Origin: Planctomycetota bacterium
GTDB lineage: Bacteria > Planctomycetota > UBA1135 > UBA2386
Length of the DNA stretch: 64,000 nucleotides
Assembly: GCA_965228735.1 (NCBI GenBank)
Contig: OZ245838.1
Span: 7,072,001-7,136,000 of the forward strand
Direction: 5' to 3'
Shown here: in pieces, positions 1-64,000 of the stretch
Layout of the letters: each line of letters starts with the position of its first letter
Position numbering within the stretch: the first letter of the stretch is position 1
Position numbers and translations under genes: made by a program
The notes under the pieces: generated by a model
Database searches by the model: none
What the model was told of the DNA's origin: nothing
Seen by the model: only the letters and a program-made list of their open reading frames with translations

Positions 1-96
1 CTCGGCGCGGTCGATGTAGGCCTCGACGGCGTCGGCGAGCCGGTCGAGATCGTCGTCGGGCGACGTGTCGAAGGAGGATTCGGTGGGGGGCGTCAC
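1..96 (-). CDS. 5' end of a gene running off the window edge (MTPPTESSFDTSPDDDLDRLADAVEAYIDRAE...), product unknown
   Basis: Open frame from GTG at 96 to the edge with GC3-rich codons; divergent from the 278 gene. Confidence 0.45.
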   Translation of the reverse strand, partial: MTPPTESSFDTSPDDDLDRLADAVEAYIDRAE

Positions 97-277
97 GGGG
101 GTTGCGCGGCGGTCGTATCCCGACCTCGTCGGACGGCGCGAAATCGCACGGGAATTCCCACGATAAACCGAACGTACGGCGGCTGCGCCGGATCGAGCGC
201 GCTTGACGCTAGGCCGCGCGCCAGCGATCGTTTGGGGCCCCGACTCGCCGCCCCCGCGAACGGCCCTGATCCTCGCC

Positions 278-2128
278 ATGCTGACCGTCATCGTCGCTCT
301 GTCCGCCCTGGCCCTGCCGCCGCAGGAACCCCTGAAGCTCGGTGTCATCGCGCGCCTCGAGCGTGGCCAGCCGGAGCTCGCCTACGGTCGTGGGGCGACG
401 TTCGCCGTGACCGCGATCAACCGTGCGGGGGGCGTCGACGGCGCAAAGGTCGAACTGGTCGTGGAGCCGGCCGAGTCGGCGGCGGCTGTCGCAGCGGCGG
501 TCGAGAAGCTGCAGGCGGCCGGCGTGCACGCGCTGCTGCCGCCGCTCGAGGCCGGGATCGCAAGGGCCGCAGCCAAGGCGGCGGGTGAACTGCCGATGCC
601 GCGCTACGCGATCCCGGTGCCCGCGATGATGGGCGCGATCGACGCGCTGCTCGCCGAGCGGCTGTGCATGACCAAGGTCGGACTCGTGCGGGGTCGCAAG
701 CGCCCCGACCGCACGTTCGCGAAGACGTTCGGCGAGACTCTGACCGCGCCGACCCGCCTGCTGTGGGACATCGACGTGCGGACGTCGCCGCGCAAGTTCA
801 GCAAGACGTGGACCGAATCGCGGCCCGAGGTGCTCGTGTTCGACGTGCCGCCGGCCGATGTGCAGAGCTTTCTCGCCGCGCACATCGGCGACGACCCGAT
901 CCCGATGGTTCTCACGCCGCGCGCGTGGAGCTCGGCGCTCCTGCCCGAGGCGAAGAAGCGGGCGACGTTCGTGGTGCACGGCACGTCCCCGGCGCAGTCG
1001 GCGACGGAGTCCGAACTGCGCGAGGTCTACGAGCGCGACTTCGGCACGCCGGGGTTCGGCGCCGCCGAGGGCTTCGAGGCGGTCACTGCGTTGGCGCGCG
1101 CGTTCGACGCCGCGAACGGTCGTGATGCCGCGGCGGTCACGGCGGCGCTGCAGGGCAGCGCGATCGAGGGTGTGCGCGGGCGGTTGCCGTGGGACCAGGA
1201 CAGCAAGGCGTTCCTCGCTCCCGTCGGCATCTGGCTCGTCGACGAGGACTCGGTGCTGCGGCCGTACGCGCCGCGCATCGTGCCGCGTGAGCAGAAGGGC
1301 ACAGCAGTCGGCGGCGAGGTCGTGCCCGAGCGCGCCGTGCCGCAGGCCGGCATCGGGGTGCCGTTCGGCACCTGGAGGACGCGGCGGTTCGGGCTCGACG
1401 AGGGCGCGCAGTGGGTCATCTGCGAGTGGGCCGACGACGGCGGGTACGCCACGGCAACCGAGGACCTCGTGCAGCTGGGCCTGTCGACGGGCGGCAAGTC
1501 GCCGATCGTCGACCACCTCGTGAAGGAGGAGATCTTCGCGCGCGTGCTCGCGATCACGTCGACCAAGTTCGGTCGCAAGAAGGACGGCAGCGCGGTGCCG
1601 GGCAAGAGTCTGAACATCTGCTTCGGCGTCTACGCCGATCCGAAGGCGCGCAAGAAGAAGCGCCAGCGACTGTGGCCCGCGCGGTTCGGCGGCGACCACG
1701 AGGGCGCGGGGGGTGAGGCGTTCGGGACGTTCTGTCGCGTCTACACGGCGTTCATCCGGCGCACGATCTTCCAGTCGCACGCGCTCGAGCCGGCGGTCTC
1801 GGCCGCCGATCGCGAGTTCCTCGACGGCAGCTACCGCTTCGGCGACGACCTGGAGAAGGATCGGCGCAGCGAGCTGATCCGGGCGTTGATCAACGGCTAC
1901 GCGGGCTCGATGGCATTGACGCTCGCGCACGAGGTCGGCCACCTCGGGACGCTCGGGCACGTCACCGAACCGCCGACGGCGATCATGAACGTCGACGAGG
2001 GCGGCGGGATCGATTACCCGGAGGCCAAGTTCTGCGAAAGTTCGTGGGCGATCCTCGTCGAGCAGCTCGGCCTGGTGGGCACGACCGCGGGCACGTCGAA
2101 GAAGAAGCGCGGCCGCAACCGGGAGTAG
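278..2128 (+). CDS. Secreted Leu/Ile/Val-type periplasmic binding protein-like domain fused to a C-terminal metzincin-like Zn-peptidase motif
   Basis: Signal peptide, then LKLGVI...GATFAVTAINRAGGVDGAKVELV (type 1 binding-protein N-terminus) and AAEGFEAV...IEGVRG; C-terminal HEVGHLGTLGH followed by AIMN. Start taken at ATG 278 (ORF track starts at TTG 203). Confidence 0.7.
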   Translation: MLTVIVALSALALPPQEPLKLGVIARLERGQPELAYGRGATFAVTAINRAGGVDGAKVELVVEPAESAAAVAAAVEKLQAAGVHALLPPLEAGIARAAAKAAGELPMPRYAIPVPAMMGAIDALLAERLCMTKVGLVRGRKRPDRTFAKTFGETLTAPTRLLWDIDVRTSPRKFSKTWTESRPEVLVFDVPPADVQSFLAAHIGDDPIPMVLTPRAWSSALLPEAKKRATFVVHGTSPAQSATESELREVYERDFGTPGFGAAEGFEAVTALARAFDAANGRDAAAVTAALQGSAIEGVRGRLPWDQDSKAFLAPVGIWLVDEDSVLRPYAPRIVPREQKGTAVGGEVVPERAVPQAGIGVPFGTWRTRRFGLDEGAQWVICEWADDGGYATATEDLVQLGLSTGGKSPIVDHLVKEEIFARVLAITSTKFGRKKDGSAVPGKSLNICFGVYADPKARKKKRQRLWPARFGGDHEGAGGEAFGTFCRVYTAFIRRTIFQSHALEPAVSAADREFLDGSYRFGDDLEKDRRSELIRALINGYAGSMALTLAHEVGHLGTLGHVTEPPTAIMNVDEGGGIDYPEAKFCESSWAILVEQLGLVGTTAGTSKKKRGRNRE

Positions 2129-2265
2129 GCGAGGTCCTGGAGCCAGCCGGATCTTGGCACAAGAACGGGAATAGTGGCTCCGATCGCCCGTCGTTACCGA
2201 ACCGGCGGGCAGGCATTCGCGTTTGCGGTTAGCATGGTCCCGTCTTCGTGGACGAGGAGAACTGC

Positions 2266-3576
2266 ATGCCCCAAGCCAACCATTCGCGGCCCCGCGCTGC
2301 CGCTGCTCTGCTGGTCGTCGCCGCCCTGATCGGCGGTGGCTCGGCACCGCTGGCCGCTCAGGGCCGCATCGCATGGGAGACGGACTTCGAGGCGGCTCTC
2401 GCGCGCAGCAAGGCCGAGAACAAGCCGATCATGGCGTGCTTCAGCATGAAGGGCGAGCGCGTCTGCGACGTCATCATCGCGGAGCACTACAGCGACCCGA
2501 AGCTCGTCGAGCTGAGCAAGCACACGATCAACCTGTTCTGTTCGCCGCACGGCACCCCCGAACAGCGTGAGCTCGAGAAGCGCGTGCGGATCGACCTGCT
2601 GAAGGGCGACGAGTCGACGTGGATGGTCGCGCCGCAGCACTGCGTGTTCCTGCCGGACGGGACGCTCGTCTGGGCCGTGCCGTACTACATCGCGGCGGGT
2701 GAGCTCGAATGGATGTGGGTCGAGGGCATCCGTAAGGTCGACGCGGCGTTCGAGTGGACGCCGACCGATCGCTACCGCGCGCCGCGCAAGCTCGCGGCCG
2801 AGATCGAGAAAGAAGAGCAGGCCCAGGCGCCGCCGCCGACCCCGGCGGAGATCAAGGCGATCCTCAAGGAGATCAAGAAGGGCTTCGGCGGCTTCTACGA
2901 GGCCAACGAGAAGCTGCCGATCATCGTGCGCAGCGAGAGCCGGCAGGCGAAGCAGTTCGTCGAGCGCCTGCTCGAAGCGCACGACACGACCGAGTCGAGC
3001 AAGATCACGATCCTCGCGTACATCAGCCGCCACGCCGCGCGCAGCTGGTGGAGCGTCGTGAAGTGCGTGCTCGAGGACGAGAAGAAGGATGTGCGCCTCG
3101 CCGCGATCCGCACGCTCGGCGACCTCGGCGAGAAGCGTTCGACGTCGACGATCATGGGTCGCTGGCGCAAGGAGGACAACAAGGCCGTCAAGGGCGCGAT
3201 CCTGCAGGCGGCCGTGCAGTGCGGGCCGAACAACAGCAAGGTCGTCAAGTTGCTGCCGTTCGTCATCGCCGACTACGACGAAGTCGACCTGCGCATCCAG
3301 GCCACGCTCGCGATCGCGAGTCTCGAGGACAAGAAGGCCGTGGCCGAGGGACTCGAAGCCGCGCTGACCTCCGACACGCCGCGCATCCGCGCCGCGGGTG
3401 CGTGGGCCGTCGCCACGCGCCGCGAGACCGCGCTCGCGGGCGCCGTCGATGCCGCGTTGAAGAAGGAACAGGACGCCGCAGCGAAGAAGTGGCTGCAGGC
3501 CGCGGTGAAGGCGCTCGGCGGCGAACAGGTGGACGCGCTGCGTGAGTTCCCGGAGCTGAAGAACTTCGGGTGGTAG
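2266..3576 (+). CDS. Secreted thioredoxin-like domain plus HEAT-repeat protein
   Basis: GAGGAG RBS before ATG 2266; signal peptide; IAWETDFEAALARSKAENKPIMACF...ERVC thioredoxin-like start; HEAT-like repeats (VRLAAIRTLGDLG, IRAAGAWAVA). Confidence 0.75.
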   Translation: MPQANHSRPRAAAALLVVAALIGGGSAPLAAQGRIAWETDFEAALARSKAENKPIMACFSMKGERVCDVIIAEHYSDPKLVELSKHTINLFCSPHGTPEQRELEKRVRIDLLKGDESTWMVAPQHCVFLPDGTLVWAVPYYIAAGELEWMWVEGIRKVDAAFEWTPTDRYRAPRKLAAEIEKEEQAQAPPPTPAEIKAILKEIKKGFGGFYEANEKLPIIVRSESRQAKQFVERLLEAHDTTESSKITILAYISRHAARSWWSVVKCVLEDEKKDVRLAAIRTLGDLGEKRSTSTIMGRWRKEDNKAVKGAILQAAVQCGPNNSKVVKLLPFVIADYDEVDLRIQATLAIASLEDKKAVAEGLEAALTSDTPRIRAAGAWAVATRRETALAGAVDAALKKEQDAAAKKWLQAAVKALGGEQVDALREFPELKNFGW

Positions 3577-3715
3577 CGCGGTGGGGGCGAATCGTGATCA
3601 CGGAGAACGCTCGAGACTCACGGCCACGCTCGTGGTCCAGGTGCTCTTGCACTTCGCAGTCCGTTCCGCCGAGTCGACGGTCGCCGCGCGTAGCGTTTGA
3701 CCGGCGGTAGCCAGG

Positions 3716-3949
3716 ATGTTCCTCGACTTCGGCATTGTCGTAAACGCGATCCTCCTGGTGCTGGGGATCCTCTGGTGCCGCGAGATGTTCGGCCGCCTGC
3801 CCAAGGACCTCGAGGAGTACCGGACGGCGCAGGATCCGAGCGTGCGACAGACCTTGATGATCCTCTGGATCGCCACCGGGTTGATCGTCGTGCTGCTCGT
3901 CAACTTCCTCGTCGGCATCCTCGGCAACGTCGGGTTGTTCGGCGGTTGA
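3716..3949 (+). CDS. Small two-helix membrane protein
   Basis: 77 aa, two hydrophobic segments, coding-like codon use. Confidence 0.65.
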   Translation: MFLDFGIVVNAILLVLGILWCREMFGRLPKDLEEYRTAQDPSVRQTLMILWIATGLIVVLLVNFLVGILGNVGLFGG

Positions 3950-4003
3950 ACCCACGCGTAGGGGATCACGAGTGGTCGAGTCGGGCGCCGTATCCCCTCC
4001 AAC

Positions 4004-4018
4004 TGGCATGCTTGTTGC
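4004..4018 (+). promoter_or_regulatory. Putative sigma-54 -24/-12 promoter
   Basis: TGGCATGCTTGTTGC has GG-N10-GC with TTGC, 12 nt upstream of ATG 4031. Confidence 0.6.
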
Positions 4019-4030
4019 GCGTGGAGGGGT

Positions 4031-4480
4031 ATGACTTCCACGACCAAGAACACCGTTGCCGTTGCGAACGAGCTACGACGCCTGTTGCGCGGAGAGATCG
4101 CTGCCGCTGAGACCTATGCCCAGGCGCTGGAAGCCGCCGATGAATCCGTCGCGCGGATTCTCGGGCCGCTGCAGGATGATCATGGCCGCGCGATCAAGTT
4201 CCTCGCCGAGCAAGTGTCTGCGCACGGCCAGGATCCGACGACGAGTTCCGGCGTGTGGGGCGGTTTCGCCCGCGCCGTCGAGGGCGGGGCCAAGCTGCTG
4301 GGCATGAAGGTCGCGTTGACCGCGTTGCGCGAAGGCGAGCGCGCGGGCCTGGCCGACTACGAGGATGCCCTGCGGACCGGTGAGCTGCCGGAAGTCTGCC
4401 GCCATCGAATCGAATCCGAGTTCGTTCCGGCACAGCGCCAGCACATCGAGACGCTCGATCGCCTGATCGCGTCGAAGTGA
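4031..4480 (+). CDS. Ferritin-like four-helix protein (DUF2383/PA2169-like)
   Basis: LLRGEIAAAETYAQALE...DDH...SGVWGGFARAVEG...LREGERAGLADYEDAL...QRQHI pattern. Confidence 0.8.
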   Translation: MTSTTKNTVAVANELRRLLRGEIAAAETYAQALEAADESVARILGPLQDDHGRAIKFLAEQVSAHGQDPTTSSGVWGGFARAVEGGAKLLGMKVALTALREGERAGLADYEDALRTGELPEVCRHRIESEFVPAQRQHIETLDRLIASK

Positions 4481-4610
4481 CCTATTGGGAACACCGAGCG
4501 CCCGTCGCAGTCGCGCTGATCGGAGGGCCGGATGCCGGTGAGAAGCCGCGCTTCCGAGCGCCGGCAGCCAAACTGCCGATCTGATCCAACGGATCGATCG
4601 TCGGCGTTGT

Positions 4611-4625
4611 CGGCACAACAGTTGC
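4611..4625 (+). promoter_or_regulatory. Putative sigma-54 -24/-12 promoter
   Basis: CGGCACAACAGTTGC has GG-N10-GC; intergenic, upstream of ATG 4741. Confidence 0.5.
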
Positions 4626-4740
4626 CGAGCAGAACGCGATGATCCGCAGGCTTCGCCCGGGGAAGGGCCCGCGTCCGCGAGACAGCTCTTTCGCGGTCGT
4701 CGAGCCCTCGCGCCCACTCACTCTCAACCAACGTTCCGTC

Positions 4741-5178
4741 ATGCAATCCTTCCGTTCGATCCACGATCTGCTCGTCTGGGTGCAGGACCTGCATCGCCGA
4801 TGCTGCGTCCGGTTCGCGCGCGCCCGACAAGAGTGCGCCGAACACCGCTACCGCGCCCTGCTGGAGTTCCTTCGCGACCGCGAAGCCGAGCAGTTCGCGG
4901 CCATCGCGCGCCTGATCGCGAGCGGCGATGATCGGCTGCGATGTTTCGTGCAGCGGGTGCCCGAAGCGGCACTGCAAGCCGCCGCCACGATCGAGCCGAC
5001 CGGACCGGACTTCGATGCCGAGGTCTTGCGATACCGCCAGCGCGATCGGGCGCTGATCGGGGCCTACGAACAGCTCGCGGCGAACGTGGGCCACAAGGCC
5101 GGATCGATCCTGCGCGAACTCCTGAGCATGCGAGCCAGGACCCAGGCGCGCCTTCGCGAGGCGCTGATCGACTCGTGA
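4741..5178 (+). CDS. Hypothetical all-helical protein, possibly ferritin-like
   Basis: MQSFRSIHDLLVWVQDLH...LLEFLRDRE...LIGAYEQLA; helical amphipathic pattern. Confidence 0.6.
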   Translation: MQSFRSIHDLLVWVQDLHRRCCVRFARARQECAEHRYRALLEFLRDREAEQFAAIARLIASGDDRLRCFVQRVPEAALQAAATIEPTGPDFDAEVLRYRQRDRALIGAYEQLAANVGHKAGSILRELLSMRARTQARLREALIDS

Positions 5179-5234
5179 GCGCGGATCCCGACCGCGGTTA
5201 AGGTGTCGCGCCTCGAACTGCCGATGGCACGGGC

Positions 5235-5657
5235 ATGGCCAAGAACCCCCTGCGCCTGCTCCTGCCCCTGGGGCTGCTGTTCGCCCTGAGCAGCTGCTCG
5301 ATGTATTCCACGGCCCGCGAATTCAACGGGCACGTCGGCCCCGACGGGCGGCCGGTGTTCGTAATGACGGCGACCTACCTCGGCGTTCACCTCGTCGGCT
5401 TGGTGCCGATGGTCGGCGACACGACGATCGAGGCGATGGTCGAGGACGCGACGGACCACATCGAGAAGGCCGACGCCAAGAAGTTGCGGCTCGTCGAGAC
5501 GGAGTCGGTGAACTTCTGGTACGGCGTGCCGCCGCTGTCGTGGATCTTCTCGCCGGTGATCACGAGCGTGACGTTCGAGTACGAACCGACGGATGCCGCG
5601 CTCGCGGCCGCGGGGCTGGGCCCGGCGACCGATGCCGCGGCGAGTCCGGGTCGTTGA
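5235..5657 (+). CDS. Hypothetical lipoprotein
   Basis: Lipobox-like LFALSSC after a hydrophobic signal. Confidence 0.7.
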   Translation: MAKNPLRLLLPLGLLFALSSCSMYSTAREFNGHVGPDGRPVFVMTATYLGVHLVGLVPMVGDTTIEAMVEDATDHIEKADAKKLRLVETESVNFWYGVPPLSWIFSPVITSVTFEYEPTDAALAAAGLGPATDAAASPGR

Positions 5658-5681
5658 CCCTGGATCGCCCGCGGATTGCGC

Positions 5682-5707
5682 GGAACCGCGCCGCGCGACG
5701 GCCGTAA
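5682..5707 (+). promoter_or_regulatory. Putative ECF sigma promoter
   Basis: GGAAC-N16-CGTAA ending 9 nt before ATG 5717. Confidence 0.45.
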
Positions 5708-5716
5708 GTTCCCGGC

Positions 5717-6178
5717 ATGCCGCGCCGCCGCCAGAGCATCGCCTACACGATCCGCGACCTGCTGCCGATCGTCGTGCTCGGATCGCCGATCGTCTTCCTG
5801 CTCGCCGATCCCTGGAAGTCTTGAATCGAGCAGGAGGTGTGCGGCCCCCGGGTGGCGGCCGACGTGCAGCGCCTGGCCTTCGCGGCGGACGAGTTCTACG
5901 GCATTCACGACCGTTGGCCGAGTCACGCGGAGCTGCTCGCGATCGATGACTCGATGCCGGAGCGGGACGTCTGGGGACACGAATACACGTTCGAGTTCGA
6001 CGCCGAGGGCCACCTACAGGTCCGCAGTCCCGGCGTCGACGAACGGCGCCACACGGCGGACGACATCGTCTCGTGGGTGATGCGGGGCGGGCAGCGCTTC
6101 GAGGAACGCCAGGTCGTCCAGCAGCTGTTGGAGGAACGGGCGGCGCGGGAGCGGGCCGGCGAACGACCGCGTCGCTGA
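5717..6178 (+). CDS. GspG-like (type II secretion pseudopilin C-terminal) protein interrupted by in-frame TGA at 5822-5824; recoded gene or pseudogene
   Basis: MPRRRQ...LLPIVVLGSPIVFLLADPWKS-TGA-IEQEVCGPR...DVWGHEY...VRSPGVDERRHTADDI; the last part matches the GspG DPWG..Y...S.G.D...T.DDI pattern and both halves are in the same frame. Confidence 0.6.
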
Positions 6179-6180
6179 GC

Positions 6181-7449
6181 CTATTCGTGGCGCAGCGCTT
6201 CGACGGGGTCCATCGTCGCCGCGCGCCACGCGGGGTAGACCCCGAACCCGACGCCGACCGCGGTCGAGATGCCGAACGCGAGCAGCACGTGATCGACGCG
6301 GACGATCGTGAGGTTGCCGCTCACGTGCGAGATGATCTGCGGGATCAGCAGGCCGAGCGCGACGCCGAGCACGCCGCCGCACGCGCTGAGCACCGACGTC
6401 TCGACGAGGAACTGGGCGATGATGTTGCTGCGCCGGGCGCCGAGCGCGCGGCGGACACCGATCTCACGCGTGCGCTCGGTCACGGTCGCGAGCATGACGT
6501 TCATGATGCCGATGCCGCCGACGAGCAGTGAGATCACCGCGATCGAGCCGAGCACGATGTTGAAGATCTGCGCCGTGGCCTCGCGTTGGCGCAGCAGCTC
6601 GAGCGGCACGATCAGCTTCACGTCGTCCTTCGCGCGGCGCCCGATCTCGAGCATGTCCTCGAGCAACAGCGACGTCGGGATCACGTCGTCGGTCGTCGGC
6701 ATCTGCAGCTTGATCTCGTGCAACTCGACCCGGGTCCGCTCCTCGCTGCCCATGCTGCGCTTGCGGATCTCATCGCCGAAACGGGCGCGCGAGGTCGAGA
6801 CCGGCACGAACATGCAGTCGTCGAGCGCCACACCGCCCGGGCTCGCCTCGCGGCCGAGGCCCGCGAGCATGCCGATGACGGTGAAGCGCGTCATGCCCGC
6901 CTGCACGGTGCTGCCGATCGGGTTCTCGATCGGGAACAGCGTCTCCGCCAGGCCATGGCCGAGCACGGCGACGTTCTTCGAGCGGTCGATGTCGACGGGC
7001 GACAGCCAGCGCCCCTCCTCGAGCTCGAGGCTCATGAGGTCGAGGTAGGGGACCTCGGTGCCGACGACGATGCTGCTCGCCCAGCGGTAACCCTTGCGCA
7101 GGCTGTGCGGCGTCTCGCGCACGCTGACGACGCGATTGGCATCGTCGATGAGCGTCCGGATACGGGTCGCGTCCTCGTAGGTCAGCCCGTAGGCGAACGT
7201 CTGCCAGCGGCTGCCCGAAATCGTCTCGGCCGTCTCGGGCGGCCGTTGGCTCCGCACCATGAGGTTGGTCGGGCCGAGCGCTTTGAGCTGCTCGAGCGCC
7301 GCGAAGCTCGCGCCTTCGCCAACGGCGAGCATCGCGATCACGGACGCGACACCGAACAGCAGCCCGAGCACGGTCAGGAACGACCGCAGCCGGTGCATGA
7401 GCAGGCTCTTCACTCCGAGCCGAGCCGTTCGAAAACTGCCGCGCAGCAT
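6181..7449 (-). CDS. MacB/FtsX-like ABC transporter permease
   Basis: RSFLTVLGLLFGVASVIAM; ISLLVGGIGIMNVMLATVTERTREIGVRRALGA; YPAWRAATMDPVEALRHE. Confidence 0.93.
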   Translation of the reverse strand: MLRGSFRTARLGVKSLLMHRLRSFLTVLGLLFGVASVIAMLAVGEGASFAALEQLKALGPTNLMVRSQRPPETAETISGSRWQTFAYGLTYEDATRIRTLIDDANRVVSVRETPHSLRKGYRWASSIVVGTEVPYLDLMSLELEEGRWLSPVDIDRSKNVAVLGHGLAETLFPIENPIGSTVQAGMTRFTVIGMLAGLGREASPGGVALDDCMFVPVSTSRARFGDEIRKRSMGSEERTRVELHEIKLQMPTTDDVIPTSLLLEDMLEIGRRAKDDVKLIVPLELLRQREATAQIFNIVLGSIAVISLLVGGIGIMNVMLATVTERTREIGVRRALGARRSNIIAQFLVETSVLSACGGVLGVALGLLIPQIISHVSGNLTIVRVDHVLLAFGISTAVGVGFGVYPAWRAATMDPVEALRHE

Positions 7450-7461
7450 CGTCGCGTGGGC

Positions 7462-9240
7462 TCAGCCGCCCCCATTCGAGCCAGCACCGTTCGAGCCAGC
7501 ACCGTTGGAGCCAGCACCGTTCGGGCCGGCGTTCTCGGTCCCGCCGTCGCTGGCGGCCGACGTGTCGTCCGTCGCCTCGTCGGTCTCCCCGGTCGCTTCC
7601 GCGTCGGGCAACATCGCGCCCGGCGGTCGCACGAGGTGGATCTCGTCGCCCTCTTCGATCCCGGCGGCGAGCGCGACGTGCGTCAGGTTGCTGCCGCCGA
7701 CCTCGACCGGGGTCGCGACCGGACCCTCGTCCGTCGCGAGCCACACGTAGTGCTGGTCGCGCCGGCGTTCGAGCGCCGGCAGCGGGATGTAGAGCACGTC
7801 CTCGAGATCGCCGACCTGGATGGTCACGCTCGCGTTCATCCCCGGCCGCACCGTGCCGTCCGAGTTGTCGCGGTCGAGCGCGACGTGCACCTTGTATTCC
7901 TTGACCTCGCGGCTGCGGCGGGTCGGCACGGGCAGCGTCGAGACCGACGCGACGTGCCCCTCGAAGATCTGGCCGGGGAATGCGTCCACCTTGATCGCCG
8001 CGGGCTGGCCGACGACGACCTTGTCGACCTGCGCCTCGTGCACGCGCAACTCCGCCGTCATCTTGCGGATGTCGGGCAGGATCACGATGTCCTGGCGCTC
8101 GCGGACCTCCATGCCCTCGTAGACCGGTTCGTCCCAGTCGTAGCGGCCGTAGACGACGAGCCCGGAGGACGGCGCGAGCATCACCGCGTGCTTCAGCTGC
8201 TCGTTCCAGTTGTCGAGGCGGTCCTTCGCGAGCTTGTATTCGGCCTCCGCGCTGATGAGCTCGGCCGATTGCTGCACCCGGCGGGCCTCGTTCGCGGCCT
8301 TGACGCTCTCGAGCCCGAGCCGCGCGTTGTCTTCCTCTTGCTTGAGGCCGATCAGCGTCTCGTGCAGCGTGAACTTGACGAGCAGCTGCAGGTTGTTGAG
8401 CGCGACCGTGACGCGGGAGCGGTTGCGCTTGTGGTTGATGCGGTCACGTTCGAGTTCGTTACGCGTGATGAACCCGTTCGCCGCGAGGTCCTTGCTGTGG
8501 TTGAACGTGTCCTGGGCGAGTGCGAAGTCGGCGCGGGCGAGGCTGATCTCGTCGATCTGCGTGAGCACCTGGTTGGCCATCTCGCCCATCTCGAGGTCGT
8601 AGGCCGTCTCGGACCCGAGAATCTCGGCGATGCGCGCGACGAGTTCGTCCGCGCTCCGCGCCGGCAACAGGTCCGTCATGCCCTCGACGGCGAACAGCGC
8701 CTCGAGTTCGTCGACCATCTGACGGTTGGTGCCCGCGTTCTCGTCCTCGTTCGGGCCGCGCGCGGCCTGCGACGTGCGGGCCTGGCCGAGGAACTTGCCG
8801 AGCTTGATGCGGGCGATCTTGAGCCGGCTCTCGGCGGTGCGTTCGGCCGCGAGCAGCTCCTTCTCCATCACCTCGTGGTTCTTGCGCGCCTGCTTCACCG
8901 CGGCGTCGGCCCGTGCGACGGCGATCGCCTGGCTGGCCTGCTTCTCCTCGATGAGGCTCGCGTCGAGCTCGGCGACCTTCTCGCCCGGCTCGACCACCGT
9001 GCCCTCCTCGATCAGGTAGATCAGCGTGTTGCGCCCCTCGAGGCGCGACACGACGCGCGTGTCGGATTGGGCCTCGATCTCCGCGCGTTCGCGCACGGTC
9101 ACGGGGAGCGTGCCGCGGGTCACGGTGTAGCGCAGTTGATCCGTCGCGGTGGACGTGTCATCGCACCCGGCGAACACGCCGACCAGGCAGGTGATGGCGA
9201 GCGCACGAGCCGGGGCTGCAATCGAAGCGGATTCGGTCAT
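7462..9240 (-). CDS. Efflux periplasmic adaptor (MacA/HlyD-like), lipoprotein
   Basis: VFAGC lipobox; EEGTVVEPGEKVAELD, long coiled region, APSSGLVVY, VHEAQVDKVVVGQ, RPGMNASVTI. Confidence 0.88.
   Translation of the reverse strand: MTESASIAAPARALAITCLVGVFAGCDDTSTATDQLRYTVTRGTLPVTVRERAEIEAQSDTRVVSRLEGRNTLIYLIEEGTVVEPGEKVAELDASLIEEKQASQAIAVARADAAVKQARKNHEVMEKELLAAERTAESRLKIARIKLGKFLGQARTSQAARGPNEDENAGTNRQMVDELEALFAVEGMTDLLPARSADELVARIAEILGSETAYDLEMGEMANQVLTQIDEISLARADFALAQDTFNHSKDLAANGFITRNELERDRINHKRNRSRVTVALNNLQLLVKFTLHETLIGLKQEEDNARLGLESVKAANEARRVQQSAELISAEAEYKLAKDRLDNWNEQLKHAVMLAPSSGLVVYGRYDWDEPVYEGMEVRERQDIVILPDIRKMTAELRVHEAQVDKVVVGQPAAIKVDAFPGQIFEGHVASVSTLPVPTRRSREVKEYKVHVALDRDNSDGTVRPGMNASVTIQVGDLEDVLYIPLPALERRRDQHYVWLATDEGPVATPVEVGGSNLTHVALAAGIEEGDEIHLVRPPGAMLPDAEATGETDEATDDTSAASDGGTENAGPNGAGSNGAGSNGAGSNGGG
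7471..7533. repeat. 15-bp tandem repeat encoding (NGAGS)n at the adaptor C-terminus
   Basis: CCGTT(C/G)GAGCCAGCA unit repeated about 3-4 times. Confidence 0.8.
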
Positions 9241-9421
9241 TCGGGGCCCAGGGAGTCTAGGCGAGGATCGCCGCGCGCGAACGCGGAGATGCGCGACCTC
9301 AAACCTGTTACATCATCGTCGGGGCCGTCGCATGGCGCTCGGATCCCCGCCGGTCAGTTGCCCGAACCGCGAGATCGTGCAACCTCACGGCGAGTCCGCG
9401 CGGAGTAGGCTCGTGCGGCCG

Positions 9422-12400
9422 ATGTCTCCCGAAGCCCTGTTTCGCCAGTATCGCGACTTCGGCGACGCCGAAGCGCTCGGGGCCGTGTTCGACCGCCTCG
9501 CGCCGGAGTTGGCGCTGATCGCGGCCCATCTCGTCGGCGCTGACGCAGCCGAAGACCTCGTGCAGGCGACGTTTCTCGATGCGATCGAGCAGCGTGATCG
9601 CTGGGATGGCAGTCGTCCGCTCGCGCCGTGGCTCGTCGGTCTGCTCGGGATGCACGTGCGGCGGGCCCGACGCGAACGCGGTCGGTGGCCCGACGCCGGG
9701 CGTCTCGGGGATCGCCGGTCGGACGTCGATGACCGCGACGGCCCGGCAGCAGCGGCGGTATCGCGGGACACGCTCGCGCTCGTCCGGCGCACGGTCGCGC
9801 AGCTGCCCTCGCACTACCGGACCGTATTGTCGCTGCGCCTCGTCGACGGACTCGAGGTGCAGGCCATCGCGCGCAGCCTCGGCGTGCCGCTCGGAACGGT
9901 GAAGGCGCGGCTGCATCGCGGTCTCGATCTCCTGCGACGGACACTGCCCGCGGGGGTCGCGGGAGCGGTGGCTGCGCTCGGGCTCGTCGAGCCCGCGCTC
10001 GGTGCGGTTCGGGCCGCCGTCGTCGATGCGGCGATGCGGCCTGGCGTCGGTGCCGGCGTCGGCGGCGCGGTCGGCACGGGCGTCGGGACATTGGCCGTGA
10101 CGGGAGCCTGGATCATGAAGCAGTGGATCATCGGGAGCGCGATCGTGCTCGTCGTGTTCGCGGGTTGGCTCGTCGTGCGGTCGGACGCGACGGAGCCGGG
10201 GCAAACCGAAGCCGGGTCAGCCAGTCCGGCCGGTGCTGCCACGGCGGCGCCCGGGGAGCGATCGTCGAACCCCGCGCCCGTCGCTGCGCCGGCCACCGTC
10301 GAACGTGCGATCGTGCCAGCCGCGACGCCACAGTCGCGACTGGGCGCGTTGCGCGTGGCCGTCGTGTGGCGTTCGGACGGTGCGCCGGTCGCCGGCGTGC
10401 AGGTCGAATTGTATCGGCACGGTCGGCGGCGTGCCGTCGACATCGCGCATAGCGCCGACGATGGGGTCGTGACCTTTGCGGACTTGCCGCCCGGTGACTA
10501 CCGGGCGAGCATCGTCGCGCTGCCGCATGCGCCGTGCGAGATTCGGATCGCAGCCGGGACCGCGATCGAACGCGAACTTCCGGTCGGCGGCGATGTGCGG
10601 CTGCGTGTTCTGGTCGCAACCGCGGACGGCGCGCCGTGGTCCGACGCGGCGGTGTGGGCCTACGATCACCTGGGTGGCCCCCTCGGCGGGCGACTGCTCG
10701 GGCGCACCGACGTCGCCGGGGTCCTCGAGTATCGCGGCCTGCCGCCCGCGTCCGTGTGGGCGCGTGCCGTCGGACGCATGCCGAGTCGACTCCACGCCCT
10801 GCCCTCGGACCTCGCGCGCGGGGCTCGGCCGTCGCCCACCGAAGTCCTGCTCGTTCTCGGTGGCTCGGGGGCCGCAGTGCATGGTGTCGTGACGGATCCC
10901 GACGGTCGGGTGGTCCCGGACGCGATCGTCGCGGTCGCCGTCGTGGACGAGTTCGGCGGCACGGACGATCCGCCCGAGGTCACGACGACGACGGACGCGG
11001 CCGGCCGCTTCGCGCTGTCGGAGCTGCCGGTCGGCGAGCGCAACATCGTCGCCACGGCGCCTGGGTTCGCGGCGATCGAGGCGCGGGTCGAGACGCTGGC
11101 CGACGAGGTCGCGTTCGTGCAGCTGCAGCTGCGGCGTGGTGCGAGCATCCGCGGTCGGGTGCGCGATGCCGGCGGCCGGCCGGTCCCGTCGTTGCCGGTC
11201 ACCGTGGGCACGGACGGCGGCGCCACCGGCATCCAGCGCCACGGAGGACGGTTGCGCACGACGCGGACCGACGAGGCCGGGGACTATCGGATCGACGGGA
11301 TCGTGCCGGGGAACGGCAGGGTGCTGGTGCATCTGCAGCCGGTCAGCAAGCGCGAGTTCGTGTTCGTCGATGGTGAGGCGTACGAGTTCGACGTGCAGCC
11401 GGCGCCCCGTGGCGCGATCACAGGCGTGCTCGTCGACGAGGACGGCGAACCGCTCGCGGGTTGGTCCGTGGGGGCCTCGAGTGGCAGGTTCGGCGCCGCC
11501 CCGTTCGCCACCGCCACCGATGCAGGCGGACGGTTCGAGCTCGCGGTTCCCGCCGGCCGAGCGTACGAGCTGCTCGTCTTCGCGCCGCGACAGGGCCACT
11601 GGACCCCGTTCTCGTCACGGCCCCGGCTCGCCGTGTCGGGGGTTTCTCCCGGGGGCGAGCCGATGCGGTTGGAGGTGCCGGACGCGGCGCTGGGCGATGC
11701 CGTCCTGCATGGCAGCGTCGCGCTCCCTGATGGCGAGGCGAGCCGCGCGTCGCTCGACCTGCGCGGGATCGTCGCGGGTAGTGCAGCCGTCGTGGTCGAT
11801 CGTGTCACGATCGCGGCGGGGGCGGCGCCGACGTTCCGATTCGAGCACCTGCCGCCGGGACGATACCGACTCGCGTGCGACTTCGGTGGCCGCGGTCGCA
11901 TCGTGCGTGACGACATCGTCGTGCGAGCGGGTGAGGAGCGCGAGCTCGGCCCGCTGGGCCTCGGGGGGCAAGTGCCGGTTCGCTTGCGGTTGCGGCGCCC
12001 CGACGGTGCACCGGTGACCGGCGCGAGCCTGCGGCTGGTGCCGGGTTGGATCGCGCTCACGGAGTCGCGCCCCGGAGAGTACGAATCTGCGCCGGTGCAG
12101 CTCGGGCGGTTCGAGGTTTCGGCGTTCGGGCCCGGGATCGCCCCGGCGAAGTGGACCATCGATGTCGGTGATGACACGCCGATCGATCACACGCTCGCAA
12201 CGGCGTCGACCGTCGAGTTCGTGATCTCGCCGCGGTCCGAGCGCAAGTCCTGGCGCGGAACGCTCGCGATCGAGCTGCGCGCGACCGGCCCGCGGCCGCT
12301 CGTCCAGGCGATCGTCACTTTGCCCGGTGACCCGATGTACTCGTGGTCGCTCGGGCTGCTGCCGGGCACGTACACGCTGAACGTGCGTGACAACCAGGGC

Positions 12401-12463
12401 AGCGTCGAGCGCACGGTGACCGTCGGCGCCGGCGCGCAGCGGTTCGACGTTCCGTTGCGCTGA
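9422..12463 (+). CDS. ECF sigma-70 factor fused to a membrane helix and carboxypeptidase-regulatory-like repeats
   Basis: Region 2 AEDLVQATFL...PWL; region 4 LPSHYRTVLSLR...IARSLGVPLGTVKARLHRG; TM WIIGSAIVLVVFAGWLVV; repeated G.V.D.DG.PV...TD..G.F...LP.G units. Confidence 0.88.
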   Translation: MSPEALFRQYRDFGDAEALGAVFDRLAPELALIAAHLVGADAAEDLVQATFLDAIEQRDRWDGSRPLAPWLVGLLGMHVRRARRERGRWPDAGRLGDRRSDVDDRDGPAAAAVSRDTLALVRRTVAQLPSHYRTVLSLRLVDGLEVQAIARSLGVPLGTVKARLHRGLDLLRRTLPAGVAGAVAALGLVEPALGAVRAAVVDAAMRPGVGAGVGGAVGTGVGTLAVTGAWIMKQWIIGSAIVLVVFAGWLVVRSDATEPGQTEAGSASPAGAATAAPGERSSNPAPVAAPATVERAIVPAATPQSRLGALRVAVVWRSDGAPVAGVQVELYRHGRRRAVDIAHSADDGVVTFADLPPGDYRASIVALPHAPCEIRIAAGTAIERELPVGGDVRLRVLVATADGAPWSDAAVWAYDHLGGPLGGRLLGRTDVAGVLEYRGLPPASVWARAVGRMPSRLHALPSDLARGARPSPTEVLLVLGGSGAAVHGVVTDPDGRVVPDAIVAVAVVDEFGGTDDPPEVTTTTDAAGRFALSELPVGERNIVATAPGFAAIEARVETLADEVAFVQLQLRRGASIRGRVRDAGGRPVPSLPVTVGTDGGATGIQRHGGRLRTTRTDEAGDYRIDGIVPGNGRVLVHLQPVSKREFVFVDGEAYEFDVQPAPRGAITGVLVDEDGEPLAGWSVGASSGRFGAAPFATATDAGGRFELAVPAGRAYELLVFAPRQGHWTPFSSRPRLAVSGVSPGGEPMRLEVPDAALGDAVLHGSVALPDGEASRASLDLRGIVAGSAAVVVDRVTIAAGAAPTFRFEHLPPGRYRLACDFGGRGRIVRDDIVVRAGEERELGPLGLGGQVPVRLRLRRPDGAPVTGASLRLVPGWIALTESRPGEYESAPVQLGRFEVSAFGPGIAPAKWTIDVGDDTPIDHTLATASTVEFVISPRSERKSWRGTLAIELRATGPRPLVQAIVTLPGDPMYSWSLGLLPGTYTLNVRDNQGSVERTVTVGAGAQRFDVPLR

Positions 12464-12524
12464 ATGCCGACGCGGGCAAATCGGCGAATGCGCGGGCGCG
12501 CCTCGTGTGATATGCCGGCGACCC

Positions 12525-13115
12525 ATGACCTCGATGCGCCCGCTGCCCGTTCGTTCGTCGGTGCTGGCCGTCCTGGTGTTCGCCGCCTGTCAGGGCGCCG
12601 CTGCCGATCGTGGACCGGATCCGTCGCCAGCTGCGGTCGATCCGCGTCTGGCGGTCGCGCCGTTGCCCTACACCGCCGAGCAGATTCGCGAAGCGCACCC
12701 GAGCGGAACGACGATGCGCTTTCGGGTCACCCAGCCGAACGGCACCGGGGTGCAGAGCATGCAGTTCTCCGACTCCGACCCGATCGGGGTGACCGTGGCC
12801 ATGGCCAGGGTCGATGCGAGTGGTGCGACGACGGGAAAGGCGGTGACGACGCGCTCGACGTGGCGTGAGCTGCAGTCGCATGCTGCGTTCCCCGCGCTGC
12901 AGACCCGGCGCGAACGGTCGCGCTGCGTCGTGCCGGCCGGCGACTACGCGTGCTGGCACTACACCGTCTCCGAGACGACGGCCGACGGCCGGGCGGTGAC
13001 GTCACAGTACTGGTTCGCGGACCGCAAGCCGGGGCCACCCGTCCAACTCGTTCGCGCCGTCGACGGCCAGGAGGTCTATCGCATGGAACTCGTCGACTAC
13101 CAGCGCGGGCGCTGA
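12525..13115 (+). CDS. Hypothetical lipoprotein (DUF3108-like beta protein)
   Basis: VFAAC lipobox; VVPAGDYACWHYTV...YWFA...GPPV motif. Confidence 0.65.
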   Translation: MTSMRPLPVRSSVLAVLVFAACQGAAADRGPDPSPAAVDPRLAVAPLPYTAEQIREAHPSGTTMRFRVTQPNGTGVQSMQFSDSDPIGVTVAMARVDASGATTGKAVTTRSTWRELQSHAAFPALQTRRERSRCVVPAGDYACWHYTVSETTADGRAVTSQYWFADRKPGPPVQLVRAVDGQEVYRMELVDYQRGR

Positions 13116-13122
13116 TCGCAGG

Positions 13123-13539
13123 TCACGGCAGCAGTATCCCGGCGACGATGTGGACGAGGGCGTCCGGCAGGGCGAAGCCGAGACCGTCCAGCCAGCTCGG
13201 CTCCGTCGGGGCGAGCGCGGTCAGCGTTGCGGACGGGACCCAGTTGCCGTGGCACGCGCTGCACCGCAAGAAGCTCAGGCCGCCACGCGAACGGCTGCCG
13301 AGAGTCGATGCGGTGCACCGCGGGCACACCTCGGCGCCGGCTGCCGGTGCTGCCACGTCGGCGCGGGCGACCTCGCGCGCGCTGTTCTCGCCGGCGTGCC
13401 GGGCCCAGGTCTCGAGCTCACCGCGGTCGAACCACAGGCCGCGGCACCGGTCCCGGCACACGTCGAGGCGGACTCCGTGCACGGTCGTCTCGTGCAGGAG
13501 GCCGCGGCACTGTGGGCAGATCAGGTTCGGTACGGTCAT
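13123..13539 (-). CDS. Double zinc-ribbon (zf-TFIIB-like) protein
   Basis: CPQC...LDVCRDRCRGLWFDRGEL and CPRC...CSACHGNW. Confidence 0.8.
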   Translation of the reverse strand: MTVPNLICPQCRGLLHETTVHGVRLDVCRDRCRGLWFDRGELETWARHAGENSAREVARADVAAPAAGAEVCPRCTASTLGSRSRGGLSFLRCSACHGNWVPSATLTALAPTEPSWLDGLGFALPDALVHIVAGILLP

Positions 13540-13792
13540 CGGGAATCGGAACGTTGGTGGCCGAACACGCGCGGTAGTTGTCACGAAGTCGAACGGCCGA
13601 TTCGGAGCCCGGACGCGCCGTTGGGTTTTCGTCAACACGCAGCGCTCGTGCCCGTTGTGTGGGCGCCACGTGAAGACTGCGTCGCCCCATCGTGGGGGGC
13701 GAACTCCACCCTGGTCGCGCCTATGATTTTCGGCGCGGAATCCCCCGCAAAATCTCGCCCGGCGCTGCTTTCTGCAGCCACACTTCTACGAC

Positions 13793-14884
13793 ATGCAACA
13801 CGCGCTTCTTTCCCTCGCCTCGGCGGGCGTTCTCGCCACTGCCGCGTTCGCCCAGTCCTCGACGGCTTGTCTGCCCATCGGCACCAACGGTGCGGTGGGC
13901 TGCCAGTCCGCGAGCGCTCCCGTCCTGACCGGCGGCGTGATCGCGACCGGTATTATCGACTTCGACTACAACCAGACGACCGCGATTCTCGAGGTTCGGG
14001 TCACCAACACCTCGCCGGTGCTGACCAACGCCAACAACCCGGTGATCACCGGGGTCGCGTTCAGCTTCCCGTTCAACACCGTCAACAACGCGACGCTCGT
14101 GTCGCAGACGGCGCTCGCCGGTGCGACGCCGAACTTCGGCATGCAGTTCACGTCCGGTCAGTTCCTGCTGCAGGGCTGCATGGGCTGCTTCAGCGTCGTC
14201 CTGACCGCGAACGGTCCGGGTGGCGGTATCGGCAATGATCTCGCGACGCAGTTCGCCAACCCGCCGGTCGTGCTCGGCCGCACGACGTTCCGGTTCCAGC
14301 TCAGCGGTCCGGGTGTCGGCACGCTCGATGCTGACGCGATCTCGTCGATGCTGTCCGGCGGTGGCACCTACAACGTCGCCTCGTCGTTCTTCTTCGAAGG
14401 CGGCGGTGCGAGCGGTTCCGAGAACGGCTATGTCTCGAGCGGCTTCCCGTGCTGCCCGAACAACGCGATGTTCCAGAGCGCCGGTACCGGTTGTGCGCCG
14501 TCGTTCCTCAGTGCCCCGACCGTCACGGGTGTCGGTCTGCCCTACGTCGGTGACGACGTGGTCGTCGACGTCAGCAGCCCCGCCACGCCGAACGCGCCGG
14601 GTCTCCTGATCCACGGCTTCTCGAACACGTTCGATCCGTTCTTCGGTGTGCAACTGCCGCTCGACCTGTCGATCTACGGCTTCCCGGGCTGCTCGCTCTA
14701 CCCGAGCAACGAGTTCGTGCTGCCGATCCTGACCGACGCCACCGGCAGCGCCGGCTACTCGGTCTCGATCCCCGGCTTCGGCAAGTGGTGCGGCCGCACG
14801 ATCACCTACCAGGCGTTCTTCGTGGCGCCGAACGGTGGTGCGATCCTGAGCTCCGACGGGCTCACGGCGACCCTCGGCAGCTGA
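13793..14884 (+). CDS. Secreted beta-rich protein with the shared terminal domain
   Basis: Signal peptide ending AFAQ; C-terminal GLPYVG...LPLDLSIYGFPGCSLY...IP...GRTITYQ...SSDGLTATLGS. Confidence 0.8.
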   Translation: MQHALLSLASAGVLATAAFAQSSTACLPIGTNGAVGCQSASAPVLTGGVIATGIIDFDYNQTTAILEVRVTNTSPVLTNANNPVITGVAFSFPFNTVNNATLVSQTALAGATPNFGMQFTSGQFLLQGCMGCFSVVLTANGPGGGIGNDLATQFANPPVVLGRTTFRFQLSGPGVGTLDADAISSMLSGGGTYNVASSFFFEGGGASGSENGYVSSGFPCCPNNAMFQSAGTGCAPSFLSAPTVTGVGLPYVGDDVVVDVSSPATPNAPGLLIHGFSNTFDPFFGVQLPLDLSIYGFPGCSLYPSNEFVLPILTDATGSAGYSVSIPGFGKWCGRTITYQAFFVAPNGGAILSSDGLTATLGS

Positions 14885-14977
14885 GCTGGCGAGCTGATCA
14901 GCGTTCGGCCCGCCACCCCGGCGGGCCGCCGACCGGCGGCTGTCGCGCTCTGCGGCAGCCGTTGCCGGGTATGGACG

Positions 14978-16198
14978 CTACTTCGCGGCGGTCTCGACGC
15001 GGCGCAGCGCGATCCCGAGCGGCTTCGGCCCCGGATCACGGTTGCGCTGGTTGAAGCGCCACGCACCGCGCCGTTCGCCGACGGCGACGAGCTCGAAGCT
15101 CTCGAAGTCGCCCGTCTTGCTGTGCCAGCGTGACCGGCCGTAGAGCGTGGCGCGGTAGCCTTGCTGGCCGGCGTCCATCACGGCCTCGCCGCGATACTCG
15201 ATCGTCCAGACCGAGCGCTCGACCGCCGTTCGTTGCATGGTCAGGGTCGCGGTCTCGATGTGCTGCTCGCGCCAATGCGGCGCCTGGCCGCGAACGTTGT
15301 CGACGAGCACCTCGCGATAGAGCCGTCGCACGACCTCGTCGTCGACCGGTCGGGGTTTCTTGCTCTTCGTCACGAACACCTTTGGGTCGTCGAACGCGAT
15401 CCAGTTGCGGTTCCAGGCCCACTTCACGAACTCGGTCCAGTTGCGGTCGTCGAAGCGGTTGCGCTGATATCGGCGCACGGACTCGGGGTCGTCCATGCTC
15501 GCGAGGTCGCGCAATGAAACGGCGAATGCGAGCGCCTTGCCCTCGATGTCGGGCGGCATCACCCGGTCGGCGACCGGCACGGGCGCGTTCTCGTAGCCGC
15601 GCCGCTGGCGCAGCTTCTGCCAGCGCTGCAGCGCCCGGCGCAGGCGCTCGCGCATGTCCTCGCGGTCACCGCCGGCTGCGAACCGCCCTTCGAGATACTC
15701 GGCGTCGGGGCCGATCATGTAGATGCCCTGTTTGGTTCCCGGGTGGTTCCAGTCACCTTCGGGCATCGACTCGCCGTACTTGCGGAAGAAGCGGTGGGTC
15801 GGATCGTTCGCGATCCGCTGCACGTGCTGCGGGTTCTCGGGGTAGAGCCCGTAGGCCTCGTCGGCGACGGTGACGAACTCTCGGCTGAGCTTCTGGATCT
15901 CCGGGTCTGACCAGACCAGTTGGCGTCCGCGGACGCCGTTGTTTCAAGTGCAGCCGAGCGGGTGGCCGTTCATCGTCCAGAGCAGGATCGGGCGACCGAG
16001 CTCTCTGGCCTCCGCGATCGCCGGGCCGAGCCGGTTGCGCCAGCCGACCTGCTGGAACGACAGCTCGAGCTCGTCGGGCTCGATGGCCTCGAGCCAGTCG
16101 TCGAGGTTCTTCGGTCCGAGGGTGGGCAGCTCGGTTTGCGCGATGCTCGGCGATGCCAACGCGAACGCCAGCGCCACTGGCGACAGTGCGATCCTCAT
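14978..16198 (-). CDS. Putative secreted thioredoxin-like selenoprotein (GCTU motif; UGA at 15944-15946, codon 85)
   Basis: Signal peptide; VGWRNRLGPAIAEARELGRPILLWTMNGHPLGCT-TGA-NNGVRGRQLVWSDPEIQKLSREFVTVADE continues a thioredoxin-like pattern in frame into the 14978..15823 ORF; hairpins follow the UGA. Alternative start at ATG 16210. Confidence 0.8.
15904..15937 (-). promoter_or_regulatory. Candidate bacterial SECIS hairpins after UGA 15944
   Basis: mRNA: UGA-AACAAC-GGCGUC(CGCG)GACGCC-AACU-GGUCU(GGUC)AGACC. Confidence 0.55.
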
Positions 16199-16215
16199 GC
16201 GCGTGACCATACCGC

Positions 16216-18060
16216 CTAATCGTGGCGGAACACGAGCACGCGCGGGCGGTCGGCCGGGATGCGTTCGACGAGCGTCCAGCCCGCCGGTGGGTCGGCGACG
16301 ACGAGGCCGCGCTCGGGATCGTCGCGCACCCAGCTCGCGCAGATGCGGTGCGCGCGCTCTCCCGTCGGCGGCTCGACGATCGCGAAGCGCACGGTGCGGC
16401 CCCACGGCAGGTTCATCACGTCGGCCAGCTCGGCCTCGGTGTGCGGGAACGGATACCGCGTGCCTTGCACGTGCTCGTCCCAGTCCGCGGTGCGGCCGTC
16501 GGTCGGCCCGAGCAGGTAGTGCAGGTGACCGGCCCGGCCGACGTGCTCGCGCAAGAACGCGTGCACGGCCGGTTGTTCGGGTGCCGGCGAGAACCGGTTC
16601 GGATCGAAGGTCAGCGCGCCGCAGGTCAGGCTCTGGATGGCGAGGCCGAGTCCAACAAGGAGCGCGATGATCGGCGGCGCGACCCGCAGGGGCTGCGGCA
16701 GCCGCGCGACGTGGCCCGCGATCGGGGCCAGCAGCAGCGGCACGAGCACCGCGAGGAAGCGCCAGCCGGGGACGACCTGGGCGTACCACGCGAACGGCAG
16801 GAAGAACAGGACGAAGAGCAGCAGCAGCAAGGAGCGGCGCGCCGGCCGGTCGTCGGTCCACAGCGCGATGCCGACCCAGAGCAGCAAGGGCAGGCCGCAC
16901 GCCAGCGCGGGGTCGACGGGCGAGAAGATCTCGAGCTGGTGCAGCCCCTGTTTGACCGAGCCGAGTCCGAGTCGCATCGCGATGTCGACGATCGAGTGGG
17001 TCGCGAGGTAGTGCGACAGGCTCGCCTGCGCCATCGCGTCCGGGTCGAAGAACGCGTTCCAGCTGTCGAGCCAGAACACCTTGCTCGTGTTGATGTTCCA
17101 GAGCGGCGTGCCGAACACGACGGCGTTGCGCCAGAGTAAAGGCAGCGCCGTGAGCGCGAACGCGGGCACGAGCACGGCGATCGCCGGCAGCGCGCGGTGG
17201 CGCCGCCGAGCGAGCAGCCACAGCACGGTCGTGACCACGAGGAGCGTGCCGGTGCCCTTGAGCAGATAGGCGAGTCCCGCGGCGACGCCCGCGACCGCCC
17301 AGGTCCACCAGCGTTGGCGTTCGCGCTCGCGATCGACGTGGTCGACCCAAACGAGCAGCGCGGCCATCTGCCAGCTCTCGCACGCGACCATCGTCGCGTG
17401 ATCCAGGAACGTGCCGTTCGTGAGCACGAGTGCAGAGACGGCGAGGCTCGGTCCGTCGCCCCATCGCCGGCGGCAATAGCGCAGCACGAGCAGCAGGGTC
17501 GCGATCGCGCCGGCGAGCGCTAGGAGGCGCGCGCGATCGGAGAACCGGTCGCTCCGTTCGGCGAACGTCGACAGCGCGGCCATGTAGAGCGGGTGCTGGT
17601 TGTCGCGGCGGTACTCGCCGCGAAAACACCGGCCCGGCAGCGCCGCGGCCCCGCCCGCGTCCGCGATCTCCAGACTCTGCGACAGGTAGAACTTCGCGTC
17701 CTTCGTCAGCGTGTGGTCGGTCGCGATGCGCGCGAGCCCCGTCAGCGCGAGGGCGAGCACGAGCAGGCCGGCAAAGAGCGGATACCGACGAACGCGCAGT
17801 TCGGCCGGTGGCGCCTGCGGCAGGCGGGCGAGTCGCAGGGCGTGGGGGAGCAGGAGCGCGATCGGCAGCGCGAACAGCAGCGCGAAGCGGAGTCCGTTCG
17901 CGATCTCGGGGGTCACGAAGTCGACGTCGCCGTCGCTCGCGAACCCGTCGATCAGCGCTTTCCAGTCCGCGCCCGACCAGATCGCTCCCGCGATGGTCGC
18001 GGCTCCGCAGAGCCCGAGCAGCGCTCGGGTGATCCTCGTCCTGGCCGTCGCGCCGGTCAT
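16216..18060 (-). CDS. GT-C fold membrane glycosyltransferase (ArnT/PMT family 39-like)
   Basis: Multiple TM helices; DAKFY...QHPLY, ACES, AGLAYLLKGTG, WRFLAVLVPLL motifs. Confidence 0.8.
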   Translation of the reverse strand: MTGATARTRITRALLGLCGAATIAGAIWSGADWKALIDGFASDGDVDFVTPEIANGLRFALLFALPIALLLPHALRLARLPQAPPAELRVRRYPLFAGLLVLALALTGLARIATDHTLTKDAKFYLSQSLEIADAGGAAALPGRCFRGEYRRDNQHPLYMAALSTFAERSDRFSDRARLLALAGAIATLLLVLRYCRRRWGDGPSLAVSALVLTNGTFLDHATMVACESWQMAALLVWVDHVDRERERQRWWTWAVAGVAAGLAYLLKGTGTLLVVTTVLWLLARRRHRALPAIAVLVPAFALTALPLLWRNAVVFGTPLWNINTSKVFWLDSWNAFFDPDAMAQASLSHYLATHSIVDIAMRLGLGSVKQGLHQLEIFSPVDPALACGLPLLLWVGIALWTDDRPARRSLLLLLFVLFFLPFAWYAQVVPGWRFLAVLVPLLLAPIAGHVARLPQPLRVAPPIIALLVGLGLAIQSLTCGALTFDPNRFSPAPEQPAVHAFLREHVGRAGHLHYLLGPTDGRTADWDEHVQGTRYPFPHTEAELADVMNLPWGRTVRFAIVEPPTGERAHRICASWVRDDPERGLVVADPPAGWTLVERIPADRPRVLVFRHD

Positions 18061-18101
18061 CGGCGGCGGATGATACGGCCGTTGCCGCCGAGCGCCCCTG
18101 T

Positions 18102-20261
18102 TCAGCCGGCGTTCTTGCGGCGCCGCGCCGGACGCTTGGGCGCGCGCCGTTGCGCATCGCGACTCGGAGGCTCGAGGTCGAACGGCTCGCCGTTCTGCGT
18201 GCGGCAGAGGATCCGCTGGTGCCCGTCGATCACCGCCGGCCGGAGCACCACGCCGCGGGTGCAGAGCTCCGCGACCTGTTGCCGCGTCAGCGTCAGGCCG
18301 CGGTAGACCTTGGGCAGGCGGAACTCGCAGTTCTCGCGCCATCGCGAGCACCCGTACGCCTTCTGGCCCTCGACGACCGGCGCCTGGCAGCGCGGGCAGT
18401 TGCCGAGCGAATTGCTCGCGACCGGGGCCAGGCCGCCGCCGACGATCTGCTCCGTGCTGCTCACGATCTCCGCCATGAACTCGTCGCGGGCGCGCTGTCC
18501 GCGTTCGATCTGACCGAGCTTGAACTCCCACTCACCGGTCAGCTCCGGTGACTTGAGAACGGGCGACGCGATGATCGCGACGAGGTAGCGGCCGAGGTCG
18601 GTGACGCGCAGCGCCTTCTTGTCGCGGCGGATGTAGCGGCGCGACAACAGCGTCTCGACGATCGCCGCGCGCGTTGCCGGGGTGCCGAGGCCGCGGCCGC
18701 GCATCGCCTCGCGCAGCTGCTCGTCGTCCACGAGTTTGCCCGACGTCTCCATCGCCGCGAGCAGCGTGTTCTCGGTGAACGGGCGCGGCGGCTTGGTCTT
18801 GCCCTCGTGCAGCTCCGGCTCGTGGGGGCCGCTCTCGCCCTCGGTGAGCTCCGGCAGCTCCTGGGCGTCGTCGTCGTCGTCCGCCGGCTTCTTCTTGCTG
18901 CTCTTCTTCTTCGCCGCCTTCTTCGCCGTCTTTTTATGGGCCTCCTTCGGCTCGAGCGCGCTCCAACCCGGGTCGGTGATGACCACCCCGCGCGCGCGGA
19001 ACGGCACGTCCGCGGCGACCGCGTGCGCCGTCGTCACGTCCTGCTGCTTGTCGCCGAGGAACACCTGCACGAGGCGCGTCGCGACCGCGTCGAACACCTG
19101 CTGCTGTTCACCGGACAGCGCTTGGATCGCCCCCGTCGGCACGATCGCGTGGTGGTCGCTGACCTTGTTGTCGTCGAACACGCGCCGTGGTGCTGCACGC
19201 GGGCCGCGCTCGCCCTCGGGCGCGCCGCCGATCCAGTCCGCGAGGAGCTGCATCGCCTCCGGGTTCCAGCCACGCAGCTTGCCGAGCGTCTGCCGCACCG
19301 GCTCGATCATGTCCTTGCTCAGATGGCGACTGTCCGTTCGGGGGTAGGTCAGCAGCTTCTTCTCGTAGAGCTCCTGCGCGACCTCGAGCGTGCGCGCCGC
19401 GGACATGCCGTGGCGCTGGTTCATGTCGCGCTGCAGCTGCGTGAGGTCGTAGAGCAGCGGCGGCGGCTGCGACTCGCTCTTCTTCTCGATCTTCTGGATC
19501 GTGAGGGGCTCGCCCTCGACCTTCTGCAGCAGCTCGGCGGCCGGCTCCTGCTCGCGGAACCGGTCACCGGTGAACTTGAAGCGCGCCGCGCGATACTTCG
19601 TGCGCAGCTCCCAGAACGGCCGCGGATCGAACACCCGGATCTCGTCGTCGCGCTGCGCGATCATCGCGAGCACCGGGGTCTGCACGCGGCCGAGGCTCCA
19701 CAGCACGCTGCCGCCGCCGAACTTCACCGTGTAGGCTCGCGTCGCGTTGAGGCCGACGATCCAGTCGGCCTCGCTGCGGCTGCGCGCCGCGCTGTGCAGG
19801 TGCTCGTACTCGCGGCCCGACTTGCGCGACTCGAGCGCCTTCTTGATCGCCGTCTCGGTCAACGAGCTGAGCCACAGCCGCGTGTGCTCGCGTTCGGGGC
19901 AGCCCGCGTACTCGAGGATGTAGCGGAAGATGAGCTCGCCCTCGCGGCCCGCGTCCGTCGCGCACACGAGCTCGTCGGCGGTGCGGCAGAGCTCGGCGAC
20001 GATGTCGAGCTGCTCCTTGCGGCCGCTCGCGTCGGTCGGCTTGAGCTCGAAGCGCTGCGGCACGAACGGCAGCCGTTCGAGCGACCAACGCTTCAACGCC
20101 GGGTCGTACTCGTCGGGCGACTTGAGCGTCGCGAGGTGGCCGAGCGCCCAGGTGACGCGCCAGCCATTGCCCTCGAGGTAGCCGTCGCGGCGCTGGTTGG
20201 CCCCGAGGACCTTGGCGAGGTCCCTGGCAACCGACGGTTTCTCGGCCACGACGACGTTCAC
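18102..20261 (-). CDS. topB: DNA topoisomerase III
   Basis: VAEKPSVA, ATDAGREGELIF, SLGRVQTP, LTYPRTDS (active Tyr), DHHAIVPT, GLGTPATRA, C-terminal Zn ribbon. Confidence 0.95.
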   Translation of the reverse strand: MNVVVAEKPSVARDLAKVLGANQRRDGYLEGNGWRVTWALGHLATLKSPDEYDPALKRWSLERLPFVPQRFELKPTDASGRKEQLDIVAELCRTADELVCATDAGREGELIFRYILEYAGCPEREHTRLWLSSLTETAIKKALESRKSGREYEHLHSAARSRSEADWIVGLNATRAYTVKFGGGSVLWSLGRVQTPVLAMIAQRDDEIRVFDPRPFWELRTKYRAARFKFTGDRFREQEPAAELLQKVEGEPLTIQKIEKKSESQPPPLLYDLTQLQRDMNQRHGMSAARTLEVAQELYEKKLLTYPRTDSRHLSKDMIEPVRQTLGKLRGWNPEAMQLLADWIGGAPEGERGPRAAPRRVFDDNKVSDHHAIVPTGAIQALSGEQQQVFDAVATRLVQVFLGDKQQDVTTAHAVAADVPFRARGVVITDPGWSALEPKEAHKKTAKKAAKKKSSKKKPADDDDDAQELPELTEGESGPHEPELHEGKTKPPRPFTENTLLAAMETSGKLVDDEQLREAMRGRGLGTPATRAAIVETLLSRRYIRRDKKALRVTDLGRYLVAIIASPVLKSPELTGEWEFKLGQIERGQRARDEFMAEIVSSTEQIVGGGLAPVASNSLGNCPRCQAPVVEGQKAYGCSRWRENCEFRLPKVYRGLTLTRQQVAELCTRGVVLRPAVIDGHQRILCRTQNGEPFDLEPPSRDAQRRAPKRPARRRKNAG

Positions 20262-20324
20262 GCCGTCGCACCGTAGAGAACGGCGCAGCTATCGCAAGTC
20301 GCGAGCGTGCTGCCGTGCTCGGCC

Positions 20325-23300
20325 TTACCGCACGACGAAGTCGCGTTCGATCTCGGTGCGGCTCGCCGGGATCGTGAGAGGTTGATCACGCAGCGGCTGA
20401 CCCATGCCACGTGAGATCGCGATCGTGTAGCTCGGGCCGCGGGTCAGCACGATGCGAAAGCGGCCGTCCTTGCCCGTGCTCTGCCAGCCGCTCACGGGGT
20501 GGAGTTCGAGCGTGCCGCCGTGCTGCGGCACGTGCGTTCGGCCGCCGACGATCGCGCTGCCGACCGGCTTCTTGGCATTGTCGATCGTGCGACCCGTGAC
20601 CGTGACCTCCTCGCGACCGACGTAGCGGCCGTCGCGGAACGGCACGAGGTCGATTCGCACCGGCGTCGGATCCCGGCTCGGCAGCGCATCGCAGCGGAAC
20701 CTTTGTTTTTCGAACGGATTCCGCACATGCACGTACCGAGCGTTCGGGTCGGCGTGGAACGTGAGCGCCTGTTCGCGGGCGTCGAGGCCCTCGGCGCGGA
20801 AGCGCCCCTCGGCATCCGTGCGCACGCTGACGGTCGTGCCGTCCTGCCCTTGCCCATTCACGTAGACCCGCCCGTTCGCCAGCGGCTCGCCCGCGACGGT
20901 TACGACGCCCGCTACGGCGAGTCCGGTCCAGCGCAGCGTGAAGACGTATCCCGGCTGCGCGTCCTTCGGCAGCTGCAGTGACCAGCGGCGGCCGTCCGGC
21001 GCGGTCACGTACAGGTAGGCCTCCGGCACGAGATCCAAGGGCACGCTGCCGTCCGCCCCGACGTCGACCGGCTCGTGATCGGGAAGCTGCGCCGCGGACG
21101 CGCGGGCGCGGAAGCCCTGGAACCCGCCATCGGGCCCTTCGCCGGCGAACGCGAGGAACGGGCGGATCGTCGGGTTGGCGGGAATCCGCAGTTCAACGAC
21201 AGGTCGTTCGCCGGCCGCGGCTTCGATGGTCTCGACGATCGCACCGACCCACGAGTGCTCGGCTGCCTGCCGCGGCGCAAAGACCTTGAGCTGGCCCGGG
21301 GCGAACGGGCCGAGTACGGCCTTGCCGGTGGCGTCGGTGCGGGCGCGCCGCTGCTGATGATCGACGGTTCCGATGGCGACGTTGTGATCGGCGCGCGGCT
21401 TGCCGTCCGGGCCGACGACGTGGACCTCGACGTGCACGGCGCCCGCGAGGTCGATCACGCGGTCGTCGTCGTCAGCCGCCACCGCTACCGCGAACTGCGC
21501 TTCGCAGAGCTCGCCGACGAACACCTCGCACAGGTAGTTGCCGGCCGGCGCCGTGAGCTCGAACTGGCCCTCGCTCGTCGTAGTCGCCGCGTCGATCACG
21601 CACTCGGTGTTGTGCTGCCAGTTGAGCTGATTGAACGGGCGCAGCTGCACGTTGGCGCCGGCTACCGGGTCCGTTCCACGCACGACGCGGCCCGCGAAAC
21701 GGGCCGGCGCGCCGGGTTCGAGCTGGACCTCGTGCGGCTGCAGGTCGGCGCCGAAGAGCTCGATGCGTTGCAGGACCGCCGGCCGATACCCGTCGGCCCA
21801 CACCGTGACATCGAGCTGACTCGGAAACACACCGCGATGCTCCCGCGGCATCTCGAGCACCTGCTGCGCCCGGAACGGCGCGAGCGCGAACCAGCCGTCC
21901 TCGGCGTGGAACGTGCCGGTGTGTCGCGGCGTGCCGTTGTCGTCCGCCGAACGGATTCGGATCGTCTCGATCGGTCGCCCGGTCGCCTTGTCCGTGACAT
22001 GGATCCGCGCCCCGCCCCAACGCGTCACGTGCACGGTGCCCGCCTCGTCGGTCGACAGGCTCGTCGACGTGATCCAGCGTTGCCCGTTCTGCTTGATGAT
22101 GTTGCGGGTCACGGTCCACCCCGGCGTGAGGCACGTGACGCTGACGCTCGTTGCGCCGACCCGCGCCGTGAAGCGGCCCTTGCCGTCGGTCTCCGTGAAC
22201 CACTGGCCGCCCTCGCCTTCGAGTCGGAGCCGCAGCGGTTCGGGGACCAGTTGTTCGTGGTCGGTGAGCACGAACCCGACGAGCTCGCGCACGGGCCACA
22301 GGCTGATCGTGAGGGCCGCGTTCGTCGCGCCGTCCGTGCTCGTGGTCGAGCGGACCACGCCGAACCGCGGGCCAGAGGTTGGGTCACCCTCGAACGCGAA
22401 CCGGCGCGGCGCGCGGCCGTCGGCGCGGGCCTCGACCACGACGCCGGTCAGGGGGACCGGCAGTGCGCAGCGGCCGTCCGAGTCGGTCGTGCGGCGCAGC
22501 AGCGCTGGCTTGGTCTCGTCCCGAGGCGGCACGAGGAACGGGTGCTCGGCGCCGCGCAGCGTGACGTCGAGGGGCAGGTCCCGTGGGATGCGAACGGATT
22601 CGCCGAGGTCGTGGGGGATGCCGGTCGCACCCATCTGCGTGGTGCCGGCGAGCTCGCGCTGCAGCTCGAGCAGCGTGAGCTCGCGGGGGCCGAACAGCGC
22701 GAGGTCGGCGCCTTCGATCGGCTGTCTCGTCACGCCGTCGATCACCTGCACGTCGAGAGTCCAGGCCGCTTCGACGACGGCATCGACGACGGGGGCGGCG
22801 ACGCGCTCGGCGGCCGCGGGTGTCACGTTCCGGTCGCTGGCGCGCTTCGGCGTCGACGGCTCGACGGACGCCGGGGTGGGGGCGGGTGCCGCTACGTGAT
22901 CGGTCCGTGGCGTGTCGCTCTCGCCCGGCCACCAGGCCACGCCGAGAACGGTCACGCAGACGGCGACGAGCGCTGTGAGAACGACGGTTTGCTTGCTCAT
23001 GACGATTCCCAGAACGGTGATGCCGGCGCCCGTTGCGGCGACGGCGCCCGCGGCCGCCTTGGCCGCGGTGAGGCGCGCGCCGGCGGCGATGACCTCGGTG
23101 CGGATCGCGGCGAGCCCGCGCGTCGCGGTCATCGCGGTCGCGGCGAGGGCGGTGGCGAGTCCCGCCGGCAGCGCGCGCCGCGCCATCTCGAGGCCGCGGT
23201 GGATCTGCGAGCGCACGGTCGCCGGGCTGCGGTCGAGGACGAGCGCGATCTCGGCCGGCTCCATGCCGTGCACGAGGCGCAGCAGGGTCGGCTCGCGGAA

Positions 23301-23696
23301 CGGTTCGCGCAGGCGTTCGATCGCGTTGCGGGCCGTGTCCGACAGTTCGCGGTCCGCGACGCCGTCGGCCGGCTGCGGCTCAGTGCCCGAGACCTGATCG
23401 CCGTCCGCGCCGAGGTCGGGCGAGCGTCGACTGCGGCGACGCTCGCTCTTGGCCCGGTTGGTCAGGATCCCGGCAAGCCACGGCGTGACGGACCGCTTGC
23501 CCTCGAAGCGGTCGGCGCTCTCGATGGCGGCGAGGAACGTGTCCTGCAGCAGATCTTCGGCGGCGGCGACGTCGCGGGTCAGGTGCGACGCGAGGCGCAG
23601 CAGCTCCGGCGCGACCCGGTCGAACAGCTTCGCGAGGGCGTCGACCTGATCGCGGTCGCGCCAGCGCAGAAACAGTCGGGTCGCTCGGTCTCGCAT
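20325..23696 (-). CDS. ECF sigma-70 factor fused to a membrane helix and carboxypeptidase-regulatory-like repeats
   Basis: AEDLLQDTFL...PWLAGIL; LREPFRE...EIALVLDRSPATVRSQIHRG; TM VVLTALVAVCVTVLGVAWW; repeated beta-sandwich units. Confidence 0.88.
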   Translation of the reverse strand: MRDRATRLFLRWRDRDQVDALAKLFDRVAPELLRLASHLTRDVAAAEDLLQDTFLAAIESADRFEGKRSVTPWLAGILTNRAKSERRRSRRSPDLGADGDQVSGTEPQPADGVADRELSDTARNAIERLREPFREPTLLRLVHGMEPAEIALVLDRSPATVRSQIHRGLEMARRALPAGLATALAATAMTATRGLAAIRTEVIAAGARLTAAKAAAGAVAATGAGITVLGIVMSKQTVVLTALVAVCVTVLGVAWWPGESDTPRTDHVAAPAPTPASVEPSTPKRASDRNVTPAAAERVAAPVVDAVVEAAWTLDVQVIDGVTRQPIEGADLALFGPRELTLLELQRELAGTTQMGATGIPHDLGESVRIPRDLPLDVTLRGAEHPFLVPPRDETKPALLRRTTDSDGRCALPVPLTGVVVEARADGRAPRRFAFEGDPTSGPRFGVVRSTTSTDGATNAALTISLWPVRELVGFVLTDHEQLVPEPLRLRLEGEGGQWFTETDGKGRFTARVGATSVSVTCLTPGWTVTRNIIKQNGQRWITSTSLSTDEAGTVHVTRWGGARIHVTDKATGRPIETIRIRSADDNGTPRHTGTFHAEDGWFALAPFRAQQVLEMPREHRGVFPSQLDVTVWADGYRPAVLQRIELFGADLQPHEVQLEPGAPARFAGRVVRGTDPVAGANVQLRPFNQLNWQHNTECVIDAATTTSEGQFELTAPAGNYLCEVFVGELCEAQFAVAVAADDDDRVIDLAGAVHVEVHVVGPDGKPRADHNVAIGTVDHQQRRARTDATGKAVLGPFAPGQLKVFAPRQAAEHSWVGAIVETIEAAAGERPVVELRIPANPTIRPFLAFAGEGPDGGFQGFRARASAAQLPDHEPVDVGADGSVPLDLVPEAYLYVTAPDGRRWSLQLPKDAQPGYVFTLRWTGLAVAGVVTVAGEPLANGRVYVNGQGQDGTTVSVRTDAEGRFRAEGLDAREQALTFHADPNARYVHVRNPFEKQRFRCDALPSRDPTPVRIDLVPFRDGRYVGREEVTVTGRTIDNAKKPVGSAIVGGRTHVPQHGGTLELHPVSGWQSTGKDGRFRIVLTRGPSYTIAISRGMGQPLRDQPLTIPASRTEIERDFVVR

Positions 23697-23706
23697 TCGT
23701 TGGTTC

Positions 23707-23731
23707 TGGACTGGGGATGGGGGGGCGTTCC
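23707..23731 (-). promoter_or_regulatory. Putative ECF promoter, possibly autoregulatory
   Basis: Minus strand GGAAC-N15-GTCCA ending 10 nt before ATG 23696. Confidence 0.4.
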
Positions 23732-23862
23732 CGGATTCTCGCCAAAACCGTCAGCGCGTGCAGCGTGGGATCCCGCGCGCCGCATCCGATGAATACGAGC
23801 GTGTGACGAAGCGGGGACGGCAACGTTGCCCTCCGGCCGGCGGAACTCGCTACCCTGCGCCG

Positions 23863-24885
23863 ATGAACACCACGATCGGCAGCGGTCTCGCCGCGTTCGT
23901 TCTCGCCGGCGCGCTCCAGGCGCCGAACCTGCTCGCGCAGAATCACGTGTCGTATCCGCAGGACACGACGACGGGCGGCAACGGCAACAACATCGCGTTC
24001 GGCGTGAGTTCGGGTGCCAGCCTCGACGAAGGGCGGTATCAGCAGCTGATCCCGCGCACGCATCTGCCGAGCACGGGCGCCGTGATCCTCGGCGTGGAGG
24101 TCGTCTCGCGGGCGCTGCAGCCGCACACGCTCACGCACGAGTCGCTGCAGATCACGCTGAGCCACGACGCGCGGACGCAGCTCGATCCGAGCGCGGCGAC
24201 CAACCTGCCCGCGCCGGTCGTCGTGCTAGCAGTGCAGAACTTCAGCAACGCCTACGCCGCGGGGCAGTGGTCGGCGATCCAGTTCACGACGCCGTTCGTC
24301 TACGACGGGGTGAGTGACCTCGTGATCGACGTGCAGAAGGTGTTCGACCGATCGACGTCGACGGTGCCGGTCGGGGGCTCGAGCATGAGCCGAGCCGGCC
24401 ACCCGGGACGGCCCGACCTGCCGGACTCGCGCTGGGCATTCGGGTCGTACGGCAGCGGCGCTGCGACGAGCTCGACGTTGAACTTCTTCGGTGACCCGCT
24501 GCTGTTGCGTCTTCAGGTCGGCGGCCTGCCGACGACGGTGCTGCGCGGCGACCGGGTGGGCAACACCGGCAACTTCTTCGCGCTGGCCAACCCGTTCGAG
24601 GTCGAGGTGCGCGCGGCGAGCGGCGATCTGTTCGGGGTCTTCGCGTCGACGAGCTTCCAGGCACCGATGACCTTTCCGCTGCTGTCCGGCACGCTGCAGA
24701 TCACGCTGCCACAGACGCTGAAGGTCGGCCTGATGCCGGCAACCGGGGTCGATGTCACGACGATCACGCTGCCGAACAACAACGCGTTCGTCGGCACGCA
24801 CCTCACGTTCCAGTCCGGCGTCGTGCCGAGCGGCGCGGGCTCGGGGCTCTGGACCAACGCGACGGACATGTTCGTGAATCCGTAG
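23863..24885 (+). CDS. Secreted beta-rich protein with the shared terminal domain
   Basis: Signal peptide ending LLAQ; RYQQLI...FTTPFVYDGVSDLVID; C-terminal LPNNNAFVGTHLTFQ...WTNATDMFVNP. Confidence 0.8.
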   Translation: MNTTIGSGLAAFVLAGALQAPNLLAQNHVSYPQDTTTGGNGNNIAFGVSSGASLDEGRYQQLIPRTHLPSTGAVILGVEVVSRALQPHTLTHESLQITLSHDARTQLDPSAATNLPAPVVVLAVQNFSNAYAAGQWSAIQFTTPFVYDGVSDLVIDVQKVFDRSTSTVPVGGSSMSRAGHPGRPDLPDSRWAFGSYGSGAATSSTLNFFGDPLLLRLQVGGLPTTVLRGDRVGNTGNFFALANPFEVEVRAASGDLFGVFASTSFQAPMTFPLLSGTLQITLPQTLKVGLMPATGVDVTTITLPNNNAFVGTHLTFQSGVVPSGAGSGLWTNATDMFVNP

Positions 24886-24937
24886 CGCGATAGCGATCGC
24901 CGAAGCCGCCGCCGAACGTATGCTCCCTGCCCGATCC

Positions 24938-25300
24938 ATGAAGCAACTGCTGTCCCCGCTGCTCCTGCTGCTGTTTCTCCTGCTGGGCGCCTGCGCCTCC
25001 GCGCCGCCCGGCCGCACCGTGTACCTGCTCGGCGACTTCTCGCCCGCGAACGAACGCGCCGAGCTCGTGCGCTGGCTCGAAGCCAACGGCCACACGGTCG
25101 TGCAGACGATCGACGATTCGGTCGAACTCGTCGTCGTCGGCCGCAACCCGCGCGGCGCCGATGGCGCAGGCGCGGTGCCGCTCGACGAACTGCCGGACTA
25201 CAACACCGCGATCGCCCTCGACCTCGACCTCGTCGCGGCGCGCGACCTGCCGGCCCGCCTCGGCCACGGCGGGCCCTACGTGCCGACGGTCGATCGCTGA
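24938..25300 (+). CDS. Small lipoprotein, BRCT-like
   Basis: LLGAC lipobox; VYLLGDF...ELVRWLEANG..V...VELVVVG pattern resembles BRCT. Confidence 0.6.
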   Translation: MKQLLSPLLLLLFLLLGACASAPPGRTVYLLGDFSPANERAELVRWLEANGHTVVQTIDDSVELVVVGRNPRGADGAGAVPLDELPDYNTAIALDLDLVAARDLPARLGHGGPYVPTVDR

Positions 25301-25306
25301 CGGCGC

Positions 25307-26935
25307 TCAGTCGGGCAGCGTGATGTCACCGAGGTCGACGTCCGCGTTGACCGGCACTTCGAACTCGGTCAGCAGGGTGTGGTGGTCCTGCCAACCGACG
25401 CGCAGGTCGTGGCGGCCAGGGCGAACGGTGAACTCGAACGCGCCGGTCGCGTCGGAATGCCCGCCGCGACCGCCCCAGTCCAGGTGGTCGTGGGCGTGAG
25501 CGGTGATCAGCACCCGCGGCGCGGGTTCTCCGGACCGGGTCCGCAGAGTGCCGCGAGCCCGCTGTGGACGCCGAACTATGACCGGTTCGAGTTCCGTCGT
25601 GCGGCCGGCGGTGAGGCTGAAACGCGGACTCCTCCCCTGGAGTTCAAACTTCTCGACGGCGACGAACACGCCGTCGCCGATGTCCGCGTTGAGGCCCGCG
25701 AATGCGAATCGACCGGTCGCATCGGTGTCCGTCGTGAGGATCCGGCTCGTGTGCGGCCCACGCGGCGTTTGCCAGTGCAGGAAGAGCGTGGCCGATGCGC
25801 CGGCGAGTGGCGCGCCGTCCGCCGTCACGCACCGGCCAGTCACCCCGGCGGCGGCCGCAGTGTGGATGACGATCTCGTCACGGATCGGCGGGTAGCGATA
25901 CAGCATGTGGCGGCAGTGCAGGCTGCGTGCGGCCTCGGGATCGCGCTCGTCGACGACCCGGGGGCCGTCGCCGAGAGTCAGGACGATGTGATTGTCGTCC
26001 GGTGTGCGGCAGACGAACTCGAACCGACCTTCCCCATCCGTCGTGAGGCGATGATCGGGGCCGAAGTTCTCGTGGACGAGGACCACGTGCCCGGCGACGG
26101 GGGCGTCGCGCTCGTCGAGGACCCGGCCGCGCACGATCCGTTCGGGATACGGGCGAAACGTCGTGACCCAGTCGATCCGGCCCGGTCGCGGGTCCGGGTC
26201 GAGTCCCTGGTTGATCGGGTCCGGATACATCCCGTCACACCAGATCCCGGCCGAGAGTTCGAGGTCCGTCGGGAGACCCGCCAGCGTGACCTCGTCGGTC
26301 TCGTCGATCGTGCCCTCGATATGAAGGCTCGGGGGGTAGTTGGAGAAGAGGGTGTACCGCGTCGGCAGGTAGGCCCCTTCGCGCTCGATGCGAATGCGGA
26401 TCCAGCGCCCGTTGGCCGGCTCGAGCCGCAGGTCGAGCGTCGTATCCGATTCGACGACGCGTTCGAGAACGACCATCTGGTAACCGTTGCGCCACACGTT
26501 GAAGTGGTGACGACCTGGCTCCAGCTCGAGCGTGTAGCGCCCGTCCCGATCCGTGATGGCCTGCTCGTAGCTCATGCGAACGGCGACCTCCGGGATCGGG
26601 TCGCCATGCGTATCCGTGACCTGGCCCGTGATCGACACCGTGTTCGTGAACGCGAAGCTCAGCGCCTGGCCACCTGCTTCGCGGTCGTGGTGCCACCCGA
26701 CCAGGTCCTTGTGCCCCGGCTTCGAGACGACGAGGCGCGATCGGCGTTCGTCGTCGCCGGGGACCTCGAACGCGAACTCGCCACGTTCGTCGGTCGTGGT
26801 CGCGGCGGTCGCCGTCGTGGAGTCGCCGCGATAGAGCGTGACGGCCGCCCCCGCGAGCGGCTGCCCGTCGATGTCGACGACGAGGCCGGCCAGTTGGATC
26901 GGGGTTGCAGCGTTCTGTCCGTTCGGGCGCGGCAT
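25307..26935 (-). CDS. Carboxypeptidase-regulatory-like repeat protein (no clear signal peptide)
   Basis: About five G.V.D..G.P..GA.V...TD..G.F units. Confidence 0.8.
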   Translation of the reverse strand: MPRPNGQNAATPIQLAGLVVDIDGQPLAGAAVTLYRGDSTTATAATTTDERGEFAFEVPGDDERRSRLVVSKPGHKDLVGWHHDREAGGQALSFAFTNTVSITGQVTDTHGDPIPEVAVRMSYEQAITDRDGRYTLELEPGRHHFNVWRNGYQMVVLERVVESDTTLDLRLEPANGRWIRIRIEREGAYLPTRYTLFSNYPPSLHIEGTIDETDEVTLAGLPTDLELSAGIWCDGMYPDPINQGLDPDPRPGRIDWVTTFRPYPERIVRGRVLDERDAPVAGHVVLVHENFGPDHRLTTDGEGRFEFVCRTPDDNHIVLTLGDGPRVVDERDPEAARSLHCRHMLYRYPPIRDEIVIHTAAAAGVTGRCVTADGAPLAGASATLFLHWQTPRGPHTSRILTTDTDATGRFAFAGLNADIGDGVFVAVEKFELQGRSPRFSLTAGRTTELEPVIVRRPQRARGTLRTRSGEPAPRVLITAHAHDHLDWGGRGGHSDATGAFEFTVRPGRHDLRVGWQDHHTLLTEFEVPVNADVDLGDITLPD

Positions 26936-27104
26936 GGTGGCATCTGAGGTCGCGGATCGGCCGGGGAGGCGCGAGCGCGATCCTGCACTGCACCGCAGGA
27001 TAGTCGAGCCGGAGTGCTGCGAGTCCGGCAACCGCGGTGACGCTGGCCGGGTCGGTGACTATTCGCCGGTGTCGCTCGAATCCCTGGACCCTGGAGGCCT
27101 CCGT

Positions 27105-28220
27105 ATGCCCCGTTCGCTCTTCACGCCGTTCGCCGCTGCCCTGTTTGCCACGACGGCTCTGACGCAGACGTTCGTCGTCGACGCCCAGAATGGCCCCGGC
27201 ACGAACTTCACGACCATCGCCGCTGCCGTCGGCGCCGTGCCCGATGGCGCGACGCTGATCGTGCGGCCAGGGATCTACACCGGATTCTCCGTCGTCCAGA
27301 AAGGCGTGAACGTGCTCGCGGATCCGGGCGTCCATGTCTACTCGGGCATCACGATTCTCGAGGTCGGACCGCAACAGAAGGTCGTCATTCGCGGGGTGGA
27401 GTGGGGCAACCCGACCGGGGTCGGAACGTTGGCCGTGCGCGATTGTCGCGGCCCCGTCCTCGTCGAGGACTGCGCGGGGACGCCGGCCAACGCGCCGTTC
27501 GGCGGGACGATCTCGATCCAGGCCAGTGACTCCGTGCACCTCGCGCGGACCCTGGTCGTCAGTCCCCTGTTCGAGCCGGTCGAGACGTCGGGCAGCGACG
27601 TGACGATCACCGACAGCCAGCTGCGCGGCCCGATCGGCCGCACCGGTCTGCAGCAGATCGGTGGCCGCACGCGGATCAGCAATACCTACGTCGAGGGCGC
27701 TGGGAGCGTGCTGCCCGCGTCGCCGACGAGCGTCGTCGGCATGCTCGGCGGCGAACTGACCCTCGACGGCGACTCGGCGCTCGTCGGTGCCGCGCCCGTC
27801 ATGGTCGGCATCGAAGGCAACGGGAACGCGATCGTCGACCCCGGCGCGACGATCCTCTCGACGAATCGGATCGGCGCCGGGATCACCGAGTTCTCGCGCG
27901 CGCTCGCGCGCTGCTCGGCGTCGACCGCGGCGCTCGGCGGCACGGCCACCGCCACGATCGAAGGCCCGTCCGGCAGCTTCGCGGTGGCGCTCGCGGGCTT
28001 CGTCGGCGCCGCGCAGAACGTGCCGGGACCGATGTATCCGCTGTGGATCGACCTCGGGACGATGATCCCGGTGGTCAGCGGCGTCACCCCGCTGACGTCG
28101 AGCTACACGGTGCCGAACGCGGCGTGGGTGCGCGGCATCACGTTCGGTTGGCAGGGTCTGGTCTACGACCAGACGAACGGACTGCAGCTCAGCAACCCGG
28201 GCATCTACACGCACTGGTAG
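27105..28220 (+). CDS. Secreted beta-helix-like protein with the shared terminal domain
   Basis: GGAGG RBS; signal peptide; FTTIAAAVGAVPDGATLIVRPGIY (pectin-lyase-like start); C-terminal VPNAAWVRGITFGWQ...LSNP. Confidence 0.8.
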   Translation: MPRSLFTPFAAALFATTALTQTFVVDAQNGPGTNFTTIAAAVGAVPDGATLIVRPGIYTGFSVVQKGVNVLADPGVHVYSGITILEVGPQQKVVIRGVEWGNPTGVGTLAVRDCRGPVLVEDCAGTPANAPFGGTISIQASDSVHLARTLVVSPLFEPVETSGSDVTITDSQLRGPIGRTGLQQIGGRTRISNTYVEGAGSVLPASPTSVVGMLGGELTLDGDSALVGAAPVMVGIEGNGNAIVDPGATILSTNRIGAGITEFSRALARCSASTAALGGTATATIEGPSGSFAVALAGFVGAAQNVPGPMYPLWIDLGTMIPVVSGVTPLTSSYTVPNAAWVRGITFGWQGLVYDQTNGLQLSNPGIYTHW

Positions 28221-28269
28221 GAGCGTGCGCGAGCGCCGCGGGTCGCGGCAGTGGCCCGCGACCCGGCTG

Positions 28270-29076
28270 CTACTTGCCGTTCTTCTTGCCTGCTTCCGCG
28301 CGCTTGTTCTTCAGGTAGGCGCGCCAGTACTTGCGGTACTTCTGCGGCACCTTCGGCGTGCTGCCGCGGTGCTTCAGTGAGTTGAGGTAGGGCTGCAGCT
28401 CACCCCAGGTCTCCGCGCCCTCACCCGGGCGGCCCGGGCCGGTGGCGTTCTCGGGCGGGTTGGTGCCGCGACGGTTCGCGCCGCGCGCGTCGCGTTCGTT
28501 GCCGTCCGCGGGTTGGCTCGCCTGCTGCTCGTCACCCTGTTCGGTCGGATCGCCCGTCGGCTGGCGGAGATCCTGCTTCGCGAACTCGGGCGTGCTGGAC
28601 TCGCGGCGGTTCTGCGGCGAGCGCTGCGACGCCGCGCCAGTCGCCTTCGAACCCGGCTCGTTCTCGCCGCGACCGCTCTGGTCTCGGCCATTCTGACGTT
28701 GCGACGAGTTGTTCTGGCCGGACCGGCCAGAGCCACCGCCGCTTCAATTGCCGCACTGGTCCTTCAGCTCGTGCAGCTTCTCGATGAGGCGGTCGATGCC
28801 ATCGGCAGCGGCCTTGCTGCCGTCCATCGAACGCGCGAGCTTGTCCTTCGACGTCGTGCGGCCGCTCTGTGACGCGCTCGACTCGAGGAGCATGCGGTCG
28901 ACGTCTTCGAGCTGCTCGGTGACCTCACGCGCGATCTCCTGGATCTGCCGCATGGTGTCGGACGTGGTCGGAGCGGTGCTTGCGTCTTGCGCGGTGAGCC
29001 GGGCTGGGCAGAACAGCAGCGTGGCGAACGCCAAAGCGATCGGTGCCGCGAATCGTCTCGGGTCAGGGCCGGTCAT
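28270..29076 (-). CDS. Putative exported selenoprotein of unknown family with CxxU (CGNU; UGA at 28744-28746, codon 111)
   Basis: AAGGAG RBS, signal peptide and helical region ending LHELKDQCGN-TGA; then 157 more sense codons in frame (SGGGSGRSGQ...WGELQPYLNSLK...VPQKYRKYWRAYLK...GK-TAG) with no usable internal start; strong hairpin 12 nt after the UGA. Confidence 0.72.
28713..28731 (-). promoter_or_regulatory. Candidate bacterial SECIS hairpin after UGA 28744
   Basis: Perfect inverted repeat UCUGGCCGG-U-CCGGCCAGA giving a G-initiated (G)GUC(C) loop about 20 nt after the UGA. Confidence 0.65.
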
Positions 29077-29172
29077 CGTCCATCTCCTTGGTGGTGACCA
29101 GTGCGGGGTGCCAGAGTCTTGGGGTGAGCAACAGAGGATACGGCATGGCGGGGCAGCCGTCGACCGGGTCGG

Positions 29173-31620
29173 CTACCGCAGGTCCACCCGCGCCTCGGGC
29201 GCCTTCAGGCTCTCGGGAATCGTCATGTCGGTCTCGCCCCGCAAGCCGTCGTCGGTCCAGAACTCGAGGTGGTAGCGGCCCGGCGCGAGCGTGTAGCTCA
29301 GCTCGTAGGGTCGCAGCGGCGAGGTGTAGAGCTTGCCCTCGTACTCGCGCGCGATCCGGCCGGTCGCGTCGGTGAAGCGGTAGCCGCGCGTCTTCGACTT
29401 CGACTGGCCCTCGGGCCACCAGATCGCGACCTTGCCGATCGCGCCGGCGCGCAGGTCGAACGTCGCGTCCGTGGTCTGGCCGGCGACGACCGTCGCGCTG
29501 CCGCTGAGCGCGACCATGCCCTTGAAGTAGGCGGTGATCTTGTAGTCGCCCGGCGTGAGGCTCGCGGCGACGATCTCGCTCTTGCGGCCGATCTCGACCC
29601 GCGTGCCGAGGGCATCACCGTCGCGACGCAGGTAGAAGTTCGGTTCGAACTCCGTCGCCCGCGCGTCCCGGTTCACGAGCACGCGCAGGCTGCCGCCCGT
29701 CTCCGTCGCGAGCACGCCGGTGTCGACGTCGCCGCCCGGCGGCAGCTCGTGCCAATCCGACGACGCGAGCACCGTCTCGCCCTCCTTGAGAATGACGCGG
29801 AACTTGCACGGCTTCACGTCTTCGACGCGGAACGCGCCGTTCTCGATCTTGACGCCCGGCCGGAACCACCCCGCGTCGGAGTTGATCGTGACCGTCACGT
29901 TGTTGGGGTTCTGGATCCGCGCGCCGGAGTCCGCGATGCGGCCGCTGACCGTGCCCGTCGCCTGCTTGACCGGTTTGTCGTAGTCGACCGTGAACTCGAC
30001 GATGCCCTGGTCCGGGACGACGCCGCTGCGTCGCGGCGCGGTGTTGCCCTTCGGTGCGTCGAACGGCGGCTGCACGCGCACCTCGTAGACGGAGGGCTCG
30101 AGGCAGAGGAACCGGAACGTGCCGTCCTTACTGCTGTTGATCGTGTGCTTTTCGCCGCTGCGCTCGTCCTGCAGCGTGACGAACAGATACGGGATCGGGT
30201 GGCCGTCGCGATACCGCACGATGCCGCTGATCGTGCGGCCCGGATCGATGACCGGGTCCCACTGCACGTCGCTGCCGGGCTCGACCGTCAGCGTCTCACG
30301 CGCGAGCGCGACCGAGATGCCGTCGCGGCCGCTGTGCTGCCGTTGCGCGAACATCCAGACCTCGCCCGGGGTGACGTTCTCGATCCGATAGCGCCCGTTC
30401 TCGTCGGTGATCGCCTGCAGGCCGCCGAACGTCTCGTCGAAGTCGATCTGCCCGCCGGCGAGGAAGCTCGTCCCCGGTTCGCGGTCGTATGCCGACACGG
30501 TGGCCCCGACCTCGGGCTCGCCCTTCTCGTTCTTCACGTGGCCGTGGACGATCGCGCCGCTCGACAGCTCGATGTCGAGCGTCGTGGTCGCTGCCGCGAC
30601 GACCTTGGCCTCGCCGCGCCAGATGCCGAACCCGGGAGCGCGCGCGGTGAGCGGCGTCGTTCCGGTGCGCAGTCCGATGAGCGTGTAGCGCCCGTTGCTG
30701 TCGGTCTCGACCGTGCGGATCGACCACGCCTCGATGAAGCGGCCGCCTTCGTAGTCGAGGTTGCGCGGGCGCTTGCCGGCCGCGACCTGGGCGCCGGCGA
30801 TCGGTTCGCCTTTCGAATCCGTGACGATGCCCGTGAGCCCGCCGCCGCCCGGGCGCAGCTGCAGATCGACGCGGGCCGGCATCGAGCTCACGTCGACGAT
30901 GTCGAGGTCGACGAGTGCGGACGGCGCGAAGCCGCGCCCGATCGCGCCGAGCGAGCACCCGGGCGGCAGGTCCACGAGCTCGAACTTGCCGGTCTCGTCC
31001 GAGTGTCCGAGAACGCGCGCGCCTTCCCACGACGTGCGCGCCGTCTGCAGCCAGATCTCGGCGTTCGCCACCGGCCTGTTGCGCGGGTCGGTCACCATGC
31101 CGGTGACGTCGACTCCGGGCTTGACCTCGAACTCGAACTCGTTGAGGCCGGGCTCGACCGTCAGGCTCTTCTGATCGCGCCGTTCCGTCGACAGGTAGTA
31201 CTTGCCCGGCGTGAGGCCGGCGAACTCGGCGCGGCCGTGCTCGTCGGTCGTGCCAAGCGCGGAAGACCGCGAGATCCGGTTGCCGCGCATGCGCTGCACT
31301 CGGATCTTGACGTTGCGCACGATCGCGCCGCCTTCTTTCGAAACCGTCGTGACGCGCAGCAGCGCTTCACCGTCAGCGATCTCGGGCTCGCCGTCACCCG
31401 TCGCCGTCGCTTCCGTCCGCAGTTCGTTGCTGGCCGGTTGCGGCGCTTCGTCGACGTCGGTCGCGGCGAGCTCGCCGTCCGAGGTGTCGGCGGTGAGGTT
31501 CGTCTCCGGCGCGTTCGGGGTCGGCGCCGGCGCGGCGTCACCGCGAGACCAGAACAACCAGATGGCGCCGGCCACGGCAGCGAGCAGCAGCGCGACGACG
31601 GGGAGCTTCGATCGGGGCAT
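29173..31620 (-). CDS. Membrane-anchored carboxypeptidase-regulatory-like repeat protein
   Basis: GGAGG RBS before ATG 31620; N-terminal TM, Pro/Ala/Thr linker, then repeated beta-sandwich units. Confidence 0.85.
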   Translation of the reverse strand: MPRSKLPVVALLLAAVAGAIWLFWSRGDAAPAPTPNAPETNLTADTSDGELAATDVDEAPQPASNELRTEATATGDGEPEIADGEALLRVTTVSKEGGAIVRNVKIRVQRMRGNRISRSSALGTTDEHGRAEFAGLTPGKYYLSTERRDQKSLTVEPGLNEFEFEVKPGVDVTGMVTDPRNRPVANAEIWLQTARTSWEGARVLGHSDETGKFELVDLPPGCSLGAIGRGFAPSALVDLDIVDVSSMPARVDLQLRPGGGGLTGIVTDSKGEPIAGAQVAAGKRPRNLDYEGGRFIEAWSIRTVETDSNGRYTLIGLRTGTTPLTARAPGFGIWRGEAKVVAAATTTLDIELSSGAIVHGHVKNEKGEPEVGATVSAYDREPGTSFLAGGQIDFDETFGGLQAITDENGRYRIENVTPGEVWMFAQRQHSGRDGISVALARETLTVEPGSDVQWDPVIDPGRTISGIVRYRDGHPIPYLFVTLQDERSGEKHTINSSKDGTFRFLCLEPSVYEVRVQPPFDAPKGNTAPRRSGVVPDQGIVEFTVDYDKPVKQATGTVSGRIADSGARIQNPNNVTVTINSDAGWFRPGVKIENGAFRVEDVKPCKFRVILKEGETVLASSDWHELPPGGDVDTGVLATETGGSLRVLVNRDARATEFEPNFYLRRDGDALGTRVEIGRKSEIVAASLTPGDYKITAYFKGMVALSGSATVVAGQTTDATFDLRAGAIGKVAIWWPEGQSKSKTRGYRFTDATGRIAREYEGKLYTSPLRPYELSYTLAPGRYHLEFWTDDGLRGETDMTIPESLKAPEARVDLR

Positions 31621-31682
31621 GCGAGTCCTCCGGAGATCGTGACGATACCGGATCCGACGCAGCAGCTGGTCCCGAACTCCGG

Positions 31683-31820
31683 CTACCGCAGCTGGAGTGC
31701 GCGAACGACAGGTTGGTCGCGGACTTCGATCTCCTCGTCGATCGTCATGGTGCTTTGCAGCTTGTTCGGGCCGGACGCGGTAATGCGATAGTGGCCCGGT
31801 GGGAACTGCAGACAAGGCAC
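31683..31820 (-). pseudogene. Orphan 3' remnant of a carboxypeptidase-regulatory-like gene
   Basis: VPCLQFPPGHYRITASGPNKLQSTMTIDEEIEVRDQPVVRALQLR-TAG resembles the last repeat of neighbouring paralogues; out of frame with both flanking genes. Confidence 0.55.
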
Positions 31821-31845
31821 CCGCGGTGGTCGACAGATCCCCGGG

Positions 31846-34800
31846 TCAGCGATCCCAGTCGGCCGGCAGTCGGATTTCGATCTCGGCGGCTTCGTGCTCG
31901 GTGAACGAGATGGGCGGGAGGGTCACGAACATCCGTTCGCGCGCGGCCAGATCGTCGAAGTGCGCGATGAGGTGCTCCCGAAAAGCCGCCTCATCCTGCA
32001 GGCTGCGAACCCGAACGCGCGGGACCGCGAGCCCGGGCGTCGACGTGATCGCGGTGCGGCCGTCGTCATCCGTGGGTTCGTGCGCGCTGGTCAGCGCAGC
32101 CCCATCGCGCAAGAACGTCAGCTTGGCGCCTGCGAGTGGGCTGCCGTCCGGGGTTAGCACCCGGACCCTCGCCGTTCCGAGGCGCACATCGAAGTCCGCC
32201 GTCGTGATCTGCCCGGACGCGACCGTTGCCTGCGCGCTCGAGTAGGCGCGCAGTCCGACGTCCCCGATGCGAACCCACGGGCCGGCTCGCCAGGTGCCGG
32301 CCGGCAACAGAATCCGGTATCGCCCGTCCCCGTCCGACTGCGCGTAGCGCGTCTCCCGGCGCGGTGAACCGTCGGCGAGAACGCCGTCGATGGCAGCGAA
32401 CTCGACCTGGCCCGTCAGTGGCTTGCCGGCGAGCGTGACCCGTCCTTCCATGCGTCCGAGTCGGTCCTGCGGACGGTTCAGCTCGATTTCCGCTTGCTCG
32501 GCGTCGCGTAGCGTGATTCCGGTGCGAACCGTTCTTCCGCTGTCGGTGAAGCTGCCGGGTCCGAAGGAGCGGTACGTCATGAGCTGCAGATCCCAGCGGC
32601 CGGGTGGGATCCCGCGCATTACGGCGACGCCATCATCATCGAACGAGAACGCTTCCTTGCTGCCCGACGGCGGAAAGTACACGGTGTCTCGTCCGGTGCC
32701 CTGTCGGAGGCGAATCGCGGGGTAACGGGCGCGGTCCTTCTCGGAGACGGGGCCAGCGCGCGGCATGCCGGCCTGCTCCCGGAGATCGGCGAGGAGTTCG
32801 AGGGGGCGCAACGTGACGCGGAGCGCCGCGCCGGCGTGCACCGTGGCGAAGATCGGTTCCGCGCTGAGTCGAATCCCGGTCAGGACGAGCGGATCGTGCG
32901 GGCCGGTGATGCGCAGGCAGTACTCCCGGTCGGGGTCGCCTGCCAGCTTGCAACGACCGTTCGGGGCGCTCTGGGAGTCGACGAGAAGCGCCCGGTCGCG
33001 GGTCTGCCTGTTCCAACGATCGATCGCGAGGGCGCGGGTCTCGAACGTGACGGGCGAGCCGGGGATCGGCGCGAGGAGTTCGACTTTGCTGCCGACCGAT
33101 GGCTCGCCGTCCGCGAACTGCACGTGCACCTGCTGGCGAACTGCATCCTGTAGTTCGACCTGCACGGCGTTCGGCACGTCGCGAGAGAGGTTGACCTCGA
33201 GCGGGCCGAAGACCGCGAGGCCGGACTTCGTGATCGGCTCGACGACGAGCCAGTAGGCGCCCGGTGGGAACCCCACGACCTCTGCCACCCCGCCGCTGTG
33301 CTCCCAACCGCCGCGGACGCGGGTATCCAGGGGCGAGGACCGGCTCGAAGCTCCGGGCTTCTGGAACACGCGCAGTCCGAACTGCTCGACGGCGGCTCCG
33401 TCGCGTGCCCGTGTTGCGTGAACCCGGAGACTCGCGCCTGCTCGCAGCACCAGCCGGACGGGGTTGTCACCCCAGTCATGCTGTGCCTCGCTCGTCAGCC
33501 TCTCGTAGCTGTCGTGCTCCACTTCGAGGTGGAACGGGCCGCTCGGACGATCCGAAGAACGGTGCTGCAGCGTGAAGGCGCCGTCGCGCTTCGTGCGCGT
33601 CGAGGCCCCGCTACCAATCTCCCACGCGGGCCGCACGGTCGCGTTGTGCACGGGTCGGCCGGCTTCGTCGACGACGATCCCGCGCAGGGTCGGGATGTCG
33701 TGTGCTCGCTCGACGGTGAGGTCGAGTTGCTTGCGAGGCAGCGCCAGTGTGGTCACCACTGGTTCGTCCGCGAGGCGCGCGCCGTCGAGCTTGACCTCCC
33801 ACGAACCGGCCGCCAGGCGCGTAGTGACCTCGAACGTCCCGTCCTTCTTCGTGTAGCCGCTGCCGTACGTCATCGACCGGAGGCCGTCGGACGATCCGCG
33901 GTTGCCCGTTCGAATGAACCGAACCCGAATGCCCTCGCGAGGTGCGCCGTCGACATCGATCACTCGGCCGGCGACGTGAACGCCGGGCTCGAGGACGACG
34001 TCCGCGAAGTCCCTCGTCGTGCGCGGCGCGATCGAACTCCATCGTCCGTAGGTTTCGGTGAACCCGTCGCAGTTCAGCGAGAGCGTGAACTGATGCGACG
34101 ACGGTGGATCGAACCGCACTTCGAAGCGGCCGTCGGGGCCGGTGATTGACGGTTCCGGGTCCTGCCAGTCGACGGGTCCATGATCACGGATGTGCGCGTT
34201 GAGGCGTTCGTCGTTCGCGGCCCAACCGTGCAGCTCCACGCGCACGCCAGCGACGGCGTCGCCGGTCGCATCGACGCAGCGTCCGCGCAGGGTGGCTTCG
34301 TTCGTCCTGGGAGCGATCGCCGGTGCGACGACCGGGTCGCGTTCGAAGCGCTGTTGATCCCCATGACCCGCGACGGGGTCCGTGACCGCAATTGTTCGGT
34401 TCGTCGAGGGGTTGGTGCCGGCAGCGATTCCCGCGGTGCGGTCGTGAGCCGCGGTGGTCCCGTTCGCGTTCGGTGGGTCAGGTTGCATCGCAACCCACCA
34501 CGCACCGGCAGCGCAGGCGATGGTCAGACCGGCAATGGCGAGGTTCTTCATGAGCAGTCCTCCGGCGATCGTGGCGGCGGTTCCGGCCGCCAGGTTCGTT
34601 GCCGCCGCGCTTGCACTGCCGGTCGCGACGCCAGCCGGCACCGCGATGGGCCTGCCGCCGGCGATCAACGGCACGAACGCCCCGGCCCAGTCGCGGCCGT
34701 GCCTCTTTCCGAGCGCCTGGCGCAGCTTCGCGAGTGCGCGCGACAACCGCTGTCGCACGGTCGCTTCCCGTTCGCCCGTGACCGCGGCGATGCGGGCGCA

Positions 34801-35220
34801 CGAGTGGCCATCGAGATAACGCGCGACGACGACGGAACGATACGGCTCCGGCAACGCCAAGACGGCGTCCGTGAGCTCCTTGTGCCGCTGCAGGCGGTCG
34901 ACGGCGTCCCCGGGTTCGGGGCCCGGATCCCGGTCGTGACTGGCACGCGCCTCGACGTCACGCCGGCGGGCGCGTCGGGCCCGCCACCGCGCGGCCTGAC
35001 GGCGGGTGACCTCGAACAGCCAACGGCGAATGCCAGCTGGCCCCTCGATCCGCGGCCGCCGATCCAGCGCGGCCGCGACGACGTCCTGCGTCACGTCATC
35101 GGCGTCCGAATCCGATCGGAGCAGCCGCAATGCGAGGGCCCGCACCCAGCCGTACTCGGCGAGGACGCGGTCTTCGAGGTTTGCGACATCGGCATCGGTG
35201 GAGCGGTCGGAGGCGGCCAT
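31846..35220 (-). CDS. ECF sigma-70 factor fused to a membrane helix and carboxypeptidase-regulatory-like repeats
   Basis: DADDVTQDV...RWLFEV; LPEPYRSVVVARYLDG...IAAVTGEREATVRQRLSRAL; TM LAIAGLTIACAAGAWWVA; repeats. Confidence 0.88.
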   Translation of the reverse strand: MAASDRSTDADVANLEDRVLAEYGWVRALALRLLRSDSDADDVTQDVVAAALDRRPRIEGPAGIRRWLFEVTRRQAARWRARRARRRDVEARASHDRDPGPEPGDAVDRLQRHKELTDAVLALPEPYRSVVVARYLDGHSCARIAAVTGEREATVRQRLSRALAKLRQALGKRHGRDWAGAFVPLIAGGRPIAVPAGVATGSASAAATNLAAGTAATIAGGLLMKNLAIAGLTIACAAGAWWVAMQPDPPNANGTTAAHDRTAGIAAGTNPSTNRTIAVTDPVAGHGDQQRFERDPVVAPAIAPRTNEATLRGRCVDATGDAVAGVRVELHGWAANDERLNAHIRDHGPVDWQDPEPSITGPDGRFEVRFDPPSSHQFTLSLNCDGFTETYGRWSSIAPRTTRDFADVVLEPGVHVAGRVIDVDGAPREGIRVRFIRTGNRGSSDGLRSMTYGSGYTKKDGTFEVTTRLAAGSWEVKLDGARLADEPVVTTLALPRKQLDLTVERAHDIPTLRGIVVDEAGRPVHNATVRPAWEIGSGASTRTKRDGAFTLQHRSSDRPSGPFHLEVEHDSYERLTSEAQHDWGDNPVRLVLRAGASLRVHATRARDGAAVEQFGLRVFQKPGASSRSSPLDTRVRGGWEHSGGVAEVVGFPPGAYWLVVEPITKSGLAVFGPLEVNLSRDVPNAVQVELQDAVRQQVHVQFADGEPSVGSKVELLAPIPGSPVTFETRALAIDRWNRQTRDRALLVDSQSAPNGRCKLAGDPDREYCLRITGPHDPLVLTGIRLSAEPIFATVHAGAALRVTLRPLELLADLREQAGMPRAGPVSEKDRARYPAIRLRQGTGRDTVYFPPSGSKEAFSFDDDGVAVMRGIPPGRWDLQLMTYRSFGPGSFTDSGRTVRTGITLRDAEQAEIELNRPQDRLGRMEGRVTLAGKPLTGQVEFAAIDGVLADGSPRRETRYAQSDGDGRYRILLPAGTWRAGPWVRIGDVGLRAYSSAQATVASGQITTADFDVRLGTARVRVLTPDGSPLAGAKLTFLRDGAALTSAHEPTDDDGRTAITSTPGLAVPRVRVRSLQDEAAFREHLIAHFDDLAARERMFVTLPPISFTEHEAAEIEIRLPADWDR

Positions 35221-35295
35221 TCGATCGGTATCTTCCTGGCGCACGGGTAGCGTGACAGGAATTCCGGATCAGGTCGTTGCCCGCATCGGTGCGAG

Positions 35296-36948
35296 CTACT
35301 GGAGCCCGATCTGCGCCGGCGCGGTCTCGGCGTTGAGGTCGAACTTGCCGCTCTTCAACAGCTGCGTGCCGGCGTGCAGTTCCCAGACGTAGTGGCCTGC
35401 AGGCAGCTCGGCAGTGGTCGGGTAGCCGCGCAGGAAACGCGCCCAAACGGGCACCCGCTTGCGGTCGAAGATCGTCAGGCAGTGGATGTCCGAACGAGGC
35501 ACGTCGAACGTCGCAGCGATGTCGACTTTGTGGGTTCCGGCGAGCGTCAGAACCACGGGTTCGTCGCCCAGCCCGGCGGTGTTGACGACCGTGTTGGCTT
35601 GCGACTGACCGCGCACGAATGCCTGGATCAGGTAGCGCCCGTTGCCGATGCCGCTGAGCTTGCACGTGCCATCCGACTCCGTGCGGCCGGAGCGGCGGTA
35701 CATCGACGGCTGCGGGAACCGCCGGCGATCGAGGTTCTGCCATTGGATCGTCGCGCCCGCCGCCGGTTCGCCCGTGGCGTCGACGACCTTGACGGCGACC
35801 TCTCGCGGTGGGTGCAGCGCGATCGTGCCGAGGTCGTGCTCGCCGGGCGTCAGACGCAGGAGGTCGTGGTAGTGCTCGAGATCCTTCGCCCAGATGTCGA
35901 GCTCGAGGATCCCGACCCGCTCGTTCTCGAGCGTGATGCGACCGTCCGCGTCCGTCGGGCGGCCGCCGCCACCGGACTGACTGTCGCTGATGCCGACCCT
36001 GGCACCCTCGACGGGCAAGCCCGTCGCAGCGTTGATCACCTGCAGCGTGACCGTCGTCGTGGATTCGCGGACGGTCTCGAGCGGAACTTCGAGGATCACT
36101 TCCTTGTCGCCCGGGTTCACGGTCGCGGTCGCGAGAACGAGGTGGCGGAACACCGCGGCAACGTAGATCGGCGGCGGCTCCGAAAGCTCGAGGATGCCCG
36201 ACACACCGGCCGGCATGGGGTCGCGTTCGCGCGCCATGAAACCGTTGGCTGCCCGCCACGAGCCGATCCCGAAACGCGAGTAGCCGCGCAGTTCGGTCAT
36301 CGGCAGATTGCCTTGGATCGGCTCCTTGGAGGCCACGGCGAGGACCTGGGTGTAGTGACCGAGCTTGGCCTCGGCGATGGCCTCGTGCAGCGGCTGACCG
36401 TCAGGGGTCTGGATCTTGACCGTCACGAGGAACGACGGTGAGAACGTCAGGTCGAGCCGCTGCGTCGGCGTATCGAAGATCTCGACCTCCTGCCGCAGGA
36501 CCGCGAAGTCCGCGGGTTTGGAGTACACGTTCCAGCGCCCTGGCGTGAGCCCGGTGAGCGCGAACCCGCGGCCGCCTTCGACGCTCGCCCGGCGTCGGAT
36601 CTTCGTATCCGCGACGCTCGAGAAGCTGATCGAACACTCCTCGATGGGCGTGCCGTCGGTCGATCGCGCCATGCCATAGACGAACGTGCCGAACGCCGGA
36701 TCGTAGTCGATGGTCGGACCGCTCGCGGTCGGGGTCGGGGCCGACTCGCGGATCGGGGCCGTGACCGGCGCGGTCTCGGCGCCGCGATCGAAGTTCGCAT
36801 TGGTTGCGAGCGTCGCATCGGATGCCGTGACGGTGCGATCCGGCGCGGGGTTCGGCTGCGGCGGCAGGGCTGGTTCGCTGCGAAACGCGACGAACCCGAG
36901 GAACAGGCCGAGTGCGAGGCCGAGAACGAGTGGGAGTGCTCGCTGCAT
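35296..36948 (-). CDS. Membrane-anchored carboxypeptidase-regulatory-like repeat protein
   Basis: N-terminal TM, Pro/Ala/Thr linker, repeated ATG.P..GA...TD.DG units. Confidence 0.83.
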   Translation of the reverse strand: MQRALPLVLGLALGLFLGFVAFRSEPALPPQPNPAPDRTVTASDATLATNANFDRGAETAPVTAPIRESAPTPTASGPTIDYDPAFGTFVYGMARSTDGTPIEECSISFSSVADTKIRRRASVEGGRGFALTGLTPGRWNVYSKPADFAVLRQEVEIFDTPTQRLDLTFSPSFLVTVKIQTPDGQPLHEAIAEAKLGHYTQVLAVASKEPIQGNLPMTELRGYSRFGIGSWRAANGFMARERDPMPAGVSGILELSEPPPIYVAAVFRHLVLATATVNPGDKEVILEVPLETVRESTTTVTLQVINAATGLPVEGARVGISDSQSGGGGRPTDADGRITLENERVGILELDIWAKDLEHYHDLLRLTPGEHDLGTIALHPPREVAVKVVDATGEPAAGATIQWQNLDRRRFPQPSMYRRSGRTESDGTCKLSGIGNGRYLIQAFVRGQSQANTVVNTAGLGDEPVVLTLAGTHKVDIAATFDVPRSDIHCLTIFDRKRVPVWARFLRGYPTTAELPAGHYVWELHAGTQLLKSGKFDLNAETAPAQIGLQ

Positions 36949-37006
36949 GTCTTCTCCAGGGACAGCGTGAGGGGTCGCGGCGCGGCGCGCCGATCAGCCT
37001 TCCAGT

Positions 37007-37558
37007 CTAGCGAGTTCGCGGCGAGTTCGCCGGGATCGGCGGTTGCCGACCGCCGGCCAGCACGAACGCCGAGAACGCGGGATCCGTCGTGACCTCACGC
37101 GTGGCCCAATCGGGCAGCGCAATGCCGTCGAGCTCGGCGTCGGTCTCGCACTCCACTTCGGCGAGGATCAGGCCGGCGCGGTGGGCGGGTTCTTCCCAGA
37201 CGTCGACGGCCCAGGTCGCGCCGTGGTGCTCGAGCGAATAGCGCCGCTTGCAGCAGTCGACGCCGGGAAGCGCGGCCAGCGGCGGCGATTCACCTGGTGC
37301 GAGGTAGATCGTCGTGAGCAGCCGACGCCGTGGATCATCCGGCGCGTCCGGGTCCGGTCGCTTCTGGCCGAGCTTGGTGACGAGGTGGTCGCCGCCTGGC
37401 GACTCCACGCGGCGAATGCGCAGCTCGGCGCCAGTAACGAAACGATCGCGCAGGCGGACGAAGTCGCCCTCGTCGACCCCCGGGGGCAGGCGATCGAGCA
37501 CGAAGCGGCGTTCGCGCTCGACGCGCGCGTAGTCGGTGCGTTGCAGAGGTCGGGTCAC
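37007..37558 (-). CDS. CYTH-like (triphosphate tunnel) domain protein
   Basis: ERERRFVL, LRIR, KRRYSL, VDVWE, LILAEVE, WATREVTTDPAF; start taken at GTG 37558. Confidence 0.78.
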   Translation of the reverse strand: MTRPLQRTDYARVERERRFVLDRLPPGVDEGDFVRLRDRFVTGAELRIRRVESPGGDHLVTKLGQKRPDPDAPDDPRRRLLTTIYLAPGESPPLAALPGVDCCKRRYSLEHHGATWAVDVWEEPAHRAGLILAEVECETDAELDGIALPDWATREVTTDPAFSAFVLAGGRQPPIPANSPRTR

Positions 37559-37666
37559 GTCGTCATCGCCGAGTGTAGCAGTCCGGTGGCGTGGACTTGC
37601 GCCCCGTGCTACCGGTGCCCGCGGTGTTGCCCCTGCGCGGGATAGTGTCGTGCTAGGCTGGTCCGA

Positions 37667-39160
37667 ATGCCTCGTCGTTGCGTGGTCGTCGCCCTCGTCG
37701 GTGGGTTCGTCGCCCTCGTGGCGACGGCGGGCAGGAGCCAGGCACCCTGCGGTGCAGTGCCGTACGGCAGCGGCGCGCCGGGCGCGAACGCCATCGTCCC
37801 GGACATCACGATCACCGGCCTGCCATTGCTCGGCAACGCCGGGTTCGGCTACCGCGTCGCCGACGTTCCAGGTGGGGCGTGGACGGTGCACCTGCTCGGG
37901 ATCGCGCCGGCGTCGACGAACGTGCTCGGCGTCGAAGTGCTCGTCGACACGCCCGTGGTGGCCGGCACGTTCGCCGCGTCGAACGGAGGGGCGGCGTTCC
38001 GTTTGCCCCTGCCATCAGCTCCCGCGCTGACCGGATTGCCGCTCTTCGCGCAGACCGGAGCGCTCGACCCGGCGGCCCCGCAGGGGATCTCGGCGAGCGC
38101 GGGGCTGATGGTCGACCTGCGGCGAAACAACATGCTCGGCGCCGTGAGCGCCTACCAGGGCGCCGCCGCGTCGGATGCGTTCTGCGCGATCCACTACCTC
38201 GGCAACGGTCGCATCATCGCCGGCAAGCGGTCGTCGACGGCCAGCAACCGCTTCCTGCTGAGCGTCGACTACGGAATCAACTGGCAGGTCGTGGGCTGTC
38301 CGGGCTCGACGGGCTCGCACGCCTACTTCTTCGGAGCGGATGGCGCGACGGTGTTCTCCGGCACCGGCGACACGGGCAACGCGTGCCTCATGCGCAGCGA
38401 TGATTCTGGCGGGACGTGGACGGTTGCGCTCACGACCGCGCAGATCGGCGCGCTCATCGGCAGCGCGGATCCCAAGGCCGTGTTCGGGCCCGTGGCGCTC
38501 GGCAATGGCGAGTGGCTCGTGAACATCAAGAGCTTCGACTCGAGCAGCTCCGTGATCCGTTCGACGGACAACGGCCAGACGTGGCAGTTGCCCGCGGCGC
38601 AGCCGGGCGTCGGACCGTCGTCGTGGGCGCGGCAGATGATCCGCACGGGCGACGGCGTGTTGCTGTGGCCTGAGGTGCTGACCGATCGCATGTTCCGCTC
38701 GGTCGACGGCGGCGCGTCGTGGAGCATCGCGACGGTGCCGGGTGCCGCGCTCTTCCAGCCCCTCTGCGATGCTGGCGCTGGCGTCTATCTGTGCGGGGAT
38801 GCGAGCCCGGCGGCGAACGGCACGATTCGTCTGCATCGCAGCCTCGACCAGGGGCTCACGTGGTCTGCCGTCGCCGCCGTCAACCTGCAGCAGCCCGCGG
38901 TGACCTACTGGCGCGACGTGATCCGCGCGGGCGGCGCGCTCTATGCGTCGGCGTGCTGTGTCGAAGGGCAGAGCCAGGCGCGCGCGATGCAGCTCTGCCG
39001 TTCGGTCGACGACGGCGCCACGTGGTGTTCGCTCGGCAATCCGTTCGTCGGGCCCTACGGCGGCATGCAGGCGATCTATCAGATGTGCGTGACGGAGCTC
39101 GGTGACGTGTTCGCCGCGTGCCAGCCCGACAGCACGATCGTTCGTTGGCGCGCGCCGTAG
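37667..39160 (+). CDS. Secreted Asp-box (BNR) beta-propeller protein with the shared domain at its N-terminus
   Basis: Six S.D.G..W boxes (SVDYGINW, SDDSGGTW, STDNGQTW, SVDGGASW, SLDQGLTW, SVDDGATW). Confidence 0.82.
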   Translation: MPRRCVVVALVGGFVALVATAGRSQAPCGAVPYGSGAPGANAIVPDITITGLPLLGNAGFGYRVADVPGGAWTVHLLGIAPASTNVLGVEVLVDTPVVAGTFAASNGGAAFRLPLPSAPALTGLPLFAQTGALDPAAPQGISASAGLMVDLRRNNMLGAVSAYQGAAASDAFCAIHYLGNGRIIAGKRSSTASNRFLLSVDYGINWQVVGCPGSTGSHAYFFGADGATVFSGTGDTGNACLMRSDDSGGTWTVALTTAQIGALIGSADPKAVFGPVALGNGEWLVNIKSFDSSSSVIRSTDNGQTWQLPAAQPGVGPSSWARQMIRTGDGVLLWPEVLTDRMFRSVDGGASWSIATVPGAALFQPLCDAGAGVYLCGDASPAANGTIRLHRSLDQGLTWSAVAAVNLQQPAVTYWRDVIRAGGALYASACCVEGQSQARAMQLCRSVDDGATWCSLGNPFVGPYGGMQAIYQMCVTELGDVFAACQPDSTIVRWRAP

Positions 39161-39381
39161 TTACGGCGTTGTCGGACTTGGGGAGAACGCTCCACATAGC
39201 GCGCGGACTCGCGCGGGCGATCGTGCAGTCGGCGCTCGTGGTGGGGTTGGCGCCAACCGGTGAGTGCGACGACAATCTGCCGAGTCAGGCAACTCGCCGC
39301 GCAACGATGCCCGTCGAGCCAGCCGCGAGCCGCGTTGGTTCGCCTCGGGAAGCCACCGTCAACCAGGTGTCAGGAAACCTC

Positions 39382-41286
39382 ATGCCGACGTTCCGTTTCG
39401 TCGTCGCAGCGACTCTCGCTGCAGCCGTTCAAGCCCAGGACTGCACGGGCACCACCGCGCAATCCGTCCTGCGCAACCGCGACCCCTGGGGGGCGACGTT
39501 CTTCTACGGCTCCAGCAACGGGCCGACGGGTGCGCAGACGCTCGCCCTGTTCTTCGATCTCGAGACGCGCGCCCCGATCACGATCGAAGCGATGCAGATC
39601 CCGACCTATGACCAGGGCGCGGGCAATCCGGTCATCCCGACCCAGCTCGGCAACGTCGCGGAGGTGCGCGTCTATCTGATCCCCGGCACGCGAACGGGCA
39701 ACGAGACGAACCAGAGCGCGTGGGGCATCGACGCTCTCGGTGTCGGCACGGCCGATGGCGCGCCCGAGGCGCTCGGCGAACTCACGGTGGTCGCGTGGAA
39801 CGGCGACAGTCCGATCGTCAACTTCAAGGATCCGGTGACCGGCCTGCCGGCGCCGTTCGACGTGCCCGTCGGGCAGTTCGGCGTCTGCCTCGAGGTCATC
39901 CCGACGACGTGGTCCGGAACGACCGCGCTGCCGCAGACGAACTTGCCGCTGCTCAACCCCGGCCCCCTGCACACGATCGGGGTGAGCCCCAACCCGGGCG
40001 TTGCGTGGGCCGATGATCTGATCACGGTCGACAACGACGGGGTGCAGCAGCGGGGTTGGCAGATCGTCGACCCGACCGGCGTGATCGGACCGAATCCGTC
40101 GCCGACCGGCGTCATCGACAGCATCAACATCGAGATCGCGTACACGCCGTCGCCCAACGCGGCACGCAGTCTCGCGTACGGCGAGGGCTGCTACGACCGG
40201 CCGCGGGCGTTCTACGACCAGCTCCCCGAAGCAACGGCGTCGGGCAGCTACCTCGAGAACACGGGGATGTCGTTCGCGCCGCTCGGCGCGCCGGTCGAGG
40301 CCTACCTGCCGGGTGCAGGTGCTGCGTATGCACCGCCTGGCGCGGGCGCGACGAATCTGGCGGCCGGCGCGTTCACGTCGAGCTCGAGCGCGTCCTGGGA
40401 CGACGCGAGCGTGACCCAGGCGCTCGGGTTCACGTTCCCGTTCCCGGGCGGCAGCACCGATACCGTCACGATCAACAGCAACGGCAAGATCTACCTCGGC
40501 GTGACCCTCGATGGATCGTTCGCGACCAACGGCGCCAGCTACGGCAGCGTCGCCGTGCTCGAGAACGGTCCGCCGAGCGGTCCGCTCGCGCAGTGGTGTC
40601 CGTTCTTCACCGACCTCGATCCGAGCGATCCGATAGCGCCTGCTGGCAGCGGCGTGTTCTTCGAACAGCTCACCCCGACGAGCTGCCGGATCCATTGGCA
40701 TGATCTGCCCAACTGGCCCGCCGTTGCCGGTCAGCTCAGTCAGGTCAGTATGACCCTCGATGCGTCCGGCCAGGTCGACGTCGCGTGGGGCGTGCTCGAG
40801 AACTCGGCGCCCGGGAGCGGCAACGACGCGCTCATCGGCTTCGCGAGCGGTAACGGCGAGCCGGTCGGGATGCCGCAGATGCTCACCGGTCTGTTCGGCA
40901 CGCCGACGGGCAACGGCGCCGTGGCGCCGAAGCTCGTGATCCGCGGTCGCCCGGTCGCCGGGGCAACGGTCGATCTCGAGATCGAGGACGTCTCGCCGGG
41001 CACGATCTGCGGCTGCATCTCGTTCGCCTATGGCTTCGAGCCGCTGCCCGGCGTGTCGCTCGCGAACTTCGGTCTGCCGGGCTGCTCGCTGTTCATCGAC
41101 AACAGCACCGTACTCGCGGGCGTGTTCTTCTTCCCCGGCCCGCAGAACGAGCTGCGCTGGAGCTGGTCGGTGCCGACCGGCTTCAACGGGGTCGGCACCT
41201 ACCTGCAGGCCGCGACGCTCACGCCGGGAGTCAACGCCGCGAGCCTGCTGATGACCAACGGGCTTTGCGCTCGACTCGGCCTCTGA
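39382..41286 (+). CDS. Secreted beta-rich protein with the shared terminal domain
   Basis: Signal peptide; WDDA...LGFTFPFPG...INSNG.I nidogen-like stretch; C-terminal GRPVAG...FGLPGCSLF...YLQ...MTNGLCARLGL. Confidence 0.8.
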   Translation: MPTFRFVVAATLAAAVQAQDCTGTTAQSVLRNRDPWGATFFYGSSNGPTGAQTLALFFDLETRAPITIEAMQIPTYDQGAGNPVIPTQLGNVAEVRVYLIPGTRTGNETNQSAWGIDALGVGTADGAPEALGELTVVAWNGDSPIVNFKDPVTGLPAPFDVPVGQFGVCLEVIPTTWSGTTALPQTNLPLLNPGPLHTIGVSPNPGVAWADDLITVDNDGVQQRGWQIVDPTGVIGPNPSPTGVIDSINIEIAYTPSPNAARSLAYGEGCYDRPRAFYDQLPEATASGSYLENTGMSFAPLGAPVEAYLPGAGAAYAPPGAGATNLAAGAFTSSSSASWDDASVTQALGFTFPFPGGSTDTVTINSNGKIYLGVTLDGSFATNGASYGSVAVLENGPPSGPLAQWCPFFTDLDPSDPIAPAGSGVFFEQLTPTSCRIHWHDLPNWPAVAGQLSQVSMTLDASGQVDVAWGVLENSAPGSGNDALIGFASGNGEPVGMPQMLTGLFGTPTGNGAVAPKLVIRGRPVAGATVDLEIEDVSPGTICGCISFAYGFEPLPGVSLANFGLPGCSLFIDNSTVLAGVFFFPGPQNELRWSWSVPTGFNGVGTYLQAATLTPGVNAASLLMTNGLCARLGL

Positions 41287-41400
41287 GGCCCCTCTACCCA
41301 TCCAGCTGTTTCACCAACGGCACCTCGACGCGCGAGCTCGCCTTCCGCGTCGTGGCGTCGTTGGCGAAGTTCGGATAGGGCGGGCGCGGCGAGGCACCGG

Positions 41401-44073
41401 TCAGCGTTTCGGTGGCTTCAGCGTCACGGTGATCTCGGTCGGAGTGCTGCCGTCGATGGTGCACTCCGCGTTGCCGAACGAGCGGAGGTCGTGCACGGTC
41501 ACATGGTAGTCGCCGGGCGGCAGGCCGTGCATCGTGAACGTGCGCCCGACGCACGTGCCTGGGAACGTCGTGCGAGCAGACGTCGAGTTCTTCGGCCTCA
41601 CGGCGACCTGCAGGGCCTCGGCATCGGACTCGCCGGTCACCGAGATGCGCAGCACTCCGGCGTCCGTCGGTCGCAGGTCGACCTCGTTGAGTTGGCCGCC
41701 GACGAGCTCGAGCTGCTCGTGGATCACCAGGCCGATAGTGCCGGGGAAGCTCCGCACCTGGATCCAGCAGGTGCCGGGCGCGAGGGCCTTGATGCGAAAG
41801 CGGCCTTGCTCGTCGGTGCGTTCCTCCGCTCGGTCGCGTTCGGTCGACACGGCGACGATGGCACGCGCGAGGGGCTGCCCGAGATGGTCGACCACGGTGC
41901 CGGCGAGCGTCGCGGCGGCCGGCACCTCGATGCGGCAGTCGGTTGCCTGCCCGGTCTCGATCGTGAGCGGACCGACGCTGTGTGACGGCCGACCTTCGGT
42001 TTCGACGAGCAGCGCGGCAGGACCGGCTGGCAGGTCGGCGAGGGTGAACGTGCCGTCCGCTGCGCTCGTCGCGCGGATGCGGGCGCCGTACTCGGTGTCG
42101 AAGTAATCCGGCGGCCGTTCCTCGGCGAAGTGCACGATGCGCGCGCCGGCGATCGGTTGGCCGTCCGCAGCCGCCACGACGGTGCCGCGGATCGAACCGC
42201 CGCGGACGAGACGAATCACGCAGTCGTCCGGGTCCGGATCGAGCGCCGCGACGACGCGGGGGTGGCGCGTCGGGGCGTAGCCGGACGCGGTGATCTCGAC
42301 CCCGCTGATCGCGCCGGCCGTGAACTGTTCGTTCTCGGTCACGAACACGCCGTCCGTGGTCTGGAACCGATAGCCCTCACGCACCCAGGTCGCGCTGTAC
42401 GACGAAACCGCCTCTTCGCCCGCCGCGACGGTGGCCTGGAACAGGTGGGCTCGGAAGTCGCGAACAGGCTCGCCGGTCGCGTCGTCGACGACCCGGCCGG
42501 CGAGTCGGGCCGCGTGCTGCACGACGATCCGCAGGTCGCCACGATCGACGGCGACGTCGCGCGTCAGCTGGCGTTTGATGCTCGAGCCGTACGCTTCGAG
42601 GTTCAGGACGCCGGCGGGCAGGCCTTCGAGGCGGAAGGAGCCGTCGGAGCCGGTCTGGCTGCGAATGTCGAGATACTCGCCGCGGTCGCTGCGATGCCGC
42701 GCGGAGTCGGGGCGACGCTGGAGCACCGACAGCAGGATGTCGGGTACGCCGTGCCCTTCGGCGTCGACGACGACGCCGGCCAGGAAGTGTCCCGCGCGCA
42801 GCTGCACGTCGACCGCGAGCTCGCTCCGATCTTCCGGCACCTCGAGCACGCGGGTGTCGGGAGCGAGACCTTCGCGGCTCGTGACGAGCGTTTGGGGACC
42901 CGGCTCGACCGCCGAGAACTCGAACGTGCCGTCGTCGTCCGAGACCGCGTCGAGCCGATTGTAGGCGTTCGGGCTGAAGCCGATGTAGAGCTCGGCGCCT
43001 GCGAGGGGGGCGCCGGTCGGGTCGAAGATCCGACCGTGCACCCGCACGCCGCGTCGCAGTTCGAGGACGTAGTCCGAGTCGGGTTGCTTGCCGTCGACCT
43101 GGGTCTTGGCCTCGACGTAGCCGTCCTTGCGCGCGAACAGCGAATGCGAGTTGCGCGCCGGATCCGCGTGCGTGATCTCGAAGCGGCCGGCGGCATCGCT
43201 CGTCGTCGGATCGTAGAGCGTGAAGAACGTCGCGACGGTTGCGCCCTCGACACCCGCGCCGTCTTCGTCGACGACCCGACCGCGGATCCGAAAACCGGGT
43301 GCCAGTCCGAAGTGGGCCTCCGCGGTGTCGCCGTCCAGGGTCAGGGTTTGGCGGGCGGTGGCGAAGCCGGGGGCGCCGGCTTCGACGCGCGTCCGGCCGT
43401 AGGGGTTGGCGACCGCGAACGCGAACGAGCCGTCCGCTTCGACCGGCCGCTTGTTGCGCACGGTGCCGACCCAGGCGTCTGGGATCGGTCGGCCGCTCTC
43501 GTCGTGGACCGTGCCGGTCACGGTGCAGTCGAGCGGCGAGACCCAGATCTCGAGATCCTGCGGCGGTGCGTCACCGCGCGGCACGAGCTCGGTCGAGCGG
43601 CGCGCCGTGTGTTCCGTCATGTCGCCGGCACCCGCGATCGTCACGGTGCCGATCGGCGGCGGCAGCGGCCATTCGAACGTGCCGTCGTCCGTGGTGGTGA
43701 TCGACCGTTCGTGGAGCGGCGCGCCATCGGTGGTGGCGCCGGCGTAGCAGCGCAGCTGGACGCGCGCACCCGGATAGCGAACGTTTCGGCGCTTCATCAC
43801 TTGGCCGCGGACGATCCACGTGTGGTGGGCGGGAACCGTTGGCGTCGGTCGGTCGCGTTGGATGCTGGCGGGCTTCGTCGTCGCGTCGTCGGCCGCGCTG
43901 GCGTGGGCGGTGGACGGTGCCGTCGGATCCGCGCCGCTTCGCGGGTCGGCATCCACCGGACCGCTTCGCGGCACGCCTGGTCCGGGGGCGATGGCGGCGT
44001 CGTCCCACAGCAGCCAGTAGCCGCAGCAGCACGCGGCGAGAACGGCGAGTGTCCCGAGCACGACCTTCTGCAT
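41401..44073 (-). CDS. Membrane-anchored carboxypeptidase-regulatory-like repeat protein
   Basis: N-terminal TM, low-complexity linker, about eight beta-sandwich repeats. Confidence 0.85.
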   Translation of the reverse strand: MQKVVLGTLAVLAACCCGYWLLWDDAAIAPGPGVPRSGPVDADPRSGADPTAPSTAHASAADDATTKPASIQRDRPTPTVPAHHTWIVRGQVMKRRNVRYPGARVQLRCYAGATTDGAPLHERSITTTDDGTFEWPLPPPIGTVTIAGAGDMTEHTARRSTELVPRGDAPPQDLEIWVSPLDCTVTGTVHDESGRPIPDAWVGTVRNKRPVEADGSFAFAVANPYGRTRVEAGAPGFATARQTLTLDGDTAEAHFGLAPGFRIRGRVVDEDGAGVEGATVATFFTLYDPTTSDAAGRFEITHADPARNSHSLFARKDGYVEAKTQVDGKQPDSDYVLELRRGVRVHGRIFDPTGAPLAGAELYIGFSPNAYNRLDAVSDDDGTFEFSAVEPGPQTLVTSREGLAPDTRVLEVPEDRSELAVDVQLRAGHFLAGVVVDAEGHGVPDILLSVLQRRPDSARHRSDRGEYLDIRSQTGSDGSFRLEGLPAGVLNLEAYGSSIKRQLTRDVAVDRGDLRIVVQHAARLAGRVVDDATGEPVRDFRAHLFQATVAAGEEAVSSYSATWVREGYRFQTTDGVFVTENEQFTAGAISGVEITASGYAPTRHPRVVAALDPDPDDCVIRLVRGGSIRGTVVAAADGQPIAGARIVHFAEERPPDYFDTEYGARIRATSAADGTFTLADLPAGPAALLVETEGRPSHSVGPLTIETGQATDCRIEVPAAATLAGTVVDHLGQPLARAIVAVSTERDRAEERTDEQGRFRIKALAPGTCWIQVRSFPGTIGLVIHEQLELVGGQLNEVDLRPTDAGVLRISVTGESDAEALQVAVRPKNSTSARTTFPGTCVGRTFTMHGLPPGDYHVTVHDLRSFGNAECTIDGSTPTEITVTLKPPKR

Positions 44074-44374
44074 GGTTCGCGATGCTATCGAGACCGCGGC
44101 GCGGCGCTCGGATCGTGCGGCAGGCGCGAACGTGTCACAGAGGTATGGGATGCACGGCGACGAAACGCGCGCCGTCGGTCGGGGATTCGCGGTCGCGATC
44201 GGGCCGGATTCTGCAGGCCTCGCAAGCTTGTTACTCGGCGGTTCGCGGCGAACGCGTCGTGCGTGGAACGTGAGACGTCCACGTGGCCTGTGACGGGGGA
44301 CGACCGGCGGGTCGATGCCGTGACGGCCGCCGTGAGTCGGTCAGGCCGCGCCCATCGAGTCTTGCTGGTGCCGT

Positions 44375-44389
44375 TGGCACGGTATTTGG
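44375..44389 (+). promoter_or_regulatory. Possible sigma-54-like promoter (imperfect -12)
   Basis: TGGCACGGTATTTGG: consensus -24 element but TTGG instead of TTGC. Confidence 0.3.
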
Positions 44390-44543
44390 GCCCGGATCAG
44401 GCATTCGACCCGGCAAAAACTGTCGGATAACGTGCGGGAGCAGCGCCTGCCCCCGGCGTTCTTCCCTTCCCGTTAGTGAGTCCGGGTCTCCGGCAGGCGT
44501 TCGCTTCTGCCACCTCAGTTCCCAACCAAAGGAAGCTCGCACG

Positions 44544-45638
44544 ATGAGAACCTCCATGCTCTCCGTCCCCGCCTGCACCCTCCTGCTCGCATCCGCCGCG
44601 ACGGCGCAGTGGTCCGACAACTTCGACACCTACAACATCGGCACCGTGACCGGCCAGGGCGGCTGGGAGGAGTGGACCACGGGTGCCGAGGCCTACGTCA
44701 CGACGACGCAGTTCCGCAGTGCGCCCAACTCGCTCGCGATCGGCCAGGCGACGCCGACCGGCACGCTCGAGAGCGACGTGGTGCAGCAGTACTACAACAC
44801 CAACATGGCCGCGTACTCGACGGGCCACTGGGTCTACACCGCCTGGCAGTACATCCCGAGCTCGATGACGGGCACGACGTACTTCATCCTGCTCAACACC
44901 TACAACATCGGTGGGCCCTACAACTGGTCGGTGCAGGTCGAGTTCGACGCGCAGACGGGTGACGTCGAGATCGACGCGGGCGCGTCCAACAACGGCAACA
45001 CCGCGATCATCCTCGATCAGTGGGTGCGTCTCACGGTCCACATCGACCTCGACAACGACACCTGCCAGTTCTACTACGACGACAAGCCGCTCGGCCCTGA
45101 GTACCAGTGGTCCGGTGGCGTCTTCGGCCAGGGCGGCGGCAATCAGTGGCTCGGTGCGGTCGACCTCTACGGCAACACCGCGACGGACTGCTACTACGAC
45201 GACATGGAGGCGCGGTACTACGGCTACGAGCTGATCGGCCGCAACCCGCCGTCGTCGGTCGGTCCGATCCAGTTCACCGAGCTGCTGTCCGCGACCATCA
45301 CCAACGGCGCGTGGATCACGCAGTTCGACGGCCTGCCGGACGCGCCGTTCTTCCACGTCGTGAGCACCAACCGCACGACCTCGACGCTCGGGACGCTGCC
45401 GATCGACCTCACGCCGTTCGGCCTCACCGGCATGTGCGCCTACGTCAACACGGAGAGCGTGCTGTTCCAGCTCGGCACCCCGACCGGAACGACGTTCCAG
45501 GGGCAGTTCGCCGTCACGATCGGTGGCCCGCAGTTGCTCGGCACCAACCTCTACCAGCAGCTGCTCTACCTCGACAACGGCCTGAACCCGGCGGGCGCGG
45601 GCATGTCCGACGCCTACGGCACGCGCATCACGATGTAG
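44544..45638 (+). CDS. Secreted lectin/LamG-like beta protein with the shared terminal domain
   Basis: AAGGA RBS; signal ending ATAQ; WSDNFDTY...DQWVRLTVHIDLD; C-terminal LPIDLTPFG...GTNLYQQ...MSDAY. Confidence 0.8.
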   Translation: MRTSMLSVPACTLLLASAATAQWSDNFDTYNIGTVTGQGGWEEWTTGAEAYVTTTQFRSAPNSLAIGQATPTGTLESDVVQQYYNTNMAAYSTGHWVYTAWQYIPSSMTGTTYFILLNTYNIGGPYNWSVQVEFDAQTGDVEIDAGASNNGNTAIILDQWVRLTVHIDLDNDTCQFYYDDKPLGPEYQWSGGVFGQGGGNQWLGAVDLYGNTATDCYYDDMEARYYGYELIGRNPPSSVGPIQFTELLSATITNGAWITQFDGLPDAPFFHVVSTNRTTSTLGTLPIDLTPFGLTGMCAYVNTESVLFQLGTPTGTTFQGQFAVTIGGPQLLGTNLYQQLLYLDNGLNPAGAGMSDAYGTRITM

Positions 45639-45777
45639 CTGGCTGCCGGGCGCCGGCGCGCGTTCGCGAGGGGGAGAAAGACTCGCGGACGCGCTGCCTG
45701 GCGTTATTGCCGGCTCTCGGCATCGAGAACCGCGGAACCGGCTTTGCGCGGCTCCGCCGAGGGGTGATCGTGGGGGA

Positions 45778-47253
45778 ATGCATGCTCCCGCGGGAACCCT
45801 CGGCGTCGCGCTCGTGACGGGTGCCCTGACGTTCGGCACCCTGGCCGTCGAATCGCTGTCGGCCCAATCGTCGTGGCCGCAGTTTCGTGGCCCGAACTCT
45901 CGCGGTCACGCAGAGGGCGGCGGGGCGTTGCCGATCGAGCTGGACCCGAACGCTGCGTCGTGGCGGGTCGAGGTCGGTCCGGGGCACTCGTCGCCGTGCC
46001 TGACCGCGGACCGCGTGTTCCTGACGTCGGGTCGCGAGCGCGAGCTCACGACGACGTGTTTCGATCGCGGTACGGGCAGGACGCTGTGGACCCGCAGCGT
46101 GCAGGTCGAGGCCGCGGAGCGCACGCATCGCGTCAACTCGATCGCGTCGCCGACGCCGGCCACGGACGGTGAACGGGTCGTCGTCTACTTCGGCTCGTTC
46201 GGCCTCCTGTGCTTCGACCTCGACGGCGAGGAGTTGTGGCGCCGGGAGTTCGCAGAGCGGCGCAACACGTTCGGAACGGCAGCGTCACCCGTCTTCGCGA
46301 AGGGCCGCGTGCTCGTCGCGCGCGACACCCAGGACGAGTCCGAGCTGCTGGCGCTGGATCCGCGGACCGGCGAGGACGTCTGGCGCGTCGACCGCAGCGG
46401 CTTCCCGTCGGCGTGGTCGACGCCGGTCGTCTGGTCCAACGCCGGGGTCGACGAGGTGCTCGTGTACGGTGCGTTCAAGCTCACGGCCTACGCGTTGTCC
46501 GACGGGCGCGAGCGCTGGTCCGTGCCCGGCCTCGCCGACGAACCCGCGATCACGCCGGTGATCGGCGACGGCCTCGTCTACGTGACGTCGTACAACATGC
46601 GGACGAGCCCGGAGGCGATCGGGTTGCCGAAGTGGAAGGAGCTGCTCGAGCGCTACGACGACAACGGCAACGGCACGCTCGATCGCGAGGAGGCCGCGAA
46701 GAACGACAGCATCCTGTCGCGCAGCGACGCGGACGGCGAGGGCGACCACCCGCTGCGCGGGTTCTTCCGCTGGCTCGACGGCGACCGTGACGGTGAGCTC
46801 AGCGAGCAGGAGTGGCAGAAGATCGTCGCCTGGCTCGAGAGCTTCGAGCACAAGAACGCGCTCGTCGCGATCCGCCCCGGCGACGACGAGCGCGATGCGG
46901 AGATCGCATGGCAACATCCGCGCGGTGTTCCCGAGTGCCCGTCACCGCTCTACCACGACGGCGCGGTCTACCTCGTGAAGAACGGCGGCCTCGCGACGTG
47001 CGTCGATGCCAGGACGGGCAAGTCGCACTACACCGCCCGGCTCGGCGCGCGCGGCCCCCGCTACAGCTCGCCAGTGGTGGGCGACGGCAAGATCTACGCG
47101 GCGTCGGCGCGCGGTCAGATCACGGTCTACAAGGTCGGGCCGAAGCTCGAGGTGCTGGCGCAGAACGACCTCGGCGAGCGCATCATGGCCACGCCCGCGC
47201 TCGTGGACGGGCAAGTGTTCGTGCGCACGGAGCGGCACCTCTACTGCTTCTGA
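45778..47253 (+). CDS. PQQ-binding-like (BamB-type) beta-propeller protein with EF-hand insert
   Basis: WPQFRGP, GHSSP, ASPTPATDG, WSTP, YSSPVVGDG, ATPALVDG...LYCF; EF-hand loops DDNGNGTLDREE and DGDRDGELSEQE. Confidence 0.88.
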   Translation: MHAPAGTLGVALVTGALTFGTLAVESLSAQSSWPQFRGPNSRGHAEGGGALPIELDPNAASWRVEVGPGHSSPCLTADRVFLTSGRERELTTTCFDRGTGRTLWTRSVQVEAAERTHRVNSIASPTPATDGERVVVYFGSFGLLCFDLDGEELWRREFAERRNTFGTAASPVFAKGRVLVARDTQDESELLALDPRTGEDVWRVDRSGFPSAWSTPVVWSNAGVDEVLVYGAFKLTAYALSDGRERWSVPGLADEPAITPVIGDGLVYVTSYNMRTSPEAIGLPKWKELLERYDDNGNGTLDREEAAKNDSILSRSDADGEGDHPLRGFFRWLDGDRDGELSEQEWQKIVAWLESFEHKNALVAIRPGDDERDAEIAWQHPRGVPECPSPLYHDGAVYLVKNGGLATCVDARTGKSHYTARLGARGPRYSSPVVGDGKIYAASARGQITVYKVGPKLEVLAQNDLGERIMATPALVDGQVFVRTERHLYCF

Positions 47254-47601
47254 GGTCTGCTGCGAGTCGAGTGCGCGCGGCGTGTGCGTCAGCGTTGCGG
47301 CTGGTCGACCTTGGCGAAGAGGGCAGCAGAGACGAAACGGCGCATGTCGGTTGGACGGCGATGGGGGTTGGTTCTTTCGAGCGCTCCGGGTTCTCGGCGT
47401 GAAACGATCTTGGCGTCGACGCCGCCCGTACTCGACGCGGGCCTTCTCGAGGTTCCTGGCCGTCGACCGCGAAAGCGAGAACCAGAACGACGGACGACCG
47501 GAGAATGGGGGCACGGTAGCGCGCGGGGACCCGCGGTGGCGGGGTTGCAACCGTGGTGCGATCGCGAGTCGGAGGCTTCCCGTCCGGTCGGGGTCGTTGG
47601 C

Positions 47602-48444
47602 TCAGCGCTTCTTCGCGGCTGGCTCGGGCTCGGTCCTGGCCTTCGACATCGCGATTCGGGTGAACTCGGCGAGGCCAGGCGGCTGCTGCATTGCGGCGTG
47701 GCGGGCTGCGTCGTTCGGCAGCTTGGTAAAGAAGTCTAGGCCCCGCGCGTAGTGCAGCCTCTTGCTGCGCCAGTGCATGGCTCGCAACATCCGCGTGTGA
47801 CCCGGCGAGTCGAAGTCCGCTTCGACTATCCGGCCTTCCACGAACACCGCGTAGCCCTCCACGAGAGCGCGCGCGACCCACTTGTCCGTGGCGGTCTCGG
47901 CGTTGATCAGTCGGGTCTTTAGCCCGAAGTGCTGCTCCTGCAGAATGTGCACGAGCTCATGTACGATCGTGCTGCTCGCCGGTCCGATGCGACGCTTGGC
48001 TTCGGTGTTGCGGCGAGCTTCGAGGAACTTGAACGCGGCGACCGGGCTGAGGACGGCGCCCTCGTCGGCGGACAGAAACAGCCCCAGTGTTGTCGCGATC
48101 GTCAGGTGCGGGTCGCGCGCATCGGGGATCTGGTGCTTGACGACGGCCGCCCAGCTGTCCTCGTTCGCGACCCGCACCCGGGGTGGCTTTGCGAACTCGA
48201 GCCCGGAACGGAGTTCCACTAGGGGGACCAGTCCGGAGACTGCCTTGTCGAACTCGGCTTGCGAGAACCAGTCCTTCGTCGGGGCGACGACCGCGGGGAA
48301 CGGTGGGCGTTCGGGCTTGGCCGCCGGCGTCCCCGATGCAGTTCCTGCCCGCGGCTCGGACCTGCGTTCCTGCGCAGGCAACGTCGCCGCGAGCAATGCG
48401 GTGCTCATCGCGAGGACTGCGGTTCGGGCATTCATGGTCAGCAT
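47602..48444 (-). CDS. Secreted putative gluzincin-type Zn metallopeptidase
   Basis: Signal peptide; IVHELVHILQEQHF followed by ALVEGYA third-ligand motif. Confidence 0.72.
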   Translation of the reverse strand: MLTMNARTAVLAMSTALLAATLPAQERRSEPRAGTASGTPAAKPERPPFPAVVAPTKDWFSQAEFDKAVSGLVPLVELRSGLEFAKPPRVRVANEDSWAAVVKHQIPDARDPHLTIATTLGLFLSADEGAVLSPVAAFKFLEARRNTEAKRRIGPASSTIVHELVHILQEQHFGLKTRLINAETATDKWVARALVEGYAVFVEGRIVEADFDSPGHTRMLRAMHWRSKRLHYARGLDFFTKLPNDAARHAAMQQPPGLAEFTRIAMSKARTEPEPAAKKR

Positions 48445-48585
48445 GCTACCACGCCGCGGGACAGGCCCGATCCCAACGCTCCGCGGCGCAGTCCACGTTC
48501 GGCCGGACCTTGGCCGGGGAGCCGCGGTCCTCGCGTCGGTGTTGATCGCGTGGCGCCGCTCCCGAGATCGCGATCGGTGTCGCGA

Positions 48586-49278
48586 TCACCGAGCGACGCA
48601 GTCGGCGAAGGTGGGTTCGCCGGGCAGTTCTGCGCATGCATACTCGAGGTGCACGATGCGGCGTTGCGTGTTCGTCTCGCATCGTGACGATGCGTGCAGG
48701 AGTAGTGGGCGCATCAAGAGTGCGCCGCCGGCCGGCACCGCGCTGGTCGCGGGAGTCGACGTCGCAATCGTGCTATTGATCTGGGAGCGGGACAGAACAC
48801 CGTGCCGATGGCTGCCCGGGATCACGCGCAGGGCGCCGCTCCGACTATCGGAGCCGTCGAGGTCGATGCGCACGGCGAGCACGCCCGCGAGTGCGGCGGT
48901 GGGAGGCTGCACGAACCAGGTCTCGCCCTTGCGCGACCAGGGGCCGTAGCCCGGCGCGTCGACCCGATCGCGTACGGGCACGACGAGATCCTGGTGCCAT
49001 CCGACGAGCCAGTTGGTGCGGGTGGACTTGGCGAACAGGGTGGCCCGATACGCGAAAGCCCGATCGCCGAGCGCGGATTCGGCGAGGTCGAGGACGGCCG
49101 GGTGCCGCGCGAGTCTCCGGATCCCGTCGATCCGAAGTGCGTCGCGCCGCCCCGGCCGTGGGCCGAGCCCCTCGACGAACACGTTCAGGAGGTCGGGCAG
49201 GGCTCCGGCTGGCAGCACGTTCGGGGCGATGCAGAACCCGTCGCGTTCGATGTCTGACTGCGGCTGCAAGTAGGACAC
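48586..49278 (-). CDS. Phytanoyl-CoA dioxygenase (PhyH) family Fe/2OG oxygenase
   Basis: ERDGF, WHQD, GALRVIPGSH, LLHAS...RRIVHLEY. Confidence 0.88.
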   Translation of the reverse strand: MSYLQPQSDIERDGFCIAPNVLPAGALPDLLNVFVEGLGPRPGRRDALRIDGIRRLARHPAVLDLAESALGDRAFAYRATLFAKSTRTNWLVGWHQDLVVPVRDRVDAPGYGPWSRKGETWFVQPPTAALAGVLAVRIDLDGSDSRSGALRVIPGSHRHGVLSRSQINSTIATSTPATSAVPAGGALLMRPLLLHASSRCETNTQRRIVHLEYACAELPGEPTFADCVAR

Positions 49279-49325
49279 GATACTCGCGTTGCGAACGATT
49301 CGCCGCGGATCTACGCTCGCGACCC

Positions 49326-49757
49326 ATGCGTCATCGGCTCGGTCTCTTGGTCCTGCTGTTCGCGGTCGGGGGTGGATGTTCGGTGAACGACGGCGCGGCT
49401 TCGGGAGGGGCCGGGGCGCGTGGCGCGCGGCCGAGCCATCCCGAGGACATCTCGCTCGCAGAGGCGGATGCGTTGCTGGCGGGCGATGACGACGTGGTCG
49501 TGCTCGACATCCGCACCCCGCAGGAGTTCGCGTCGGGGCACATCCCCGGGGCAGTCATGCTCGACTGCAAGGCGGACGGCTTCGTCGAACAGCTCGGCAA
49601 GCTCGACCGCAGCAAGACCTACGTCGTGCATTGAGGCTCGGGCGGACGGAGCGGCCGTGCGCTGCCCACGCTTCGCGAACTCGGATTCGAAAACATCAAG
49701 CACCTGCCCGCGGGGATGAAGGGCTGGGAGAGCTCGGGGCGACCCGTCGCGAAGTAG
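49326..49757 (+). CDS. Putative selenocysteine-containing rhodanese-like lipoprotein (UGA at 49632-49634 in the active-site position)
   Basis: VLDIRTPQEFASGHIPGA...TYVVH-TGA-GSGGRSGRALPTLRELGFENIKHLPAGMKGW...TAG; the TGA sits at the catalytic Cys of the C.SG.RS loop and the domain is completed in frame after it. Confidence 0.88.
49640..49667 (+). promoter_or_regulatory. Candidate bacterial SECIS hairpin after UGA 49632
   Basis: GGGCGG-ACGG(AGCGG)CCGU-GCG-CUGCCC; loop starts 16 nt after the UGA. Confidence 0.55.
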
Positions 49758-49786
49758 CCGCCGCGAAGTAGCAACCGAGGATTCCC

Positions 49787-51337
49787 TCAGCCACGTAGGA
49801 AGGCGGCGTACTCCCGTTCGATCTTCTTCCAGGTGGCGTCGTCGCTACCGATCACCCTCTCGAGTGTCTGCGCGTGCACTTGGTCTAGGAACGCGGCCCG
49901 GTCGTCGGCGGCGGGGAGCTCCGCCGCGAACTTGGCCAGCGCCGAGAGGTAGCGCGGCAGGAAGTTCTCGAGCGCCGGGGTCCGGGTCTTGCTCAGCAGG
50001 AAGCTTACCGCGAGCTGACATTGGACGTCCCAGCGCTCCTTTCTGCGATGGAGGCGATTCGCCCAGGCAGTGAACTCCTGCCCGTCCAGCGTGAAAATCT
50101 GGCGCAGTGGCGTGAGCTTGCGCTGTCTTACGATCTCGCGGCCGTGATCGCGCGCGAAGTCGCTGCCATCGAACGTCACGTCCTGTTCGATTCGCGCGGC
50201 GTAATACAGCGTACGATGAAGGCCGTGCCGGAGCCAACTCGGCAGCGCGTGCCCGACGAGCGCGTTCTTGTCGTGCAGGTAGCCGTAGAACAGTGTCTCG
50301 CACGCCCTCCCGTAGACGATCGGATCGACTATTCCAGTATCGGTGATGACCGCTTCACCGAACCCGCTGGTGGGCGCGTGCCAATTGCAGAACGCCCGGC
50401 CCTGGTCGATCGCCCGGCAGATCCGCAGTGAGCTGCGGCGGACGTGCTCGTCGCTCAGGTCTCCCAGGAGGTCGTCGAGGTAGTCGAGGAACACTTCGAG
50501 GTCCGCGACGAACGGGTCGGGAGACGAACCACGTTGGCTGATGACGACGAGTCGTTTGGTGCGGTCGTATTCCCACGCGGGTCCCGTCTGCTTCTTGAGC
50601 GCCTTGGCCCATGCGGTCTCGAACCGCTTGCGCAGGGACTTCCGCTTCGAAGCCGGCAGCGCGAGCCAGGCAGCGAAGTGCTCCGGTTGGAGCTTCGCGC
50701 CCAGCCAGCGGTCGTCGGGGCTCGGGCGCCGTGGTCGCTGCGCGATCTGCCTGGTCTTCTCGACGACGTTCTGCCACAGCGACTCGAGTGCGGCCCGCTG
50801 GACCGTCTGTGCCGTGAGCTCGACAGCGATCGAATGGGCCTCGCGCTCGAACACACGGGCGCGGCGCGTGTAGCCGTCCCCGGGCTGTTCGATGACCCGG
50901 TAGTCGCGATACTCGCCGATCGGACTGTCCCCGGTTGCGGTCTCCTCGACGCGAAACTCCTTGCCGTTCGGCACTATGTCGGGCGTCGTCGCCTCGACGA
51001 ACTTCTCGTAGGTCGCGTGACCCGATCCTTCGGTGCTCAGGGAATACGGGTCGAGCGGGTCCGGGCTCGCGATTTCGCGGACCCGGTCGACATCGGCGGG
51101 GAGTACGATCACCCGAGCGAACGTGTGACCAAACCGTGGATCGGGTCCGTCGTCGACGAACGAGGCGGCGATCCACGGGGTGTCTTCGCGGCGGGGAACC
51201 TGCGTCCACGCTCCCGGAATCGTGATCGCGATGCCGAGCGTCGGGGCCTGCCAATCGAGCTTCTCGCGACGGCGCTGTGCACTCGCGTCCGTGACGAGAA
51301 GCCCGACGATCAGAGGCAAGACTGCGAGGTAGTTCAT
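49787..51337 (-). CDS. Secreted hypothetical protein with a degenerate gluzincin-like C-terminal domain
   Basis: Signal peptide; ACETLFYGYLH...LPSWLRHGL resembles HE..H...P.WL.EG with the metal ligands lost. Confidence 0.65.
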   Translation of the reverse strand: MNYLAVLPLIVGLLVTDASAQRRREKLDWQAPTLGIAITIPGAWTQVPRREDTPWIAASFVDDGPDPRFGHTFARVIVLPADVDRVREIASPDPLDPYSLSTEGSGHATYEKFVEATTPDIVPNGKEFRVEETATGDSPIGEYRDYRVIEQPGDGYTRRARVFEREAHSIAVELTAQTVQRAALESLWQNVVEKTRQIAQRPRRPSPDDRWLGAKLQPEHFAAWLALPASKRKSLRKRFETAWAKALKKQTGPAWEYDRTKRLVVISQRGSSPDPFVADLEVFLDYLDDLLGDLSDEHVRRSSLRICRAIDQGRAFCNWHAPTSGFGEAVITDTGIVDPIVYGRACETLFYGYLHDKNALVGHALPSWLRHGLHRTLYYAARIEQDVTFDGSDFARDHGREIVRQRKLTPLRQIFTLDGQEFTAWANRLHRRKERWDVQCQLAVSFLLSKTRTPALENFLPRYLSALAKFAAELPAADDRAAFLDQVHAQTLERVIGSDDATWKKIEREYAAFLRG

Positions 51338-51453
51338 GGGGATCCTGTTGTGCCGAGTGCGATTCGGTTGGCCCGATGTCGTTCGCCGATTCCAGCCGCA
51401 GAGTAATGGAGCGCGTCGATTCGTGCATGCCGCACTCGTTGAGGCCGGCGGGC

Positions 51454-52101
51454 TCATCGCCGTTCGAGGCGCAGCAGAACGTTGTTCTTCGGCATTCGAC
51501 GCACGGTCGGGGGCGTGAGTCCGGCGCGAGTCGCGATGGCCGTCAATTCCGTGAGCGTGCGGACCCCGTACGCGGAATCCCGTTCTCGCAGCTCGCGATC
51601 AAACTCCACGTTGCCATCAGGGCGCGGCTCGCCGTCCAGAAAGACCGCCCCGTAGACGAGCAGCACGCCGCCGCGAACGAGATGGGCCGCGGCGCCGTGA
51701 AACAACGCTTCGGTCGTCGCGATCGGCGCGATGTGCATCACGTTGCTCGCGAACACGGCGTCGAGCGATGCCGGTTCGCACGGCCAGGGTTCGCCGAGCG
51801 TCAGCGGCTTCGGTGGGCGAAGGTTGTCGAGTGCCGCGTGCTCCACCCACGCTCGAATCGACGCGAGCGCTTCCGGATCGCGCTCCGTTGGCTGCCACGT
51901 CCAGCCGGGCAGTCGCGTTGCAGCGAGCACCGCGTGCTCGCCCGTTCCGGCTGCGATCTCGAGACAACGACCCCGTTCCGGAAGTTCGTCGAGCAGGGCG
52001 GCGACGATGTCGCCGCGGTTGCGACCGGCCGACGGCGAGTAGCGGCGACCGTCCGGCTCCCCGTCGAGGGGCTCCATGCGAACGGGTGGGGTGTTGCTCA
52101 T
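51454..52101 (-). CDS. DUF938 family SAM-dependent methyltransferase-like protein
   Basis: SAGRNRGDI, LEIAAGTGEH, WQPTE, NVMHI, YGA, NVEFD..LR...YGVR, MPKNN. Confidence 0.88.
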   Translation of the reverse strand: MSNTPPVRMEPLDGEPDGRRYSPSAGRNRGDIVAALLDELPERGRCLEIAAGTGEHAVLAATRLPGWTWQPTERDPEALASIRAWVEHAALDNLRPPKPLTLGEPWPCEPASLDAVFASNVMHIAPIATTEALFHGAAAHLVRGGVLLVYGAVFLDGEPRPDGNVEFDRELRERDSAYGVRTLTELTAIATRAGLTPPTVRRMPKNNVLLRLERR

Positions 52102-52172
52102 GGGGTCGCGGCGCTCGTCGTGAACCGTTCCCGGGCGGGGATCCACGGAGCTGGATGTAGGCTGGAGTGATC

Positions 52173-52772
52173 ATGCCAGATCCCGCCGAGGTACTGTCGT
52201 TCTGGTTCGGCCCGATCGCCGACGATGGCAGCTGTGCGCCCGAGTTCGTCCGTCGCTGGTGGGCGAAGGATCCCGCATTCGACCGCGAGGTCACCGAACG
52301 GTTCGGCGAGGCGATCGCGGCCGCGGAAGCCGGGCAACTCGACGCGTGGCGGAGTTCGCCCGAGGGTTGTCTCGCCCTGATCCTGCTGTGCGATCAGATG
52401 ACGCGGAACAGTCGGCGCGACAGCGGTCGCATGTACGATGCGGACGATAAGGCGCAAGAACTGGTCCGGTATGCGATCGAGCAGGGTTACCCCGAGCAGC
52501 TGCGGACGATGCAGAGCTACTTCCTCTACATGCCGCTGATGCACGCGGAGTCGCTGGAGTTGCAGCGCGAGGGGATCGCCCGCTTCACGGCTCTGGCCGA
52601 GACCGCCGAGCCCGGCGCGCGGCAGGCGGCCGCGGGCGCGGTGGACTACATGCGGCAGCACGAGGCCATCGTCGCCCGGTTCGGCCGCTTCCCGCACCGC
52701 AACGAGTTGCTCGGTCGTGCGAGCACTCCCGAAGAACTCGAGTTCCTCGAGCAGCCCGGCTCCAGCTTCTGA
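52173..52772 (+). CDS. DUF924 family protein
   Basis: VLSFWF, LALILLCDQMTRN, FLYMPLMHAE, IVARFGRFPHRNELLGRASTPEE. Confidence 0.92.
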   Translation: MPDPAEVLSFWFGPIADDGSCAPEFVRRWWAKDPAFDREVTERFGEAIAAAEAGQLDAWRSSPEGCLALILLCDQMTRNSRRDSGRMYDADDKAQELVRYAIEQGYPEQLRTMQSYFLYMPLMHAESLELQREGIARFTALAETAEPGARQAAAGAVDYMRQHEAIVARFGRFPHRNELLGRASTPEELEFLEQPGSSF

Positions 52773-52923
52773 TGGCTGTACCGAACCCGTTTCGAATCCG
52801 CCACCGAATGGCTGTACCGAACCCGTTTCGAATCCGCCACCGATGCGCCGCTGCAATCTCCCGCGAAAGCCGGCGTTGACGTGGTCGAGGGGTGGCGGAT
52901 TCGAAACGGGTTCGGTACAGCCA
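52772..52923. repeat. Two tandem 36-bp direct repeats plus one inverted copy (REP/BIME-like)
   Basis: ATGGCTGTACCGAACCCGTTTCGAATCCGCCACCGA at 52772-52807 and 52808-52843; 33-bp exact reverse complement at 52891-52923. Confidence 0.92.
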
Positions 52924-52931
52924 CGCGCGGG

Positions 52932-55040
52932 TCAGCGTTCCCAGGTGATCGTGACATCACCCTGGCGGTAGGTGAGCATGCGGCCGCTGTCGTCGATGCG
53001 CAGGCCGATCTTGGTGCCCACCAGGTTGAGGTCGACGGCCCGGGCCGCGACGGTCTCGTCGCCGACCTCGACCTCCTCGTTGCCGGTTGGCGTGAACGAC
53101 AACGGCAGGGGTGACCGGTGTTCGACGTGCAGCGCCTTGCAGTTCACCGGGTCGCTGCCCGCGAGCGGCAGGCGCGCCAGCATGATCAGCAGGTGCGCCG
53201 TGTTGTTGTTGTGCAGCACGAACATGTCGGCCTTGGCGGCGACGGTCTTCTCGTCATCCTCGTCCGCCGCGCCGCGCCGGATCGTGACCACGTCGCCGTC
53301 GCGGACCGCGGAGAACGTCGCCTCCTTGCCGCCCGCCTGTCGCTTCGCCGAGAAGCGCAGCAGGCGTCCGTCGTCGCCGACGACGGTCGTGGCCGTCTCC
53401 TGGTAGCGCCCGTTCGCGAGGTCGACCTCGGTCTCGAACAGGTGGCCGCCATCGTCCTGTTTGCCGCGGTAGGTCATCCGTTCCTTGCCGAGCAGGCTGG
53501 TCCCGTTCCTGTAGACGAACGTCTGCGTCGCCCCGACGGGCCACGGAAACGCGTCGGTGCGGCGCGCCGTCGCGTCCTGCTGGAGCTTCGGCGCGTGGTC
53601 GAGCACCTCGAGCTTCTGCGGCCGGAACGCCGTGAGGTCCTCGCTGAGGCGGATGTGGCTCGCGTCGACGTAGGTCGCCTGGCCGGCCGTGCAGTCGACC
53701 GGCAGCCAGCCGATCTCGTCACCGAGGTAGACCTCGGTCCACATGTGCTGCCCGAAGCTGCCGCCGTAGAGCGGCACGTACATGCCGCCCATCGGTGTTC
53801 GTGCCGGGATGCCGAGCGAGCGCAGCATCGCGGCGAGCACCCGCGAGTGACCGCCGCACTCGCCTTCGCGGAGTTCGAACGTGCGCGCGGCCGTGCCGCC
53901 GCCGGGAATCACGTACGGGATCTCCGCGGTCCAGCGCGCGAGGCGATCGACGACCTCGAAGCAGTTGTTCGCGCCCGCGGCGAGCTCGCGGGCTTTCGCG
54001 CGGATGCCCTCGTGGTCACTCTGGACGTTCTCGTCGGGTGCGAGGTAGGGCTGCAGTTCGGCCGCCGTGAACGTCCCGTCCTCGACGGGGAACGGCGGGG
54101 CTCCGGCGCCGTCGATGCGCCGCGGTCGGATCTCGAACACGCCGTCGACGACGCCGTTCTCGACGGTCCCTTCGAACGACTGGCCGGGCACGTTGAGGCC
54201 TTCCTTCGTCACCACGGCGGTCGCCTCGATCACCGCCCGCACGCGCATGAAGGTCAGGGCCGACGGATCGCCGTAGTCGAGGTTGGTGGGGCCGACGAGC
54301 GTGTCCGTGAGGTCGACGCGTTCGATGCGCGCGACGACCTCCGGGTCCACGAGCTCGATGACCATCGACGCGGCTGGGATGTTCGACGTCAGGACCTCGA
54401 ACTTCACCGCATCGACCGTGATGTCGATGACGGTCCCCATGGTCGCGAGATCGATCGTGTAGTCGCGGATGCGTCGGCGCTGACCGCGGAACTCGCGTTC
54501 GCCGGCGGCGACCCACGTCACCTTGGCCCGCTGCGCGTCGCCGATCTCGGGAACGAAGTAGTCGATCTCGATCGTCACCCCCGGCTTCGCGGGGCCGCGT
54601 TCCGCGAGCCAGCGAAACTCCGGCGTGACGATCACCCGGGTCGGATCGAGCGTCTTGCCGCTCGAAAGCTCGAAGCCGGCGTCCGTCCGTTTGCCGTCGC
54701 ACGTGATCTTCTGATCGCCGACGTCCATGCGCGAGGACATCGACAACACGCGACGCGAGGCGGCATCGAGCATCCACGTCTGATCGACCGATTGCTCGAA
54801 GCTCTGACCCAGCATCTCGAGCTTGATGAGGCTGCGCACCCCGAACCGCACGACGTCCCGGTCCCCTTCCCGCGCCGGGTTCTCCGTTTCGATCTGGTAG
54901 CCGACGACGCGACCGTTGCTCCTGACCGCGTAGGTGCGCTCGATCGCGTTCTCGATCGCGTTCTTCGCCTGGGCCGGAAGCGCGGCAACGGAGGCGAGCA
55001 AGACGGCGAACGACGCGGCGAGCGAGCGGCGGGTGTGCAT
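52932..55040 (-). CDS. Secreted transglutaminase-like domain protein
   Basis: Triad motifs GECGGHS...LRSLGIPAR, HMWTEVY, GWLPVDCT. Confidence 0.87.
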   Translation of the reverse strand: MHTRRSLAASFAVLLASVAALPAQAKNAIENAIERTYAVRSNGRVVGYQIETENPAREGDRDVVRFGVRSLIKLEMLGQSFEQSVDQTWMLDAASRRVLSMSSRMDVGDQKITCDGKRTDAGFELSSGKTLDPTRVIVTPEFRWLAERGPAKPGVTIEIDYFVPEIGDAQRAKVTWVAAGEREFRGQRRRIRDYTIDLATMGTVIDITVDAVKFEVLTSNIPAASMVIELVDPEVVARIERVDLTDTLVGPTNLDYGDPSALTFMRVRAVIEATAVVTKEGLNVPGQSFEGTVENGVVDGVFEIRPRRIDGAGAPPFPVEDGTFTAAELQPYLAPDENVQSDHEGIRAKARELAAGANNCFEVVDRLARWTAEIPYVIPGGGTAARTFELREGECGGHSRVLAAMLRSLGIPARTPMGGMYVPLYGGSFGQHMWTEVYLGDEIGWLPVDCTAGQATYVDASHIRLSEDLTAFRPQKLEVLDHAPKLQQDATARRTDAFPWPVGATQTFVYRNGTSLLGKERMTYRGKQDDGGHLFETEVDLANGRYQETATTVVGDDGRLLRFSAKRQAGGKEATFSAVRDGDVVTIRRGAADEDDEKTVAAKADMFVLHNNNTAHLLIMLARLPLAGSDPVNCKALHVEHRSPLPLSFTPTGNEEVEVGDETVAARAVDLNLVGTKIGLRIDDSGRMLTYRQGDVTITWER

Positions 55041-55090
55041 GGTGGCTCCGTGGGGGCGGGGCGGCCGATGCTACCCGACTTTCGAGGGCG

Positions 55091-57775
55091 CTACCCGCCG
55101 GCGCGCACCTCGAACACGATCGTCGCGGCCTTGCGGTCGAGCTCCTGCCGCGTGCCGTTGGCCTGCAGGTGCAGGAATTGACGGCCGTCGTGCCGTTCGA
55201 CGGCGCAGCGGCGCAGTCGATAGTTCATCGGTCTGCCGTCCGCCGCGTGCGCGACGACGCGCGCATCGAAGCGATCGGCCGCGATTCCGAGGGCCGTGAG
55301 GTCGATGCGCGTCAGCACGCGGTAGTCGGCGCGGCGGTCCGTGCCGAACATGTCCCAACTGCGCGGCTGCCAGCCCGCCTCGCGTTCGATCGTTACCGTC
55401 AGCCCGTCGTCGGTCCGGATCGCGCGGACCTTCTCCGCGGGGCTCTCGACCCGCGGAAACGGGCGCAGCGCCGGATCGCCGATGAGGATGCGGTTGCTGC
55501 CGCCGCCCTGCATCACGGCCTCACCGCGCTTGTGCGGTTTGCCGACCTCGGGGATGTCGAGCACGAGTTCGCCGTTCGCTGCCAGCAGCACGTCGTCGTA
55601 CGTCGACTTCATCGTCTCGCCGAGGCTCGCGCCGTGCCGCAGCGCGAAGTCGGTCTCCATCGCGACGCTCATGCCGTGGTTGGCGCCGAGCGGAACGAGC
55701 AGGCTCACGGCTCCGGCCGCGAGCCAGGAGAGCGCCAGGCTGTTCTCGGGCCGGAGCTCGTGCACGGTTGCGTTCTCGGTGCGGCCGAACGTCGAGACGA
55801 TGTCACCTTCCACGAAGACGCGTTGCACGGCGCCGGAGTGACACGTGCCGGACCACAGGATCGGCGCGTCGAGCTCGAGCTCGCGAAAGCGCGCGGCCAT
55901 GAGCCGCGGCATCTCGCCGCTCGGATCCTCGCCGACCCGGGCGGGGTCGTAGTTCCAGTGTAGCTCGGGCTTCAGGTTGCGTTCGTCGTCGAACAGCCAG
56001 ATCCCCTGCGGGTCACCGCAGCCCGTGAACTCGACGACCGCGGCCGTGCTCATCGCCGCGAGCGAGCGCGTCACGAACGCGTCGCAGTCGGGGTCCTTCG
56101 TGCCGTAGTAGTAGTGCGGGGCGACATAGCCCGCGGCGCCCACGGCCTGCGGCGGCGAGTCCGCGTAGAGCAGCGACCGTTCCATCGGGGCGACCGAAGC
56201 CTGCAGCCACGTTCCCTCGCGCTTGCCGCTCGCGTGCACGCGTTCGATGCGTTGCCACAGCCGTTCGCAGGCCGCCCCGTCCTCCGCGGTCAGGTAGCCG
56301 AACGCCACGTCGCAGAACCAATCGTCATCGAGGGCGGCGGCGAGCAGCAGGATGCGGCGGTGCAGCGGCAGATCGAGCGTGTCGGGCCGCAGCACGAACG
56401 CGACGTTCGCCGGAGCGCGGCGACGCAGCTCCCGCTGCAACGCCTCGAAGTCGCGGCCGTCCCACGACCACGAAGCGGCGCGATGGAAGCGTTGCGCGCT
56501 CGTTGCAACGCGCAAGAACCCGGCATCGGATGCTCGTCCGGGAGCGAGGTCCACCGGCACGACGAGGTAGGGCCCGGTGTCCGGCGCGCCGTTCGAGGAC
56601 TTCGCCCGCGTCGGGCGGCCGCTCTTCTCGCCGCCCGGTCGCGAAGCTTCGTCCTCGGCCTCCGCGTCCTCGCGATCCATGCGTTCGAGATAGCCGGCCG
56701 ACGCCGCGCCGACCGAGGTCATGCCCTCGTCCTCGATCACGCGCCGGAACATCGCGCGCGCCTCGTCGCGGCGGCCGACGTTCAGCAGGTGGCAGGCCAT
56801 GTAGTGCCGCACGAGGGTGGCCTCGTCGCCGTCCGGGAAGCGTTCGAGGTAGCGTTTCTCGAACGCGAAGGACTCCTCGTCGCGACCGAGGCGACCCAAC
56901 GTGCACGCCATGTAGAACAGCGCTTCGCGTTCGGCATCGGTGTCGGCCGTCGCGGTGGCGAGCGCGTTCTCGAGCAGTTCTCGGGCAGCGAGCAGATGCG
57001 CTCGATCCGCCTCGCGGAGTTGCCCCGGCAGCGTGAAGCCGACCTGTGCGAAGCGCGAGATCCCGCGGGCGACGAGATCGGCTGCGCCGTGCCTCGCTGC
57101 GCCGGGGCGCGGGGCCGGTGTCTGCGGCTGCGGTTCTTGCGCCGGCAGCGGCTGTTCACGTGACACCGCGTTGGGTTCGAGCCGCCAATGTCCGGCGCCC
57201 AGCGCCGCGGTGCCGGCGGTCGAGAGCTTGCCCTTGCCCGTGATGATCGCGAGCACGCTGCCGTCGAGCACCGCGACGTGCCAGCCGTCGTCGTCCGACG
57301 TCAACGCGAACCCCGCCGGTCCGACGGCTTCGAGCCGGATGTCGTCGCCGAGTTCGACGGTTGCGGCCGCGCGCGCCGGCACCTCGATCACGTCGCGGCC
57401 GACGATCGCGCGTTCGGCGGCGACCGTCCACCCGCGGTCCGGGCCGAGCTGCCGTTGCGTCACCGATCCGCGGGGCGCGGCGGCCGGCAGCAGGAACAGG
57501 ATGAGTGCGGCGGCGAGCGCGGCGGCGGCGAGGCTGTAGAACCGCGCCCGCGCGCCGTGGCCGGAGCCTCTGGTCGTGGCCTCGAGTCGTTTCGCGGACT
57601 CGGTCAGGAGCGCCGTGAGCGCGCGTTCGCCGCTCTCCCACGAGCGGCAGCGTTCGCAGATCGCGAGATGGGCGTGCACGTCGAGTCGCTGCCGGTCGTC
57701 GATCTCGCCTTCGATGGCGAGGAAGAGCAGCGGCCGAATCGAGTCGCAAGTCGGGTTGGTGTCGCGGTCGGTCAT
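55091..57775 (-). CDS. Zinc-binding anti-sigma factor fused to FecR-like, TPR-like and gingipain(C25)-like regions
   Basis: HAHLAICERC (HxxxCxxC) then TM; TPR-like ALFYMACTL...YLERFPDG; C-terminal FTGCGD...SGTCHSG...ILIGDPALRP; ATGA overlap with the upstream sigma gene. Confidence 0.72.
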   Translation of the reverse strand: MTDRDTNPTCDSIRPLLFLAIEGEIDDRQRLDVHAHLAICERCRSWESGERALTALLTESAKRLEATTRGSGHGARARFYSLAAAALAAALILFLLPAAAPRGSVTQRQLGPDRGWTVAAERAIVGRDVIEVPARAAATVELGDDIRLEAVGPAGFALTSDDDGWHVAVLDGSVLAIITGKGKLSTAGTAALGAGHWRLEPNAVSREQPLPAQEPQPQTPAPRPGAARHGAADLVARGISRFAQVGFTLPGQLREADRAHLLAARELLENALATATADTDAEREALFYMACTLGRLGRDEESFAFEKRYLERFPDGDEATLVRHYMACHLLNVGRRDEARAMFRRVIEDEGMTSVGAASAGYLERMDREDAEAEDEASRPGGEKSGRPTRAKSSNGAPDTGPYLVVPVDLAPGRASDAGFLRVATSAQRFHRAASWSWDGRDFEALQRELRRRAPANVAFVLRPDTLDLPLHRRILLLAAALDDDWFCDVAFGYLTAEDGAACERLWQRIERVHASGKREGTWLQASVAPMERSLLYADSPPQAVGAAGYVAPHYYYGTKDPDCDAFVTRSLAAMSTAAVVEFTGCGDPQGIWLFDDERNLKPELHWNYDPARVGEDPSGEMPRLMAARFRELELDAPILWSGTCHSGAVQRVFVEGDIVSTFGRTENATVHELRPENSLALSWLAAGAVSLLVPLGANHGMSVAMETDFALRHGASLGETMKSTYDDVLLAANGELVLDIPEVGKPHKRGEAVMQGGGSNRILIGDPALRPFPRVESPAEKVRAIRTDDGLTVTIEREAGWQPRSWDMFGTDRRADYRVLTRIDLTALGIAADRFDARVVAHAADGRPMNYRLRRCAVERHDGRQFLHLQANGTRQELDRKAATIVFEVRAGG

Positions 57776-58290
57776 GGTTTCGTTCGTCGTTCGAGTTCGG
57801 TTCGGAGCAGCTGGCGCGCGTCGTAGAGGCGGCCGCGCACCGTCGAGACCGGCACCTGGAGGCGCGCGGCGATCTCGGCGTAGCTCAGGTCGTCGCGGTA
57901 GCGCCAGCTCAGCAACTGGCGGGGCGGTGAAGGCAGCTTCTCGACGAGCTCCCAGACCCAGTGGCCCGGCACCTCGTCGACCACCTCGTCGTCGAGCGGT
58001 GCGAACCGCTGTTGACGCTGACCGCGCCGGTGATGATCGGTGACGCAGTTGCGGGCGATGCGGCCGATCCAGCGGTCGGCCAGGCGCACGTCGAGCAACT
58101 TCGCTAGCTGGTCGTAGACGCGAATCCAGATCTCCTGGATCACGTCCTCGCGCGCGTGCGGGTCGCGCAGGCGTCGCCCGACGATTCGTCGCACCGGGGC
58201 GTCGAACGCGCTCACGATCTCCCCGAACCGGGAATCGTCACCGGCCAACACGGCCTGGACGGCAGCGGGAATTGGATCGGGGCGCGCCAC
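57772..58290 (-). CDS. ECF sigma-70 factor
   Basis: AREDVIQEIWIRVY...RWIGRIARN; YAEIAARLQVPVSTVRGRLYDAR; start taken at GTG 58290. Confidence 0.9.
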   Translation of the reverse strand: MARPDPIPAAVQAVLAGDDSRFGEIVSAFDAPVRRIVGRRLRDPHAREDVIQEIWIRVYDQLAKLLDVRLADRWIGRIARNCVTDHHRRGQRQQRFAPLDDEVVDEVPGHWVWELVEKLPSPPRQLLSWRYRDDLSYAEIAARLQVPVSTVRGRLYDARQLLRTELERRTKP

Positions 58291-58297
58291 GAGGATC

Positions 58298-58324
58298 TTG
58301 ACGACGGCGAGCGCCGGGTCGTCA
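58298..58324 (-). promoter_or_regulatory. Putative ECF promoter for a leaderless sigma transcript
   Basis: Minus strand TGACG-N16-CGTCAA ending 7 nt before GTG 58290. Confidence 0.4.
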
Positions 58325-58395
58325 GAGAAATCGTATCGCCCATCCAGGGTCGGCCCGGCGAGCGAGCGCGGTGGGCGTGATAGACTGCACGCTCG

Positions 58396-58629
58396 ATGCC
58401 CGATCCCCGGATCGAACCCCAACCGACACCGCTCACGACGCAGCCGCGCAGTCGGCCGCTGCGTGCACACAGCTACAACCTGCCGCCGACCGGCCCGCTG
58501 CGCGGGCGCCACCGGCGGCACTTCGCACGCCAGGAAGGCACGGGCGTGCTCTTCCTGATGTTGATCGCGAGCGTCGGGGTCTACCTGCTCGGCGTCGGGT
58601 TCGGCTGGTGGGAGACGGTGTTCGGCTGA
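58396..58629 (+). CDS. Small membrane protein
   Basis: 77 aa with one C-terminal hydrophobic helix. Confidence 0.5.
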   Translation: MPDPRIEPQPTPLTTQPRSRPLRAHSYNLPPTGPLRGRHRRHFARQEGTGVLFLMLIASVGVYLLGVGFGWWETVFG

Positions 58630-58711
58630 GCCGCCGAGCCTCGCGTCGAGCCGGCAAACCTGCCTGGGTCGGCCCCGACACGGATGCCTCGCGCCGAGCT
58701 ATCCTGAGCTC

Positions 58712-59749
58712 ATGGTTCGCTTCGCCGCTGCCGCTCTCGCTCTCTTGGCCGGGGTCCTCTCGGCCCAGACCCTCGTCGGCATCAAGACGGTGGGCAGCAT
58801 GTTCCGGCTGGAGCGCGGCACCGGCACCGCCTACCGGGCGGGCACGGTGGTTGGCCTCGGCAACGCGATCGTGCAGGAGCTGGCATACGACTCCGCGACC
58901 CGAACGGCGTGGCTGACGACATCGACCGATCAGCTGTGGACCGTCGACCTCGCGACGGGCGCGGCGACGCTCGTCGGAACGTACGCGCCGGGCGGGATGA
59001 ACGGTCTCGACTGGGACGGTTCGCGAGGGCTGCTCTACGGCGTGGCCGCGGACAACCGCCTCTACACGATCGACCCGGCGACGGCGGCGACGACGTCGGT
59101 CGGTCCGACGGGTCTGAGCGGCACCGTCAACATCGCATACGACTCGACGCGGGACGAACTGCTCGCGGTCGACAGCAGCACGATCAGTCTCCATCGACTC
59201 GATCGCGCACTCGGTCTGGCGAGCACGATCTCCGCATTCAACGGTCCGGGGAGCCCCGGCAGCCTCGCCTACGGCGCCGCGGCGGACACCCTGTATCTCG
59301 CCGACGGCCTGACGCGCAATCTGTATCGCGTCGACCCGGCGACCGGGTTGGCGAGCCTGATCGGACCCTATGGCGGCCTCGTGGTGTCGGCCACCGCCGT
59401 GCTGCCCGCCGCCGACTCGACGCGACGACCGCACGGCTGCGGCGTGACGCTGCGCGTGGACGGGTTGCCGTTGCTCGGCGGCAGCCTCGCGGCGGAAGTG
59501 CCCAACCCCGCGTACCCGACCTTCATCGGACTCGGTCTCCGCTCACTCACGATCCCGTTCTGCGCCTGCACGCTCGGGCACGGCTGGATCGCGAGCCGAC
59601 TCGGTGACAGCGCGACGCTGCCGATCCCGAGCACCGCGACGTTCCGCGGCGTGCAGGTCGCGTTCCAGGCCGGTCAGGTGCTGACACCCTTCGGGTGCAC
59701 GGTGCCGCAGGTGGCCTTCAGCGACACGTTCGTCTTCGTGATCGACTAG
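58712..59749 (+). CDS. Secreted beta-propeller protein with the shared terminal domain
   Basis: Repeated LA.D....LY.....L..ID.ATG.A..VG blades; C-terminal GLPLLGG...IPSTATFRGVQVAFQ...FSD. Confidence 0.82.
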   Translation: MVRFAAAALALLAGVLSAQTLVGIKTVGSMFRLERGTGTAYRAGTVVGLGNAIVQELAYDSATRTAWLTTSTDQLWTVDLATGAATLVGTYAPGGMNGLDWDGSRGLLYGVAADNRLYTIDPATAATTSVGPTGLSGTVNIAYDSTRDELLAVDSSTISLHRLDRALGLASTISAFNGPGSPGSLAYGAAADTLYLADGLTRNLYRVDPATGLASLIGPYGGLVVSATAVLPAADSTRRPHGCGVTLRVDGLPLLGGSLAAEVPNPAYPTFIGLGLRSLTIPFCACTLGHGWIASRLGDSATLPIPSTATFRGVQVAFQAGQVLTPFGCTVPQVAFSDTFVFVID

Positions 59750-60813
59750 CGGCACGAGGCTCGCAGGATCGCGCGCGCGGTCTCGGAGTGCGTCGCGAAC
59801 AGGAAGTGGTCCGCGTCCAGCGCGTGGAGGTTCACCTCGGCGCCCGCCCCCCGCAATAGCTTCGCCACGGCTCGCACTCGTTCGATCGGGATGCGTCGAT
59901 CCCTCGTGCCGGTGAGCAACACGATCGCCGCGCCGCGCATCTTGGACGGGTCGAACTTCTCGAGCGGCACGCCCGAGATCGCGATGCACGTGCGGAAGCG
60001 CGTCGGGTTCGCGGCGTAGTGTTCGAGCGCGCCGATGGCGCCAGCGGAGAGCCCGCCGATCACGGTGTGCCCCGGACGAATCGGGAAGTTCGCGAGAACG
60101 TGCCGGTGGACCGACTCGATGCGTTCGGTCGCGGTTGGTCCGTGCCAGTCACCGAACCCGAACGTGGGCAGCGCGACGGCGATCCCGTGCTCCTCGGCCA
60201 GCTCGAGCAGGGTGACGGCATACGATTGGAAAGGGCCGCCGTTGCCGTGCAGGAACAGCAGGAGCGGGAACGGGCCGGCCCCATCGGGCAGGACGAGACG
60301 GTAGTGCGGCCGATCGACGAGCCAGGCATCGACGACGCGCGACGCCGATCGTTGGAGGACGGGTTTCCTGGACAGCTCGGTGTAGATCTGCTCGAGCGCA
60401 GCACCGTTCCGGATGGACGCGCGTTCATCCGGCGTGAGCCCGAGCGCGGCCCCGACGCGCACGAGTTCGATCTCGGGAACGAGGCCGAACCATGGCGCCG
60501 GCGGCTCCTCTCCGGTCGTGAGGACTTCGCGCACCGGGGCGGCAGTGGTCACGGTTTCGGGCCACGGCAGCACCATCGCCGCGGCGCCGGCCGCTGTGAC
60601 GAGCGCGACCGCCACCGACGCGTATCGATGTCGTCGCGCGCTTGCCGCGATGATGCTCACGAGGCAGGCCGTGGTCAGCGCGGCGAGCCCGCCGATCGTC
60701 GGGCCGCCGAGGACCAGACACAGAACGGCGAGAGTTCCCCCGAGACTGATCATCGTGGCGGCCGCGGCCAGCCGGCCGCGGCCGGCCCAGGTCCTGACTC
60801 GGGTGGTCGGCAT
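59746..60813 (-). CDS. Membrane-anchored alpha/beta hydrolase (esterase-like)
   Basis: PLLLFLHGNGG, GLSAG nucleophile elbow, GTRDRRIP, DH; three N-terminal TM helices. Confidence 0.85.
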   Translation of the reverse strand: MPTTRVRTWAGRGRLAAAATMISLGGTLAVLCLVLGGPTIGGLAALTTACLVSIIAASARRHRYASVAVALVTAAGAAAMVLPWPETVTTAAPVREVLTTGEEPPAPWFGLVPEIELVRVGAALGLTPDERASIRNGAALEQIYTELSRKPVLQRSASRVVDAWLVDRPHYRLVLPDGAGPFPLLLFLHGNGGPFQSYAVTLLELAEEHGIAVALPTFGFGDWHGPTATERIESVHRHVLANFPIRPGHTVIGGLSAGAIGALEHYAANPTRFRTCIAISGVPLEKFDPSKMRGAAIVLLTGTRDRRIPIERVRAVAKLLRGAGAEVNLHALDADHFLFATHSETARAILRASCR

Positions 60814-60932
60814 GGCGCAACGTCGAGGAACAGGATGATCGACTTGCCTCGTTCCTGCCGCAATAGGCTATGGGACCCGGCCAGCGTTCCGGTTGCGGCT
60901 CGTCCTTTCGCACGTGCGTCCTGGTATTCTCG

Positions 60933-60957
60933 GGAACCTCGGCGGCGCTCGCGACAC
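60933..60957 (+). promoter_or_regulatory. ECF-type promoter motif copy 1 (GGAACC-N14-GACAC)
   Basis: GGAACC tcggcggcgctcgc GACAC, 25 nt upstream of ATG 60983. Confidence 0.65.
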
Positions 60958-60982
60958 CACTGCTCTGGTCGTTCGAAGGGCG

Positions 60983-61558
60983 ATGCACTCTCCCGAGCCA
61001 ACCCGAACTCCGGCGTGCGCGAACTCGACGCGCCGCGTCGCCGCCGTCTTCATCGCGCTCGCGGTGGGGCCGGTCGTCGCCCTCGATCTGACGGCGGGCC
61101 TGCTCGGCGTCGCGCTGCTGGCCGGGTTCCTGCTCTTTCGCGTGACGTTCGCCGTGCGGTTGCCGTCGTGCCGCGCGACCGCGGCGCCATACCTCGTGGC
61201 CATTGCGTGGCAGGTCGCGCACTTCCTCGAGGAACTCACGCAGGGGTTCGCAGAGCTCTTCCCGCGGCAGTTTGGCTGCCCGGCGTGGGCCGAATCGAGG
61301 TTCGTGACGTTCAACGTCGTCTACTACGCGATCTTCGGGCTCGCGCTGGCGGGCTTCCTCGTGCGGCGAGCGTCGCTCGCGGCGCCGGCGTGTGCGTTCG
61401 TCACCGCGACGCTGGTCGGTGGGCCGGCCCACACCGTGATGGCGCTGCGGGCCGGGGGCTACTTCCCCGGACTCATCACGAGCTGGGTCGGCAGCGGGTT
61501 GGCGGTGTGGCTGATCCGGCGTTGGCGCCGTCTCGCCGCCGGCGAGTGCCGCCGCTGA
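60983..61558 (+). CDS. HXXEE domain membrane protein
   Basis: QVAHFLEE; multiple TM helices; H......GGYFPGLITS. Confidence 0.82.
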   Translation: MHSPEPTRTPACANSTRRVAAVFIALAVGPVVALDLTAGLLGVALLAGFLLFRVTFAVRLPSCRATAAPYLVAIAWQVAHFLEELTQGFAELFPRQFGCPAWAESRFVTFNVVYYAIFGLALAGFLVRRASLAAPACAFVTATLVGGPAHTVMALRAGGYFPGLITSWVGSGLAVWLIRRWRRLAAGECRR

Positions 61559-61560
61559 GC

Positions 61561-61977
61561 TCACTTGCCCGGGTCGGTCGAGAAGAGCACCTCGAAGCGC
61601 GCGTCGCGCAGTTGCTCAGGCGTCATGTCCGGCGGCAGCTCGACCCGGAACTCGACCGGACCGCGATCGGGCAGGTCGACGACGATGGGGCGGGGGCCGT
61701 GCTCGTCGAGTCGGAGAACGTGCATGCCGGTGTCGAGCGTCCCGGTCCCGTCGTCGACGCGGATGCGGACCGGGACGTGCAGCACGTGCTGCACTGCCAC
61801 GTAGCTCGCCCCGGCGCAGGCCGCGAGCAGCGGCGTCAGCACCCAGATCGGCCATCGCGGCGAGCTGCGAGTGGCGGAGAATCGGGCGGTCATCGCCGCA
61901 GTCCGTGGCCGTTCGAACCAGTGCCGTGCAGCGACCCTGGTCAGCAGGTCGTCGAGCTCGCGGTCCTGCAGGGTCAT
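61561..61977 (-). CDS. Putative single-TM anti-sigma factor
   Basis: ATGA-coupled to the sigma gene; MTLQDRELDDLL..., one TM, small external domain. Confidence 0.65.
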   Translation of the reverse strand: MTLQDRELDDLLTRVAARHWFERPRTAAMTARFSATRSSPRWPIWVLTPLLAACAGASYVAVQHVLHVPVRIRVDDGTGTLDTGMHVLRLDEHGPRPIVVDLPDRGPVEFRVELPPDMTPEQLRDARFEVLFSTDPGK

Positions 61978-62627
61978 CGCTCGCCTCCGCCTCCGCCTTC
62001 GCCTCTGCCTTCGTCCCGGCCGAGCGCGCGCCGCAACTTCGCGCGCGCGCGCGAGAGCCGCGACTTCGCGGTCCCCTCGGCGATGCCGAGGATGGCCGCC
62101 GCGTCCTTGAGCGGGACGCCGTCGAGGCAGTGCAACGAGACGATCGCCTGCTGCGCGACGGGCAGCGCGTCGATCGCGATGCGCGTGTGCCGGAGTTCGT
62201 CGCTCTCGTCGAACGTGTGGTCGGGGTGCTCGTGCGCGGGGAACAGCGGCGCGAGCAGTCGCCGGGCCCGGCGCTCGAGTGCACGGCGCCGCAGCAGGCG
62301 GCACACGGTGTAGGTCGCGATGCCGAGCAGCCAGGACTCGACCGGGACGTCGCCGCGATACTGCGACCGACTGCGGAACGCGCGCAGGAAGACCTCGGCC
62401 GTGATCTCCTCGGTCTCGTCGCGGTCGGCGAGGCGGCGATACACGTGCGACGCGATGCGGCGGTAGCTGCGTTCGTAGATCGCGACGAAGCCGGCGATGT
62501 CCGTAGCGTCAGTTTCGCCGCTCTCCGTCCGGGGATCCGAGGCGCCGCGTTGGCTGGCGGGGCGCGAGCTGGTCGGCCTCGGGTCTGGCCAGGGGGCGCT
62601 CGGCATCGCGGAGTCGGACATCGTCAC
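61974..62627 (-). CDS. ECF sigma-70 factor
   Basis: TEEITAEVFLRAF...SWLLGIA; LPVAQQAIVSLH...AAILGIAEGTAKSRLSRAR. Start is ATG 62630, GTG 62627 or ATG 62621. Confidence 0.9.
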   Translation of the reverse strand: MTMSDSAMPSAPWPDPRPTSSRPASQRGASDPRTESGETDATDIAGFVAIYERSYRRIASHVYRRLADRDETEEITAEVFLRAFRSRSQYRGDVPVESWLLGIATYTVCRLLRRRALERRARRLLAPLFPAHEHPDHTFDESDELRHTRIAIDALPVAQQAIVSLHCLDGVPLKDAAAILGIAEGTAKSRLSRARAKLRRALGRDEGRGEGGGGGER

Positions 62628-62633
62628 CATATG

Positions 62634-62658
62634 GTGTCACGGATCGCCGTCGGGTTCC
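62634..62658 (-). promoter_or_regulatory. ECF-type promoter motif copy 2 (GGAACC-N14-GACAC), upstream of the sigma gene
   Basis: Minus strand GGAACC cgacggcgatccgt GACAC; GTG follows 6 nt later. Confidence 0.65.
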
Positions 62659-62718
62659 GGGGGCGGGGGGATTTCCCTGCCCGGTCGAACCCGCGGGGCG
62701 CCGAGTCCGAATTGCCGT

Positions 62719-62743
62719 GGAACCTCGGGCCCTTCGGCGACAC
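62719..62743 (+). promoter_or_regulatory. ECF-type promoter motif copy 3 (GGAACC-N14-GACAC)
   Basis: GGAACC tcgggcccttcggc GACAC; GTG follows 7 nt later at 62751. Confidence 0.65.
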
Positions 62744-62753
62744 TTCACCCGTG

Positions 62754-64000
62754 ATGAACCACCGGTCCCGGCGCGTGTTCCTGACCCGTTTCGTTGCTGC
62801 CCTGCTCGCGTTGCCGATCGTGGGCCAGGACCCTGCCAGCGAGGAGGCGGGCAAGCCGTGGCGCGAGATGCTCGCCGCGAAGCCCGGCGCATGGGCTGCG
62901 CCCGCCGCCGAAGTCGTGTGGCGCACGGACCTGCGCGCAGCGCTGCGCGAGGCGGCGGCGGCCGATCGGCCGCTGTTCGTCACGCTGCGGTGTCTGCCGT
63001 GCAAGCAGTGTGCGTCGTTCGACCAGGACGTGCTCGAGGGCGGGCCCGAACTGACACCGCTGTTGCGGCAGTTCGTGACGGTTCGTCTGACGGATGCGAT
63101 GCAGATCGACCTCGCACGACTGCCGGTCGAAGGGTTTCAGGACTTCGACATGTCGTGGTGGGGTTGGTTCCTGTCGCCGGAGTCGCAGGTGTACGGCGTG
63201 TTCGGCGGCCGCGACGAGGTGTCCGACACGACGCGGATCAGCAGCGCGGCGCTCGCCGCGACGATGCGACGCGTCCTCGATCATCACCACACGCCCGGTC
63301 GCCGCGAGTGGAACGTCGACGGGCCGGCTGTCGCGGACGATGTGGCCCCGACCTCGCCGGGTCAGTTGCCGGGTTACGAGTCGTGGCGGCGGCAGTCGCT
63401 CGAGGCGCCGAAGCAATCGTGTCTCCATTGCCACCAGGTCGCCGAGATCCTGCGGCAGCCGGCAATCGATGCCGACGAGTTCGACAAGGCGGCGCTCGCG
63501 CCGTGGCCGCTGCCCGAGAACGTCGGGCTGAAGGTCGACCGCGACGACGGTCTGCTCGTGACCGAGGTGCAGGAGGGTTCGCCCGCGGCGCGGATCGGTG
63601 TCGCGGCCGGTGATCGACTCGCCGTGGCGGATGGCCGTCGACTGTTCGGTCAGGCTGACCTGCGCGCGGCGTTGCATCGCCACGAAGAACCCGACCCGCG
63701 CATCGGGCTCGGGTGGCGGCGCGGCGACGAGTTCCTGACCGGATCCCTGACGCTGACGGGAGAGTGGCGCAAGACCGTGCTCGACTGGCGGATGTCGGTA
63801 TCGCAGGGCAACCTCGGCGTGGGGCCCGGGTTCTTCCCGCTGCGGGCGCGAGGGGGCGGCGGCGACGGCATGGCGATCCGGCCGTTCTTCGGCCGCGACG
63901 TGCACCGCAGCGCGTCGCATGCGGCCGGCTTGCGGCAGCATCACACGATCGTCGCGGTCGACGGCGAGCGTCGACGCATGAACGGACGGACGTTCCTCAC
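62754..64000 (+). CDS. Thioredoxin-like plus PDZ domain protein with CxxCH motif (partial, runs off the window; absent from the ORF track)
   Basis: Own translation: MNHRSRRVFL (Tat-like), VVWRTDLRAALREAAAADRPLFVTLRCLPCKQC, SCLHCHQV, VQEGSPAARIGVAAGDRL (PDZ). Confidence 0.85.
   Translation, partial: MNHRSRRVFLTRFVAALLALPIVGQDPASEEAGKPWREMLAAKPGAWAAPAAEVVWRTDLRAALREAAAADRPLFVTLRCLPCKQCASFDQDVLEGGPELTPLLRQFVTVRLTDAMQIDLARLPVEGFQDFDMSWWGWFLSPESQVYGVFGGRDEVSDTTRISSAALAATMRRVLDHHHTPGRREWNVDGPAVADDVAPTSPGQLPGYESWRRQSLEAPKQSCLHCHQVAEILRQPAIDADEFDKAALAPWPLPENVGLKVDRDDGLLVTEVQEGSPAARIGVAAGDRLAVADGRRLFGQADLRAALHRHEEPDPRIGLGWRRGDEFLTGSLTLTGEWRKTVLDWRMSVSQGNLGVGPGFFPLRARGGGGDGMAIRPFFGRDVHRSASHAAGLRQHHTIVAVDGERRRMNGRTFL

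Follow-up and report, generated by a model that had tools for sequence, protein, structure and literature searches.

The window analysed here (the whole stretch of 64,000 nucleotides) carries on its minus strand a frame of 406 codons interrupted by one in-frame TGA, codon 85 (15946-15944), within the sequence N-G-H-P-L-G-C-T-U-N-N-G. That the frame runs on through this TGA, as the original prediction held without naming the strand, is borne out by translation from 16198 to 14978; the ORF list contains only the downstream piece (14978-15823, 281 aa) and not the two pieces reported. An in-frame ATG is also located at 16210. Contigs of four public runs show no variant letters or indels over 14978-16198, and none was found among them that spans the TGA with 31 letters on either side, since the paralogues have 37 nt over the TGA in common.

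Both topB and a PMT/GT-C glycosyltransferase gene precede the Sec gene at short distances and in the same orientation, so that the proposed co-transcription is possible. A functional tie did not hold up, since neither gene occurs at any of 40 homologue loci (mostly with 1.5 kb flanks, beyond which topB would often fall), and this neighbourhood is not conserved. No recurring Pfam theme was detected in 67 neighbour ORFs (65 of 93 from the homologue loci and 2 from the window), and the neighbouring genes of these loci and of the window name no substrate. In one family-level group (L033, L034, L039, L041, L044 and L047) a conserved co-oriented gene lies upstream, anti-sigma-factor-like by eye and with no Pfam match. 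Elsewhere in the window, ECF-type sigma factors fused to long C-terminal carboxypeptidase-regulatory-like domains are encoded at 9149-12463 and 20325-23696, and a GC-rich inverted repeat (about 14905-14930), possibly a shared terminator, separates the Sec gene from the converging gene at 13793-14884.

Features of the predicted selenoprotein gene, its neighbours and related genes of the same genome (window positions, or genome positions with the prefix G000:C1)
Feature	Position	Strand	Remark
Full coding sequence, 406 aa with Sec at 85	14978..16198	-	translation of window stretch
Predicted signal peptide, residues 1-20	16139..16198	-	hydrophobic from residue 3, ends S-I-A
Thioredoxin-fold domain, residues 46-200	15599..16063	-	DsbD-gamma / AGR / DUF255 type
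Cys83, candidate resolving Cys	15950..15952	-	in 29/34 TGA-bearing homologues
In-frame TGA, inferred selenocysteine U85	15944..15946	-	just before helix 86-95, first-Cys position of CxxC
Hairpin 1 after UGA, 6 bp, loop CGCG	15922..15937	-	predicted fold
Hairpin 2, candidate SECIS, 5 bp, GGUC loop 32-35 nt after UGA	15904..15917	-	rare Ser codon TCA closes stem
C-terminal beta-sheet domain, residues 212-401	14996..15565	-	weak colinear likeness to N-terminal luminal domain of selenoprotein N
Stop codon TAG of Sec gene	14980-14978	-	
PMT/GT-C glycosyltransferase gene, upstream of Sec gene	ending 16216	-	
topB, upstream of Sec gene	18102-20261	-	
Paralogue with TGA at same codon	G000:C1:6929363-6930454		this genome
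Paralogue with TGA at same codon	G000:C1:3484450-3485616		this genome
Paralogue with TGA at same codon	G000:C1:4854793-4855836		this genome
Thioredoxin-type TGA gene, motif D-D-E-F-C-U	G000:C1:2546133	+	
Thioredoxin-type TGA gene, motif G-F-A-U	G000:C1:5497244	+	
Thioredoxin-type TGA gene, motif G-M-W-U	G000:C1:3235828	+	
Thioredoxin-type TGA gene, motif V-P-G-U	G000:C1:6694360	-	

The AlphaFold model (pLDDT 92) divides the protein into the thioredoxin domain and the beta-sheet domain. Export, as first claimed, agrees with the predicted N-terminal signal, a segment of low pLDDT with a hydropathy of 2.17 over 11 residues (best value elsewhere 0.58) and a cleavage site placed by eye; by hydropathy over the protein, no other membrane-spanning stretch is seen. 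The thioredoxin-like fold is likewise confirmed by its best fold matches, which are of the DsbD-gamma, AGR and DUF255 types, and by the redox residue starting the helix after the first core strand. At 2266 and 62754, where the same fold pattern had been noted, only distant thioredoxin-like sequences outside the family are found (14.1 and 10.5 bits against the family thioredoxin profile). The beta domain has conserved polar motifs of its own (R230-D231, D300-N-V-R-G304, R376, N383 and R385), and no clear PDB match for it was found. Neither this second domain nor a relation to selenoprotein N had been part of the original prediction.

Conservation of the TGA was followed in an alignment of 37 genes, made up of the window gene, three paralogues, two verrucomicrobial loci, 28 TGA genes from the best loci of the phylum and three others chosen for the absence of a stop. 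Codon 85 is TGA in 34 of them, TGT in one (L052) and a Ser codon in two, with conserved residues on both sides, and the 34 interrupted genes never have TAA or TAG at this site. The N-N-G that follows the TGA is conserved and includes no start codon. Four full copies, the window gene included, are present in this genome, all with TGA at the same site and all with the rare Thr codon ACT (2.4% of Thr codons) just before it. Some of these copies share 37 nearly identical nucleotides over the TGA, enough to break assemblies. A homologue at L030:1435-2610 has a second in-frame TGA where its relatives carry Trp, through either an error or a nonsense change.

The 120 matches listed in a protein search span 64-78% of the query and have lengths of 261-332 aa, as expected for post-TGA pieces. 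A profile search recovered 3,608 clusters at 50% identity (E 0.001); among the best 150 representatives, 132 start after the Sec position, presumably because of a TGA, and 18 cross the junction. The Cys-containing homologues that had been anticipated, with G-C-T-C, do exist: the Sec position is occupied by Cys in six of these 18 uninterrupted representatives (four as C-x-C) and by another residue in 12, indicating that the module is also retained without catalysis. In a tandem pair of one genome (L050:1423-4444, G221), the first copy has Sec and the second is uninterrupted, having lost Cys and Sec from the active-site loop.

The genome (7.19 Mb, 69% GC) possesses selA, selB, selC and selD: it encodes tRNA-Sec, its selA, selB and selD score above curated cut-offs, and selD carries an in-frame TGA itself. 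Because the frame is open, the TGA conserved and the Sec machinery present, and because uninterrupted and Cys-bearing homologues exist, we deduce from these sequences that the locus is almost certainly one gene whose internal TGA is read as selenocysteine. Family matches occur in 91 of 301 sampled genomes of the phylum. A strong selA match is found in 89 of these 91 compared with 132 of the 210 others, in a sample whose related genomes are not independent. One of the two exceptions (G142, 86% complete) also lacks selB and has a family copy with no TGA, and the other (G148) has selB. The names on protein matches are mostly Planctomycetes, together with Fimbriimonadaceae and Chthonomonas, and two full loci come from Verrucomicrobiales and Akkermansiaceae. 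Four further exported thioredoxin-type genes of this genome have an in-frame TGA at the first-Cys position and a hairpin after each UGA.

The two hairpins predicted after the UGA are both found. The GGUC loop claimed for one of them is the predicted fold of hairpin 2 in a 77-nt folding window only, and the best fold in 60- and 100-nt windows has a UCAGAC loop instead; the form with GGUC is the version retained in close homologues. Folding energy is unremarkable (z -1.96 for 60 nt and -0.37 for 100 nt), a synonymous-shuffle test of hairpin energy gives a weak signal (mean z -0.46 versus -0.14 in control windows), and covariation is slight or absent, with one double-sided change in the GGUC stem (in L018). 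Hairpins were compared among 32 TGA genes, two with a local deletion being left out. Eleven of these are query-type genes (the query, its eight closest matches, L017 and L018), which have a common insertion after residue 118. Two mutually exclusive arrangements were observed. Hairpin 1 is complete in seven of the 11 query-type genes and in none of the 21 others; the GGUC hairpin is complete in ten of the 11, and the same ten use TCA for Ser97, a codon that accounts for 6 of 173 Ser codons elsewhere in query-type genes. In the other 21 genes a hairpin is positioned 9 nt closer to the UGA, with at least five of six pairs in 15 of them, and it uses AGA in 10 of the 21 compared with 14 of 854 Arg codons elsewhere in these genes. 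Two exclusive hairpins, each with a rare codon, suggest that the SECIS position has apparently shifted by 9 nt between subgroups, and the GGUC hairpin is likely the SECIS of the query gene, judging from these comparisons. For the four other thioredoxin-type TGA genes and selD of this genome, the hairpin loop lies about 20-30 nt after the UGA. Through the apparent shift, the range of SECIS positions that SelB accepts can be tested directly.

The active site differs from what was first assumed. In alignment, U85 takes the place of the attacking Cys, the first of CxxC, as does the Sec of the V-P-G-U gene of this genome, and Gly88 occupies the second position, where Gly is found in 34 of 37 rows and Cys never. 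Cys83 is exchanged for E, Q, N or V in five of 34 TGA rows, one of the three paralogues having Gln. Since Cys83 is optional and U85 is at the first-Cys position, the C-x-U is not a shortened CxxC, and its reading as a redox pair by spacing is not upheld. Moreover, the Pro that DUF255 and SELENON rows show in the loop preceding the last strands is replaced by Q157-G158 in the family (read by eye), a departure from the textbook disulfide reductase.

Taken as a whole, these data are explained fairly well by a predicted exported, two-domain, Sec-dependent envelope reductase made from one TGA-spanning gene, and we consider this account probable. SelB would bind a post-UGA hairpin, likely the one with the GGUC loop, and deliver Sec-tRNA, after which the signal peptide would direct export from the cytoplasm. 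The fold, the Sec register and the conservation point to the following reductase steps. The substrate would dock where the two domains meet, on the polar conserved surface of the beta domain, and its oxidised cysteine (disulfide or sulfenic acid) would be attacked by U85, a selenolate at the beginning of the active-site helix. In members that have it, Cys83 may resolve the intermediate as a C-x-U selenenylsulfide, and a membrane carrier of the DsbD/CcdA type might re-reduce the protein; a DsbD-type transmembrane domain is encoded in this genome. An envelope reductase role that depends on Sec is assigned as probable, with appreciable doubt.

Some homologues are built as parts of larger proteins. 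In four of the 18 uninterrupted representatives (P0124, P0208, P0222 and P0244) the two-domain module follows a Ser/Thr kinase and a transmembrane helix and forms the outer domain of a membrane kinase, with G-C-T-C in one and degenerate sites in three. Other fusions are to EF-hands (P0177) and to a PQQ-type propeller, and P0157 is also among the fused representatives. The selenoprotein may therefore act mainly as a redox- or ligand-sensing module of the envelope, with U85 as a switch and not a turnover enzyme, as the kinase and EF-hand fusions, the loss of Cys/Sec in 12 of the 18, and the description of SELENON as a sensor (available sections of PMC12839072) would fit. However, the product of the window gene is an unfused module with a signal peptide, no signalling partner is encoded beside it, and the costly Sec codon kept by most members (34 of 37 aligned) favours catalysis, so that this seems unlikely.

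Even less probable, in our estimate, is a Sec enzyme that acts on a small molecule (peroxide, halogenated compound or sulfur compound) in a peroxidase- or deiodinase-like way and not on protein disulfides. Such chemistry would accord with the missing second Cys of CxxC, the optional Cys83, the conserved polar residues N77, H79, N87, R92, E114 and Q157, and the Gln that replaces the usual Pro loop; deiodinases also have a C-T-U motif. Yet no Pfam or NCBIfam peroxidase or deiodinase model matches any of the 37 members at E 0.1, and GPx entries appear among the fold matches at E 0.035-0.07, behind the DsbD-gamma, AGR and DUF255 types. It is very improbable that the TGA is a true stop between two genes, that the locus is a pseudogene or that another amino acid is inserted at the TGA, for the split made everywhere by gene callers and the unremarkable hairpin energy are outweighed by a stop invariably of the TGA type that would cut the thioredoxin fold at its active site, by the conserved N-N-G lacking a start, by the uninterrupted and Cys forms and by the tRNA-Sec.

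The putative envelope reductase appears to be related to selenoprotein N (SELENON/SEPN1), which it resembles in the region of the active-site motif. With an uninterrupted homologue as query, the ESM Atlas returned a 'Selenoprotein N' cluster first (0.91, 198/256 features), tied with two Planctomycetota clusters; with the C-domain alone this cluster was not the first match. The thioredoxin domains of the family and of SELENON align with E 6.9e-8 in hhalign (probability 94.6, 128 columns; E 1.7e-5 with a shallower set). For the beta domains, 213 family C-domains against 29 SELENON N-terminal domains give a weak colinear alignment over about 100-145 columns (score 28.0, E 1.1e-3). The score is 29.6 (E 5.7e-4) against the 19 bacterial SELENON rows and 16.0, not significant, against the ten eukaryotic rows alone. 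Controls remained lower: at most 17.3 in 30 column shuffles, 21.3 in 30 block shuffles, 13.6 when reversed, and 20.8 and 19.7 with 65 natural decoy profiles, which were shallower than the test profiles. Searched with a SELENON beta-domain HMM, a set of 5,433 background ORFs and 213 family domains had family domains in 17 of the 22 top places and no individually significant match, and in the reverse search SELENON rows appear only from place 63. The likeness of the beta domains is below database-search significance. Accordingly, the link of the thioredoxin domains is solid and that of the beta domains moderate.

SELENON itself is also found in bacteria. A motif scan of metagenomes gave 71 loci; about ten of them are nearly complete SELENON frames of eukaryotes, and L119 is an orthologue from a bacterium. 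Direct bacterial orthologues with the animal domain order (L119:1170-2396, L134-L139, L142 and P0271-P0284) occur in 8 of the 301 phylum genomes, and eukaryotic rows are nested within this bacterial set in a thioredoxin-domain tree rooted at its midpoint, with a bootstrap that has not settled. A thesis reportedly describes a SELENON orthologue of Poribacteria; it concerns direct orthologues and not the two-domain C-T-U family. In the thioredoxin-domain tree, where the bootstrap has not settled, the family and SELENON fall on separate sides of branches (96/97 and 92/92). Against the thioredoxin profile of SELENON, the D-D-E-F-C-U and G-F-A-U genes of this genome score higher than the family (35 and 16 bits, versus 11). 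That the window gene is a SELENON orthologue is ruled out by the reversed domain order, the C-T-U-N motif and its place outside the SELENON clade. Instead, both of its domains are probably, if by no means surely, homologous to those of SELENON in the opposite order, and we lean slightly towards the family being a domain-swapped (circularly permuted) homologue of the whole SELENON luminal core.

If the two-domain tie is true, a human myopathy protein could be studied, as to both its chemistry and its substrate, through a soluble bacterial protein with natural Cys variants; no solved structure of a relative was found in this analysis. If the family is indeed domain-swapped, it would provide, through thousands of soluble members along with Cys-bearing, inactive and kinase-fused forms, the largest natural set in which to test what the catalytic core of SELENON binds and reduces, and the origin of that core would be placed in planctomycete-type bacteria. 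Apart from SELENON, a large missing family, carried by nearly a third of the sampled phylum genomes, is added to the bacterial selenoproteome.

Compared with known systems, this is very likely a real hidden selenoprotein gene of a large family that is uncatalogued with respect to Table 1 of PMC13188914 (2026). Its absence from that catalogue of 119 families follows from gene callers splitting the gene in two. The thioredoxin-fold selenoproteins of bacteria in this table (VPGUxxT NF041383, Trx7/PDZ NF041199, TsoX, TsoC, Sec.1 CxU and deiodinase-like) share with the family the in-frame UGA, the downstream hairpin and Sec in a thioredoxin fold, but the C-T-U-N-N-G motif, the two-domain build and a SELENON-like family are not among its entries. 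No description of the family was found in the literature covered, which included passages of PMC13326102 (BSepDB). No Pfam or NCBIfam model scores over its curated cut-off for the family, and no NCBIfam model matches any of the 37 aligned members. The exported Thioredoxin_7, DsbD-gamma, DUF255 (Thioredox_DsbH) and AGR folds are among the closest known types, yet they remain below curated cut-offs, and this protein differs from them in having no CxxC, a longer loop before the active site and an extra domain of 190 residues. Like SELENON, whose S-C-U-G active-site motif and topology are given in the available sections of PMC12839072, the protein is predicted to be extracytoplasmic, and its Sec stands where the first Cys would be, with Gly three residues later (U-x-x-G) and a Cys shortly ahead of it. 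The two differ in that the thioredoxin domain comes first here and the beta domain first in SELENON, and in their motifs, C-T-U-N-N-G as opposed to S-C-U-G-S-G. Moreover, the family member described here has a candidate in-frame SECIS of the bacterial kind and a cleavable-type signal, and it lacks the membrane anchor and EF-hand of animal SELENON.

Follow-up and report, generated by a model that had tools for sequence, protein, structure and literature searches.

In the window, which is the whole stretch of 64,000 nucleotides that was analysed, one reading frame is interrupted by a TGA codon behind the residues QCGN and continues in the same frame. This raises the question whether the codon is a true stop or encodes selenocysteine (Sec), and what a Sec residue would do in a protein of this type. 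Judged from the comparison of homologous genes, UGA111 is very probably read as Sec, with a probability of about 95%. A sequence-only reading of this DNA had proposed a CxxU selenoprotein candidate, and this core claim is supported by Sec/Cys exchanges between homologues, the clustering of these residues at one site, a SECIS-like hairpin and a conserved tail. In the following, G000 denotes the genome of this stretch, G001-G060 its relatives and G301-G395 the genomes of a phylum sample.

Gene structure and reading frame

The gene is located on the minus strand (29076→28270), which the sequence-only reading had not stated. It comprises an ATG at 29076, 110 codons, the TGA at 28746-28744 (codon 111), 157 sense codons and a TAG at 28272-28270 (Table 1), as had been described from the letters alone. 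Downstream of the UGA, the first and only start codon is a GTG at a distance of 132 codons, in agreement with the earlier remark that an early start is missing, and by its position this GTG is too late to yield the conserved tail. No promoter or terminator was found by a scan of positions 28000-29400 of the window.

Table 1. Features of the gene, with positions in the window.
Feature	Position	Strand	Basis
Shine-Dalgarno-like AAGGAG	29084..29089	-	7 nt 5′ of the ATG; sequence
268-codon gene including one UGA read through	28270..29076	-	sequence; full-length homologues
Probable signal peptide	28990..29076	-	hydrophobic stretch; inferred cleavage A29|Q30
Predicted two-helix hairpin, residues 39-68 and 75-107	28756..28962	-	AlphaFold2 model
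C108-G-N-U111 motif	28744..28755	-	sequence; homologues have TGA or TGC here
SECIS-like hairpin (stem of 7 bp starting at +13, GGUCC loop at +20 to +24)	28713..28731	-	folding, SECIS rule
Gly/Gln/Ser/Pro-rich linker, residues 112-215, predicted disordered	28432..28743	-	low pLDDT
Conserved C-terminal WGxL...PxxYR...Y helix module	28273..28431	-	alignment A1; identity to G001 copy and paralogue

Downstream of the UGA, the codon score is +0.23 in the coding frame, whereas the two alternative frames score -0.59 and -0.45. The same TGA is present in contigs from four runs of four studies, with zero differences at the TGA, and in a diverged strain that shows 39 differences in 1101 nt, none of them within 28700-28767, and in which the real stop is changed from TAG to TAA. 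Due to this agreement, an assembly error was ruled out as the origin of the TGA. The strain variation behind the UGA consists of 13 synonymous (~113 sites) and 8 non-synonymous changes (~358 sites), i.e., a dN/dS of ~0.19. With a coding frame, a conserved tail and this ratio, the loss of conservation downstream that the sequence-only reading had named as evidence against Sec was not observed.

Protein anatomy

An AlphaFold2 model computed from a 32-row alignment (mean pLDDT 61, pTM 0.32) predicts helices at residues 39-68, 75-107, 228-235 and 245-265, with a linker of low confidence between the two pairs. The block pLDDT is 68-86 across residues 41-110 and mostly <50 in the linker, and C108 and U111 are located just past the end of predicted helix 2. 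The hydrophobic N-terminus, ending in a nearly invariant A29 and Q30 (alignments A1 and A2), suggests export. The predicted model and the sequence comparison thus support the original proposal of a Sec residue at the junction of helix and disorder in a probable envelope protein.

W224, G225 and L227 are invariant in alignment A1. Residues 216-258 of the tail are identical at 37/43 positions to the Sec copy of G001 and at 38/43 to the Cys-free paralogue of G000 itself, vs. 35/70 in the hairpin region. This stronger conservation indicates that the tail, which can be made solely by readthrough, is under selection.

The query matches no Pfam family, and no NCBIfam HMM scores above its cut-off. Among 32 members scanned with NCBIfam, the single match was to an unrelated Gly-rich family (E 7e-4). 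A Foldseek search against the PDB gave no match at E<=0.001, and the non-significant matches were mostly helical hairpins and bundles. The ESM Atlas search with the Cys-free paralogue returned unnamed Planctomycetota clusters only; the nearest named cluster is DUF4175 at 0.78, which is a lead only. Homologues carrying names are hypothetical proteins of Planctomycetota. A model free of strands, a CxxU behind a helix end and the lack of a Pfam match agree with the earlier statement that the motif lies outside a thioredoxin fold.

The hairpin downstream of the UGA

The perfect 9-bp inverted repeat reported 12 nt past the UGA is present at 28731-28713 (+13 to +31). It encloses a 1-nt loop, and the plausible hairpin has a stem of 7 bp closed by the pentaloop GGUCC, so that the position given earlier stands and the stem length does not. 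The 91-nt region folds better than 200/200 shuffled sequences (z -3.55). In G001, the hairpin is found in register, with one G-C to A-U and one G-C to G-U change.

For a wider comparison, a SECIS rule of our own (not bSECISearch) was applied, namely a stem of ≥5 bp and a G-containing loop of 4-5 nt that starts at +19 to +31. It fits the window hairpin and 17/18 last UGAs of the first family set, a score that is in-sample because the rule was set after this set was known. Out of sample, 15/24 and 6/8 last UGAs fit, compared with controls of 88/1746 ORF-ending TGAs (~5%), 53/892 TAA/TAG codons, 141/7920 codons of Sec-free members and 1/14 Cys codons. With a stricter rule, the values were 14/23 vs. 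81/1746. The rule recovers 10/18 of the SelD and thioredoxin-like sites of G000 and misses 9/24 out-of-sample last UGAs as well as 8/9 first UGAs of pairs.

The covariation of the hairpin, which the sequence-only reading had proposed as a check, was found in 5/6 stem pairs, which show double changes among 26 aligned elements (structure chosen by the authors, related sequences not independent). In these elements 73% of the cells pair vs. 54% in shuffles; several rows of alignment A3, including G000 and G001, are shifted relative to the others and lower the support for the stem.

A nested arrangement was observed in nine genes with two UGAs (L053, L105, L106, L108, L109, L324, L327, L342, L346). 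The second UGA follows at +16 to +25 nt past the first. In 8/9 cases it is wholly unpaired and lies within the loop of the hairpin that follows the first UGA; a hairpin of its own is mostly present further downstream.

Homologues with Sec, Cys or neither

The first protein search yielded 29 full-length relatives, none of which (0/29) has a Cys at the Sec position. Taken alone, this would favour a nonsense codon, but six-frame genome searches reversed the picture. In the first six-frame sample, 45/61 genomes matched, seven of these with an internal TGA at the site, and the family profile matches 281/301 genomes of the order and 46/101 of the phylum sample. A class-level search yielded genomes of the same order only. 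Sec forms are present in eight genomes outside the order, all of which encode selA.

Of 191 genes obtained, 188 could be classified: 48 have TGA, 16 Cys only and 124 neither. As TGA cases were favoured in the choice of loci, these counts do not give prevalence. TAA or TAG breaks were found in none of the 188. The search for CxxC or CxxTGA homologues suggested earlier was therefore successful in part: 64/188 genes have Cys or UGA at the same position and the remainder neither, so that, by these sequences, a redox residue at this site is optional. Where present, it is strongly localized, as 55/56 Sec and 40/41 Cys residues fall 8-31 residues past the helix-2 motif, a segment that accounts for 21% of the linker codons. 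In a set of 150 database representatives (11 unparsable), 25 have a linker Cys, and 40/41 of these Cys residues are at the same place.

Exchanges between Sec and Cys occur within genera: G262, G246 and G208 have GGT-U where G144 has GGT-C, and G095 has two U at the places where G185 has Cys. CxxU as a family motif was not borne out. Among the 48 Sec genes, a lone U is found in 25, Ux6U in 4, Cx2U in 3, Ux2C in 3 and CU in 2, besides others; further spacings in the family are U-x5-8-U and U-x6-8-C. The number of redox residues per Sec/Cys gene is 1 to 3, and in the 36/64 genes with a single one no pairing within the chain is possible.

A metagenome motif scan, which stopped before the codon in question and was thus blind to it, gave 22 loci, nine of them unrelated genes; the 13 family loci comprise 8 TGA, 3 Cys, 2 neither and 0 TAA/TAG. 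In a search with the N-terminal half, 46/49 short database matches end at the site, with GG[T/S/A]-like ends or CGN, where the 49 include a few genes of our own set and the ends were taken from proteins rather than stop codons. The DNA pattern CGN-U-SGG was also searched across genome contigs and discarded as too unspecific, since 0/120 loci fit the family profile.

Tandem pairs of family genes were observed at L052, L325, L331, L324, L386 and L387. In G053, G104, G142, G391 and G340, a Cys-free copy is paired with one that has Sec or Cys, and in G159 a Cys copy is next to a two-Sec copy.

Sec machinery and other Sec sites

G000 encodes selA, selB, selD and a tRNA-Sec with the anticodon TCA, i.e., the gene set expected for a bacterial selenoprotein (selA, selB, selC, selD), and its selD itself has an in-frame TGA. 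In the first order sample, selA is present in 60/61 and selB in 59/61 genomes, so co-occurrence with the family does not discriminate and is necessary background only. In the phylum sample, 74/101 genomes encode selA (43/46 family-positive vs. 31/55 family-negative genomes, related genomes not being independent). The sampled Planctomycetota are broadly Sec-competent. TGA is the commonest stop codon of G000 (1586/2380), and a genetic code with UGA as Trp was rejected because of this and because homologues have Cys.

A non-exhaustive codon-bias scan of G000 gave 56 candidate TGAs, 17 of which, picked by eye, are in thioredoxin-like or similar motifs. About 18 Sec sites appear likely in G000, including SelD, several thioredoxin/peroxiredoxin-like UxxC proteins and two FANW/AVPIT-U-C proteins with identical AGUUC hairpins. 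A second likely Sec codon of the window is located at 15946 on the minus strand (G000:C1:7087946) in the context WTMNGHPLGCT-TGA-NNGVRG, with a paralogue at C1:4855623. In G302 (L399) and G333 (L400), selA was found ~5 kb from a Cys-free family gene; as the intervening genes are unrelated, this proximity was taken as chance and not as a functional link.

Genomic context and origin

The Cys-free paralogue of G000 at C1:314.8 kb is the last gene of a MoxR-type operon with the order MoxR–DUF58–BatA–VWA/GATase-like–PQQ-propeller–squalene-cyclase-like toroid–786-aa membrane protein–978-aa helical protein–paralogue. All Cys/Sec-free genes with ≥700 nt of flank (52/52) are located directly behind the ~980-aa partner gene. 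This applies to 9/16 Sec genes with enough flank; the other 7/16, including the window copy, are outside the operon and may have left the complex. The window copy stands alone among unrelated genes, as does the G001 copy with different neighbours. In G020 and G032 (Sec) and G019 (Cys), no family gene follows the partner gene and a stand-alone copy is the only one found, which suggests action in trans. In G170, the partner gene was not found.

One database protein of 1204 aa, a single record, fuses the partner and the family domain. No conserved Cys was found in 10 partner copies checked. One partner copy shows a weak DUF4175 match below the cut-off, and the family protein has no match to DUF4175 (PF13779) above the Pfam gathering score.

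In a quick tree, in which the trait columns were kept in the alignment and clades were not tested, the Sec copies of G000 and G001 group together (support 100) and next with Cys-free genes from their own genus (support 98), within a 35-row clade (support 99) without further U or C. This nesting suggests a young duplication followed by a gain of Sec. The window copy is thus likely, by sequence, a duplicate of the Cys-free terminal gene of the operon that gained its CxxU in the G000/G001 lineage. The other Sec genes are spread over several separate clades, and the nine label changes (U vs. C rows only) are no fewer than in shuffles.

A similar operon with large membrane and helical proteins was observed at L158:7586-15508 (G000:C1:4.48 Mb); its last gene encodes a Cys-free protein of 348 aa that shares the helix-linker-WG...PxxYR tail. 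In the window, a cluster of carboxypeptidase-regulatory repeat proteins, one of which ends 96 nt upstream of the gene, is flanked by two large ECF-sigma-like proteins that contain repeats of this type (20325-23696 and 31846-35244, minus strand; confirmed by Pfam for the latter).

Proposed function and alternatives

In the favoured reading, the gene product would be a small, likely exported subunit of a MoxR/VWA envelope complex of Planctomycetota. SelB, acting on the GGUCC-loop hairpin, would insert Sec at UGA111 and give a 268-aa protein with the conserved tail, which would be exported after cleavage at A|Q. The operon order and the one fusion suggest that the helical hairpin packs in a bundle with its own copies or with the ~980-aa partner, on which the WGxL tail would dock. 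C108 and U111 could form a selenylsulfide, members with a single U could link chains by Se-S or Se-Se, and the selenium bond would lock or release the assembly according to the periplasmic redox state. We tentatively favour such a reversible covalent redox latch (Se–S/Se–Se) on a helical-bundle subunit over a catalytic centre, at somewhat less than even odds, because there is no catalytic fold, the site is at the tip of a bundle helix, the 1-3 residues have free spacing and the compartment is likely oxidising. The latch would be dispensable, since 124/188 genes have neither Cys nor Sec. In Leptospira, deletion of bat genes gave no oxidative-stress phenotype (PMC3557215), which leaves the function of MoxR/VWA operons unsettled. 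Rather doubtful is the wider picture of a phylum-wide family in which Sec was repeatedly added at an empty site, interchain diselenide latches gate the MoxR/VWA machine and two-Sec members carry nested SECIS elements with the second UGA as loop.

Instead of a latch, the Cys/Sec cluster might be a soft-metal site (Cu, Hg, Zn or similar) that is built by the helical bundle and senses metal or passes it to MoxR/VWA. VWA domains bind metal, clusters of 2-3 thiols or selenols occur in the flexible segment (Ux4CC, Cx7Ux6U, CxxCxxC, HPHxxGTU) and a His is nearby in the HPH clade. As the spacing is unconserved, 36/64 genes have a single residue and metal-resistance genes were not seen beside the loci inspected, this is considered unlikely. 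A near-neutral or sacrificial Sec, exposed on an abundant envelope protein of very Sec-rich bacteria and serving there as antioxidant or to store selenium, would fit the optional residue, the ~18 other Sec candidates of G000 and Gly/Ser-rich linkers that are one mutation from TGA (TCA, GGA). It would, however, lead one to expect scatter over the ~100-aa linker, where 95/97 Sec/Cys residues sit in one segment, and the SECIS is kept by compensatory changes that alter amino acids; this explanation is quite unlikely.

The UGA could also act as a selenium-supply switch, with a 110-aa hairpin without tail at low selenium, the full subunit at sufficient selenium and a sharpened response with two UGAs. 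Its position exactly at the domain boundary, its recurrence across clades and classes, the tandem Sec and Cys-free copies (G053, G104, G142, G391) and the nested two-UGA genes agree with this. Against it, Cys occupies the same places in close orthologues or tandem copies (G144, G185, G340, G159), which leaves no switch there, and the additional Cys in CxxU/UxxC speaks for a chemical role. The Cys orthologues indicate selection on residue chemistry and not on a switch alone, and we regard this reading as quite unlikely, too. Very unlikely is a true stop caused by nonsense mutation, pseudogene formation or error, even though TGA is the main stop of G000, a Cys-free paralogue could make the copy redundant and 29/29 first homologues lack Cys at the site. 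It is contradicted by the same TGA in four studies and a diverged strain, the low dN/dS past the UGA, a tail 37/43 identical to G001 without usable start and 48 TGA genes vs. 0 with TAA/TAG.

Novelty and comparison with known systems

In the 119-family selenoprotein catalogue of 2026 (PMC13188914), neither the names nor the domains of the entries correspond to this family, and for the entries that have an NCBIfam model the HMM scans described above were negative as well. In the accessible text of deep-Sep (PMC12013277), SelCysML (PMC13745706) and Haft and Gwadz (10.1101/2022.07.06.499078), Planctomycetes are unmentioned. As far as the accessible descriptions go, BSepDB (PMC13326102) searches previously reported families only, and deep-Sep may miss selenoproteins without Cys homologues. 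A full-text literature search, with subscription journals mostly outside its coverage, found nothing on the family and no selenoprotein subunit described for MoxR-DUF58-BatA/VWA operons. The earlier suggestion of a new selenoprotein family is thereby strengthened: in terms of names, domains and NCBIfam HMMs, the family is new relative to the catalogues checked.

It would be a widespread selenoprotein family truncated by gene callers, as 46/49 short matches end at the site. Sec is usually regarded as a substitute for a catalytic Cys that is essential. Here, by contrast, Sec or Cys would be a dispensable addition to an exported structural protein, present in several separate clades, and as a redox or metal site it would offer a first chemical handle on the MoxR/VWA envelope operons, which are poorly understood. 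The window copy and its Cys-free paralogue form a natural pair for studying the rise of a Sec codon and SECIS inside a coding sequence. If Sec was indeed added at empty sites, families of this type escape methods that need mostly-Cys homologues, and many more may await discovery in the Sec-rich Planctomycetota.

Thioredoxin-fold CxxU/UxxC selenoproteins (SelW-like, Trx, Prx-like; PMC13188914) share with the family the in-frame UGA, the G-loop hairpin and Cys orthologues, and the loops GGUC, AGUUC, CGUGC and CGUGA of family hairpins also occur in the thioredoxin-like Sec candidates of G000. Unlike them, the family has no thioredoxin fold and no fixed motif, and most homologues lack a redox residue. 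AhpD/CMD-like CxxU selenoproteins (NF041047, NF041238, PF02627; PMC13188914) are all-helical with CxxU like the window protein, but they are enzymes with a conserved motif, whereas the family has CxxU in 3/48 Sec genes and no NCBIfam or Pfam match.

SaoP/SaoC/SaoX (10.1101/2022.07.06.499078) are described as non-oxidoreductase envelope proteins with Sec, as proposed here. For the SaoP dimer, an interchain diselenide or a metal site was proposed there, and SaoC carries a signal peptide, with Sec in only a minority of its members. As far as described in that source, Sec replaces an otherwise invariant Cys in the SAO system, whereas the site is usually empty in the present family; the two have no sequence match and differ in operon and hosts. 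With the MoxR-DUF58-BatA/VWA (Bat-like) operons the family is connected through its Cys-free paralogue, which ends one of them, whereas the window copy is located outside the operon.

Follow-up and report, generated by a model that had tools for sequence, protein, structure and literature searches.

The rhodanese gene and its in-frame TGA codon

The window, i.e., the whole 64,000-nucleotide stretch of DNA that was analysed, contains a rhodanese gene at positions 49326-49757 of the forward strand, delimited by frame reading and a Pfam match; all features of this gene described below lie on the same strand. The frame opens with an ATG at 49326 and closes with a TAG at 49755-49757, thereby encoding 143 residues, and it contains an in-frame TGA at codon 103 (49632-49634). 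An earlier note on this DNA had drawn attention to the context YVVH-TGA-GSGGRS and to the 40 codons that complete the domain, and both are borne out, as exactly 40 codons separate the TGA from the TAG. On the basis of the TGA/TGC alternation among orthologs, the codon is read as a putative selenocysteine (Sec103) at the catalytic position. In the databases, the product of the gene is truncated, ending at YVVH and lacking the active site.

The gene is intact, and its annotated stop is an annotation error rather than a sequencing error, because the contigs of several runs agree at the TGA. Contigs of three runs are identical across all 701 bases compared, and a fourth run covers the gene to position 49756 with no difference; any of these runs may itself be the source of this DNA. 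In a diverged strain, represented by two other runs (one of which is labelled as a macroalgae metagenome), none of the 12 listed differences falls inside 49611-49670. Reads showing TGC or TGT, which the earlier note regarded as fatal to a Sec assignment, find no counterpart in the contigs of the four runs, all of which keep TGA, or in the diverged strain, which is unchanged around the codon. A related strain carries a 15-base in-frame insertion in the tether (see below). A short direct repeat extends past the end of the gene (49740-49771), such that an 11-mer around the stop codon is present twice, and the related strain diverges in sequence right at this repeat.

Rhodanese domain and active-site loop

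When the TGA is treated as U, as the earlier note had suggested, the rhodanese profile PF00581 matches across the TGA at residues 45-136 (49458-49733), with an E-value of 3.6e-19 and 69.5 bits against a cut-off of 22.2. The domain, also recognised from the model and its structural match, contains the conserved D61-x-R63 and H72, and in alignments the TGA column falls on the catalytic Cys of rhodaneses with known structures, such as RhdA. An AlphaFold model based on a 47-sequence alignment has a mean pLDDT of 86.6, with a disordered N-terminal part (53-58 over residues 1-30) and a confident domain (93-98 over residues 41-143). The best structural matches of the model are rhodaneses and sulfurtransferases (3tp9, Z 18.6), and the comparison with GlpE (1gmx) gave a Z of 16.3 and an rmsd of 2.1 over 105 residues. 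The rhodanese fold claimed previously is thus upheld by the profile, the model and the structural matches, and the modelled catalytic residue opens the short loop of the alpha/beta rhodanese fold.

The predicted active-site loop, U-G-S-G-G-R-S (49632-49652), is of the UxxGxR, sulfurtransferase type according to the alignments, and its G106, R108 and S109 are invariant among the 47 homologs. Judged by its motif, the loop has the CxxGxR form of single-domain sulfurtransferases; CRSG/AxR is given as the general sulfurtransferase loop motif in the consulted part of PMC10925157. It is very improbable that the protein is a phosphatase or arsenate reductase of the Cdc25/Acr2 type: the rhodanese fold is common to both kinds of enzyme and there is a weak match to a dual-specificity phosphatase structure (E 5.6e-4), but the four residues between Sec and Arg (UxxxxR) represent sulfurtransferase spacing, and rhodaneses and sulfurtransferases head the structural matches. 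Phosphatases on the rhodanese fold have a Cx5R loop. Rhodanese loops are poor predictors of the physiological substrate.

Selenocysteine machinery and conservation of the TGA codon

The host genome (7.19 Mb, one contig) codes for SelA, SelB and SelD, all above curated cut-offs, and selD itself has an in-frame TGA. The tRNA-Sec (Rfam RF01852, 76.6 bits against a gathering threshold of 47) is the only UCA-anticodon tRNA of the 67 listed. The earlier note had held that a genome without Sec machinery would make the gene a pseudogene; SelA, SelB, SelD and tRNA-Sec are all present. The best named relatives of SelA belong mostly to the Planctomycetota. TGA terminates 2458 of 3629 high-scoring ORFs and is therefore the main stop codon of the genome, so that there is no general reassignment of the code; the anticodon of tRNA-Trp is CCA.

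Orthologs were collected from 91 genomes of the planctomycete family at E <= 1e-19; 21 of these have a close ortholog (41-60% identical) and 70 have no match. The catalytic column contains TGA in 16 of the orthologs and TGC in the remaining five, which is the alternation that the earlier note had proposed to look for. The 16 TGA orthologs represent four genera and are not independent, since 12 of them come from one genus. SelA genes were found in 84 of the 91 genomes, including all five TGC genomes and 15 of the 16 TGA genomes, the one TGA genome without a match being 81% complete. Among the best 80 metagenome loci, 10 have TGA and 70 have Cys. Cys is also present in each of the 16 matches at order or phylum level, and 71 named-genome loci comprise 64 Cys forms and no TGA. 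No Sec form appeared outside the family, either in the single match from 193 other genomes of the class or in the 15 matches from a 400-genome sample of the phylum, these searches (and the 71 named-genome loci) being samples limited by the seed. In 15 Sec orthologs, 14 residues past the active-site column are invariant, and the third codon positions vary.

The SECIS-like hairpin

A conserved SECIS-like apical hairpin, recognised from pairing among the orthologs, is found at 49651-49665. It has a five-pair stem and the loop CGUGC at +22 to +26, with G at loop position 2. In an RNAalifold analysis of 16 Sec orthologs every cell is paired, amounting to 100% in the 15 distinct Sec orthologs versus 52% in the five Cys orthologs. 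Five of five pairs together with the loop G occur in all 16 family and all 10 metagenome Sec forms, as opposed to none of the 70 metagenome Cys forms; full pairing is seen in two of the 64 named-genome Cys forms. The earlier note had placed the SECIS loop 16 nt downstream of the TGA. The latter hairpin (49646-49658) is the minimum-energy alternative of the free RNA (z -0.5 versus shuffles), and folding and ortholog pairing show that it is not conserved; with only 70% of its cells paired across the orthologs, it was rejected as the SECIS element in favour of the one at +22.

The consulted part of PMC13188914 describes a bSECIS model with a loop G and a spacing of 16-37 nt, which the predicted +22 hairpin fits. 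Only three of the 33 four-fold codons keep an invariant third position; two of the three lie in the 3' stem of the hairpin, and one is kept even across Ala, Leu and Ser. The conservation of the hairpin is partly driven by the protein (S-S-R-A-L); in the alignment of Sec orthologs the stem contains one A-U to G-U change and no compensatory double changes, and stability relative to shuffles is not significant (z -0.5 to +1.3). Because of the A-U to G-U change, the +22 hairpin is a minor fold in the free RNA of this genome (pair probability 0.00-0.13); it becomes dominant (0.73-0.95) when the ribosome is assumed to cover the first 12-13 nt after the UGA. Loops of a similar kind were seen after 25 of the 30 TGA candidates picked by hand from this genome, compared with 705 of 14897 Cys codons (4.7%), a contrast that is partly circular, as the loop pattern was set after seeing those genes.

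Taken from the sequence comparisons, the TGA at the catalytic codon is almost certainly decoded as Sec. The conserved TGA, the conservation downstream, the hairpin and the Sec machinery all agree with the catalytic Sec of the earlier note, which also called this gene the clearest evidence that UGA is recoded in the organism. The latter claim holds within the window but not genome-wide, where SelD and 24 genes have a profile spanning the TGA. That the TGA is a true stop (a pseudogene, a truncated product or an assembly error), or that it denotes Trp, Gly or Cys under another code, is extremely improbable and effectively refuted already. The truncated product does stand in the databases and the hairpin is no more stable than shuffles, but the TGA is kept in 16 genomes with conserved protein downstream, and the agreement of the contigs argues against an assembly error. 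Recoding to another amino acid is contradicted by TGA as the main stop, by the CCA anticodon of tRNA-Trp and by tRNA-Sec as the sole UCA tRNA.

Predicted lipoprotein signal and export

The N-terminus consists of M-R-H-R and a hydrophobic stretch (Kyte-Doolittle 9-mer values up to 3.1), followed by GGG-C18. On the basis of the sequence and its orthologs, it is predicted to form a lipoprotein signal peptide (residues 1-17) with the lipidation residue Cys18 at 49377-49379 (49326-49379 in total). The lipobox of this protein, GGG-C, is degenerate and non-canonical; the lipidation Cys is invariant in all 15 full-length Sec orthologs, nine of which have L/V-A/S/G-A/G-C boxes. The genome also encodes Lgt and LspA. 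The protein is thus very probably a lipoprotein, and the signal ending in GGGC that was noted earlier stands, albeit with a degenerate box. The signal is followed by a Gly/Ala-rich, putatively flexible tether (residues 19-39, 49380-49442), defined by low pLDDT and by the alignment, in which its length varies among orthologs.

The exported location was previously considered the unusual part of the gene, but this view does not hold: PspE is periplasmic (consulted parts of PMC10215317 and PMC2593051), most of the close Cys homologs have signal peptides or lipoboxes as judged by eye, and about half of the selenoproteins of the genome appear to be exported. Inspection by eye assigns signal peptides to about 20 of the 39 candidate selenoprotein genes (see below), and three of these, besides the present one, code for predicted lipoproteins. 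ExtH is a rhodanese-like lipoprotein, according to the title of a cited reference, and periplasmic or exported selenoproteins are reported in the consulted portions of the publications on MccSep (PMC13510729) and SaoB (bioRxiv 10.1101/2022.07.06.499078).

Origin of the Sec form and gene context

In trees with the active-site column masked, the Sec forms group together among Cys forms of the same family, and two to three changes are needed. Monophyly of the Sec forms requires three changes (p-AU 0.138), and a second, quick tree gives two, from about 100 columns; a single origin of Sec is therefore compatible with the trees and not rejected. This nesting of the Sec clade within its family's Cys forms indicates an independent change from Cys to Sec. 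As part of the best explanation, which we consider probable as a whole, a widespread family of exported Cys proteins gave rise to the Sec form through one or a few Cys-to-Sec changes inside the planctomycete family.

The gene stands alone, flanked by a divergent PhyH-family gene (48586-49278) and a convergent gene of unknown function (49787-51457), and no sigma-70-like promoter was found for it. No RNA dataset was listed as containing the sequence, which carries no information about expression. None of the 12 ortholog loci shares conserved neighbours with this locus, sharing being confined mainly to one genus, and therefore the context names neither a substrate nor a partner. In the largest genus, the gene adjoins asnS at about 10 kb from nusA-infB-rbfA, and selA-selD lie 10-12 kb away in two genomes; a link to selA based on its proximity in three genomes was rejected as a synteny block. 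The genome contains four other rhodanese genes, all with Cys, of which two are metallo-beta-lactamase fusions and two are short proteins without an evident signal peptide. By eye, no sulfide:quinone oxidoreductase was recognised beside the two fusions, and no selenouridine synthase was found over the cut-off in the genome.

Comparison with known rhodaneses

Sec rhodaneses have been predicted since 2005 (bSECISearch; consulted part of PMC1088965), and a 2026 catalogue lists five rhodanese selenoprotein forms, two of which have UxxG (PMC13188914, Table 1). The statement of the earlier note that such proteins had been described is therefore correct, as they are catalogued as forms 1-5. Like forms 2 and 4, all of which are predicted, the present protein has PF00581, one catalytic-site Sec within UxxG (here U-G-S-G) and a downstream bSECIS, a likeness of motif and domain. 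It differs in that its Sec clade is embedded in the Cys forms of the family to which it belongs. The words lipoprotein, signal peptide, periplasm and Planctomycet have no occurrences in PMC13188914. Likewise, the main texts of deep-Sep and BSepDB contain no occurrence of rhodanese or Planctomycet, and the online BSepDB may hold the family. A literature search for GSU0930 as a precedent of an exported Sec rhodanese found no paper.

PspE, GlpE and Wolinella Sud (1qxn) resemble the present protein in their single domain, CxxGxR-type loop and fold. In contrast to these proteins, it has Sec for Cys, an extra Cys81 and, in place of a signal that is cleaved off, a predicted lipid anchor with a tether. 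Its scores against the NCBIfam equivalog models of PspE (23.1 versus a cut-off of 102), GlpE (35.7 versus 102) and a further model (21.9 versus 126.3) are all below the cut-offs. NF041203 rhodanese_LYCAU (form 3), NF045694 TsoB (form 5) and NF040901 ExtH share the rhodanese fold and are either selenoproteins or exported lipoproteins, but they differ in Sec motif, size and gene context, and the scores are far under the cut-offs (35.7 versus 115, 19.9 versus 805 and 21 versus 200, respectively). Verrucomicrobia, Chloroflexi, Bacteroidota and other groups have exported Cys rhodaneses (DIRTPxEF...H/YCxSGxRS) that are 40-60% identical and of the same architecture, with a signal peptide or lipobox; they differ in having a Cys codon, no conserved hairpin and Phe/Tyr at position 81.

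The gene is a mis-annotated selenoprotein gene. It reflects a change from Cys to Sec, limited to this lineage, within a rhodanese family that is common and exported, Sec rhodaneses being already catalogued. Its reading corrects a systematic annotation error, in which the product ended at the TGA and the active site was lost. One new detail is Cys81, which occurs in place of a conserved aromatic residue and is a possible resolving partner of Sec.

Proposed function

The features of the sequence suggest a Sec-decoded, lipid-anchored single-domain rhodanese, which probably moves sulfane sulfur outside the cytoplasm in a manner similar to PspE. In the proposed scheme, SelB-tRNA-Sec would bind the +22 hairpin as soon as the bases directly following the UGA lie under the ribosome, leading to the insertion of Sec103. 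The precursor would be exported, lipidated at Cys18 by Lgt, cleaved by LspA and held in the periplasm on its flexible tether. There, the selenolate in the Arg108-capped loop may take the outer sulfur of thiosulfate or polysulfide, giving an enzyme Se-S intermediate, and the sulfur might then pass to a thiol acceptor, plausibly an exported thioredoxin-fold selenoprotein or a small thiol. Both the substrate and all catalytic steps are inferred. Selenium would be the more reactive nucleophile and would resist irreversible over-oxidation in an oxidising compartment. PspE provides the precedent for periplasmic thiosulfate-to-persulfide transfer; the consulted parts of PMC10215317 and PMC2593051 describe a ping-pong mechanism in which the sulfur of thiosulfate is passed on to glutathione or cyanide. 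In the portion of the literature covered, no assay of a natural Sec rhodanese was found.

An improbable alternative is a periplasmic selenium carrier or metalloid scavenger, comparable to ExtH/ExtI, that would bind a soft metal or selenium derived from selenite and help to meet the large selenium demand of the cell. The need for selenium is indeed large in this genome (at least 26 selenoprotein genes), ExtH, a rhodanese-like lipoprotein, has been linked to the uptake of selenite by Geobacter in the sources as far as consulted, and 10-12 kb separate the Sec form from selA-selD in two genomes that belong to one genus. The proximity, however, reflects the synteny block, with nusA-infB-rbfA and asnS between, and in the present genome the two loci are about 7 Mb apart on the linear contig. 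The score against the ExtH model is only 21 versus a cut-off of 200, 70 of the 91 family genomes have no match at E 1e-19 although 84 have selA, and a Sec residue would be a poor design for scavenging when selenium is limiting.

Cys81 and a possible redox role

Cys81 (49566-49568), identified from the alignment as a candidate resolving cysteine, is replaced by Phe/Tyr in the Cys-form homologs. Among 22 distinct Sec forms, position 81 is occupied by Cys in 15, Tyr in four and Ser in three, compared to Phe/Tyr in 69 and Cys in one of 82 distinct Cys forms. By counting in the alignment, Cys81 corresponds to Trp195 of RhdA, which we take to line the active-site pocket. Five Trp residues surround the RhdA site according to the consulted part of PMC3458005, and within the literature covered no usable passage was found on the pocket role of RhdA Trp195 or bovine Phe212.

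These observations allow a different, and in our opinion doubtful, reading of the selenoprotein as a two-residue redox enzyme, in which Sec103 would attack a persulfide, polysulfide or peroxide and Cys81 would resolve the product to an intramolecular Se-S bond. Sulfide or water would be released, and a periplasmic thioredoxin-fold partner fed by DsbD/CcdA would re-reduce the enzyme. The distribution of Cys81 (15 of 22 Sec forms versus one of 82 Cys forms, and on two separate Sec branches) would be consistent with this role, as would its alignment to a residue taken to line the pocket, and the genome has one DsbD/CcdA-type protein as well as many exported thioredoxin and peroxiredoxin selenoproteins. 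On the other hand, seven of the 22 Sec forms have Tyr or Ser instead, and therefore Sec does not need Cys81. Moreover, the Sec forms are close kin, and the tree requires two changes for Sec and four for Cys81, including one on a branch that has Cys forms only, so that the counts are not independent.

In its fullest version, which we consider unlikely, the aromatic pocket wall was exchanged for Cys81 after the gain of Sec, producing a selenenyl-sulfide-cycling persulfide or peroxide reductase. This enzyme would belong to a redox network of some 26-39 selenoproteins, most of it exported, in a planctomycete family that respires oxygen. If true, such a network would be at odds with the published opinion that selenoproteins are seldom maintained in aerobes. 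The natural Sec, Sec+Cys81 and Cys versions of this small selenoprotein with a soluble domain, all within one family, form a handy set for testing the role of selenium in a sulfurtransferase.

The selenoproteome of the host

The genome was scanned de novo for read-through TGAs using a heuristic approach, in which candidates were picked by eye and some were probably missed; 41 stretches from 39 genes were then scanned with HMMs. Of the 39 genes, 24 have an HMM spanning the TGA (one below the cut-off), 13 lack a spanning model and two were rejected, each being two adjacent genes. The spanning models comprise peroxiredoxins, thioredoxin-like proteins, MsrA, AhpD, SelW, SelL, deiodinase-like, HMA and ArsC-like proteins, among others. 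Together with SelD and the rhodanese gene, 26 selenoprotein genes are supported and up to 39 are possible. For comparison, the top ten genomes of BSepDB have 46-63 selenoprotein genes, and a planctomycete survey gives six putative selenoproteins in one genome (consulted part of PMC4807772).

The genome also codes for two full heme-copper oxidase subunit I proteins and one DsbD/CcdA-type protein. The host is thus likely a selenoprotein-rich, oxygen-respiring planctomycete with about half of its selenoproteins exported; selenoproteins are seldom kept by aerobic bacteria, as stated in the consulted part of PMC13188914. This large, half-exported selenoproteome in an oxidase-bearing planctomycete is the larger point, and it is likely of more interest than the rhodanese gene.

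Two further TGA candidates lie within the window. The first (28744-28746) occurs in an exported 268-codon protein on the reverse strand (28270-29076), in a C-G-N-TGA (CxxU) motif at the start of a low-complexity linker, with a SECIS-like hairpin. The protein has no Pfam or NCBIfam match. Its TGA and motif are kept in a same-genus ortholog, and 23 other homologs have neither Cys nor TGA there; as judged from these sequences, the CxxU motif has possibly newly arisen. The second, at 5822 on the forward strand (contig 7077822), has coding-like flanks and no hairpin and is probably not Sec.

Elsewhere on the contig, a gene resembling cobalamin-independent methionine synthase (1762143, forward strand) has PF01717 spanning its TGA and a good SECIS-like hairpin. 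In four FG-GAP-repeat genes (406817, 5458926, 5872224 and 3065085), an in-frame TGA adjoins a Cys codon, the order being U-C in three of them and C-U in the other; they also have SECIS-like hairpins, and the loop AGUUC recurs in three of these. Neither "methionine synthase" nor "FG-GAP" occurs in PMC13188914 or deep-Sep. Three paralogous exported proteins (3484699, 6929513 and 4855623) share G-H-P-L-G-x-T-U-x-N-G, have SECIS-like hairpins and match no Pfam or NCBIfam family; together with three more candidates without a family, they possibly represent uncatalogued thioredoxin-like selenoprotein families. Finally, three genes apparently have two Sec codons each: an exported HMA-like tandem, an HMA tandem and a VPGUxxT thioredoxin/MsrA-like fusion (NF041383).
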